A model generated the notes under the pieces. That model worked only from the letters and a program-made list of their open reading frames with translations. It was not told where the DNA came from and did no database searches. DNA of 42,173 bases, from assembly GCA_964014485.1 (NCBI GenBank), contig CAXHAT010000052.1:1-42173 (forward strand), given 5' to 3'. This DNA is from an uncultured Deferribacteres bacterium. Its GTDB lineage: Bacteria; Zhuqueibacterota; Zhuqueibacteria; Zhuqueibacterales; Geothermadaptataceae. The position numbers and the translations under genes are program-made. Shown here piece by piece: positions 1-42,173 of this stretch (position 1 is its first letter; the number at the start of each line of letters is the position of its first letter).

Positions 1-184
1 AGAATATTTAATATATTGTTTATCATAGAGTTGAGAAAGCTACGGATGGACACTAAGTAATAACTGATGTTACGCACTCTTGAAAATTTCTCAAGCAGCA
101 CCAGGTGAAAGTCGCTTTTACGTCATTCCCGCGCAGGCGGGAATCCAGTCAATCGTGCGCAGCCCTTGGATTCCCGCCTGCGCG

Positions 185-464
185 CACGCACGATAAAAAG
201 GTTGTGGATAACTTGTACCTTGTCCCGGAGGGACATTCGAAAATAGCCAGCCAATTCATTGGCTGGACTGAAGTTACGCCTGATTTCCATGAAGTCCCGT
301 AAGGGACGATTGAAGTTCGGCATCGTGTAAAAATCTCAGCCGTCCCTGCCGGGACTTCACTCGAAAAAACGGCTGATCCCTCTCCCGCCAGTCAACTGGC
401 GGGCTATTCTCGACCGTCCCTCCGGGACTGATTTGAGTTATCCACATTCTTTTTATCGCGCGTG
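185..464. mobile_element. MITE family C inserted in a REP palindrome
   Basis: 29-bp TIRs CACGCACGATAAAAAGGTTGTGGATAACT (185-213) and AGTTATCCACATTCTTTTTATCGCGCGTG (436-464), 3 mismatches; perfect 10-bp direct repeat CGCCTGCGCG at 175-184 and 465-474. Confidence 0.85.
222..428. repeat. REP-like palindromic cluster (GTCCC-N3/4-GGGAC family), innermost layer
   Basis: GTCCCGGAGGGAC (222-234), GTCCCGTAAGGGAC, GTCCCTGCCGGGAC and GTCCCTCCGGGAC (416-428), plus CCAGCCAATTCATTGGCTGG and CCCGCCAGTCAACTGGCGGG hairpins, arranged as a large inverted repeat. Confidence 0.75.
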
Positions 465-595
465 CGCCTGCGCGGGAATGACGTAAAAGCAACGCTTTCC
501 TGGTGCTGCTTGAGAAATTTCCAAGAGTGCGCAGCATCAATTAATAAATACTGACGTATCACAATTTTCTCACCACCGGACAATTTTGGGAATGT

Positions 596-1606
596 TCAAA
601 CTTCCACCGGCGCGCCGCCTCGTCTCGCGGACGCTTGAATGGCATCCCATAATCCCGCCATACGCAGCCCGACCTCGGGCGGAGACGGGTTTTCGATTTC
701 CCCTGCTCGCACCAGTTGAAACTGTTCCCAAACGCCCCGTGACTTTGGCACAGGTACCGGCTCCAAACGATCACGTCCTTCGAGTTGCACTTCCAGAAAC
801 TTTCCCCAGGCGCCAGTGCGGAGAATGCCCTTGGTGCAAAAAACACGAATGTCTGAAGCGCAGGAAGGAATGGTGTTGCCGCAACCCGTCAATGTCACCA
901 ATGCGCCGGACTTGAGCCTGCCGATAACCGCCGCCAGAATTTCAACCGTGCGACCTTGCCTGTCCGTCCAGGCGCAAACTTCTTCAAAATCTTTGCCCGC
1001 AAGGTCTGAAACGGTGTTTAGCATATGCGCGCCGGAATCGAACAAAAATCCGCCGCCGGAATGCTCCAGTTGCTGCCGCCAGGTGCCGTCGGAAAGCGTC
1101 GCCCAGTTTTGCCAGATCGAAGCGTTGATGTTCAATACCGTGCCCAGCTCGCCTGATTGCAGCATTCTCGTCGCTTTTCTCACTTCCTGTGACAAGCTGC
1201 CTTGAAAGGCAACGACAAGATGTTTTTGGGTGTTGTCGCGAACTTCAATTAAACTCCGGGCTTCGTGCGCCGTCATAACCATAGGTTTCTCAAGAAGAAC
1301 GTCAAGATCGGCTTCAAGACATGCTTTCGCTTGGTCGTGGTGGACGGCATGCGGCGTGATAATGAAAACAGCGTCCAGATTTTTTGCAAAATCGTTGAGG
1401 AGTTTTTCCAAAATCGGTTCATTTGGCGGAACGTCTCTGCCCGCTCTTTGGAATATCTTGCTCATTTCGGCATAGGCTTCTTCCGAAGGATCGCAGACAA
1501 CGGGGAACTCCGTCTTTGGGAAATGCTGTAAAATGTGCGTGACATGATGCCGCGCCATCAGGCCGCAGCCCAAGAGTGCGGCTCGGATGGAAGGTTCTTT
1601 TGTCAT
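596..1606 (-). CDS. Gfo/Idh/MocA family NAD(P)-dependent oxidoreductase
   Basis: N-terminal Rossmann GCGLMA, EKP motif (LLEKPM), GGG..D.G.H ([11 protein letters not shown]). Confidence 0.92.
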
Positions 1607-1955
1607 GGTTGAATTCAGTTTTGAGGTTCAGGTGCTTTTGGCTGCTTGCGAACACCGTCGGCGGGCGGTGAAGAAGGCTTTACGAACCCGCGAATCTAAA
1701 GAAATCGCCGCCTTGAACAAGCGATTTTCAACAAAAGGGCTGGTAAACTTTTTCTGGAATTTATGTTTCGGTCACGTTATATTTTGCCTTGTTTGACGAC
1801 TACAAAAAAATAAGTGAGACACGATTTGCTTACAAGCGCATCGCCTTGATGAACTTAACGCTCGCCGCCGATCTTGTTGCAAGACAAGCTTCCCTTTGCT
1901 ATCCCAAAAAAATAATTCTGAACCGGATAATCGAATTTTCTGGAGGAGTATAAAT

Positions 1956-4631
1956 ATGTTGCGTTCCCAAATCACAAGACGTTTTGGGTTAATTATCGCT
2001 GTTCTATTTGTCGTTTCGCCGCTCTGGGCGAACACAGGAAAATTTGCCGGAAAAGTCGTGGACAGACAATCCGGCGAAGCATTGCCTGGGGTCAATATTA
2101 TCGTCGACGGCACAAATCGCGGCGCCGCAACGGACAACAACGGCGAATACGTGATCCTGAATATCCCTCCGGGTGACTATACGCTGCGCGCTTCGTTTAT
2201 CGGCTACGCAACCCAGCGCGTTGAAAATTTGCGCATCAGCATCGGCAACACGACGCGGCAGGATTTCTCCATGTCACAAGAGGCGGTTGCCGGCGAGGAA
2301 GTCGTCATCGTTGCTGAACGGCCGTTGGTACAAAAAGATTTAACTGCTTCGCAGAAAGTCACAACGGCGGCGGAAATCAAGGATTTGCCGGTGGAATCGT
2401 TTTTCGGCGTTGTGACGACCCAGGCGGGTGTAAACACTGGCGCCGGTGGTGAAATCCACATCCGCGGCGGACGCACCAACGAAATCGGTTACTACATCGA
2501 CGGGGTTTCCGTTTCCAACCCGTTTTTTACCAACAGCCTCGCGACCAACGTTTCGAACAAAGCGTTGGAAGAATTGAAAGTTGTCAGCGGCGCGTTTAAC
2601 GCTGAGTACGGCAATGCGATGAGCGGCATTATCAATCTTTCACTGAAAGAAGGCGGGCGCGATTATCACGGCAGTTTTTCCGCCTACACCGGCGATTATA
2701 TTTCCAATGCAAATGACGTTTTCACCAATATCGATGATCGCGATCCGTTTTCCAGCCACGTTTTTGAAGGTGCGCTGAACGGCCCTATTCCCGGAATGGG
2801 CAACAAATTGACTTTCAATTTGAGCGGCCGCTACTCTGATCGCGAAGGCTATCACTACGGCATTCGCCAGCATCTGCCGAGCGATTCGGCCAATTTTGCA
2901 GGTGATGATTGGTATATTGAACTTTCCGGCGACAGCGCTTTCGTTCCGATGAACCCGCGAACCGATTTTAATTGGGTTAGCAAATTGACTTGGCGATTGG
3001 CTCCGAATTTCAAGGTTTCGGCTCAAATGCTGTATGATCGCGGAAGATGGCAAAACTATTCCCATGCCTACAAATTCAATCCTGACGGCAGGTACCATCT
3101 GCGCGACGACAACTACAACTATTCTCTCAAAATTAACCACGCTTTCACGAAAAGCTTTTATGAGGCGCACGTTTTTCTCAGTACGACGGACTTTCGACAA
3201 TTCGTTTTTGAAAACGAAAACGATCCGCGCTACGTGCCGACGAGCCGTCAAATCGGCGAGCCGAGTTCGCCGCATTTTGTTTTTAGCGGCACGCAAATGG
3301 GGCGTTCATTTCGTGAATCTGAATCACGAGGCTTCAAAATTGATTATACTGCACAATTGCATCCGCGCCATGAAGTTAAAACCGGCGTGAGTGTAAGGCA
3401 CGACAATTTGCAGGAAAGAAACGCGACGGTGCTCTACGACAATATTTTCTTCCGCGCACCGACCGTGCTGCCGGAAAACGAATCGCCGACGCATACTTTC
3501 TACGACCGCGACATCACTTACATTTCTGGCTATATTCAAGACAAAATCGAATACAACAGCTTCATCGTCAACGCCGGCGTCCGCTTCGACCGCTACGATC
3601 CTAATTCAAGCTATCCCGTCAACTTACTCGATCCGGAAGGGGAGCAAGTTCCAGCGACGATTAAGCAACGCGTTTCCCCGCGCCTCGGCGTCGCATTCCC
3701 GATTACCGATACCGGCATCTTGCATTTTTCCTACGGTCATTTTTACCAAATGCCGACCTTGCGCCGTCTTTACCAAACGTCAATTTTCGGCGCAGGCAAT
3801 ACGCCGACTCTTGGCTATTCCAATCTTAACCCTGAAAAAACAGTCAATTACGAATTTGGCCTGCAGCAGCAGTTCGGCGATTTCATGGCGCTCGAGTTGA
3901 GCGTGTTCAGCAAAGACATTCGCGACCTGCTGGCGCTGCAAACCATCCGCTATGAATCGGCGCGATTTGGCCCGAGCACTTACAACGTTTATTTGAACAA
4001 AGATTACGGTTCGGTGCGCGGTTTCACTTTGAGTCTCAACAAACGCTACGATCAAACCTCAAAACTGCAAGCGTGGCTGGATTATACCTTCCAAACGACT
4101 GACGGCAACGACGTCCGCTCAGGCTCATTTTTCTTCAGCGCTCTTTCCGGCATTGAAGAAGAAAAGCGCATCGTGCCTCTCGGCTGGGATCAAACGCACG
4201 TGTTGAATGCGACTGTCACTTTGAGCGAGCCCCGTAACTGGAGTGTAAGTTTCATCGGTTCGGCAAGCAGCGGCTGGCCTCACACGCCGAATATCCCCTT
4301 CGCCAACTACGTCCCAGACGCCAACAGCGGGCGCAAGCCGTGGCAATTGGGCATTGACATGAACGCTTCGAAAAGTTTTAATATTGGACGCTACAGTTTT
4401 GTCGGCTTTGTGCGCGTATTCAATTTGTTGGATCGCCGCAACGAGCGCTTTGTGTTCGATGATACCGGGAGTGCGGCCTACACTTTCGTCAATCGCAGTA
4501 GTCAGGAAACGCGGGAGTTTATCAGCCATTACGGCGAGCCTGGCGTTCACACCTGGAGCGAGTACCAGGTTCGTCCGACTTACTACACCGCGCCCAGACT
4601 TGTACGCGGCGGGATGAGTTTTGAGTTTTAA
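1956..4631 (+). CDS. TonB-dependent receptor with N-terminal carboxypeptidase-regulatory-like domain
   Basis: GGAGGAG RBS before ATG 1956; signal peptide; GKVVD..GEALPGVNI domain; plug motifs HIRGGR, YYIDG, GAFNAEYG; NLNPEK; C-terminal Phe (GMSFEF). Confidence 0.93.
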   Translation: MLRSQITRRFGLIIAVLFVVSPLWANTGKFAGKVVDRQSGEALPGVNIIVDGTNRGAATDNNGEYVILNIPPGDYTLRASFIGYATQRVENLRISIGNTTRQDFSMSQEAVAGEEVVIVAERPLVQKDLTASQKVTTAAEIKDLPVESFFGVVTTQAGVNTGAGGEIHIRGGRTNEIGYYIDGVSVSNPFFTNSLATNVSNKALEELKVVSGAFNAEYGNAMSGIINLSLKEGGRDYHGSFSAYTGDYISNANDVFTNIDDRDPFSSHVFEGALNGPIPGMGNKLTFNLSGRYSDREGYHYGIRQHLPSDSANFAGDDWYIELSGDSAFVPMNPRTDFNWVSKLTWRLAPNFKVSAQMLYDRGRWQNYSHAYKFNPDGRYHLRDDNYNYSLKINHAFTKSFYEAHVFLSTTDFRQFVFENENDPRYVPTSRQIGEPSSPHFVFSGTQMGRSFRESESRGFKIDYTAQLHPRHEVKTGVSVRHDNLQERNATVLYDNIFFRAPTVLPENESPTHTFYDRDITYISGYIQDKIEYNSFIVNAGVRFDRYDPNSSYPVNLLDPEGEQVPATIKQRVSPRLGVAFPITDTGILHFSYGHFYQMPTLRRLYQTSIFGAGNTPTLGYSNLNPEKTVNYEFGLQQQFGDFMALELSVFSKDIRDLLALQTIRYESARFGPSTYNVYLNKDYGSVRGFTLSLNKRYDQTSKLQAWLDYTFQTTDGNDVRSGSFFFSALSGIEEEKRIVPLGWDQTHVLNATVTLSEPRNWSVSFIGSASSGWPHTPNIPFANYVPDANSGRKPWQLGIDMNASKSFNIGRYSFVGFVRVFNLLDRRNERFVFDDTGSAAYTFVNRSSQETREFISHYGEPGVHTWSEYQVRPTYYTAPRLVRGGMSFEF

Positions 4632-4718
4632 AGACAGGCTGAAGGTTTTTAGGCGGCAGGCTGTTAGCAAAATTAAGAGAGTTCAACATCCTGTCATGCA
4701 TATATCAAGGACTTGAGT

Positions 4719-5006
4719 ATGGCAAAGTATGCGAAGGTTTTGGTTGACAAAAACGCTTTATTGACGGTGCAGGAAAGCATCGGGATTGGCAAGCAGATTT
4801 TAGAACGAAAACTCACGGCCTATCAAGCAAAGCTTGCACGCTTCGAGCAAGCGAACGATATGAAGACCGCGACGTTCAGCGATTTATTTAACAAAGGTCA
4901 ATTGGGAGACAAGAAAGATTGGCTGAAGTGGGACCATTACGCCAACGCTGTAAATCTTCTTGAAAAAAAGATAGCTGATCTCGAAGGCGTGAAATATGAA
5001 TCTTGA
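4719..5006 (+). CDS. Putative antitoxin (TumA-like) upstream of a DUF6516 gene
   Basis: Small helical protein (FEQANDMKTATF..FNKGQLGD..DWLKW) overlapping the downstream DUF6516 start; AAGGA before ATG 4719. Confidence 0.6.
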   Translation: MAKYAKVLVDKNALLTVQESIGIGKQILERKLTAYQAKLARFEQANDMKTATFSDLFNKGQLGDKKDWLKWDHYANAVNLLEKKIADLEGVKYES

Positions 5007-5373
5007 TCTGCGTCTTCAGGATATTTTGATTGCCTGCAAGATAGCGGATTGGTACAGCACCGACATTACGACGGATTACGATCTCGACTTATCTCTAGGA
5101 GTTTTGTTTGCTGATGGAAAGATCGCCTTCTACGACGGCTCCGTTCTTGAATTTACGGAATCGATTTCTCCCGACCGGTTCAAATATCGCTATCACTATA
5201 TGGACGGCGACGGAAAGTTAATCTTTCGTTATGATAACGTTCCGCATCATCGCGAAATTGCCAGCTTCCCGGATCATAAGCACTATCCTGGTAAAATCGT
5301 GGAAAGCGAGCCTGTAAATTTGAGACAAGTTGTTGAAGAAATAATAAACATTCTTGTTGATGAAAACAGTTAA
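4996..5373 (+). CDS. tumE: DUF6516 / TumE-family toxin
   Basis: Signature KYRYHY...IFRYDNVPHH...FPDHKH of DUF6516. Confidence 0.78.
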   Translation: MNLDLRLQDILIACKIADWYSTDITTDYDLDLSLGVLFADGKIAFYDGSVLEFTESISPDRFKYRYHYMDGDGKLIFRYDNVPHHREIASFPDHKHYPGKIVESEPVNLRQVVEEIINILVDENS

Positions 5374-5376
5374 AAC

Positions 5377-5613
5377 ATGATTATGTGGACTGATCCGATC
5401 ATCGAAGAAATTCATAAAGTCCGCCAGGAACATGCGGCTAAATTTGAGTATGATTTGCTCGCAATCGTGCGAAATTATCAAAAGCGCCAAAAACTCAGCG
5501 GGAAGAAAGTGATTTCATTTGCGAAAAAGAGCAGTGAAATACGGAATATTGAGCCTAAGCTCGAGAAAATCAAAATTGATGCGCCTGAAGAATTCGCCGC
5601 CAAACAGGATTAA
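5377..5613 (+). CDS. Small hypothetical protein, antitoxin-like (no adjacent toxin)
   Basis: MWTDPIIEEIHKVRQEHAAKFEYDL resembles small proteins found beside PIN toxins; 3 nt after the tumE stop. Confidence 0.55.
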   Translation: MIMWTDPIIEEIHKVRQEHAAKFEYDLLAIVRNYQKRQKLSGKKVISFAKKSSEIRNIEPKLEKIKIDAPEEFAAKQD

Positions 5614-5648
5614 CATGCTCGTGGAAAAGAACCTGTTTTGAAGAACCA

Positions 5649-5682
5649 TGACAGAACAATTTTTTAGTTCGTTGTTCTGTCA
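5649..5682. repeat. Short intergenic hairpin
   Basis: TGACAGAACAA (5649-5659) / TTGTTCTGTCA (5672-5682), perfect 11-bp stem. Confidence 0.6.
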
Positions 5683-5730
5683 CAAAAGCGCCGCCTGAAA
5701 TATTTGAGACGAGATCAAATGGGGCGGCCC

Positions 5731-5961
5731 ATGCTGACGTATAAAGAAAAATTACTCAACGAGATTTCGCAGTTAGATGACGCGCAGATGAGGAAGTTTT
5801 ATCATTTCTTTCAGGTGCTCAAAAAGGAGTTTCTTTCCGCCCCGGAAGGCGATTGGCAAAAAGAACTGCGAAATATCTCTGTCTGGAAAGATGATAATTT
5901 TGACGAAATAGCGGAAGGGTTTAAGAATTGGCAGATCAGAGAATTTTCGATCCGACCTTAA
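5731..5961 (+). CDS. Small hypothetical protein, VapB/DUF2281-like antitoxin candidate
   Basis: MLTYKEKLLNEISQLDDAQMRKFYHF resembles the DUF2281-type N-terminus; lies in a TA cluster. Confidence 0.5.
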   Translation: MLTYKEKLLNEISQLDDAQMRKFYHFFQVLKKEFLSAPEGDWQKELRNISVWKDDNFDEIAEGFKNWQIREFSIRP

Positions 5962-6031
5962 TGTCATTTGTTACTTCTCCAGAGAGCAATTTGTGAAGAG
6001 TTCTACCCTCGCCAGCTTAGACTGATAAATT

Positions 6032-7072
6032 ATGTATGAATTTTATGTTGGTTTCTATACTCATAAGCCCTTTTGGGCTGGGATAAATATCATTGAAACT
6101 TTACCCTATCCGAATTGGGAACAAGAATTTACAGAACTAATGGGTGAGGTTGTATATGAACACGAAACAGCCGACTACAATCTCAAAATATGTCGCGACG
6201 GTCTGTTTCTGTTTCAACATTCTCAGTTTTCAGACCTGACGAAAGATAAACCAGTGGGTTTGTTAGAAGCTCAAGAGTTATCAAAAATCTGGGCTGACAT
6301 GTTGGTTTACTTAAATGCTATTTTGATCCTTTTTGAATCGGCTTTTTTGAACGTTCAGAAAGAAAGATATTTTGATCATCTAGAGATAACCATTAAAGAT
6401 GCGTTTAGTGTTACATTTTCGGATGATGGACTTGCAGGTTTTACTATCCCTAAATTAAGCCTAGCTAGTCATTTACAAACAGCTCGTTTTCTCACAACTT
6501 TTAACAAAGATGTGCCTCTTGAGTTAGATAGTCGAATTGACAAACGAACTGTTGTTAGCAAAGCTGTATTTGACAAGCTATTTCGCGAGTTTGAGATAGC
6601 TTTCCACAATAAACGAATGATCCATGCTTTGGCAAAGCTCGCAAAAAGCTTGGGCGAATACAAATCTGCAAATTATGATACATCTCTCATCATTTCATGG
6701 TTTATCATCGAAGCTACTATAAACGATCAATGGGAAGCTTGGTTAAAAGCTCAAAATATCGAGTATAGCAATGGTAGTAAGCGAATAAATAGAAAAAGAT
6801 TAGAATTTCTCACAGGCCGTGAGTTTTCAATCAGTATAATTTCAAACATCCTTGAACTAACGGAAAACTTGCCTTACGAATTGTTTGTACAAATCGACAA
6901 AATAAGAAATTCTCGGAATAAAATTGTGCATAGCAATAGAGAATACCAGCCCAATATCTGTGATTCTGAAACAAGCGCGTCGGCATTAGATGTTGTTAGG
7001 CAACTGATAGGCTCTCAACTGGATTTCGAGATTGACTTGAACACTTTTCTCTTAGTCCCAGCTATTGGCTAA
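6032..7072 (+). CDS. HEPN-domain protein (ApeA/RiboL-PSP-like architecture), putative RNase or defence effector
   Basis: C-terminal R-x4-H motif (RNKIVH) preceded by a SW..IE helix; DNA visibly AT-richer than the flanks. Confidence 0.65.
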   Translation: MYEFYVGFYTHKPFWAGINIIETLPYPNWEQEFTELMGEVVYEHETADYNLKICRDGLFLFQHSQFSDLTKDKPVGLLEAQELSKIWADMLVYLNAILILFESAFLNVQKERYFDHLEITIKDAFSVTFSDDGLAGFTIPKLSLASHLQTARFLTTFNKDVPLELDSRIDKRTVVSKAVFDKLFREFEIAFHNKRMIHALAKLAKSLGEYKSANYDTSLIISWFIIEATINDQWEAWLKAQNIEYSNGSKRINRKRLEFLTGREFSISIISNILELTENLPYELFVQIDKIRNSRNKIVHSNREYQPNICDSETSASALDVVRQLIGSQLDFEIDLNTFLLVPAIG

Positions 7073-7159
7073 ATAAACTGTTTAGCCAAGTGCTTAATGT
7101 ATCAATATCTTCTTTAGCATGGGCATTTAAGAGTTACCCATAAACCCCAGAGGAATCTC

Positions 7160-10100
7160 ATGTTTCGTCACAATCGAATGAAGTTTTCGATTTACGTTTT
7201 TGTCGCTTTGCTTTACGCGGGAGCGGCGTTTTGGGCTTTTGCCGGAGAGTCCGGCGAGGAAAATGATAAGCCCAAGCGCGGTTCGGCGGCATGGTACAAG
7301 AACGGGCCGCAGAAGGACTGGTCTCGCGGCGATCACGACAAGTATTACAATTGGCGCGAAAAGGTGTACAAGCGCGTACGCGACCGTCTGGCGAAGCGTT
7401 CACCGCTGAATGACGATCAGGTGTTGCGTCGCCAGCGCGCTATCATCAACGGCAACAAAATCATCACCGAGATCACCAATTTCGGCTCGATTTCCAGTCC
7501 CGGCAACCGCACGACGGATATCGTCTGGGAGGGCTTGGGTTACGGCTATGAATTCGGTCCGTTCATCATCACCGAGGTCGAGGTTCCGGCGGAGAGCCAC
7601 ATTGACGCCTACATGGACACAACTGCCGACGGCCAGCCTGTGTTGGACTCCGACGGCAATCCCATTTGGAAAACGATTATCATCAGTGACGGACTGGTTT
7701 CCAACGGCGGCGAAGTTGCGCCGGATTTGAGTGAGTTCTGGGGCTGGGAGCCGCTGGCGTTCAACGATCAAGGCGTTCCATTTGCTGATCCGTTGAACGA
7801 AAGAATCCCCACGAGCAACGATCTCGACCGTGACGGCGACGGCAAGCCGGACAGTTGGCCGGAAGGGTGGTACAATCCAAATATCAAAAGATATGTCTGG
7901 CCGGGCGCATTGCGACAAGGGGCAAGCAACGCCGATCTCGAATCGTTTTTTGTGGTCGATGACCGCACCAACCGCGAATTCGAATATTACCCGTTTCCTC
8001 ATGATTCGTCGCGCAAGGGGCTTGGGATCGAGATCGAGTGCCGCTACTATCAGTGGGCGAATCCGCTCGCTGAAGACATGATTTTTCTGGTGTATAAAAT
8101 TACCAACAAAAGCCCAAAGGATTTAAAAGACGTTTTCTTCGGCATGTGGGGCGATCCGCACGTTGGCGGCCCGAGCAACTGGCAGGACGACTTGGCGGAT
8201 TTTGACATCGAAAAAAACATGGTGTTTGCCTGGGATGAGGACGGCCGCAGTGACGTTGCTGGGCGAACGCCGGGTTATTTCGGCTACAAATTTCTTGAAA
8301 GCCCCGGCAATCCGGACGACGGCATCGACAATGACGGCGACGGCCTCGTCGACGAAAGTCAATTCAACGGCATTGACGACGACGGCGATTGGGATCCGGA
8401 ATTTGATGACGTCGGGCAGGACGGCGTGGCGAACACCGGCGATTTGGGTGAAGGCGACGGCGTGCCGACTGCGGGAGACCAGTTTGACATTCGCCGCCCC
8501 GGCGAGCCGAATTTTGAGACCACCGATCTTGATGAATCCGACCAAAACGGCCTAACCAGTTTTGCGGCGCCTCCTTTCGCGGGCAATCGCATCTCTGATG
8601 ATCACAAGATTTTCACCCAGTACATGCAGCCCGGTGAATTTGACACATTAAACGCGATCACCGCCGGGGACAACATTTTTCTCTACGGTTCGGGCCCGAT
8701 TAACCTGAACGCCGGAGCAAGCCGTCGTTTTTCCATCGCGTTGATTATTGGCGAAGATCGTCAAGACCTTTCTCAAAACGCCGATATTGCTCAGCAAATT
8801 TTCGAATCGAACTACCAATTTGCTAAGCCGCCGGAAAAGCCAACGGTCACGGCAGTGCCCGGAGATCGAAAAGTCACGCTTTATTGGGATCAAAAAGCGG
8901 AGACGGAGACGTTTGATCCGCTGTCCCGATCCAACGATTTTGAAGGCTACGTCATCTATCGCAGCACTGACCCGAATTTTCTCGACCAACAGACGATCAC
9001 CGATGCGGGCGGCGCTGGATTTCTGCTCGAGCCGCTTAAAACTGTCAACGGCGCTCCAGCGAAATGGGATTTGGATAATGAATTCGAAGGATTGGCGGCG
9101 GTGCCGTTTAAGCCGCAGGGCGTTTTTTACAATCTTGGCAGCAACACCGGCTTGCAGCATTCCTTCGTCGATTCCAACAATGTGATTAACGGGCAGACGT
9201 ATTATTACGCCGTCGTTTCGTACGATCACGGCTTTGACAGCGACAGTCTGAAAAACCCGCCGACGGAATGCTCGCGAACAATCACGATTAATCCGGAAAC
9301 CAACGAAGTGCTCCTCGATATTAACACCGTTGAAGTTATTCCGGGCGTACAAGCCGCCGGCTATCAGGCCGGAGGGTTGGATGAAGCGGGGATTGCACAA
9401 ACCGCCGGCGTGGGCACCGGAACGGTAAACATTGATATCATCGACCCCGATAAACTTGAAGAAGGCAACGAGTTTCGCGTCTCGTTTTTGGAAGACCCGA
9501 CGCGCTACACGGTCGAAGATTTGACTCCGCAGATTAAATCGCTGGAGGCGAACGTCGATCAATTTGTTCTGCTGAATGAAAATATCAACGAAAGCGGTTT
9601 TTCACTGACGGCGGGCAATGGCGGCGCGACATATACGCGCGACGTTGATTACGAACTTGATCCTGTCGCCGGATTTTTGCGCGTCATCCCCGGCGGCGCC
9701 ATCTCGGAAGACGATCCGATTATCGCGACTTACACTTATTTCCCAGTGTTGGAAAGCCAATTGTTGAACAATGAAGAAGCGAACCCGATTTTTGACGGTA
9801 TGAAGATTTTCGTCGAAGATCAGGAACTCGATCTCGACGAAGAACGGACGGGTTGGGTCGCTGGAAGCCAGGCGAATGTCGAAGTGCCTGTAAAACCATT
9901 CAATAATCTGGCGCGCAACCGCGTTCCGGCGGATTATGAAGTGCGCTTTTCATCGGAATTGGTGGACAGCAGCAGCCAGACGCGACGCGGCTATATCAAA
10001 ACCAATTTTCAGGTTTTTGATGTCACGAAAGGCCGCATGCCGACCCGTCAGCGCATCGTCATCGTTGAGAACAGCGCCACGCGCGACAGTTTGTGGAATC

Positions 10101-10627
10101 CGGGTGAGCGTGTGATTATTCTGCAGGGCGAAACTGGCTTGAGCGGTTCTTGGGAATTCACTATGAAGGCGCCGGAAGCAGCCGAGGATACGCCGCCGGT
10201 TGCAGGCGACGTTTTCTTCATCGCCACGACACGCCCGTTTTCGCAGGATGACTTGTTTACGTTTACGACGCGCGGTTCCACCGTCGATCAAGCGCAGGCG
10301 GCTTCAGGTCTCGATGATATTTACACGGTTCCCAACCCTTACGTCGTAACGAGCCTGATTGAGCCGCTGGATCGGCAGAATCCTCGAGATCGCGGGCAGC
10401 GACGAATGTACTTCGCCAATCTGCCGCAGCAATGCACGATTCGGATTTTTACGATCACCGGCGAGCTGGTTGACGTCATCGAGCACGATTCGCCGCTGAC
10501 GAACGGTCAAGCGTTTTGGGATTTGACGACGAAGGACAATTTCCCCGTCGCTTACGGCGTTTACGTCTACCACGTTGATGCCGGGGAGCTGGGTGAGGTT
10601 GTTAAGCGATTCGCGATCATCAAATAA
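7160..10627 (+). CDS. Large secreted protein with Asp-rich Ca-binding loops, an FN3-like domain and a T9SS-like C-terminal domain
   Basis: GAGGA RBS; signal peptide; DGIDNDGDGLVDE-type repeats; PGDRKVTLYW..FEGYVIYRS..YYYAVVSYD FN3-like segment; C-terminal VPNPY...IRIFTITGELV...WDL..GVYVYHV...KRFAIIK. Confidence 0.85.
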   Translation: MFRHNRMKFSIYVFVALLYAGAAFWAFAGESGEENDKPKRGSAAWYKNGPQKDWSRGDHDKYYNWREKVYKRVRDRLAKRSPLNDDQVLRRQRAIINGNKIITEITNFGSISSPGNRTTDIVWEGLGYGYEFGPFIITEVEVPAESHIDAYMDTTADGQPVLDSDGNPIWKTIIISDGLVSNGGEVAPDLSEFWGWEPLAFNDQGVPFADPLNERIPTSNDLDRDGDGKPDSWPEGWYNPNIKRYVWPGALRQGASNADLESFFVVDDRTNREFEYYPFPHDSSRKGLGIEIECRYYQWANPLAEDMIFLVYKITNKSPKDLKDVFFGMWGDPHVGGPSNWQDDLADFDIEKNMVFAWDEDGRSDVAGRTPGYFGYKFLESPGNPDDGIDNDGDGLVDESQFNGIDDDGDWDPEFDDVGQDGVANTGDLGEGDGVPTAGDQFDIRRPGEPNFETTDLDESDQNGLTSFAAPPFAGNRISDDHKIFTQYMQPGEFDTLNAITAGDNIFLYGSGPINLNAGASRRFSIALIIGEDRQDLSQNADIAQQIFESNYQFAKPPEKPTVTAVPGDRKVTLYWDQKAETETFDPLSRSNDFEGYVIYRSTDPNFLDQQTITDAGGAGFLLEPLKTVNGAPAKWDLDNEFEGLAAVPFKPQGVFYNLGSNTGLQHSFVDSNNVINGQTYYYAVVSYDHGFDSDSLKNPPTECSRTITINPETNEVLLDINTVEVIPGVQAAGYQAGGLDEAGIAQTAGVGTGTVNIDIIDPDKLEEGNEFRVSFLEDPTRYTVEDLTPQIKSLEANVDQFVLLNENINESGFSLTAGNGGATYTRDVDYELDPVAGFLRVIPGGAISEDDPIIATYTYFPVLESQLLNNEEANPIFDGMKIFVEDQELDLDEERTGWVAGSQANVEVPVKPFNNLARNRVPADYEVRFSSELVDSSSQTRRGYIKTNFQVFDVTKGRMPTRQRIVIVENSATRDSLWNPGERVIILQGETGLSGSWEFTMKAPEAAEDTPPVAGDVFFIATTRPFSQDDLFTFTTRGSTVDQAQAASGLDDIYTVPNPYVVTSLIEPLDRQNPRDRGQRRMYFANLPQQCTIRIFTITGELVDVIEHDSPLTNGQAFWDLTTKDNFPVAYGVYVYHVDAGELGEVVKRFAIIK

Positions 10628-10719
10628 AATATTCGCTTAACCAGAATGGAGGCCGATGCACTTGCATTGATTAGACTTGCTTCAACGGCTCTCTTCATGT
10701 CATAAATAAAGACAAAAAG

Positions 10720-11001
10720 TTGGAAATCAGCAGAATAGTTTGGCTTGAAGATATCGTCGAAAAACTTCGATGGAAACACAACGTTGAGGAATTGGAAGTT
10801 ATCGAAGTTCTTGAAAACAGACCTAAATTTCAATTCAAGGAAAAAGGCTACAGATCTGGAGAGAACGTTTTCGGCGCTTTTGGCCAGACAAACAAGAAGC
10901 GGTTCTTAAGTATATTTTTTGTTTATACTAAAGACAAACGAGCCATTATCGTTTCAGCCAGGGATATGTCAGCAAAAGAGAGGAAAAAACATGTCACATA
11001 A
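10720..11001 (+). CDS. brnT: BrnT family type II toxin
   Basis: KLRWKHNVEELEVIEV...GQT...IIVSARDMSAKERK, typical BrnT/DUF497 motifs; TTG start. Confidence 0.8.
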   Translation: MEISRIVWLEDIVEKLRWKHNVEELEVIEVLENRPKFQFKEKGYRSGENVFGAFGQTNKKRFLSIFFVYTKDKRAIIVSARDMSAKERKKHVT

Positions 11002-11248
11002 AACTGCGGTCTCAAAAGCCAAATCCTATCAAGAAATTGGCGCATTCTGGGATGAACACGATGCGACGGAATTTGGAGAGCAAAAAGAAGTCGATTTTGA
11101 AGTGAATATCAAAGCGCAACGCAGATATTACCCTTTAGAAAATTCTCTGTCTGTAAAGATGCGCCAGATCGCCGAGGAACGGGGCGTGAGTGAAGAAACT
11201 TTATTGAATTTGTGGGTTCAGGAAAAGCTCAAACAAATCGCTGCATAA
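10991..11248 (+). CDS. BrnA/CopG-like antitoxin
   Basis: EIGAFWDEHD N-terminus and ribbon-helix-helix C-terminus (IAEERGVSEETLLNLWVQEKL); overlaps the brnT stop. Confidence 0.8.
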   Translation: MSHKTAVSKAKSYQEIGAFWDEHDATEFGEQKEVDFEVNIKAQRRYYPLENSLSVKMRQIAEERGVSEETLLNLWVQEKLKQIAA

Positions 11249-11267
11249 GCAACGAGGATGATAAAAA

Positions 11268-11492
11268 ATGAAACGACAACTTTTTGGACGATACATTGTT
11301 GCAGACCCGGAAATCTGCCACGGCAAATCGACGTTTCGAGGAACGCGAATTCTTGTTGCGGATGTTCTGGAGCAAGTGGCGGAAGGACTTGCTTGGGAAA
11401 CAATTATCGAAGAATGGCGCGGACGAATCAGTGTGGACGCAATCGCTGAAGCTGTAGCCTTGTCGAGAAAAGCCATTGGAATGGCGCGATAA
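11268..11492 (+). CDS. DUF433 domain antitoxin-like protein (orphan)
   Basis: IVADPEICHGKSTFRGTRILVADVLEQVAEG, the DUF433 signature. Confidence 0.88.
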   Translation: MKRQLFGRYIVADPEICHGKSTFRGTRILVADVLEQVAEGLAWETIIEEWRGRISVDAIAEAVALSRKAIGMAR

Positions 11493-11519
11493 ATAGAAAT
11501 GAGATTGGAGAAATTTCTC

Positions 11520-12554
11520 ATGAAACGAATTTACCATGTTTTTGCGGGCCTTTTGTTCATCACAGCGACGGCGCAGGCGCAGTTGGACAACTCGCAGACG
11601 ATCACCAAAACCGGCACGACGGCGGCGCAATTTCTGAAAATCGGCATTGACGCGCGTTCCGCCGGGATGGGCAACGCCTACACAGCAATGCAAGGCGCGT
11701 TGACCTCAATGAACGCCAATCCCGCCGGGATCGGGTTTATGCAAAATGCGGAAGCGCTGTTTTCGCATCATGAATGGATCGCAGACATAAACTTTAACTA
11801 CTTCGCTTTCGGCTTCAATATTGACGGTTTGGGGACGATTGGCGCTAGCATAACCAGCTTGACCACGCCGGAAGATATTGTCCGCACGATTGATCAACCC
11901 GAAGGCACCGGCGAGCTTTTCAACGCGGGCGATTTTTCATTAAATTTATCGTTCGCCAAACAATTGACGGATAAATTTACCATTGGCGGCACGATGAAAT
12001 TCATCAACCAGAGCATCTGGCACTCCAACGCCAATGCCATTGCCGCAGACTTGGGCGCGATCTTCGTCACGCCGTTCAACGGCGTCCGCCTGGGCGCAAG
12101 CATCCAGAATTTCGGTTCGGACATGCGCATGTTCGGGCGGGACGTTCGCTTCAGCGAAGATCCTGATCCGAATAACCAAGGCAATGTTGAATTCGTCAAC
12201 GCGGAATTTGAAACGGACGCTTTCCCCTTGCCGCTATTGTTTCGCGTCGGACTTTCAGGAGAATTTTACAAAGCTGAAAATGTCCGCGCCAGCTTTAGCA
12301 TTGACGCCATGGAGCCGAACGACAACAGCAGCGCGGTGAACGGCGGCGTTGAGTTGGCATTCAGCGAGACGTTTTTTGTACGCGGCGGTTATTCCACTTT
12401 GTTCAGGGAAGATTCTGAGGAAGGCTTAACTTTTGGCGGCGGGATTCACTACCGTCTGTGGGGGAATTCGTCAATGCTCAAAATTGACTATGCTTATGGA
12501 GATTACGGCTTGCTGGATAACGTGCAGAGATTTTCGGTAGGTATTACGTTTTAG
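11520..12554 (+). CDS. PorV/PorQ family outer-membrane beta-barrel
   Basis: GGAG RBS; signal peptide; GTTAAQFLKIGIDARSAGMGNAY..NPAG motif; C-terminal DYAY...QRFSVGITF. Confidence 0.88.
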   Translation: MKRIYHVFAGLLFITATAQAQLDNSQTITKTGTTAAQFLKIGIDARSAGMGNAYTAMQGALTSMNANPAGIGFMQNAEALFSHHEWIADINFNYFAFGFNIDGLGTIGASITSLTTPEDIVRTIDQPEGTGELFNAGDFSLNLSFAKQLTDKFTIGGTMKFINQSIWHSNANAIAADLGAIFVTPFNGVRLGASIQNFGSDMRMFGRDVRFSEDPDPNNQGNVEFVNAEFETDAFPLPLLFRVGLSGEFYKAENVRASFSIDAMEPNDNSSAVNGGVELAFSETFFVRGGYSTLFREDSEEGLTFGGGIHYRLWGNSSMLKIDYAYGDYGLLDNVQRFSVGITF

Positions 12555-12579
12555 GCTAAGCAGAACAGAGAATTCTTTT

Positions 12580-12619
12580 AAACGCCGATTCGAGTAGAAA
12601 TTGAATCGGCGTTTTTTTT
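12580..12619 (+). terminator. Rho-independent terminator of the receptor-to-PorV gene run
   Basis: AAACGCCGATTC ... GAATCGGCGTTT stem followed by a T run. Confidence 0.8.
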
Positions 12620-12642
12620 ATCCTTATCTCCGACGGAAAATA

Positions 12643-12778
12643 ATACCAATTTCCATAGTTTGGCGTCCACACTTGGCCTGTCATTCAGAAGGAATCTATG
12701 TCGTCCAATGCTCGCGATGACATAGATTCTTCCTGAATGACAGGCCATTTATGTATATAAAATCACGGAAAATGGTAT
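12643..12778. mobile_element. MITE family E carrying a REP doublet
   Basis: TIRs ATACCAATTTCC / GGAAAATGGTAT (11/12); internal inverted repeat TGGCCTGTCATTCAGAAGGAATCTATGTC (12674-12702) / GACATAGATTCTTCCTGAATGACAGGCCA (12719-12747). Confidence 0.65.
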
Positions 12779-12800
12779 AAGAACGTGCCCTGCCCGTCGT

Positions 12801-13574
12801 TCATTGGACGCCTAAATCCATTTTGCAATCATGCGCCGCTTTTTCAGCTTCTTCGGCTTCCCAAAACAAATCTTCTTTTAGGAATTTTGTCAACGGTTTG
12901 AGTCGTCGAATGTCAAAATTGATCCACGGCGTGCCCGAGCCGGTTGAAAAACCGACCGCTTTTTGATTCGGACGCGATATATTTTTGCGGACGGCTTCGG
13001 GACTTTCAATTGGCTCGATCCATTCTTCCCACCCGGCATATATTTTTTCCGGCGCATAAATCGCCGCGTAAAAAAGCGCGATCCGCGTCCTCTGCTCGTC
13101 GAGATAAAGTCCGAGTTTTGGGTTTGGCGTCGTCAGTCTGCGATACGTCAGCCACGCTTCTCGTTCGATGATGCCGATAAACGGCGTTGGAATGTCCGCA
13201 ATTGGCCGCTTCCTCTCCGAATCGGAGAATTTGTATTCAACGTAGAACGAAAAAAGCCCGGCGGACTTTAGACCGGCTGGCTTTTCCAAAATGACTGGCT
13301 CACTTTGCCGTTCCGCCCATGTCGGCAGCTGACGGAAACGGTCCAGGTAGAGACAGTCGGGGAAATATCGCAGCAAGTCCGTCGTCGGCCCCATTGAACG
13401 ATAGAGAAGTTCATGAACTTTATCGGCCTTTTCCTTAAACTGATGCTCAATGCCTGTGGGGATGCGAATATAGCGATCCCGAGTGAAAATCGAGCTTTCA
13501 GCGGCGGTGACAAGTTTTTCCGTCTTGCTCGAGCGACCAGAGAAGCCGCCCGATGAAAGTTTCTGAGCGCTCAC
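12801..13574 (-). CDS. Hypothetical protein, possible PD-(D/E)XK restriction-endonuclease fold
   Basis: FPDCLYL ... FYVEYKF spacing fits PD...ExK; GTG start; no methyltransferase nearby. Confidence 0.5.
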   Translation of the reverse strand: MSAQKLSSGGFSGRSSKTEKLVTAAESSIFTRDRYIRIPTGIEHQFKEKADKVHELLYRSMGPTTDLLRYFPDCLYLDRFRQLPTWAERQSEPVILEKPAGLKSAGLFSFYVEYKFSDSERKRPIADIPTPFIGIIEREAWLTYRRLTTPNPKLGLYLDEQRTRIALFYAAIYAPEKIYAGWEEWIEPIESPEAVRKNISRPNQKAVGFSTGSGTPWINFDIRRLKPLTKFLKEDLFWEAEEAEKAAHDCKMDLGVQ

Positions 13575-13616
13575 GACAGTTTCTCACAATTGCGATACAT
13601 TTTCAGCGCCTTTTGG

Positions 13617-14399
13617 TTAGGGTGCATCGCTAATTTCCAAATAGGTCGCCCAAATCCTGTCCAAAGCTTCCGCTGCGCCGGTTGGCACTTTTAAATCCAC
13701 AATGCCTGAAACTTCGGTTTCATCAGGATTGATTTCGATCGTCGGCGCTCCTTGTTGTTTTGCTCGCCAAACCGGCTCCATGATGTAAGGGAAAAGGCTG
13801 GATGTGCCGATAGAAAACACCAAATCGAAGCCTTTGTCGAGCTCGGTTTGAAGCAGCTCGATATTTTCAAGAGAAAGCAGCTCGCCAAATAAAACAACGT
13901 CGGGTCTCAAGACGCTCTCACATTTTGCACAAAGCGGTAAATCCGCCAGGCCGTCCAGATCAGCGACCATTTCGCGAAAGTCGCAAAGAGTGCATTTAAG
14001 TTCGCTCAAGTTGCCGTGAATCTCGATGACGTTTTTGCCGCCGGCGTCGCGATGAAAACCGTCGACGTTTTGCGTCAGCGTCCAGACTCGCGGGAATTTC
14101 TTTTCGATTTCGGCGATGACTTTGTGACCGCGATTGAATCGCGCGCCCTTGCACGCCGAAGCGATTTCGTGCAAATATTTCCAGGTTAATTCAGGCTGCT
14201 TTTCCATGGTTTCGCCGGACAGCAATTCTTCTATCGGCATGCCGTCGGCTGTCGTGTCAACGTTGTACAACCCGCCGACGCCACGATATGTCGGCACGCC
14301 GGAATCAGCGGATATTCCGGCGCCGGTAACAAAAAGGACGCTCGCCGACTCGGCCAGCTTTTGCGCCGCTTGTTCAATCTCCGCCTCAAATTTGCTCAT
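13617..14399 (-). CDS. cobB: NAD-dependent protein deacylase (sirtuin, CobB-like)
   Basis: GAGISADSGVPTYRG, TQNVDGFH, HG, two CxxC zinc motifs, RPDVVLFGE, GTS, EINP. Confidence 0.92.
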   Translation of the reverse strand: MSKFEAEIEQAAQKLAESASVLFVTGAGISADSGVPTYRGVGGLYNVDTTADGMPIEELLSGETMEKQPELTWKYLHEIASACKGARFNRGHKVIAEIEKKFPRVWTLTQNVDGFHRDAGGKNVIEIHGNLSELKCTLCDFREMVADLDGLADLPLCAKCESVLRPDVVLFGELLSLENIELLQTELDKGFDLVFSIGTSSLFPYIMEPVWRAKQQGAPTIEINPDETEVSGIVDLKVPTGAAEALDRIWATYLEISDAP

Positions 14400-14544
14400 A
14401 TTTTTTTATCAAGTTTTCAGTCTTCCAACCGTATTTGCCGTCTTGACCAGGAAGTAACTTCGGAGTCAAACGTTTCAGCGTTTGGAGTGGTTTGTCGTTG
14501 CTGGTGGCGACGATGAATCGTCGCACTCCGAAAAAAGTTACTCA

Positions 14545-14869
14545 CTGATGTTATGTGCCAGCTATGAAGCCAAGGAAACTCCTGTTAAAGTCATTCCCGC
14601 GCAGGCGGGAATCCAGGAGCTGCGTACGATTGACTGGATTCCCGCCTGCCAGGCTGTTGCAGAATAGATTTTCCATAAGATCACGCCTAATAAAATTCGC
14701 GACAAAGCTACAGCGAGCTTCCCACGTGCAACTATATCGCTCATTCGCTTCACAAATTAAGGCCGCGATTGAGAAATTTTCTATTCTGCAACAGCCTGCT
14801 GCGCGGGAATGACGTAAAAGCGAGTTTCATCTGTTCCTGCTTGAGAAATTTTCAAGAGTGCGACATCAT
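14545..14869. mobile_element. MITE family A copy 2 with nested MITE B
   Basis: CTGATGTTATG ... AAGAGTGCGACATCAT; flanks TTACTCA / TTACTTA (6/7); REP doublet inside. Confidence 0.8.
14650..14798. mobile_element. MITE family B inserted in a REP hairpin loop
   Basis: Perfect 18-bp TIR CAGGCTGTTGCAGAATAG / CTATTCTGCAACAGCCTG; 4-bp duplication CTGC (14646-14649, 14799-14802). Confidence 0.85.
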
Positions 14870-14933
14870 TTACTTAGAAGCTTTCCTGCCGCATTGGCGG
14901 CGTAACCCTGGCAGGGTTAAAATTTACACAGAA

Positions 14934-16637
14934 TCAATGCCCCTTGGTCGATCCGAGTCGACGCGCATCGGTCACGCCGTGAAGCTTGCCGTCTTTTTTG
15001 TCGCGATAGACGATTTGCATCGAACCGGTGTGGTAATTGTACGGGCCAAGATCGGAAAATTTCATGCCGCGCGCGCCAATCCCTTTGCGCACGCTTTCGC
15101 TCAGACGCGATTCGATTTCGATTTTTTCGCCTTCACGAAACGCCCAAAAGCGCGGCGCGTCCGCTGCGTCGAGCGGTTTCATGCCGAAATCCAAAATATT
15201 GATCAACACTTCCGTCACAGGCTGGGGCGGGTTGCCCGGCGTGCCCATCGCCAGCCAGGGTTTGCCGTTTTCGTCGGCGATCATAATTGCCGTGATCGGC
15301 AGAATGAGCCGTCGCCCGTCGCCGTTTGTCGCAGCCGACGCGCCGGAGCCGGTTGCACGCACGCCGTCGATAAAAACGCCCGGCGCGCCGCCGTGAATGG
15401 TGTGCAGCATCGAAATCCAGTTGCCAAACTTATCCGCGATAACGATGTGATCGCTGCCCAATTCCGCAATTTCACGCGGATCAAAAGCGTTTTCAACGTT
15501 GGATGTTTTAACTTCAGCGCTGACCTTCGGCATGGAGTTGCGCACAAATTCCGCGCCCATTTTGCCGTACTCTTTCGACAGCCAAAGCTCGCTCGGAATA
15601 TGGTAATTCAACGGGTCGCGAATCGTGCCGGAGACTTCTTTGTGAACCCGTCCAAATGCGCGGGAAATCGTTTCCAGCGTTTCAATGGATTCTGCGTAAT
15701 GCCCGGCGGCTTTCAAGTCAAAATTTTCCAAAATATTGAGATTGTAACCGACGATCAATCCGCCGGTATCGGGCGGCGGCGAGCCGTAAATCGTGTGTCC
15801 GCGATATGAAAATTGCACCGGTTTGTCCCAAATCGCGGCGTACTCCTCCATATCGGCCATCGAAATGCGTCCGCCGGATTTTTGCGCCGCTTCAACAAAC
15901 TTTTGCCCCCAGGCGCCGGTGTACATGTAGTCCGGCCCTTCCGCCGCCAGTTTGCGCAACGTCTCCGCCAACGCGGGCATTTTCCAGGGGCGCCCAACGC
16001 CGACGAGATGACCGTCCGGCATGTAAAACTTTCGCGCTTCCGTGTGCTGGCGCAAATCGCCGAGAAACCCAAAATCGAACAGCGCAAAATTGAACCCGTA
16101 CATGAACGAGGTGACAATCGCGCCCTCTTCCGCCGCCTGAATCGCCGGTTCAATGTAGCTCGCCCATGACCGGCTGCCGAAGCGCTGCATCAATGCTTCC
16201 GCCCCGCGAATCGTGCCGCCAATCGACACTTTCGACGGATCTCCGGACTAGCCGCGATCCGCTTTTGGACGGGCGGAAACGGCGCTGATGGCGTAATACT
16301 CGCCGGATTTCGCGTCATAGCCGATGGCCGACATACTGCCGAAAAGAAAAACCATGTGATAGTCGTGAACTTGCTGCACGAACATTGCGGTGAGCGCCGC
16401 GTCGACAGCATTTCCGCCGGATTTAAGCACGTCGAGCGCCGCCAAAGTTGAACTGGCCAATTGCGTGCTGACCATGCCTTTCCCGCCAATCGCCTCGGTT
16501 TTTGGCCCCTGGTTGATCTCAGGATGATCAGGGTTCGTCGGCCCGAAGTCCATTTTCTTGTTTTGCGCCAGCCCCGCGCTGAAGGCAAAGAGCAAAATGA
16601 GCGGCGTTACAATTCGGAGCAAAAACGTATTTTTCAT
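14934..16637 (-). pseudogene. ggt: Gamma-glutamyltransferase family (Ntn hydrolase) gene interrupted by one in-frame TAG at 16248-16250
   Basis: Signal peptide, GMVST, GGNAVDAA in the first ORF; same frame continues (DRG*SGDPSKVSIGG) into PPPDTGG, H..IADKFGN, GTPG, APRF and D.RR.G motifs. Confidence 0.8.
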
Positions 16638-16967
16638 TTGGCAACCCACGTTTTCAGATTACAAAACTGATGTTACACACGCCGATGCAGAAAATGGAGT
16701 GCAAGGCTTGCCTTGCCATTCCGTTGCCACTTTTTTCAGGGTAGAGAAAGGCAAAGCAAGCTTTGGACTCCTTGCTTCTTTGCGATGGCGCGTACACTGA
16801 GAAAGTCGAATCGAATACGAAAAAGCAAACGGATTCCGCCAAATATCGCCGAAGCGCGTTGTGAAATTGTGCATTGAAAACAAAAATCTTTTTCAGTATA
16901 TAAAACACCTTCAACACAAGCTCAGGATTTGCACAGCTTTCCGTTTTCGGATCAAAAAAACGCGTTC

Positions 16968-18803
16968 ATGAACGACTTTACTCCCGCGCCTGTTTTCCAG
17001 AGGCTTTCATCAATCAAACTCATCTCGTCCGCGCTTCTTTTTTTCTTGACCTTCGCCCCGTTGCTTGGACAAGAAGATGTCGTCATCAAAAAAATCAATT
17101 TCCACGGCAACAAAAGCATCCCTGGTTGGATGTTGAAATCCAAAATGACGCTGAAGTCCAAAAGCGGCAATCGCAACAACATTTACAGCGAGGTTTTGTT
17201 GCGAAAGGATTTTGAGCGCTTGCGGGCGTTCTATATCACCGAAGGATTTCTTGCAGCCAAAGTCGACACTTTTGAAATCCAGTCAAAAGCCAACGGCAAC
17301 CGTATTACGCTCAATATTCATCTTTCGGAGGGTGATTCAGTCGTCGTCGCAAATTTGCGATATGCCGCGCGTGACAGCCTTACGAATGCTGTCATTGCGC
17401 GCACCAAACCCAATTTTTTGCTTAAAACCGGCAGGCGCTATCGCGATTTGGCGCTGCTCGCTGACCGCGAAACTTTGTTCCATGCGTTTGCCAACGCCGG
17501 TTTTCCCTACGTGAAGATCACGCCGCGCCCGGAGCTTGATGCGCAAAATTTCAAGCTCAATCTCGCCGTCGAAATCGATCCCGGCCCGCATTGCGCATTT
17601 GACAGCGTTGAAGTGATCGGCAATCAGCGCGTATCCGATCATTTGATTCAAAAGCAGCTCGCGTTTAAATCGGGCAAGTCTTTCTCGCAGAAAAAAATCA
17701 ATACTTCGCAGGCAAACTTGTACGCGCTCGGCTTGTTCGAATTTGTCACGATTCATCCCTTGTTGGAAAATCCGCCCGATTCGACATTGCCGGTGAGAAT
17801 CGAAGTGAAGGAAGCCCCGGATTTTGTTTCCAAACAAGGAATCGGCTGGGGGGCGGAAGATAAATTCCGCGTTTCGGTGGACGCAAAAATGCGCTGGCTG
17901 GGGGGCGGACGGCTGCTGAATATTGTCGCGAAACGTTCGGGCCTGGAGCCGATTAGCTTGGAGGCGGGCTTAACGCAGCCGTCATTTTTGGAAGACAAGA
18001 CAATTTTGAACGTCACGCCTTTTTATAAAACTCAGAAAAACGCGGCTTTTGAGGCGCGGCGATTGGGCGGCACGGTGTCGGCGCAAAGAAAAGTTGCGGC
18101 ATTTACCACTGGCTTTGTGAATTATTTATTCGAAGAAGTGGAAAGCCGCGGCGACGCTTCCGCAGCCGATTCTTTGGAAAAATTTTATAACAAATCCGCC
18201 GTCTCCGCCGGCTTCTGGCGTGACACGAGCGCTCCGCTTTTTTCACCGACGCGCGGCAGTTATGAAGCGGTGACGCTCACGTTTTCAGGGCTTGGGTTAA
18301 ACAGCGTGAAGTTCGCACGGGCTGTGGCGGAGTGGCGCTTTTTTCACAAGCTTCACCGCAGCGGCTTGACGGCGGCGATCAAAGTGAAAGCGGGATATTT
18401 GAAAACGTTTGACGATACGGAAGTGCTGCCTCGGGAAGAGCGTTTTTACGTTGGCGGCAGCAACTCGGTGCGCGGTTGGTCGCTATTTGATCTCGGGCCG
18501 CGAGAGGCTATTTTCGACACTGCGGGTGTTAGCTCGCTGCGCCCGGCGGGCGGTAAGATTCTCTCCGAAAATAGCCTGGAATTGCGTTTCCCAATCTTCG
18601 GCTATTTTTCCGGCGTGGCGTTTTTTGACTTTGGCAATGTTTGGGAAAGCAAAGTTTCAAAACTGCGCTATTCGCCGGGAATCGGTCTGCGTTTCAACAC
18701 GCCCATCGGCCCGCTCCGTTTTGACGCCAGCGAGCCGTTGCAAAAAGACGCGAGCGGGCTGGAAACGCGGCAATATCATTTGAGTATCGGGCACGCTTTT
18801 TAG
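16968..18803 (+). CDS. Omp85 (BamA/TamA-like) outer-membrane protein with about 3 POTRA domains
   Basis: POTRA-like repeats (INFHGNK, VIGNQR..LYALGLF), RFYVGGSNSVRGW, G.GLRFNTPIGPLRFD, C-terminal SIGHAF; start uncertain. Confidence 0.9.
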   Translation: MNDFTPAPVFQRLSSIKLISSALLFFLTFAPLLGQEDVVIKKINFHGNKSIPGWMLKSKMTLKSKSGNRNNIYSEVLLRKDFERLRAFYITEGFLAAKVDTFEIQSKANGNRITLNIHLSEGDSVVVANLRYAARDSLTNAVIARTKPNFLLKTGRRYRDLALLADRETLFHAFANAGFPYVKITPRPELDAQNFKLNLAVEIDPGPHCAFDSVEVIGNQRVSDHLIQKQLAFKSGKSFSQKKINTSQANLYALGLFEFVTIHPLLENPPDSTLPVRIEVKEAPDFVSKQGIGWGAEDKFRVSVDAKMRWLGGGRLLNIVAKRSGLEPISLEAGLTQPSFLEDKTILNVTPFYKTQKNAAFEARRLGGTVSAQRKVAAFTTGFVNYLFEEVESRGDASAADSLEKFYNKSAVSAGFWRDTSAPLFSPTRGSYEAVTLTFSGLGLNSVKFARAVAEWRFFHKLHRSGLTAAIKVKAGYLKTFDDTEVLPREERFYVGGSNSVRGWSLFDLGPREAIFDTAGVSSLRPAGGKILSENSLELRFPIFGYFSGVAFFDFGNVWESKVSKLRYSPGIGLRFNTPIGPLRFDASEPLQKDASGLETRQYHLSIGHAF

Positions 18804-19924
18804 CTGATGCGCTTTTGAAATTTTAGCGCACTCAGTCCAAGAATCACGACGCCAAATGCAGTCAGCGCCAGGATTTCGGTCAGGTAAAATTGCGGCGAGG
18901 TGCCTTTCAAGAATATTTCTCGCAAGATAATGATAAAGTAGCGCATAGGATCAAGATAGGTCGCTTTCTGGATCACTTCGGGCATGTTGGGAATCGGGAA
19001 CATGAACCCGGCCATGAAGATCAGAAAGATCAGGAAAAACCATGAGATAAACATGGCTTGCTGCTGTGTTTTCGCCAGCGTTGAAATAAAAATCCCCAAG
19101 CCCAGCGTCGTCAATAAGTAGAGCGCCGCCAGCAGGAAAAGCAAGACGATACTCCCCGCCGCTTTGAGCTGAAACACTACGAAAGCGACGAGCAGCATGA
19201 TGGCGAGCTCGGCAAAGCCCAAAATCAAAAAAGGCAAGACCTTCCCCAGAATCAATTGCCACTTTTTGATCGGCGTGACCATGAGCTGTTCAAGCGTGCC
19301 GATCTCGGATTCTCGCACCAATCCCATCGACGAAAGAAATGTGCTGACCACGGTCAAAAGCACGGCGATGAGGCCGGGAATCATGTAGTTTTTGCTTTCC
19401 AACTCAAGATTGTACCACATTCTCGTTTCCGGCTCCACAACTCTCGCCTGGGCGAATATCTTCGCGTAAGATTGATCCGCCGCTACGATTTCGGCGGCGA
19501 AGCCTCGCAGCAGTCCCTGCGCATAACCCAGCGCAATGCCGGCGGTGTTGCCGTCCAGGCCGTCGACGATGATTTGAATTTCCGGCTGTGATTTGCGCTC
19601 AAAATCACGAGCAAAGCCTTTTGGAATGATCACAGCCATTTGTGTTTGCCATTCGTCGATCCGGCGGCGAACTTCCGCGTGATCTTTGATGATTTCCTGC
19701 ACGGAAAAGTAAGGCGTGCTTTCAAATTTACGAATGATCTCACGGCTGACGGCGCTGTTGTCGTCGTCAACGATGACGGTTTTGACGTTCTTCACGTCCG
19801 TCGTAATGGCGAAGCCGAGCACGATCATCTGCACGATGGGCGCGAAAAAGATGATCGTCACCATGGCCTTGTCGCGGAAAATCTGGCGAAATTCTTTTTG
19901 TATTAAATACAGAATTTGCTGCAT
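18800..19924 (-). CDS. ABC-2 type transporter permease (YbhR-like)
   Basis: KEFRQIFRD, RESEIGTLEQLMVTP, P..NMP motifs; several TM helices. Confidence 0.92.
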   Translation of the reverse strand: MQQILYLIQKEFRQIFRDKAMVTIIFFAPIVQMIVLGFAITTDVKNVKTVIVDDDNSAVSREIIRKFESTPYFSVQEIIKDHAEVRRRIDEWQTQMAVIIPKGFARDFERKSQPEIQIIVDGLDGNTAGIALGYAQGLLRGFAAEIVAADQSYAKIFAQARVVEPETRMWYNLELESKNYMIPGLIAVLLTVVSTFLSSMGLVRESEIGTLEQLMVTPIKKWQLILGKVLPFLILGFAELAIMLLVAFVVFQLKAAGSIVLLFLLAALYLLTTLGLGIFISTLAKTQQQAMFISWFFLIFLIFMAGFMFPIPNMPEVIQKATYLDPMRYFIIILREIFLKGTSPQFYLTEILALTAFGVVILGLSALKFQKRIS

Positions 19925-19926
19925 GG

Positions 19927-21027
19927 TCAGGCCTCGAGCGTTGTTTTGAATTTCTTGGCGCTGACAACGATGAGAAAAAGGCCGATGGCGGCGAGCACCG
20001 CGAATTGGGGCAGCAATTGCACAAGCGTGTTGCCTTTTAGCATGATCCCACGGATTAAAATCAGAAAGTATTTTGCGGGAACGATGTAGGAAATGCCTTG
20101 CAAAACCGGGGGCAGACTTGAAATCGGAAACATGAAGCCGGAAAGCATCACGCTCGGCAGCAGCGTCATAATTAAAGCGAGCAACATGGCGACTTGCTGC
20201 GTTTGCACGCGGGTTGAAATGAGCAAGCCCATATTCAGCGCAACGAAAATGTAAACAAATGAAGCGATCAGCAACACGCCAAAGCGGCCAACAAAGGGCA
20301 CGTCAAAAACAAATCGCGCGATGCCCAAAATGATGAGCAAATCCACAAAAGCCAAAAAAATGTACGGCACCACTTTTCCAACGATAATCTCGCCCGGGCG
20401 GATTGGGGAGACCAGGATTTGTTCCATCGTTCCGGTTTCTTTTTCCCTGACGATGGCGATGCTTGTGAGCAGCGCCGAAATCATGATCAAAATCAGCGCC
20501 GCCAGACCTGGCACGAAAAAATGGGCGCTTTTCAGAGCCGGGTTGTACCAGATGGCGGTTTCAACGTTGAAAATCGGCTCGGCCGTATATTCGGCGCTGA
20601 AGGATTGCAAAACGCCGGAGGTATAATTGCGGATCAATTGCGCGGCGTTGGGGTCGCTGGCGTCAATGAGAACCTGAACTTTCGTGATCGGCTGCGAAAG
20701 CAGTTTTTTTGAAAAATCCGATGGAATGGTCAAAATAAGCCGGGCTTCGCGATGGGCGAAAAAATTCTCCAGTTGCGATTCCGGCCCGGAAAAACGCTTG
20801 ACCGTGAAAAACTTGCTGCCTTCAAATTTCCGAATCAAAGCATCGCTCTCAACGCTTCGATCATGATCTAGCACCACCGTTTCGATGTTTTGAATTTCCA
20901 GATTGATCGCATAGCCGTACAAAAAAAGCATCGTGACGGGCATGAGAATGACGATCACGAGCGTTCGAAAATCCCGCGAAATGTGGATGAATTCCTTACG
21001 AATAATGGGCCAGATTCTGGTTTTCAT
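19927..21027 (-). CDS. ABC-2 type transporter permease (YbhS-like)
   Basis: KEFIHISRD, REKETGTMEQILVSP; ATG 21027 overlaps the upstream stop (ATGA). Confidence 0.92.
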   Translation of the reverse strand: MKTRIWPIIRKEFIHISRDFRTLVIVILMPVTMLFLYGYAINLEIQNIETVVLDHDRSVESDALIRKFEGSKFFTVKRFSGPESQLENFFAHREARLILTIPSDFSKKLLSQPITKVQVLIDASDPNAAQLIRNYTSGVLQSFSAEYTAEPIFNVETAIWYNPALKSAHFFVPGLAALILIMISALLTSIAIVREKETGTMEQILVSPIRPGEIIVGKVVPYIFLAFVDLLIILGIARFVFDVPFVGRFGVLLIASFVYIFVALNMGLLISTRVQTQQVAMLLALIMTLLPSVMLSGFMFPISSLPPVLQGISYIVPAKYFLILIRGIMLKGNTLVQLLPQFAVLAAIGLFLIVVSAKKFKTTLEA

Positions 21028-21749
21028 TTGTCCACCAAATGAATAAACGTTTCCTGCATCGACGGCTTGCCGTACTGGCGCTTCAAGGCTTCGGGCTTGT
21101 CTAAAGCGATGATTTCTCCGTTGTACATGATCGAAACGCGGTGACAATATTCGGCTTCGTCCATGTAATGCGTGGTGACGAAAACCGTTTTGCCGCGCTC
21201 AGCCAGCCGATAAATCAAATCCCAGAAATTCCGTCGCGCTTCGGGATCGACGCCGCTGGTCGGCTCGTCGAGAAAGATGATTTTTGGGTCGTGCAGCAGC
21301 GCGCAGCCCAAAGCGAGGCGCTGCTTAAAGCCCAGCGGCATATCGGCGGTCATTCGGTCGGCTTCTTGCGTCAAGCCGAGTTCCGAGAGCAATTGCTCGC
21401 GCTTTTCCTTTAGATTTTTCCGGTTCAGGCCGTAAACCCCGCCGTAAAATTCAATATTTTCCGCCAGCGTCAAATCATTGTACAAAGAGAATTTCTGGCT
21501 CATATAGCCGATGCTTTGCTTGATTTTTTCGTTCTCCTTCCAAATATCAAAACCGGCCACCTGGCCGCCGCCGCCCGACGGCAAAAGCAGCCCGCAAAGC
21601 ATACGAATGGCGGTGGTTTTCCCTGCACCGTTGGCTCCTAAAAAACCGAATATCTCACCATAGTCAACGGCAAGATTCAAATTCTTGACAGCCTGAAATT
21701 TACCGAAGCGCTTGCCCAGGCCCTCGGTGGAAACAGCGTAGGAATTCAA
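21024..21749 (-). CDS. ABC transporter ATP-binding protein
   Basis: Walker A GANGAGKT, degenerate signature MPLG, FLDEPTSG, H-loop TTHYMDEAE. Confidence 0.93.
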   Translation of the reverse strand: MNSYAVSTEGLGKRFGKFQAVKNLNLAVDYGEIFGFLGANGAGKTTAIRMLCGLLLPSGGGGQVAGFDIWKENEKIKQSIGYMSQKFSLYNDLTLAENIEFYGGVYGLNRKNLKEKREQLLSELGLTQEADRMTADMPLGFKQRLALGCALLHDPKIIFLDEPTSGVDPEARRNFWDLIYRLAERGKTVFVTTHYMDEAEYCHRVSIMYNGEIIALDKPEALKRQYGKPSMQETFIHLVDK

Positions 21750-22675
21750 ACCGCCCTCTCTTGTTTTTTCATCAACGCCAAAAACGTGTCTTCGATGCTT
21801 GGTTGAATTCTGTGGAAATCTTCAATTTGAACCGGCGCGTTTTGCACGATTTCGTCGATTTGCGCCCGGAGCAGTTCATTCTCAAAGCTCGCGTGCAAGC
21901 GTTCTCCGAAAATCTGCTGTGATCGTGCATCCGTTTCCCGACGGAAAAACGATTCCAGCGCGCGATTGTCGCTGGAGGTCATGTCGTACAAATGATCAGG
22001 GAAAAGCTCGTGCAGGTTTTCCGGCTTATCCATCGCCAGGATTCGGCCCTGGTGCATGAACGCGACGCGCGCGCACAATCCCGCTTCGTCCATGTAAGGC
22101 GTTGAAACCAAAATGGTCACGCCTTCTCCCTGAAGCCGCCGCAGTATTTCCCAAAATTCTCGCCGTGAGACCGGATCGACCCCGGTCGTCGGTTCGTCGA
22201 GAATCAGGATTTTCGGCGTGTGGATGAGCGTGCAAGACAGCGCCAGCTTTTGTTTCATGCCGCCGGAGAGATCACCCGCCAGCCGCTTTTTGAACGGCTC
22301 GAGTTTGCTGAATTGGTACAGTTCCGCCATGCGTTCCGCTTTTTCAAGTTTGGAAACGCCGAATAACTCCGCGAAAAAATTCAGGTTTTGCTCAACGGTC
22401 AAATCGGGGTAGAGCGAAAAACGCTGCGGCATGTAACCAAGAATCGAGCGGATCGCCGCAATGTCTTTTCGAACGTCCTTGCCGTCCACTTGCATTTCTC
22501 CCTGCTCGCAAGTAAGCAGCGTGCAGAGCGTTCGCATCATTGTGGTTTTGCCCGCGCCGTCCGGCCCGATCAAGCCGAACAACTCGCCTTCGCGAACGGT
22601 CATCGTCAAATCCGTGACCGCATTTGTGCCGTTATAGGCTTTGCTAAAATTTTTGATTTCGATTGCGTTTGTCAT
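21746..22675 (-). CDS. ABC transporter ATP-binding protein
   Basis: GPDGAGKT, LSGGM, ILDEPTTG, STPYMDEA (Pro in place of the switch His, as in YbhF-type first domains). Confidence 0.93.
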   Translation of the reverse strand: MTNAIEIKNFSKAYNGTNAVTDLTMTVREGELFGLIGPDGAGKTTMMRTLCTLLTCEQGEMQVDGKDVRKDIAAIRSILGYMPQRFSLYPDLTVEQNLNFFAELFGVSKLEKAERMAELYQFSKLEPFKKRLAGDLSGGMKQKLALSCTLIHTPKILILDEPTTGVDPVSRREFWEILRRLQGEGVTILVSTPYMDEAGLCARVAFMHQGRILAMDKPENLHELFPDHLYDMTSSDNRALESFFRRETDARSQQIFGERLHASFENELLRAQIDEIVQNAPVQIEDFHRIQPSIEDTFLALMKKQERAV

Positions 22676-22692
22676 TCTGCGCGAGCTCAAGA

Positions 22693-23937
22693 TTAAAGCT
22701 TGGTCAGCGCCGCGGGCCTGTCGTACCGCACCGCGATTTCGACGGGCATGCCGTGCTTGAGTATTTTGTCGGGATTATCCACGATGACTTTTACGGCGTA
22801 AACGAGCGACGTCCGGCTTTCTTCCGTTAAAATGCTTTTCGGTGTAAATTCCGCTCGCGGGCTGATCCAGGCGACCTGTCCGATGAGCGTTTTGTCGGTA
22901 CCGTCGATGCGAATTTCAGCGTCTTGGCCGACTTCGATGCGCGCCAGCATTTTTTCGGAAATGTAGACTTTTGTCCACATTCTGCTCAGGTCGATTATTT
23001 CCACAATCGGAGCGCCCGTGGGAATCATTTCGCCGGGTTCGAAATATTTCGTCGTGATCGTGCCGGAAAGCGGCGCGACAATCGTGGCGTCGTTGATTTG
23101 CCGCTGGAGCAACTTTTCCTGCGCCGCCAAGCCTTTTTGCTTGCTTCCGACCACGGCGATGCTTTGCCGGGCGTTTTGCAGCGCGGTTTTTCGCGTGTCA
23201 TACGCCGCTTTCAAATCATCCAGAACTTGCCGGGACGCGGAGTTTTTTTCGTAAAGATCAAGATAACGGCGATATTTTTTTTCAATGTGATCGTGCTCGG
23301 TTTTCGCCATGCTCAACGCATTGAGATTGATTTGGCGCTGCACGCCCAACTCTTCAATCGCAGCCTGCGTTTGCTCCAATTGATAGGCCAATTTTTCCGT
23401 ATCCACCGCCGCGATGGCCAAGCCTTTTTGAACGTCTTCGCCCTCTTCAAAATAAATGTTCTGAATGCAGCCGCCCGTCTGCGCGCCGACTTTCACGCTC
23501 GTGCCTTCGACAATGCCGCTGGCCGTGAATTCCTTCTTGTCGTCATTGCCGCAGCCTGCCAAAATCCCGGCGGCGATAAAAACTAAATAACAGAAATTAC
23601 GCACTGGCTTTAGAATGCCAAAACTTCCATTTTGGTCATTTCCGCGGAGCAGGCTGTTGCAGAATAGCAAAAAAGTGGGCGCAAAGCGCCGAACCTGCAT
23701 TCCAACGCGAAGCATTGGAACGAGACGTAGTGTTTTGAGAAATAAAGAGTTGCTTCCCGTTCCCATGCTTTGCGTGGGAATGCAGCAAGGGCGCTTTGCG
23801 CCCATTCTGCAACAGCCTGGAAGGCGGGAATCCAGATATTGGTGCGATTTCCTGGATTCCCGCCTCCGCGGGAATGACATGGAAGGAGTTTTTCGAGATA
23901 AATCACGTAACGCCAACAAATAATAATTGAATCGCAT
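22693..23937 (-). CDS. HlyD/efflux periplasmic adaptor lipoprotein (YbhG-like) with an in-frame 111-codon MITE insertion in its signal peptide
   Basis: GGAGG RBS before ATG 23937; lipobox LAGC; SGIVEG, APLSG, AEFTPK, LKHGMP motifs; removing the insertion gives MRFNYYLVFIAAGILAGC. Confidence 0.88.
   Translation of the reverse strand: MRFNYYLLALRDLSRKTPSMSFPRRRESRKSHQYLDSRLPGCCRMGAKRPCCIPTQSMGTGSNSLFLKTLRLVPMLRVGMQVRRFAPTFLLFCNSLLRGNDQNGSFGILKPVRNFCYLVFIAAGILAGCGNDDKKEFTASGIVEGTSVKVGAQTGGCIQNIYFEEGEDVQKGLAIAAVDTEKLAYQLEQTQAAIEELGVQRQINLNALSMAKTEHDHIEKKYRRYLDLYEKNSASRQVLDDLKAAYDTRKTALQNARQSIAVVGSKQKGLAAQEKLLQRQINDATIVAPLSGTITTKYFEPGEMIPTGAPIVEIIDLSRMWTKVYISEKMLARIEVGQDAEIRIDGTDKTLIGQVAWISPRAEFTPKSILTEESRTSLVYAVKVIVDNPDKILKHGMPVEIAVRYDRPAALTKL
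23591..23916. mobile_element. Diverged MITE family A copy 3 inside the HlyD coding sequence
   Basis: Degenerate ends CAGAAATTACGCA ... CACGTAACGCCAA; flanks TAAATAA (23584-23590) / CAAATAA (23917-23923); REP doublet ending CTGGATTCCCGCCTCCGCGGGAATGAC. Confidence 0.75.
23650..23819. mobile_element. MITE family B copy 2 carrying a third REP family
   Basis: TIR CAGGCTGTTGCAGAAT / ATTCTGCAACAGCCTG; flanks GGAG / GAAG; internal CTGCATTCCAACGCGAAGCATTGGAACGAG and CCCGTTCCCATGCTTTGCGTGGGAATGCAG inverted pair. Confidence 0.82.
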
Positions 23938-23951
23938 TCTCGCCTCCTGAT

Positions 23952-25271
23952 CTAAATTTCTTCGTGAATGGTTCCCGCCGCCTTGCGCAGATCGGCAAGA
24001 AAAACATAGTACTGAATCAGCGCCTGCCTGGTTTTTAGCGCCGCGCTGGTCAAGTCGGCCTCCGCTTTAATCAAATCATTCGTCGGCGCAACCCCCGCTT
24101 GATGCTGGACAACCAGAATGCGGTAGCGCTCATTTTCCTGCGACTCCAACTGTTCGGCGAGCGTGACTTGCTGCAAGCTGAACTGCAATTTTTCGAACCC
24201 TTCTTCAATTTCGTACTCAATCGCGCGCAACACTTCTTTTTCTCGCAGCGTCAGGCGGTCAAATTCGATAGCCTGCGCCTCGATTCTGCGGCGATCCGCC
24301 TGCCAGCGCCACAAATTCCATTGCAGGTTTACGCCCACGGAAAAATAGCCCATCCAGGCATTGGCGACCGGATCCAGACCCGGCTTGGAATACTGGTAAT
24401 TCGCGTGCAAAAAAGCAGACGGGTAGTAATTTGATCTGGCCAGCTTTTGACGCAGCGCCGCGCTTTTTTGCGCGAAACGAACCGAACTGAGCTCGGGGCG
24501 ATTCAAGTAAGCGTCGGCTTTCAAATGAGCAATATCCGGCGGATTTTCTTCGGGGCGCGCCAGATCAATTTCCGCGAGAGGGCGCGCCTGCCGCAAGTTT
24601 AGCAAGTGCGCCATTTGCAGCCTCGCGAGACGTGTCGCGAGTTGTGCGTCTTGCAATTCGATCTCGACAGCCAGAATTTGGTTATAAACCTGGAGCGTAT
24701 CAAAAGCCATTGCCTGCGCGGCCTCGAACAAATTTCTGGCATTGGTCAATTGCAGCCGCAAGCGACCCAGGCTTGCGTTGAGAATGTTTGTTTGATTGGC
24801 GAGGCTTTGGAAACGGTAGAAAATCAAATGGACGTGGTGGTAGATTTCGTTTTCCAACAAGGCGAGTTTTTCAGCCTCGTTGAGTCTGGCGGTGCGCGCC
24901 AAATCCGCTATTGAGCGCAAACGAAATCCGGTAAAAAGCGGCTGTTGCACGCGCAATCTCAACTCCGCGCGTTCGTGTCCTCCCAATTGAATGCGCCGCC
25001 CCGCAACGCCGATGGTTTCGCTCAAGTCGATCTCGTTGACTTTGGAGAGATACTCTGACGCCGCGACGAAATCAAGCGTTGGACGCAGTCCCGCCTTTGC
25101 CGCCAGCTCTTCCATGCGGGCGATTTTCTGACTTTCCTGCTGCTGTTGTATTCGTAAATTATTCGCCTTCGCCAAGCGCAAGGCTTCGGGCAAATCGAGC
25201 GGCGTTTGTGCGAGACTGGTGTGAACGAAAAAAATAAAAGGGAGAGCGAAAACGATTCTGAAGCTTCTCAT
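23952..25271 (-). CDS. TolC family outer-membrane efflux protein
   Basis: Signal peptide; LDLPEALRLAKANN, QPLFTG, NRPEL, ARSNYYP motifs; first gene of the efflux operon. Confidence 0.9.
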   Translation of the reverse strand: MRSFRIVFALPFIFFVHTSLAQTPLDLPEALRLAKANNLRIQQQQESQKIARMEELAAKAGLRPTLDFVAASEYLSKVNEIDLSETIGVAGRRIQLGGHERAELRLRVQQPLFTGFRLRSIADLARTARLNEAEKLALLENEIYHHVHLIFYRFQSLANQTNILNASLGRLRLQLTNARNLFEAAQAMAFDTLQVYNQILAVEIELQDAQLATRLARLQMAHLLNLRQARPLAEIDLARPEENPPDIAHLKADAYLNRPELSSVRFAQKSAALRQKLARSNYYPSAFLHANYQYSKPGLDPVANAWMGYFSVGVNLQWNLWRWQADRRRIEAQAIEFDRLTLREKEVLRAIEYEIEEGFEKLQFSLQQVTLAEQLESQENERYRILVVQHQAGVAPTNDLIKAEADLTSAALKTRQALIQYYVFLADLRKAAGTIHEEI

Positions 25272-25307
25272 TTTTCTCTCTCAACTTGATGACGGTTTTA
25301 TTACAAC

Positions 25308-25481
25308 GTGATGTTACGCACTCTTGGAAATTTCCCAAATAGCACCTGAAAAAAGTTACTTTTACTTCATTCCCTCGCGGACGGGAATCCAGGGGCTGTG
25401 CGCGATTGACTGGATTCCCGCCTGCGCGGGAATGACTTTAACGAGAGTTTCTAGGGCGTCACGGCTGACGCGTAACATCAG
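25308..25481. mobile_element. MITE family A copy 4 (no nested insertion; basic form)
   Basis: GTGATGTTACGCA ... CGCGTAACATCAG; perfect 7-bp duplication TTACAAC (25301-25307, 25482-25488); REP doublet inside. Confidence 0.88.
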
Positions 25482-25826
25482 TTACAACTACCGTTAAGGC
25501 AAGGATGAGACCAAAAGAGAAGAAGAGTCATTAAGCTCTGTTTTTCATGATTTTAAGAGAGATTTTGGTCGTGGGGAATTGCAGACGATCTTTGCTCTGC
25601 CGCGAAACCGGAAGACCGAATTCTTATTTTCGAGAAAGCAAAGAATTGCAAAATAAACTCGCGGCGATTTGAAGAGAGCGTCACCGTCAAGGCGAGTATT
25701 TTGAAGGTCGGACAAATTTTGTGTCAAAATTTTTTCGGTCAAAAAATGGACTTTTTCAAATTTCAAAACAGCTTCGGAATTATTTGTTGAATTTGACGTT
25801 GAAATGCGATTTTTCGTTGTCGCCCC

Positions 25827-26029
25827 TCTCTACCTGACACTTTTTTTAAAACTGCATTTTCGAGCCGCCGAAGGGCCCCGTCTTGTCATTCTGCAGGAAT
25901 CTTTGTTATCGTCCAGTGCAGATCATGCTCAAAAGTTCAAGGGTTGGATCAAAAAAGATGCTTCCAGCATGACAATTCCGGCCTCTTTCGCCAGCTTTAG
26001 AAGCATAGACAAAAAGTGTAAGGTAGTGT
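25827..26029. mobile_element. MITE family D copy 1
   Basis: TIR TCTCTACCTGACACTTTTT / AAAAAGTGTAAGGTAGTG; close reverse-complement copy of 35088-35289; internal GTCATTCTGCAGGAATCT..AGATGCTTCCAGCATGAC palindrome pair. Confidence 0.8.
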
Positions 26030-26086
26030 ATTCTTCACCTCAAAGCCGCCGGTCGTCAAGCAAAAGTATAGCTTGGCAAACCACAA

Positions 26087-28036
26087 TCAAACCGCCGACG
26101 CATTCGCCAGCCTTTTTTTAACATGCGGAATAATCCCCCCGTTCGCCATGATTGTTTGCATCGTTTTGGGCAAAATTTGTCCTTGAAACACCCGGCCGCC
26201 AATCGTGACTTCGCTGCGATTCAAATCGATATCCAACGCTGTCGCGTCTTCAACGGCGTCATAAAACGAATCGTCATCAATGATGAGAAACGGGATCGCT
26301 TCGTTGACCAGGTTGCGCTTGTGGATAAACGCGTAGCTTTTGGCAATCACAGCTTTTACCCCCGCTCCTTTCAACGCCCACGCCGCGTGTTCCCGGCTTG
26401 ATCCAGAGCCCCACCCATCTCCCGCGACGATAATGTTTTCGCCGTATCGCACTCTTCGAGTAAAATCTGGCCGGACATGAAAAAACGCCTTTTCGCCGAG
26501 CTCGGCAATATCCGACAAGTGGCAAAATTCACCGGGAATCATCGCGTCGGTGTCGACGTGATCGCCGAAAAGTTGCGCCTTGCCGGAAAAAAGCATGGCG
26601 TCACTCTTGAGCGAACCGTTTGCGCTGACCGCTTTTTCCGCCGTGCGTTCGCTTTTCGGCTCGGTATAAATTGGTTGTTGAAAGGAGCCCTCGCGACGCA
26701 CTATTTCATTGAATCGATCACGATCAATTTTTTCGATCAACGGTCTCGGATCACGGACTTTCATGTCAAGAGCGCTGGCCGCAACCGTCGGTGCGCTCGC
26801 CAGCCACGCCAAACTGCCCTTGCCCATTCGGTTCGGGAAATTGCGGTTTTGCGAAGAAAGCCAGACTTCGCCCGGTTTGGCGCGGTCGCTGGCAATGCCC
26901 AAACACATGCTGCACCCCGGCTCGCTGACGCGGAATCCGGCGCGTTCGTAAATTTCCAGCAGACCTGCGTTTTGCAAATTTCGCGCAACTTCCAAACTTC
27001 CGGGCACAACAATCCGATTCGAGTTTTCAATGGGACGCTCGCTATTCTTCAAAGCCTGTTCAAGCACGAATGCACCCAAAATCAATTCTTCTTCCGTCGT
27101 GGTGCACGCGCCGATAAAACAGCCGTCAAGCGCTTGGCCCGTCGCTTCAGTTACAGAGAAAACGTTGTCCGGCGAAAAGGGCTTCGCGACAAGCGGCGTC
27201 ATGTTGCGAAGATCAATGACAAATTTCTCCGCATAGTTTGCGTCTTCATCAGCGCGGAACCAAAAACCGCCTTCGCGAAACTCTTTTTTTCGTCGATTGC
27301 GCATTGTTTTCATCGTCTGAACATCCGCAGGAAAAATGCCGTTCAATCCGCCAAATTCCGCCGTCATATTCGCGATGGTAAAGCGAAAATCGGTGGAAAA
27401 ATCTTCCATGAAATCAGCAGTGAATTCTACGGTGCGCTCCATAGCGACAGTGTTACGCCCAAGATCGCCGAGCGTTTTCAGGATGACGTCCTTGCCGGTC
27501 AAACCAAACGGCAATTCGCCCGCGTAGTGAACGTTGATCGCTTCCGGAACTTGAATCCACGAGCGTCCCAAAACCATCGCCACGACAATATCCGCACCGC
27601 CGAGCCCGACCGCAATCGCGGACATGCCGCCGTGGGAGCTGGTGTGGCTGTCGGCACCGAGCACAATTTCGCCCGGACGCACAAGCTGCCGAAAAAATTC
27701 GGTGTGCATGATGGTTTCGTTCGCGTCGTAAAAATAGGTCAAGTCAGCGTCTTTGGCGAAGCTGCGCGAAAGCTGGACGAGTTTTTGAGTGCGGGCGTCA
27801 TTGGCTAAGGTCTGCGAATCAACGGTATGATCGAGCGCAAGATAAAAGCGGTCTTTATTAAAAAGCGGCGGTTTATCCAGCGCTTTCCACGTCTCGTTCA
27901 TGCCGTTCCAGGCCAACTCGCTGGCGATCGTCCAATCCACGGAAATGGTGACAATATCCCCGGCCTTGACGAAATTTTCCGGCCAATTGATCGCGTGTTG
28001 TAAAAAGATTTTTTCCGTTAACGTCATGCCCGCCAT
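26087..28036 (-). CDS. Aconitase-superfamily dehydratase with fused large and small subunits (LeuC-LeuD/homoaconitase-like)
   Basis: DH, DSHT, GACT and CSMC 4Fe-4S ligands, NRNFPNRMG, swivel domain DTDAMIP and GSGSSREHA. Confidence 0.9.
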
Positions 28037-28046
28037 TGAATTATCC

Positions 28047-28165
28047 TTATACTATTGTCCCTGATTTTGCATCCATTCCTAACCTGGCAATTAGGATAAA
28101 TCTATTTGGCCAATTTCACAGGGTCTGCCCAATAGATTCATCCTGAATGACAAGCCCGGACGACC
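28047..28165. repeat. Degenerate second copy of MITE family E (opposite orientation)
   Basis: TTATACTATTGTCCCTGATTTT resembles the reverse complement of the 12778 end; AATCTAT ... ATAGATTCATCCTGAATGACAAG palindrome. Confidence 0.55.
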
Positions 28166-28198
28166 GATTTAAGATTTATAAACTTACACCAATCAACA

Positions 28199-30415
28199 TT
28201 ATTTAATGATCAACCATTCAATGCCCCGCGCTGGAATTTTGACCGGCACTTCAATTCTAAACTTTCGATCCAGCGCGTATTCTTGCGACGCGCCGGAAGA
28301 AGTTCGGACACGCGCATTTTGGCCTAAGCCGGTGTAATAAAGCGGCAAAGCAATCGTTCTCGCGATCTCGGCGCTCGTCGGGTTGTAGAGCATCGCCAGG
28401 CCTTTGGTTCGCAATTTCGGATTCACGTGCAGAACGCCGTCCCAATCGCGTCCGTCCGCACGCTGCAGGTGGATCATGTCGGAGTCGAGAATGGCGCGAT
28501 TGGCCTTGTAAAAATCGACCCATTTTTTGACGACGGCTTTCGTCGCCGGAGAATCGAACAAACGCGGCCCGCGATAACATGCTTGCACGCCGGAGCCAAA
28601 ATTTTGCGCCAGGTGCGCGCCGTAAGCGTCCAGGTGCTCAGACAGCGGTTCAAGCGTCGCCGCCGCACCGCCGCCGTGATACTCGACGAGCGGCACAAAC
28701 ATCCAGCCCATGCTCGGCGTTTTCTCCCACGTGCCGTCGAAAATATTCTGACGACCAAGAATAATTTGGCGTTCGCGCGGCAAAGACCAATTCGTCTCGC
28801 GATATCCCATCGCCACCTTGTTCGATCCGCTGAGAAAATAAAAATCCGGCACATTGAGATAAACGCCCTTTGCGCGGCACCACTTGTAAAAATCAGTGAT
28901 CATGCGCCATTGTCGCCACTGCGAATCCTCCATTCCGTCGTGACCGGGGTGGCTGGTTGAAGCGCAAATGTCGCCGGGGTAGGAGCCGTCGTGTTCGAGC
29001 AAATCGAGTCCGGTTTTTTCGTAAAGCTGACGCAATTTGCGAAAATAGTCTTTTCCCCAAGCACTGCCGAGGCATGGCGAATTTCCGAAAATCATGCCGC
29101 CCGGCTTACCCGTTTTCGGATTGATCGCGTCATGTTCAGGGCTGATTTTTCGACTGGCGAGCAGAGAATAACCGCCAAGTTCAACGCCTTTTTCGTGCGC
29201 GTAATCGGCCAACGCTTTGATTCGCGACAAATACTCCGAGCTTTCGTTCTCGGCGTCAAAGCCGCTGCCAAAGGTCAAAATCACCATCTCAAAACCGACT
29301 TCCGCGCTTTGGTCAATCGCCAATTTTACGGCTTCGGGTTCGGCGCGGCGCACGTGCATCAAAATCGGGTTTTCCGTCGCCCAGGGCGAGAGCGTGCGAT
29401 GCATCCGGCGCACCGCCAACCCTTTCCGCTCGCGATCTTCGCTGTCGTAAACCAATTCGTAAGTGCGAAAAGATTCAAAGGTTTGTCCCGGATCAATCCG
29501 TAAGTTCGGGCCAAGCGGCGGACGCGACTCTAACAAATTCGGCGTTTTGCGCTGATAATTCACTTGCGACAAATGCTGCGAATCCGGAACCCAAAACGTA
29601 GTTTTATTCGAACTCTGCAAATCCATGCCGCGAAAGGCGTAGTCGCTCAAAACTTCAATGTTCGGAAAGCGCCAGCGTTTTGGCGGCTCAACGATAGATT
29701 CATACTCCACGACGGCAAGTTGCTCGCTGATAAAACGATTCAAGCGCACGGTTTCGTCGCCGCCGTTTTCGATTTCAAGCCATTTCGCCAGGAGCGGCAA
29801 ATCCTGATAAATTTCGTAATGAATTTTGACTTTCAAGTCAGCGTATTTTTGAATCGGCGCCCGGAAATGCAATGTCAGCATAGCGCCGGGCGGCGGCCAC
29901 GGACGGCCTTCGCTGTAGCGCTTGCGGTTCCATTCAAATCGCGGCTGAATCGCGTCAACCTCAAAATGTGAAAAATGAAAAGCTCGGGGATCGGCTTGCA
30001 GGGAATCGAGCCATTCCTGCTTGAGATAACCGTATTCTTCCTGACCAACGAGGCCGCCAACAGAAAACGTCGCGTTATCTAAAACGATGACGGCTTCTGA
30101 TTTCACGCCGCGCAAGATCGCAGCGCCGGTCATCAAATTATCAAAAGCGACGGTTGCGGCGTTCGGCGACAGTCGGATCACGCGACGAATCAAGCCATTG
30201 GCAAGCGCGATTTCATTGGCGTTTTCCGTGCGATAAACAGCAGCTTTTGCACTGGTCGGTTGAATGAGCCAATCTTCTTTCGCGGAAGTCGGCCAGGCAG
30301 GTTCTTTGGGCAGGCGTTCAGCGCTGGCAGGCTGCGCCGCCAACTCAAAAGCAGCGCCGAGCAAGAATCCCGAGCAGATGACAAGAAATTTCAAAGCGAC
30401 AAATCGACGCTTCAT
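28199..30415 (-). CDS. Secreted glycoside hydrolase, alpha-galactosidase/GH36-like (clan D)
   Basis: Signal peptide; TIM-barrel-like segment VGFEMVILTFGSG, SPCLGS.W, EHDGSYPG; family assignment from recognition only. Confidence 0.65.
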   Translation of the reverse strand: MKRRFVALKFLVICSGFLLGAAFELAAQPASAERLPKEPAWPTSAKEDWLIQPTSAKAAVYRTENANEIALANGLIRRVIRLSPNAATVAFDNLMTGAAILRGVKSEAVIVLDNATFSVGGLVGQEEYGYLKQEWLDSLQADPRAFHFSHFEVDAIQPRFEWNRKRYSEGRPWPPPGAMLTLHFRAPIQKYADLKVKIHYEIYQDLPLLAKWLEIENGGDETVRLNRFISEQLAVVEYESIVEPPKRWRFPNIEVLSDYAFRGMDLQSSNKTTFWVPDSQHLSQVNYQRKTPNLLESRPPLGPNLRIDPGQTFESFRTYELVYDSEDRERKGLAVRRMHRTLSPWATENPILMHVRRAEPEAVKLAIDQSAEVGFEMVILTFGSGFDAENESSEYLSRIKALADYAHEKGVELGGYSLLASRKISPEHDAINPKTGKPGGMIFGNSPCLGSAWGKDYFRKLRQLYEKTGLDLLEHDGSYPGDICASTSHPGHDGMEDSQWRQWRMITDFYKWCRAKGVYLNVPDFYFLSGSNKVAMGYRETNWSLPRERQIILGRQNIFDGTWEKTPSMGWMFVPLVEYHGGGAAATLEPLSEHLDAYGAHLAQNFGSGVQACYRGPRLFDSPATKAVVKKWVDFYKANRAILDSDMIHLQRADGRDWDGVLHVNPKLRTKGLAMLYNPTSAEIARTIALPLYYTGLGQNARVRTSSGASQEYALDRKFRIEVPVKIPARGIEWLIIK

Positions 30416-30430
30416 ATTTGATTTTAAGAA

Positions 30431-30650
30431 TTGATGTTACGCGACAATGATATGGCATTTGATTAAAAGCTTTGCTTCACACGTCATTCCTGCAGAGGCA
30501 GGAATCCAGAAAATGGTGCACGGCCACTGGATTCCTGCCTCCGCAGGAATGACCTTGAAAAACCGTTTTTGGGTCAAGCAGCTTTTACAATATTCGACGT
30601 GACCGAAAACCAATCTACGACATGCATTACTGGCAAGCGCGTAACATGAG
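30431..30650. mobile_element. MITE family A copy 5 (different arms, REP variant)
   Basis: TTGATGTTACGCG ... CGCGTAACATGAG; perfect 7-bp duplication TTAAGAA (30424-30430, 30651-30657); GTCATTCCTGCAGAGGCAGGAATCCAG / CTGGATTCCTGCCTCCGCAGGAATGAC doublet. Confidence 0.85.
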
Positions 30651-30709
30651 TTAAGAATTTGAGATGAACTTGTAGAAACCAGTTTTAAATCAGGCGGCGA
30701 CGAAAGCAA

Positions 30710-31276
30710 TTAAACAAGTTTTCTCAATATCATCAAAATCGAATCATCCGGTTCCATTTCTTGATATAAATCCTTCGTCAAAATCTCGAACGCATCAGGA
30801 ATCATTCCTTCAAGCTCATCCATCAAATAGTACTTGAAATACAAGCCGTGATGCTCTTCAATTTTGTCCCCATGCCAGAACGTGTGGCAAACGAGCCCGC
30901 GCTTATTGAGCAAACGCAATTGGTTTTTTAAGGAGAGCGCACAATCTTCTTTGGCCGCGTGATGAAGCACCTTGTTGCTGAAAATGCAATCAAAAGTCCT
31001 CTCGGTTTTTAGCTCAACGGCGTCGAGCAAGACGAGATCAGCGTCAGGGTTATTTTTTCGGTAAATGTCGAGGAAAGTCTGCGACAGGTCAGAGCCGGTG
31101 GCTTTGTACGTTTTTTTCAACATGTCCAAATCCGTTCCCGGCCCCATACCCAGCTCCAACAAAGAAGCTCCGGGCGACAGATATTCTTGCAACTTTGCGA
31201 TGATTTCTGCGCCGTCATAACCTTCGCACATTTTGATGTACGACGCGACATTCGCAGGATCGTCAAAATAATTCAT
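30710..31276 (-). CDS. Class I SAM-dependent methyltransferase
   Basis: LLELGMGPG motif I, GSDLS, DA, FDCIFSNKVLHH. Confidence 0.9.
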   Translation of the reverse strand: MNYFDDPANVASYIKMCEGYDGAEIIAKLQEYLSPGASLLELGMGPGTDLDMLKKTYKATGSDLSQTFLDIYRKNNPDADLVLLDAVELKTERTFDCIFSNKVLHHAAKEDCALSLKNQLRLLNKRGLVCHTFWHGDKIEEHHGLYFKYYLMDELEGMIPDAFEILTKDLYQEMEPDDSILMILRKLV

Positions 31277-31287
31277 GGACGACTCAC

Positions 31288-32142
31288 CTACCTGCGCTTG
31301 ATATTAACGTACTCAAATTTTGCGGTTATCTCGAGGTATTCTTCGGGGAAATCTTCCGGCAGCTTCTCAAAAGGAGCGGACATGTTGACGGCGTTGACGC
31401 TGGTTTTCATCAACGATTGGTGGCCGCGATAATCGAGCAAGTCGAGCGCTTCCATCTTGCCGTTTTTGTTGATTCTGAAGCGCAGGAATGTGGTTCCGCC
31501 AATCAAACCAAGGCGTGTAAAAGCCGTGGGCGGGAAAATATTTCGGTCGATCTTGCGCTTGAGCCTAAGCATGTAGGGCGCAAAATCCCAAGCGTAGGTA
31601 TTGAGCGAAAAATCGCCCAAATCCAGCGTTTTCGATTCCTTGTTTTTGCGGCGCTCCTCCCGCATTTGCTGAACCGGGTCATTGGCTTGCGCCGTCAGTA
31701 GCTCGCGAGAAAAGTTGCTTTTTACCGGGGGCGGCGTTGCAACCATTTGCCCTAAATCTTTGGGTTCCTGTTCGGCTTTTTTCTCCGGCTCAGGAGGTTG
31801 CTGTATTGCTTGCTGTTGAAAGCGCGCGCTTGAGCTTTCTTCAGAAAACGCTTCGTCGATCTGCAAATCTTCAGGAGAAACATTGTTTTGAGCCTGAGCT
31901 GTCTTGTCAGAAAGAAAGGGCGTTTCCTGTTTCGGCTGCTCGATCTCGGCTGATTCCGGCGACTCAACCAGTTCGAAAACCAGGGGTTTCTTTTCCGGCG
32001 GCTGCTTTGCCAGGAACTCTTCCGCCGGACTGACAAAAATATCGAGTCCCAACATCGTGCTTGCGCCGAAAAAGAACAGAATGTGAATCAGGATCGACAG
32101 AACGACTGCGGTTCTGAAAGCGTTTTTGAATAATTTTTTCAT
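31288..32142 (-). CDS. TonB/TolA-like energy transducer with TonB C-terminal domain
   Basis: N-terminal TM with S...H (LSILIH), Pro/Glu/Gln-rich linker, C-terminal LRFRINKNG..AVNMSAPFEKLPEDF. Confidence 0.8.
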   Translation of the reverse strand: MKKLFKNAFRTAVVLSILIHILFFFGASTMLGLDIFVSPAEEFLAKQPPEKKPLVFELVESPESAEIEQPKQETPFLSDKTAQAQNNVSPEDLQIDEAFSEESSSARFQQQAIQQPPEPEKKAEQEPKDLGQMVATPPPVKSNFSRELLTAQANDPVQQMREERRKNKESKTLDLGDFSLNTYAWDFAPYMLRLKRKIDRNIFPPTAFTRLGLIGGTTFLRFRINKNGKMEALDLLDYRGHQSLMKTSVNAVNMSAPFEKLPEDFPEEYLEITAKFEYVNIKRR

Positions 32143-32183
32143 ACGTTGTGAAGACGAAGCAAGCCCGACGTTCGTTCTGATGA

Positions 32184-32951
32184 TTATTTCGGCATTTTGA
32201 AAATTGCGTCGTCAATCTCCACGTTCACTTCAATCGATTCAAGCGTCATCGTGTTCGCTCCACCGCCGCCCGGGCCTCTCCGCCCGCCGCGCCCGCCAAA
32301 GCCGCCGCCTTGCGTGGTGACGGAGTGTGCGACCATAATTCCGGAAACCGGCTTGAAATCGCTGAACAATGTGGTCACTTCAACTTTTTCGCCGTCCGGC
32401 GAAGTTCTCTCCACAGAACGTTTTATTTCAAGAAAATACTCGTCGTCGATGAAGGAATGGAAAACGCCGCCGTCTTTGTCCGTAACCTTTAGCTTAAACA
32501 CTTCCGTGCCTTCAAATTCTTCCTGACCGGCCAATTCCACCTCGAAACCTTTTTCTCGCGCATGAACCAGCGGCCCGGTCAAATCGGCCATACGCAGGAC
32601 GCTTTCGCCGCGCCCGCCCGGAAATTCCTGCGGCTCGCTGCTGCCGCGAAAGGGCATAATTCCCCAGGCCTTTTCGCCGTCGTAGGCTTGCACCATGGTT
32701 TGCCCGCGCATTTCCATCTCGTTGCGCACCATGTTTGGCAGTTTGATGTAGCGGACAAATTTTGCTTCAAAACGCCCGCCGCCGCGTGAACTTTTCCCTG
32801 AAATTTTGAGCGTCTTGATCGCCGCCAGCTTCTCCAGCCCGCCGACCGCTTCGATATGTTTTTTTAAGATTTCTTCCGCGGTTTGTGCCAAGACAAAATT
32901 TGCGGTCGCCAAAAAACAGGCGGCGGTTAAAATTTTATTCAAACTTCTCAT
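32184..32951 (-). CDS. Secreted LolA-like / outer-membrane lipoprotein-sorting family protein
   Basis: Signal peptide, QTAEEILKKHIEAVGG, YDGEKAW, FSDFKPVSG, EVNVEIDDAIFKMP. Confidence 0.75.
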   Translation of the reverse strand: MRSLNKILTAACFLATANFVLAQTAEEILKKHIEAVGGLEKLAAIKTLKISGKSSRGGGRFEAKFVRYIKLPNMVRNEMEMRGQTMVQAYDGEKAWGIMPFRGSSEPQEFPGGRGESVLRMADLTGPLVHAREKGFEVELAGQEEFEGTEVFKLKVTDKDGGVFHSFIDDEYFLEIKRSVERTSPDGEKVEVTTLFSDFKPVSGIMVAHSVTTQGGGFGGRGGRRGPGGGGANTMTLESIEVNVEIDDAIFKMPK

Positions 32952-33077
32952 CACCCCTCCTTTTGTTAAAAGTCTGTTTCTTATTCAAATCGGTTCCATT
33001 ATTTAAAACGAAAAACATAGAAGGTCTCGCGGGAACATTCAAGCAAAAACTATGAATTCAAAAAAGGAGAGATTTTC

Positions 33078-33431
33078 ATGGGCAAACCCGTTGTTCATTT
33101 CGACATAGGCTGCAAAAACCTGGAAACGGTCACTGAATTTTATTGCAAACTGTTCGATTGGTCGTCCAGCGAAAACGGTTCGTTGTCGCAGCACATCTCG
33201 ACAAACGGGGGCAAGGGCATTGACGGCGCAATTACCAGCCTGGGACACGAACCGCACAATTATGTGATGATGTATATGGAAGTGGAAGACGTGGCCGAGT
33301 ATGTGAAAAAAACCGAAGACCTGGGCGGCAAAATGCTTATTCCCCCAACCGATGTGCCGGAGCAAGGCCAATTCGCCTGGATGACCGACCCCGAAGGCAA
33401 TATGTTCGGCCTTTGGAAGCCTTTGAAATAG
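33078..33431 (+). CDS. VOC (glyoxalase/bleomycin resistance) family protein
   Basis: AGGAG RBS; PVVHFDI, FY..LFDW, DPEGNMFGLW. Confidence 0.92.
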   Translation: MGKPVVHFDIGCKNLETVTEFYCKLFDWSSSENGSLSQHISTNGGKGIDGAITSLGHEPHNYVMMYMEVEDVAEYVKKTEDLGGKMLIPPTDVPEQGQFAWMTDPEGNMFGLWKPLK

Positions 33432-33603
33432 TTGAAAGCGCATGTTTGGCGGATTTAATCAAAGTTATGCTTCTCGCCTGATGCTTTGTCATCTTTAAGA
33501 ATGCGACTCACATGCAACCGTAACCGCTCAACAACCCCGAATTCTGTCACTGTCATGAAGGCGGAAGTCCAGGTTTTGAATAATCCAGATCAAACCATCG
33601 CGC

Positions 33604-34902
33604 TCATTTTTCCTGAACATTCAAATTCTTCGCGACGCTTTTGTCCTTGCTGACGCGCCAGATTTTCGAGTCGAGATAGTAATGCTGCATCGCGAACCCG
33701 ACGATAAACGCGGCAAACATTTGTTCGCCAAGGCCAAGCGCCGCCGGATTTTCAATCCCGGCCATCATACCGATTGAATTCAGCATGACTTCGTCGAGCT
33801 GCAGCCCCAGAGTTGATTTCAGCCAGCCGATCCACGGGCCTTTGTAAAAGGCAAAAGTAAAAATCAAGCCGACCGTCGCATAAATTGCAAAATTCTTAAA
33901 AAGCCATTTGACAACGCGAAACTGGCGCTCACGCTTTTCAAGATATTTGTTCTGAGCGTATTGATAGACAATGCAATGATACTGAATGTTGTGGCCCACC
34001 GTCACCAACGGCACAATAAAAACCGCCATGATGGGGTGACTAAATGCGACCAGATGGAGCGGAATGATCAAAGCCATGTAAAGCAACTTGCTGCCGTTAA
34101 GCGTTTTGCCTTCTTGCCACAATTTGAATTGGTAGCCTGCGTAAAAAAGCAGCATCCCCAGAAAAATCGCCCAGGTGACGGGGTACAGAATGGAACCAAC
34201 GCTCATTTCTCCCCAAATCGGCGTACGCAAACCTAATTCTGGCTGCCCCGGAGTTTGGCTATAAAAAGCGCTGGTCATAAACATCAGCAGCGGCATGTAA
34301 AGCGTGGTGTTGAAAAACCATTTGTCGATTTTATCATGCCTGCCTCCGTTGTCGAAATCGCTGTTTTTGCGTTTGTACAAATTGAAGAAGCCCCAATGCT
34401 GCCGCACAACGTGGTAGTAAGCCCAAAGTCTAAACAGAACAAAGAAAATCAACGCGCCAAGCGCGAGCGTCTCTGATGAGAAAGTGTAGCCGAAGCTCGG
34501 GGAGACGCCGCCAATCAGGTAAGGCGTAAAAATAAAGGCTGGTCCGACCAGAAACCAAACAAACGAGAAAAGAATCTCCCGCCGCCGCACCTTCCACTCG
34601 TCCGGGTCAAAAAGCGTACGCCCCAGGGTGGCCCAAACGTGCGGCGCATCCAGAATAAACGCCCAACTGATGAGAACAAGGAAACGCAGATTCAAGGGAA
34701 TTTCAAACGCTCCCAGCGAGATGACGGCAAATGCGTCTTCGAGCGGATTTTCGAGCGTCATGATGGCGAAAAGAATAACGCCGACATAAAGCCAGCCCGC
34801 CAAAGCTGAGCCGATATAAAACATCAGATCTTTTTTCGGGTCGAGAATCCAAGCGAAACGGATTCTTGGCGCTGCGTTTGTTCCTGAAATTCCGTATTCC
34901 AT
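33604..34902 (-). CDS. Polytopic membrane protein with His motifs
   Basis: About 9-10 hydrophobic segments; PHVWAT, YHVVRQHWGF, GHNIQYH, QHYYLDSKIW. Confidence 0.75.
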   Translation of the reverse strand: MEYGISGTNAAPRIRFAWILDPKKDLMFYIGSALAGWLYVGVILFAIMTLENPLEDAFAVISLGAFEIPLNLRFLVLISWAFILDAPHVWATLGRTLFDPDEWKVRRREILFSFVWFLVGPAFIFTPYLIGGVSPSFGYTFSSETLALGALIFFVLFRLWAYYHVVRQHWGFFNLYKRKNSDFDNGGRHDKIDKWFFNTTLYMPLLMFMTSAFYSQTPGQPELGLRTPIWGEMSVGSILYPVTWAIFLGMLLFYAGYQFKLWQEGKTLNGSKLLYMALIIPLHLVAFSHPIMAVFIVPLVTVGHNIQYHCIVYQYAQNKYLEKRERQFRVVKWLFKNFAIYATVGLIFTFAFYKGPWIGWLKSTLGLQLDEVMLNSIGMMAGIENPAALGLGEQMFAAFIVGFAMQHYYLDSKIWRVSKDKSVAKNLNVQEK

Positions 34903-35087
34903 TCTTCCGGCGATTTTGGAGTTTTGACGCTGAATTTGCGATGAAGAAAATAATGAATCATTCGACCGTCACAAGTCATTTTCAGTTGAAGAGCACGACG
35001 AGCCGCTTAAACGGACGCGATTCTTTGGCTTTTCGCAGGATTATTTTTTCTTTCCCTTGAGTTGTCTTCAAAATCCGGACGGCAATT

Positions 35088-35289
35088 TCACTACCTGACA
35101 CTTTTTGTATAGGTTTCTAAAATTGGCGAAAAAGGCCGGAATTGTCATGCTGGAAGCATCTTTTTTGATCCGACCCTTGAACTTTTGAGCATGACCTGCA
35201 CTGGGCGATAACAAAGATTCTTCCAGAATGACAAAACGAAGCCTTTCGACGGCTCGAAAATACAGTTTACAAAAAGTGTCAGGTAGAGA
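35088..35289. mobile_element. MITE family D copy 2
   Basis: TIR TCACTACCTGACACTTTTTGTA / TACAAAAAGTGTCAGGTAGAGA; perfect 10-bp duplication GACGGCAATT (35078-35087, 35290-35299). Confidence 0.88.
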
Positions 35290-35338
35290 GACGGCAATTC
35301 GCCGAAAAACAGGAGCCGTACTCTTTAAACTCTCGATT

Positions 35339-37090
35339 GTGGAGAAATCTATCAACGAACCATCACAAGAACGCGCCGGATTAACTCTCCGCGCTGTTGC
35401 TATCGCCATTGGGCTGACGCTTTTTTTGCTTGTCAGCTCTTCATATGTCGCGGTCACGCTCGGCGTGCTCCCCTGGCCGATTATTTTTTCCGTCATCGTT
35501 TCCGGCGGCGTATTGAAAATGATGAATCGCGGCAAATCCGTGAATGTTCATGAAGTCAACGTCGCGCAGGCTGGCGCCAGCATTGGCGGGTTAGTGGCAG
35601 GCGGAATCGTTTTTACCGTGCCGGGCATTTTGTATTTAAACGCCAACGAGGGTCTGAGCATTTCGTGGCCGAATCCGTGGACGCTGGCATTGTTAACCGC
35701 CGTCGCGGGTTTTCTTGGCGTTCTGCTCTCCGTGCCGCTGAAAAAAACTTTTGTCGACGAAGAAAAACTGCCCTATCCGGCAGGCATGGCTGGGGCAGAA
35801 CTTTTGAAGCTCGGCGCGGTTGGCGGGAAATTTCTGTTCGGGGTCGTTATTATTGGCGCGCTGGCCGGAATTTTTGCATTGGTGCGGGACGTGCATTTTT
35901 CCGCAAGTTGGAGCATTCCGGCGCTCATGACCTACGGCGTCGCGCTTTCCGTGCGCATCACGCTGCTACCGTTGACGAGCGGCTTTATCCTGGGCGCAAA
36001 GCCAAGTTTTTCGTGGTTTGGCGGCGCGGTCATCGGCTGGCTCATCTTAATTCCGGCCTTATTTCATTCGGGCTATGCGTTTGACGACGCCAAATCTTTG
36101 ACGCAGAATTTCGGCATGGGCATGGTGCTCGGCTCGGGAATCGGATTTTTTCTCGCCTACGTTGCACCGCGCTTTAAGCAAATTTTCCAGCCGTTTTTTC
36201 AACGCTCGGAGAGTTTGGCGAAATTGTTTCCCATTCTGTCCATAGCCGCATTTTTGACGCTTATTTTTATCGACGTGCCTGTTTTCGCCGCCTTGCTTTG
36301 CGTCGTGATGGTCTGGATCATGGTCGCCGTTGCGGCGCGCATGACCGGCGAAACGAACATTAATCCGCTGGAACAGTTCGGCATTTTCACCGGACTGGTG
36401 ATCGCCTTTCTTTACGCCGTTTTTCAACTCGATCTTTCCTACGCGGCGTCCTTCACTATCGTTATTTTCGTGAGCGTGGCTTGTGCGGTCGCCGGGGACG
36501 TTGGCCACGACTATAAATCCGCCGCCATTGTCGGCACGCGTTTTCGGGACATTGTCAAGGTCGATTTAATCGCCGTCGTCTGTGCGGGAGTGGCGGCGCC
36601 GTTTGTTTTGGAATTGATTCGAACGGGCTTTCAAGACGTGCTTTTCACCGACGCGATGCCCGCTCCCCAGGCGCAGCTTGTCGCAGCGAGCATTTTCGGA
36701 TTTCATTATCCGTCGGCGTTTCTTACCGGATTTGGCGCAGCGTGCGCCTACGAATTGGTCAACGCATTCCTGCCGCAAAAATACCGACAGCCTGTCTTGC
36801 TCATGCCAGCGGGCATTGGAATGTTTCTAGGAATGGGTTTCGCCATTCCACTGGCTCTAGGGGCGATTATTTATCTTTTCATAAAACGAAAATTCAGCAA
36901 TATTGAACATACCGGAATCGTCATCGCGGCAGGCGTTATGGGCGGAGAAGGGTTGGCGGGGTTTTTAACCGGCGCTTTCAAAACCGCCGGCGCTGATTTT
37001 CAGCAAAGTGCGTATTGGTTGATTGGCTTGTTTCTGATCGCGGCTTTGGGGAGCGTTTTCAAATTTTGGCGGTATTCAAAAAGAGAGTGA
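35339..37090 (+). CDS. OPT/YSL family oligopeptide or metal-chelate transporter
   Basis: LTLRAVAIA, EVNVAQAG, EEKLPYPAG, ARMTGETNINP, HDYKS, G.MGGE; start uncertain (GTG 35339; the longer ORF start lies inside MITE D). Confidence 0.85.
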   Translation: MEKSINEPSQERAGLTLRAVAIAIGLTLFLLVSSSYVAVTLGVLPWPIIFSVIVSGGVLKMMNRGKSVNVHEVNVAQAGASIGGLVAGGIVFTVPGILYLNANEGLSISWPNPWTLALLTAVAGFLGVLLSVPLKKTFVDEEKLPYPAGMAGAELLKLGAVGGKFLFGVVIIGALAGIFALVRDVHFSASWSIPALMTYGVALSVRITLLPLTSGFILGAKPSFSWFGGAVIGWLILIPALFHSGYAFDDAKSLTQNFGMGMVLGSGIGFFLAYVAPRFKQIFQPFFQRSESLAKLFPILSIAAFLTLIFIDVPVFAALLCVVMVWIMVAVAARMTGETNINPLEQFGIFTGLVIAFLYAVFQLDLSYAASFTIVIFVSVACAVAGDVGHDYKSAAIVGTRFRDIVKVDLIAVVCAGVAAPFVLELIRTGFQDVLFTDAMPAPQAQLVAASIFGFHYPSAFLTGFGAACAYELVNAFLPQKYRQPVLLMPAGIGMFLGMGFAIPLALGAIIYLFIKRKFSNIEHTGIVIAAGVMGGEGLAGFLTGAFKTAGADFQQSAYWLIGLFLIAALGSVFKFWRYSKRE

Positions 37091-37116
37091 TCGAAGGCTT
37101 ACTTAAACAGTCCTGG

Positions 37117-38022
37117 TCAATCATGCTCGGCGCGCCAAGTCGGCTTAAGTTCCAAAATTGCGAATTCAGCGAACGGTTCTTTTCCCGTCTCAAGGTCTTC
37201 TTTAACCGAAAGCACGACGATGATCGCGTAAGTTTTACCTTCAATTTGCAGCACGCGATTAAGCTCTTTATTAGCGGCGCGGTCTACAAGAATGCTGTCG
37301 TCGCGCGTGGTTTTTAGCCTGAACCGCAGCGTGCCGCCTTCTTTATAAGCGAGAATTGAGAAGGGGTAAGCGCCTGAGATTTCATCGCCGTCGCCCGCTT
37401 CCCGGATGTCGAGTTCATTGATTTCAAGGCGGATATTGTGAATCAACTTGCTTCTTTGAAAATCCGGAATTTCAAGGCTGCCTAACTGGAAATCTGAATT
37501 GTTTTGGTTGACGATTTGATATTCGCCGGGCCGATCCGGGGCTTTTCGTAAGGTCAAATTCCAGTTAAACGCGGACGAATCAGGCAACGGAATATGATCC
37601 CCCAAAGGTTCGACCTCGACTTCTTCAATTTCGCCTGTGCTGCGATTGATCGGCAGCCAGACGGTTGGCGGCGGTTCAAAAAGCGAGCCCATTTCAACAT
37701 TGCTGGCGCCGCCCGAGCTCGGCAAAGAACTGGCGAGCCACATGAATCCGGCGCCAACGGCGGCAGCCCCGCCAATATTTGCCACGCCCTTCCATTTGAA
37801 CGATTGATCGCGTAAAGGGTCGACGAGATAGAAAATCAGGCCGCCGACGAAACCAATGAGAACATAAAAAGCCACCCAGTCAATAGCTTCCATTCTCGAT
37901 CTGAAGGTAATGTACAAAATCACCGAAAGGATCAGGAAGACGGCGAGCGCCGTCATCCCAAGAATGAATTGGTGTTTTGAAAGATTTTGTTTTTGTGTTA
38001 AGGCGTGTTCTGACTCCGGCAT
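37117..38022 (-). CDS. Hypothetical membrane protein (3 N-terminal TM helices and a soluble C-terminal domain)
   Basis: AAGGA RBS before ATG 38022; three hydrophobic segments. Confidence 0.65.
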   Translation of the reverse strand: MPESEHALTQKQNLSKHQFILGMTALAVFLILSVILYITFRSRMEAIDWVAFYVLIGFVGGLIFYLVDPLRDQSFKWKGVANIGGAAAVGAGFMWLASSLPSSGGASNVEMGSLFEPPPTVWLPINRSTGEIEEVEVEPLGDHIPLPDSSAFNWNLTLRKAPDRPGEYQIVNQNNSDFQLGSLEIPDFQRSKLIHNIRLEINELDIREAGDGDEISGAYPFSILAYKEGGTLRFRLKTTRDDSILVDRAANKELNRVLQIEGKTYAIIVVLSVKEDLETGKEPFAEFAILELKPTWRAEHD

Positions 38023-38111
38023 GAAAACGATTTCCTTTTGGCGCGTTTTTTTATATTTGAAGATAACCAAGTTAGCCCGAATTTGCAAACCTGACAAGCG
38101 ATATTTGAATT

Positions 38112-38885
38112 ATGAAAAACAACATGATTTCATTTGCAAAGCTCTCCGCACTTATGCTCGCGTTCCTGGTTACGTCAAAGTTACTCGCACAACAGCCTGA
38201 TGCGTTTGAGGTCGGCGACAAAATCCCAGACGACGTTTTCGTTGTAGACGCAAGCGGCGAAAACCGCAAACTATTGGATCTGGTCAAGCCAGAAACGAAA
38301 GTTATTTACTTGCTTGTCTTCGGCGGCCCGAGCATGAGCGACCGTACGCACGGCGGGCTCTGGTGTGAAGATTCGTTTAACGATTTGCCGACCTCAAATT
38401 ACATCCGCCTGAAGTATGAAGATTCCGGCGTTGAAGTCGTGCCCGTCGTCTGCCCTCCCGTTTATCACGAAGACCTTTTTGCTTTTGAAGAGGACGCCTT
38501 TCTCAAATCCCGCCAGAATTCTGAGAAATATCAAGACAACTTCAAGACATTCGTCAATGCGACAAAGGCGCTGCAAACGCTGGAGACCATTCCGTTCAAA
38601 GCGGTGTTTTTTGACCCTCGATTTCAGCTCATGCTCAATCACAAAAAAACGACGGTCAACTCAGAATATGCCGGGAAAAAGCTCTCGTGGTTGGGAAAAT
38701 TCAAACCGCAGGACGACACGCAGACTTATTCCACGCCCACTATTTGGCTGTTGTCCAAAGACGGCGAAGTCTTGCACGCGCCGTTTTTCGGGAATCGCTA
38801 TAACCCGACCACTCAGAAGATCGTCTACACCGTCCTTGACGTTGAACGCGCGGTTCTTGAAGCGCTGGTGAAGGCGTCCGAGTAA
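38112..38885 (+). CDS. Secreted thioredoxin-fold / redoxin-like protein
   Basis: Signal peptide; FEVGDKIPD...D.SG start typical of AhpC/TSA; WCEDS (CxxS); PTIWLLSKDGEV. Confidence 0.6.
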   Translation: MKNNMISFAKLSALMLAFLVTSKLLAQQPDAFEVGDKIPDDVFVVDASGENRKLLDLVKPETKVIYLLVFGGPSMSDRTHGGLWCEDSFNDLPTSNYIRLKYEDSGVEVVPVVCPPVYHEDLFAFEEDAFLKSRQNSEKYQDNFKTFVNATKALQTLETIPFKAVFFDPRFQLMLNHKKTTVNSEYAGKKLSWLGKFKPQDDTQTYSTPTIWLLSKDGEVLHAPFFGNRYNPTTQKIVYTVLDVERAVLEALVKASE

Positions 38886-38915
38886 AGCTGTGGAGGCTGT
38901 CGAATGCTCCCCAAA

Positions 38916-39007
38916 TGTCACGCTGGAAGCATCTTTTTTAGACTTTTCCGCAAAAAAATGCGGGAACGTTCATGCCTGGCGACCTCAAGGATTCCTACGA
39001 AATGACA
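38916..39007. repeat. Degenerate REP doublet related to the core of MITE D
   Basis: TGTCACGCTGGAAGCATCTTTTTT ... GATTCCTACGAAATGACA matches the 35142-35232 core; lies between convergent genes. Confidence 0.6.
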
Positions 39008-39085
39008 AAGCAGGGACTTTCCAAACACGGTCTCATGAAAAGTGTGAAACAAGCTTTACTTCCTCCCCGGCACGTCAAAGTTCGT

Positions 39086-41206
39086 TTACTCCACGATAAT
39101 TTCGTCGCAAAAAACCCACGCCTTCCCCCCTGCGCCCCGATGCCATTCGGGGCAAGTTTTCATGGCCGCCGCCGTGATTTTAATATAACGGGCGTTTACA
39201 TTTTTAAGCCCGCCCGTTGCAAAATCTTCGACCGTCGCAGCGTCATCTTTTTCGGAGATTTGCACGTTGACTAACTTCAGCGTCTCAAATCTTATCCCGT
39301 CGTTGGAAACGGCAAACGCGACTTCTTTGGGCGCCCAAATCCATGAGTCGATGTTTTGTAAAAAACCGGCGCGAATGCGGGAAACGCTTTTTTCCGAGCC
39401 GAGATCGATTGTAGCAACCATGTCTTCGCCTTCCCAGCCGAGCCATTTCTTGTCGTGAAAATCCGTCGATCCGCGTACTCCGTCGCCGAGGGTCAAATCC
39501 CCGAGGCCCGCGTATTTTTCGCTATACTTCGAAGCGTAAGAAATCGATTTGTACTGGTTGATCAGAATGAATTCCGTTTGAGCGACCGGGCTTGGAACGA
39601 GTCCGGGTTTGAAAGCGGCGGCTTTGAGCATTGTTGTTTTTGTAAAGACAATGGGCTCGGAATATTGCGGCGAATTTGCAGAAGGCGCACTGCCGTCAAG
39701 CGTGTAGCGCAACGTTGCACCGGGGGCGTCGCTTTCCAAACGCACCGAGACCTTTTCCGCGAACAGCTTTTGCCGCAATCCCGACTCTTCGCCGCTGATA
39801 ATTTCCGGCGTTTCCGCAACCGCCGCGGCTTTTCCTTTTATGCGAAAAGTCCACGCATGTTCGCCGGGGCGATTTTCGGGGGCTTGCAGATTGGCCGGGA
39901 TTGACATCGTCAGTCCGCTTTCTTGGGAAAACCGCCAACCAAGCGGCTCGTCGACGCCAAGCATGTGAATTTCAGAACCGGGCTCCGGCTCGACATACTT
40001 CAAGCTTATTTTGTCGCCGGGCCAGTCGACGGCGATTGCATAAATGTAGGACGCTTCCTTGGCGCGGGTGTAATGAATGGACTTTCCTTCCTTAAAATGC
40101 TTCATTCTGTCGGTCGCGTAAATCGCCTCGCCGTTGACGCGCATCCATGCGCCGATTTCCTGCAAACGCTCTACGCTTTGCGGCGGAATCAACCCTTCCG
40201 CCGTCGGGCCAACGTTCAGCAAATAATTGCCGCCTTTCGAAGCAATATCGACGATATTATGGATGAGCGTTTTTGTTGATTTCCAATTGTTGTCGTAAGA
40301 AGCATAGCCCCAGTGGTCGTTGATGGTCATGCACGATTCCCAATCATAATCGGAAACGCCTTCCAAAATCTCCTGCTCCGGCGTACCGAAATCGCCCGCT
40401 GCGCCTTCGTAGGCGTTCATCCCCTGCATTCCCTGCCGCCCTTTGCCGACGCGATTGTTGATGATAATGTCCGGCTGCAAATCACGGGTAAAATTATATA
40501 AATCCTTGCCCATTTCTTCCGTCCATTCGTCAATCCATTCGCCGTCGAACCAGAGCACGCCCAGCGGCCCGTAGTTTTCCACCAACTCGCGAAGCTGCGG
40601 CTTGAGAAAGCTTTCGACATAACGCGGAAAGTTAGGATTTTTCTTGCCCGAGCCGTTGTACCGCGGATAAAACGGCGCCTGCGCGTCAGGATGATTCCAA
40701 TCCATGATCGAATGATAAAAACAAAACGTCAGATCGTATTTTTTGCACGCGTCGGCAAGCTCTCGCAGAATGTCGCGCTTGAACGGCGTCGCGTCCATAA
40801 CGTCATATTCCGTCACTTTCGAGTCCCAAAGCGAGAAACCTTCGTGGTGCTTCGATGTGATCACGACGTATTTCATGCCCGCTTCCTTCGCCAGCTTCAT
40901 CCAGGCGTCGGCGTCGAATTTCGTCGGGTTGAATTGCTCGGCGTATTTTTCGTACTCGGCGACGGGGATTTCCGCCGTGTTTTGAATCCATTCCGCGTGT
41001 CCGGTTTCGCCTTGATAAACGCCGGCGGGCACGGAATACAAGCCCCAGTGGATAAACATGCCGAAGCGCGCGTCGCGCCACCATTTCATGCGAGCGTCGA
41101 AATCTTCTTTGGATTCGTGCAGGTAATTTTTTGCCTCGCGCGATTCCGAGCAGGCCATGCAACACAGTAAAAATGTGCAACAACCCAAAACCAGAAACTT
41201 TGCCAT
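39086..41206 (-). CDS. Alpha-L-fucosidase (GH29) with FN3-associated and F5/8-like C-terminal domains; probable lipoprotein
   Basis: GAGGAG RBS; WWRDARFGMFIHWG, SKHHEGF.LW, LWFDG, WESCMT, GGNYLLNVGP; RYTLDGS.P; ARYIKI..W.F.DEI. Confidence 0.93.
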   Translation of the reverse strand: MAKFLVLGCCTFLLCCMACSESREAKNYLHESKEDFDARMKWWRDARFGMFIHWGLYSVPAGVYQGETGHAEWIQNTAEIPVAEYEKYAEQFNPTKFDADAWMKLAKEAGMKYVVITSKHHEGFSLWDSKVTEYDVMDATPFKRDILRELADACKKYDLTFCFYHSIMDWNHPDAQAPFYPRYNGSGKKNPNFPRYVESFLKPQLRELVENYGPLGVLWFDGEWIDEWTEEMGKDLYNFTRDLQPDIIINNRVGKGRQGMQGMNAYEGAAGDFGTPEQEILEGVSDYDWESCMTINDHWGYASYDNNWKSTKTLIHNIVDIASKGGNYLLNVGPTAEGLIPPQSVERLQEIGAWMRVNGEAIYATDRMKHFKEGKSIHYTRAKEASYIYAIAVDWPGDKISLKYVEPEPGSEIHMLGVDEPLGWRFSQESGLTMSIPANLQAPENRPGEHAWTFRIKGKAAAVAETPEIISGEESGLRQKLFAEKVSVRLESDAPGATLRYTLDGSAPSANSPQYSEPIVFTKTTMLKAAAFKPGLVPSPVAQTEFILINQYKSISYASKYSEKYAGLGDLTLGDGVRGSTDFHDKKWLGWEGEDMVATIDLGSEKSVSRIRAGFLQNIDSWIWAPKEVAFAVSNDGIRFETLKLVNVQISEKDDAATVEDFATGGLKNVNARYIKITAAAMKTCPEWHRGAGGKAWVFCDEIIVE

Positions 41207-41378
41207 TCCGCCTCTCCTCAAAAACGTGTAACGGGCATTTTCCATTGTAACTTTGGCGATAAACGCGTTACTTACTCGCCGCAATATCGGCGGCGTTTTC
41301 ATAATCACAAAAACATCGCATCGTGACAAGGTAATTTGCACTGATCTTCGTTTTCAAATCATAACAGGAGGCTTTTCG

Positions 41379-41708
41379 ATGAATCAGCAGGACGGATCAC
41401 AGCGCCAAATAAAAATCGAGCTTGGAGAAAAAGAAGCGGAAGGCATTTATTCAAATTTGGCAATGATTAGCCACTCCGGCGCCGAGTTTGTCTTCGATTT
41501 TATCCGCGTATTGCCGGGCGTTCCGAAGAGCAAGGTCTACGCTCGAATCGTTATGACCCCGCAACATGCAAAGTCGCTTTTGCTCGCTTTGAAGGACAAC
41601 ATCGACAAGTATGAGAAGAACTTCGGCCAGATCAAACTGATCGCCCAGCCCGGCGCGCCGGGAGCGGGTTTTACCAATGGCGGCGGAAACGGAAACGGCA
41701 AAAACTAA
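41379..41708 (+). CDS. DUF3467 domain protein
   Basis: AGGAGG RBS; EGIYSNLAMISHS..EFVFDF...ARIVMTPQHAKSL...YEKNFG. Confidence 0.88.
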   Translation: MNQQDGSQRQIKIELGEKEAEGIYSNLAMISHSGAEFVFDFIRVLPGVPKSKVYARIVMTPQHAKSLLLALKDNIDKYEKNFGQIKLIAQPGAPGAGFTNGGGNGNGKN

Positions 41709-42126
41709 TGCGTCTCGATGCTCTCTGCGACGTGCCCGGAATAAAAGTTGGGCACGCCCAAAATCTCGAAGCGCGAACGGGCTGCACGGTCGTCATCCCT
41801 GAAAAGCCGGCCGTGACAGGTGTCGACGTTCGCGGGTCGGCGCCGGGAACGCGGGAAATCGAACTGCTCAAACCCGTCAGATTGGTGCGCGAAATCCATG
41901 CGCTGCTCCTGACCGGCGGCAGCGCTTTTGGCTTGGACGCGGCGGGCGGCGTGCAGCAATTCCTGGAAGAGCGCAAAATTGGATTCTCCACAGGGCACGC
42001 ACATGTGCCGATTGTTCCGGCGGCCGTCATCTATGACCTCGGCATCGGGCGGTCAGACGTTCGCCCGGATCGTAGAATGGGTTACGAAGCGGCAAAAAAT
42101 ACTCACGCTTACGACCAAACCAACGG
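41708..42126 (+). CDS. P1 family peptidase (DmpA-like, peptidase S58), truncated at the contig end
   Basis: Not in the ORF track. Translation MRLDALCDVPGIKVGH..TGCTVV..GVDVRGSAPGTRE..LTGGSAFGL..VPIVPAAVIYDL; ATG overlaps the upstream TAA. Confidence 0.9.
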
Positions 42127-42173
42127 CTGTCTCTTATACACATCTCCGAGCCCACGAGACTCCATTGCATCGC
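42127..42173 (+). other. Illumina Nextera adapter read-through (technical artefact)
   Basis: Exact CTGTCTCTTATACACATCTCCGAGCCCACGAGAC followed by a probable index TCCATTGC. Confidence 0.97.

Follow-up and report, generated by a model that had tools for sequence, protein, structure and literature searches.

The adaptor lipoprotein gene of a TolC/adaptor/ABC-2 efflux operon carries a 326-bp composite element (23591..23916), an outer MITE with an inner MITE nested inside it, in the n-region of its signal peptide. The operon lies within a window of 42,173 nt, the whole stretch of uncultured Deferribacteres DNA analysed here. The element sits after codon 7, between the original Shine-Dalgarno sequence and ATG on one side and the hydrophobic core and lipobox on the other, and together with its target-site duplication adds 333 bp, or 111 codons, without a stop in the gene's frame. 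We consider it probable that a non-autonomous transposon, in which a second MITE is nested, inserted here in frame, that the precursor is still translated from ATG 23937, and that only open versions survive. On our best reading, the insert is tolerated selfish DNA rather than an adaptation. In-frame MITEs are already established, being best documented in Rickettsia, and the adaptor insert is the same class of event.

The adaptor gene (22693..23937, minus strand) forms an ORF of 414 codons, insert included. Its product displays the features of HlyD/YbhG-type periplasmic adaptor lipoproteins, namely HlyD barrel-sandwich domains (Pfam HlyD_D23, 6.6e-21; HlyD_3, 1.9e-16) and an N-terminal lipobox, L-A-G-C (23551..23562, minus strand), whose cysteine (codon 23551-23553, residue 129 of the 414-aa reading) was invariant in all 12 aligned sequences. 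A Shine-Dalgarno sequence, AGGAGG (23943..23948, minus strand), lies 5 nt upstream of the ATG (23935-23937), and the genome's 16S rRNA has a tail ending in ...GGATCACCTCCTTTC, a canonical anti-Shine-Dalgarno. The operon opens with a TolC-like outer-membrane efflux protein gene (23952..25271, minus strand; Pfam OEP). Downstream of the adaptor, two ABC ATPase genes (21746-22690 and 21024-21749; ABC_tran) and two ABC-2 permease genes (19927-21147 and 18800-19924; ABC2_membrane_3), all on the minus strand and with full-length Pfam matches, are tightly packed within 18800..22690. Operon decay, which the sequence-only reading had named as evidence against itself, was thus not encountered: by ORF and Pfam analysis the adaptor gene is intact and its five neighbours are full length. 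The genome holds 12 matches to the adaptor. The database gene call for this locus starts at Met45, inside the element.

The boundaries of the composite were defined by alignment with eight other composites, a terminal-repeat scan and repeat BLAST coverage of ~23620-23915. Outer terminal inverted repeats occupy 23903..23916 at the start-proximal end (8/14 match to the consensus) and 23591..23604 at the distal end (11/14). The distal repeat begins, in the gene's sense, with an in-frame GTG (23604-23602); the sequence-only reading had pointed to this codon, and it proved to belong to the repeat itself. Flanking them are the two copies of the target-site duplication, CAAATAA (23917..23923) and TAAATAA (23584..23590; both given for the plus strand), which agree at 6 of 7 positions. 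Inside the outer element lie an intact hairpin arm of the NTS/dRS3 type (23852..23879, minus strand), with two mismatches to the published 28-nt NTS consensus (PMC11893778), and a second NTS-type arm on the plus strand (23635..23649 and 23820-23835), which is split by the inner MITE. The latter spans 170 bp (23650..23819), has 16-bp terminal repeats (23650-23665 and 23804-23819) and is bordered by a 4-bp duplication, GGAG at 23646-23649 and GAAG at 23820-23823. In place of the canonical inner-MITE core it contains a 129-bp palindromic inverted repeat (23676..23804). Alignment to 12 further members of a third repeat family resolved this core into the two halves of that ~150-bp repeat, joined in permuted order, and the idea of a simple third insertion was rejected accordingly.

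Inner MITE plus duplication make 174 bp (58 codons) and the remainder 159 bp (53 codons), and the ORF stays open and in frame upon in-silico removal of the entire composite, of the inner MITE alone or of the 129-bp core alone. Full excision restores an 18-residue signal peptide. Positions, arithmetic, ends, duplications, frame and restored peptide are all as the sequence-only reading had them. It had missed the NTS/dRS3-type hairpin, the origin of the inner core in a third repeat family and the lack of a Shine-Dalgarno sequence before GTG 23604. The insert-encoded peptide is basic (20 K+R versus 4 D+E), the insert-bearing leader contains six cysteines, and the insert RNA is predicted to fold with a free energy of -177 kcal/mol (z -13.3).

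The same reading had anticipated homologues of ~300 aa devoid of the insert, and these were found: among the matches listed, 119 of 120 homologues are 246-360 aa long and lack it. The corresponding genes at nine loci of published relatives encode short signal peptides of ~20 residues, and N-termini are likewise short throughout a 12-sequence alignment. The mature part of the adaptor is 54-68% identical to homologues and free of frameshifts, the best database homologue among the matches listed reaching 68% identity. A metagenome scan for closer relatives returned nothing above 55% identity, and the source genome is the only member of its genus among the genomes compared. Judged from these sequences, the insert is lineage-specific.

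Both layers belong to families that are dispersed through the genome. The outer element belongs to a family of at least 129 MITEs whose terminal inverted repeats fit the consensus CTGATGTTACGCAC and which are flanked by 7-bp, AT-rich duplications. Matches to the two outer ends at up to three mismatches numbered 543 and 592, as compared to 213 and 229 in a reversed-genome control. These ends form 239 pairs, of which 88 have a perfect 7-bp duplication and 43 one with a single mismatch. Given that the family consensus begins with GTGCGT, a GTG accompanies many copies. No autonomous partner of the outer MITE was found in this assembly, whose fragmentation means that absence is not established; the sole pair of outer ends 0.9-4 kb apart encloses a histidine kinase and an oxygenase, and no transposase. 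The inner MITE has 10 copies genome-wide, all of them in the N4 centre of a ATTCCCGC-N4-GCGGGAAT palindrome, and so behaves as a site-specific element that targets the centre of this hairpin. Canonical inner elements (9/9) measure 149+4 = 153 bp and, in one of their two orientations, contain no stop in this frame.

The ATTCCCGC-N4-GCGGGAAT hairpin matches the Neisseria NTS/dRS3 repeat. NTS/dRS3 and Ssn-related motifs are described in PMC11893778 as targets of SsnA, a single-domain GIY-YIG ssDNA nuclease, and Rickettsia is named there among genomes rich in Ssn-related motifs. The 28-nt NTS consensus occurs 69 times exactly and 173 times within one mismatch in the present genome, with no occurrence of either kind in the reversed-genome control, and a shorter NTS-like pattern yielded 265 matches versus 0-48 in 40 relatives. 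The genome encodes four small single-domain GIY-YIG ORFs, and an NTS-type repeat lies ~50 bp past the stop codon of one; NCBIfam and PDB searches of these ORFs gave no Ssn (cd10448) assignment. A REP/RAYT origin of the hairpins was considered and rejected, as none of seven Y1-transposase matches has a palindrome within 1.5 kb.

How surprising is an open frame? Within the outer family, 99 of 129 copies lack any stop-free frame, stop-free frames make up only 0.9-8.9% across members, and among copies longer than 300 bp a single frame of 108 is open. Dinucleotide shuffles of the insert were stop-free in 183 of 5000 cases, and family lengths plus 7 leave remainders of 0, 1 and 2 upon division by three in 41, 53 and 35 copies, respectively. 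The resulting chance estimate of ~0.32 x 0.09 x 0.5 = 0.014 applies to a copy that was picked because it is open, in a genome with hundreds of copies; small as it is, such a chance is not negligible. The sequence-only reading had also taken the frame neutrality of both layers as a sign of selection. The lengths are as claimed. As independent evidence the inner layer falls away, because a multiple of three (153 bp) is a property of its family and is therefore uninformative about the adaptor locus.

Copies elsewhere in the genome speak to the same question. Of 130 duplication-defined copies, only one other lies within a gene, and it too is in frame and open, so that intragenic copies did not turn out to be frame-random. 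This 162-bp insertion (C2:122535-122689) sits in a loop of a GT4 glycosyltransferase, and a relative's orthologue lacks residues 216-267. Two apparently out-of-frame intragenic candidates, C42:10424 and C136:11362, were rejected as natural 3' ends, with homologues stopping where the element begins, and the copy at C116:18313 was judged from sequence to be a probable 5'-leader site. Among 34 sites near a 5' end, only the adaptor copy has a Shine-Dalgarno-preceded start upstream of the junction; none of these sites was seen to separate a gene from its start, in a survey that would miss starts devoid of a Shine-Dalgarno sequence. Looking at hairpins rather than duplication-defined copies, we counted 54 clusters situated 25 codons or more from the ends of ORFs of at least 300 codons, with the qualification that their boundaries are not duplication-defined and that the figure covers clusters within long ORFs. 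In-frame copies recur in unrelated genes, namely the GT4 glycosyltransferase, a HEAT-repeat secreted protein (C25:43907-43980; in the signal peptide, with a GTG just past its hairpin) and PKS/NRPS-type ORFs, where many copies are found, mostly between domains where checked. The rarity of open frames in the family, the open frame of the other intragenic copy and the 54 clusters together support the earlier proposal that selection has kept the adaptor's frame open.

The course of events that we favour would run as follows. A non-autonomous transposon would have landed after codon 7 of the adaptor gene and generated the 7-bp AT-rich duplication, and a second, site-specific MITE sits in the central NTS/dRS3-type hairpin of this outer copy. 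Ribosomes starting at ATG 23937 would read through a hairpin of ~300 nt and produce a precursor of 414 aa, of which the first 128 residues form the leader. The hydrophobic core would insert N-in and the lipoprotein pathway would cut before Cys129, so that the mature adaptor would be the same as in relatives. Were there a stop in the insert, the remaining part of the adaptor message would go untranslated and polar effects on the four closely spaced downstream genes would be likely; only in-frame, stop-free versions would have survived. Against this stands the length of the predicted leader, which at 128 residues far exceeds the ~20-residue signal peptides of homologues; the predicted hairpin and the six cysteines could impair translation or folding.

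Several other explanations were weighed. An artefact of the 465-contig metagenome assembly, with a mis-join through high-copy repeats altering the element's internal length or content, strikes us as highly improbable. Exact-match contigs cover 23550-23700, 23762-23873 and 23849-24200 and jointly span the boundaries of the element with the gene, of the inner with the outer element and of the core, on both sides in each case, and the terminal repeats and duplication match on both flanks. The spanning support that the sequence-only reading looked to was therefore obtained for each junction and not for the element as a whole: no single contig spans it, the last link (23849-23873) passes through the hairpin arm, present in ~250 copies, and some contigs terminate in these repeats. 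The supporting contigs are DNA contigs from three runs of a single study, from which the assembly itself probably derives, and are not independent; an empty-site joint was not listed among them, and no RNA run was listed as containing the locus. Given a correct assembly, the start may instead have moved to the GTG at 23604 that the outer terminal repeat supplies, the upstream reading being an incidental leader ORF whose frame is open by chance or kept so for ribosomes to unwind the hairpin. Initiation there would place M-R-N-F-C-Y ahead of the native hydrophobic core and lipobox, giving a normal 18-residue signal peptide that spares the cell the export of a 128-residue leader; the GTG comes with many family copies, and the HEAT-repeat signal peptide has its own GTG just past the hairpin. 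However, no Shine-Dalgarno-like sequence occurs in the 30 nt upstream of GTG 23604, in contrast to the ideally spaced AGGAGG of ATG 23937, and the GTG sits at the foot of the predicted -177 kcal/mol structure. The upstream frame, moreover, need not be open for such a start, yet it is, at odds of ~1-4% (stops) times ~1/3 (length). We regard a relocated start as unlikely.

The two remaining alternatives concern what the insertion does to the gene. It may have inactivated or crippled the adaptor, with a frame open by chance in a gene not yet decayed and with other HlyD-type genes, as the 12 adaptor matches in the genome would allow, covering for it. The six cysteines of the leader, the strong predicted RNA structure and a chance estimate that is not zero amid hundreds of copies fit this scenario, which we nevertheless find quite improbable: the mature part retains its identity to homologues without frameshift, none of the five neighbouring genes is truncated, the other copy within a gene likewise keeps the frame without a stop, and the adaptor copy looks old (three and six mismatches in its 14-nt repeats, one in the 7-bp duplication) and is still stop-free. 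Alternatively, the hairpin may have been co-opted as a regulator that slows or gates ribosomes or serves as an RNase III or Ssn-type site, setting the adaptor-to-pump ratio or efflux expression, much as the sequence-only reading had imagined. Its extreme predicted stability and a second copy, 174 bp long, situated 37 bp before the operon's first ATG would suit such a role, and MITE hairpins are reported to influence mRNA fate in Neisseria and Yersinia (PMC2229807). The elements show nothing specific to this locus, however, recurring in unrelated genes and mostly in intergenic regions, and the insert is conserved in no relative, which makes co-option very doubtful.

Signal peptides had further been proposed as safe havens for palindromic DNA. 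The HEAT-repeat secreted protein provides one further example; the proposal is weakened in that many other in-frame copies lie in PKS/NRPS-type ORFs, and one in the glycosyltransferase loop. A third candidate, C137:8105, was ambiguous, a Met and a complete signal peptide following the element. It is possible, and we suggest it only tentatively, that NTS/dRS3-type hairpins and the MITEs around them are a general source of RPE-like palindromes beyond Rickettsia, with the n-regions of cleaved Sec and lipoprotein signal peptides as one preferred site; removal of the entire leader would let such an n-region accommodate over 100 additional residues. The genome would then display both aspects, with at least 54 in-frame copies, several of them in PKS/NRPS-type ORFs and mostly between domains, and two signal-peptide cases.

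Among known systems, the closest in form are the Rickettsia palindromic elements (RPE; Ogata et al. 2000), hairpin repeats of ~100-150 bp that lie in frame in genes (PMC2229807 and PMC10969869). Here as there, hairpin-forming repeats sit stop-free and in frame inside many conserved genes of one genome and are read as tolerated selfish DNA, and the adaptor insert shares their hallmark of an in-frame, stop-free insertion in a conserved gene that is absent from orthologues. The host differs, its 8.4-Mb marine genome being of a free-living type and probably from candidate division KSB1; so does the element, a composite of two nested layers that has well-defined terminal repeats and duplications and is placed in a signal-peptide n-region. 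In-frame MITEs have also been described in enterobacteria and Neisseria, namely ERIC/RU-1, YPAL/RU-2 and the 107-bp Correia element, and the predicted signal peptide of Yersinia YPO1552 is partly MITE-derived (Delihas; PMC2229807). These elements likewise fuse open frames to genes, one contributing to a signal peptide; in the adaptor, by contrast, the insert creates no new signal peptide but interrupts a conserved lipoprotein signal peptide that was already there, with 111 codons in two layers. With Neisseria the genome shares a hairpin arm that fits the 28-nt NTS consensus, and its small single-domain GIY-YIG ORFs are candidate counterparts of SsnA. Its repeats differ in being built into MITEs and in lying, in frame, within many ORFs; the passages of PMC11893778 consulted make no mention of copies inside genes. 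A full-text literature search for four hairpin-encoded peptides found no paper, and on intragenic MITEs and bacterial signal peptides only two Delihas papers were found relevant.

Should the precursor indeed be produced and matured, it would follow that a lipoprotein signal peptide tolerates 111 foreign residues in its n-region. This would bear on how the Sec and Lgt/Lsp machineries read such signals and on where gene callers place starts. Beyond this locus, NTS/dRS3-type repeats have colonised the coding sequence of a large environmental genome in a manner resembling Rickettsia, and the copies between polyketide and non-ribosomal peptide synthetase domains provide a natural data set of insertion-tolerant sites.

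The adaptor gene lies in a genome (G000) of 8.40 Mb, 465 contigs and 50% G+C, of which the window is contig C52. Six consecutive minus-strand genes occupy the locus: a TolC-like gene (23952-25271; Pfam OEP), the HlyD-type adaptor ORF (22693-23937; Pfam HlyD_D23 and HlyD_3), and two ABC ATPases and two ABC-2 permeases with full-length Pfam matches. Since these genes abut or overlap, translational coupling across the row is plausible. In databases, its homologues carry the names HlyD, YbhG or efflux adaptor, and several belong to candidate division KSB1 or Calditrichaeota.

After codon 7, the adaptor gene takes in a block of 326 bp (23591-23916) whose flanking 7-bp duplication matches at 6/7 positions, so that 333 bases—111 codons with zero stops—have been added. 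Within the block sits an inner element of 170 bp (23650-23819); its ends are 16-bp inverted repeats, and its 4-bp duplication reads GGAG/GAAG. This layer with its duplication amounts to 174 bp and leaves 159 bp for the outer one. The sequence-only reading had given all of these lengths correctly. In-silico removal of the composite, of the inner element or of a 129-bp core alone left an in-frame open ORF in all three cases. The composite folds into a hairpin of -177 kcal/mol (z -13.3), and the peptide it encodes is basic (20 K+R, 4 D+E).

The insert is missing from relatives. At nine loci of published relatives, the orthologue opens with Met and a basic residue, followed by a hydrophobic stretch and the lipobox Cys, all within ~20 residues; two unpublished genomes do not count towards this comparison. 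Among the matches listed, 119/120 homologues are 246-360 aa long and cover ~59-72% of the 414-aa query, and in a 12-sequence alignment the insert stands opposite gaps while the lipobox Cys (residue 129) is invariant; the expectation that homologues would be short and devoid of the insert was borne out. The sole exception among the 120 is the adaptor's own public call (P0001), whose 370 aa start at Met45 within the transposon, a position that matches neither the original ATG nor the GTG at 23604. This database call is an annotation artefact.

When the block was aligned with eight further composites from the genome, common ends and AT-rich 7-bp duplications emerged. Scanning G000 with the two 14-nt ends (up to three mismatches; pairs 100-900 bp apart) returned 543 and 592 matches, as compared to 213 and 229 in the reversed-genome control. 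Of 239 end pairs, 88 had a perfect duplication and 43 one mismatch; once overlaps were removed, 129 copies of 128-531 bp remained, their lengths peaking at 174, 242-243, 281-282 and 327 bp. The outer element under study is diverged, with 3 and 6 mismatches in its ends, and an autonomous partner was not found in the fragmented G000 assembly. Other copies in the window lie at 64-540, ~14530-14860, 30431-30650 and 25308-25481, the last being 174 bp long with a perfect TTACAAC duplication and located 37 bp ahead of the start codon (ATG) of the operon's first gene, the TolC-like one.

The ends of the inner element define ten full copies in G000, nine of exactly 149 bp, all 10/10 located in the four-base centre of an NTS-type palindrome, ATTCCCGC-N4-GCGGGAAT. 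The others are found on C112, C115, C169, C215, C247, C25, C37 and C71 and at C52:14650. Four-base duplications flank nine of the ten (eight perfectly, the one under study with one mismatch) and vary in sequence (CTGC four times, GGAA, GGAG, GAAG twice); the tenth, on C247, has unrelated flanking tetramers, GAAG/CTCC. Given the same palindrome centre and differing duplications, the inner element is a site-specific MITE that inserted into the hairpin loop several times independently. Where its siblings have the canonical core, the adaptor copy carries the 129-bp palindrome, in which a third repeat family (~150 bp) is represented by its two halves, their order permuted. The composite is thus nested, as had been proposed, but from three repeat families rather than two.

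The target palindrome is the 20-bp dRS3 motif and, taken with its flanks, agrees with the 28-nt Neisseria Transformation Sequence of PMC11893778, where such repeats are linked to small single-domain GIY-YIG nucleases. The 28-nt consensus occurs 69 times exactly and 173 times within one mismatch in G000 (0 and 0 in the reversed genome), and a looser palindrome pattern gave 395 sites in 281 clusters (comparison value, 2). With 265 instances of a 24-nt NTS-like pattern in G000 versus 0-48 in 40 relatives—zero in 26 of these—the expansion is specific to the G000 lineage. Four small single-domain GIY-YIG ORFs of ~95 aa (C343:147-434, C229:3650-3868, C86:29817-30044 and C156:9870-10094), one with an NTS-type repeat ~50 bp past its stop codon, are candidate Ssn-type nucleases for these repeats, short of assignment to the Ssn family; Y1 transposases are present in G000, none near NTS-type repeats. 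Because several contigs end in or beside such a repeat (e.g. C25:32-55, C27:30-53, C31:1-24, C37:7-30 and C45:26-49), these repeats are a likely cause of assembly fragmentation. A longer hairpin-containing repeat reads in frame into downstream ORFs at C129:15127, C169:11004, C24:40229, C39:3260, C205:8577 and C105:7848, several of which have signal-peptide-like stretches at their start; this repeat probably belongs to leader regions and may carry expression signals.

To find copies inside genes, 130 duplication-defined copies were excised in silico and ORFs were sought across the empty site; in five cases the site was bridged by an ORF ≥300 codons long that extended ≥25 codons to either side. 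C42:10424 and C136:11362 were set aside as lying at natural 3' ends (alignments to homologues run no further than residue 396-399 of the 400 in the query), and C116:18313 looks, from its sequence, like a leader site. The adaptor locus (C52:23591) is in frame and stop-free, as is an outer-family copy with a perfect duplication at C2:122535-122689 (155+7 = 162 bp), which puts 54 codons into a GT4 glycosyltransferase whose orthologue in a relative's genome (G001) lacks exactly residues 216-267. Genuine intragenic copies are therefore not frame-random. Among 34 sites near a 5' end, the adaptor copy alone has a Shine-Dalgarno-preceded start upstream of the junction, and no genes severed from their start were seen. 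At many of these leader-region sites, the gene that follows closely encodes a product with a signal-peptide or lipoprotein-like N-terminus (e.g. C52:30431, C82:16444, C1:39527, C247:545, C340:4685 and C40:39468).

Hairpin clusters within stop-to-stop ORFs of at least 300 codons numbered 64/281, against 69% of random 65-bp spans, so genes are depleted of the repeats. The copies that do persist within genes can be read through, as a frame filter would leave them. Of the 64, 54 are ≥25 codons from either end of the ORF, and many are ~22-residue inserts in giant PKS/NRPS ORFs. Two such ORFs scanned with Pfam, each with up to three in-frame NTS-type hairpins (C3:18586-28023, 3146 aa, KS-AT-aminotransferase-C-A-PCP-TE; C114:12922-21177, 2752 aa, KS-AT-DH-MT-ER-KR), carry most inserts between domains and at least one within an adenylation domain. 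Further hairpin-bearing giant ORFs lie on C101, C159, C298 and C8.

How readily would an open insert arise by chance? No stop-free frame exists in 99/129 outer-family copies, and the open fraction per frame falls from 8.9% in 100-170 bp copies to 0.9% (1/108) above 300 bp. Length plus duplication is not preferentially divisible by three (remainders of 0, 1 and 2 in 41, 53 and 35 copies, respectively), and dinucleotide shuffles of the insert were stop-free in 183/5000. A rough estimate for an open in-frame insert is 0.32 x 0.09 x 0.5 = ~0.014. That both layers preserve frame is correct as to length, but the inner layer adds little: the nine canonical copies are all 149+4 = 153 bp, with one orientation stop-free in the frame used here and three stops in the other.

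We consider it probable that ribosomes start at the old ATG 23937 and read through the insert; the basic leader would remain cytoplasmic, the hydrophobic core and lipobox would act as an internal signal, and cleavage before Cys129 would discard the entire leader. Versions bearing a stop or frameshift would abolish expression of the adaptor, and probably that of the pump genes downstream, and so be lost. A start moved to GTG 23604, which the outer element's end supplies, is unlikely: this codon lacks a Shine-Dalgarno sequence, whereas the old ATG has a strong one, AGGAGG, 5 bases upstream. That the insertion crippled the adaptor is improbable, as gene and operon are intact, and we give scarcely more than slight weight to co-option of the insert as a regulator. 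Mis-assembly appears very remote. Public contigs from three DNA runs of one marine-metagenome study—probably the source of the G000 assembly itself—match exactly at 23550-23700, 23762-23873 and 23849-24200, jointly crossing both gene/element junctions, both inner/outer junctions and both core boundaries. The proposed check by spanning sequence thus succeeded for the junctions but not for the whole element, which no single matching contig from these runs covers.

For the earlier idea of signal peptides as a haven for selfish DNA, one more case was found. At C25:43907-43980, a ~72-bp hairpin-only element lies in frame in the gene for a secreted HEAT-repeat protein, separating its AGGAGG-preceded ATG from the hydrophobic core of the signal peptide; homologues of this protein have signal peptides of 22-24 residues. 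A third candidate in G000 is ambiguous. Two of ~60 in-frame copies in so small a target is suggestive, and many other copies sit elsewhere.

In-frame MITEs are already established, PMC2229807 and PMC10969869 describing RPE, ERIC, the 107-bp Correia element and YPAL, as well as a Yersinia ORF with a partly MITE-derived signal peptide; the composite belongs to this class. The genome-wide scale is comparable to that in Rickettsia, G000 differing in being a large marine genome. What sets the locus apart is that its composite is nested, the inner element being specific for the NTS-type hairpin loop, and that a lipoprotein signal peptide is lengthened by 111 codons.
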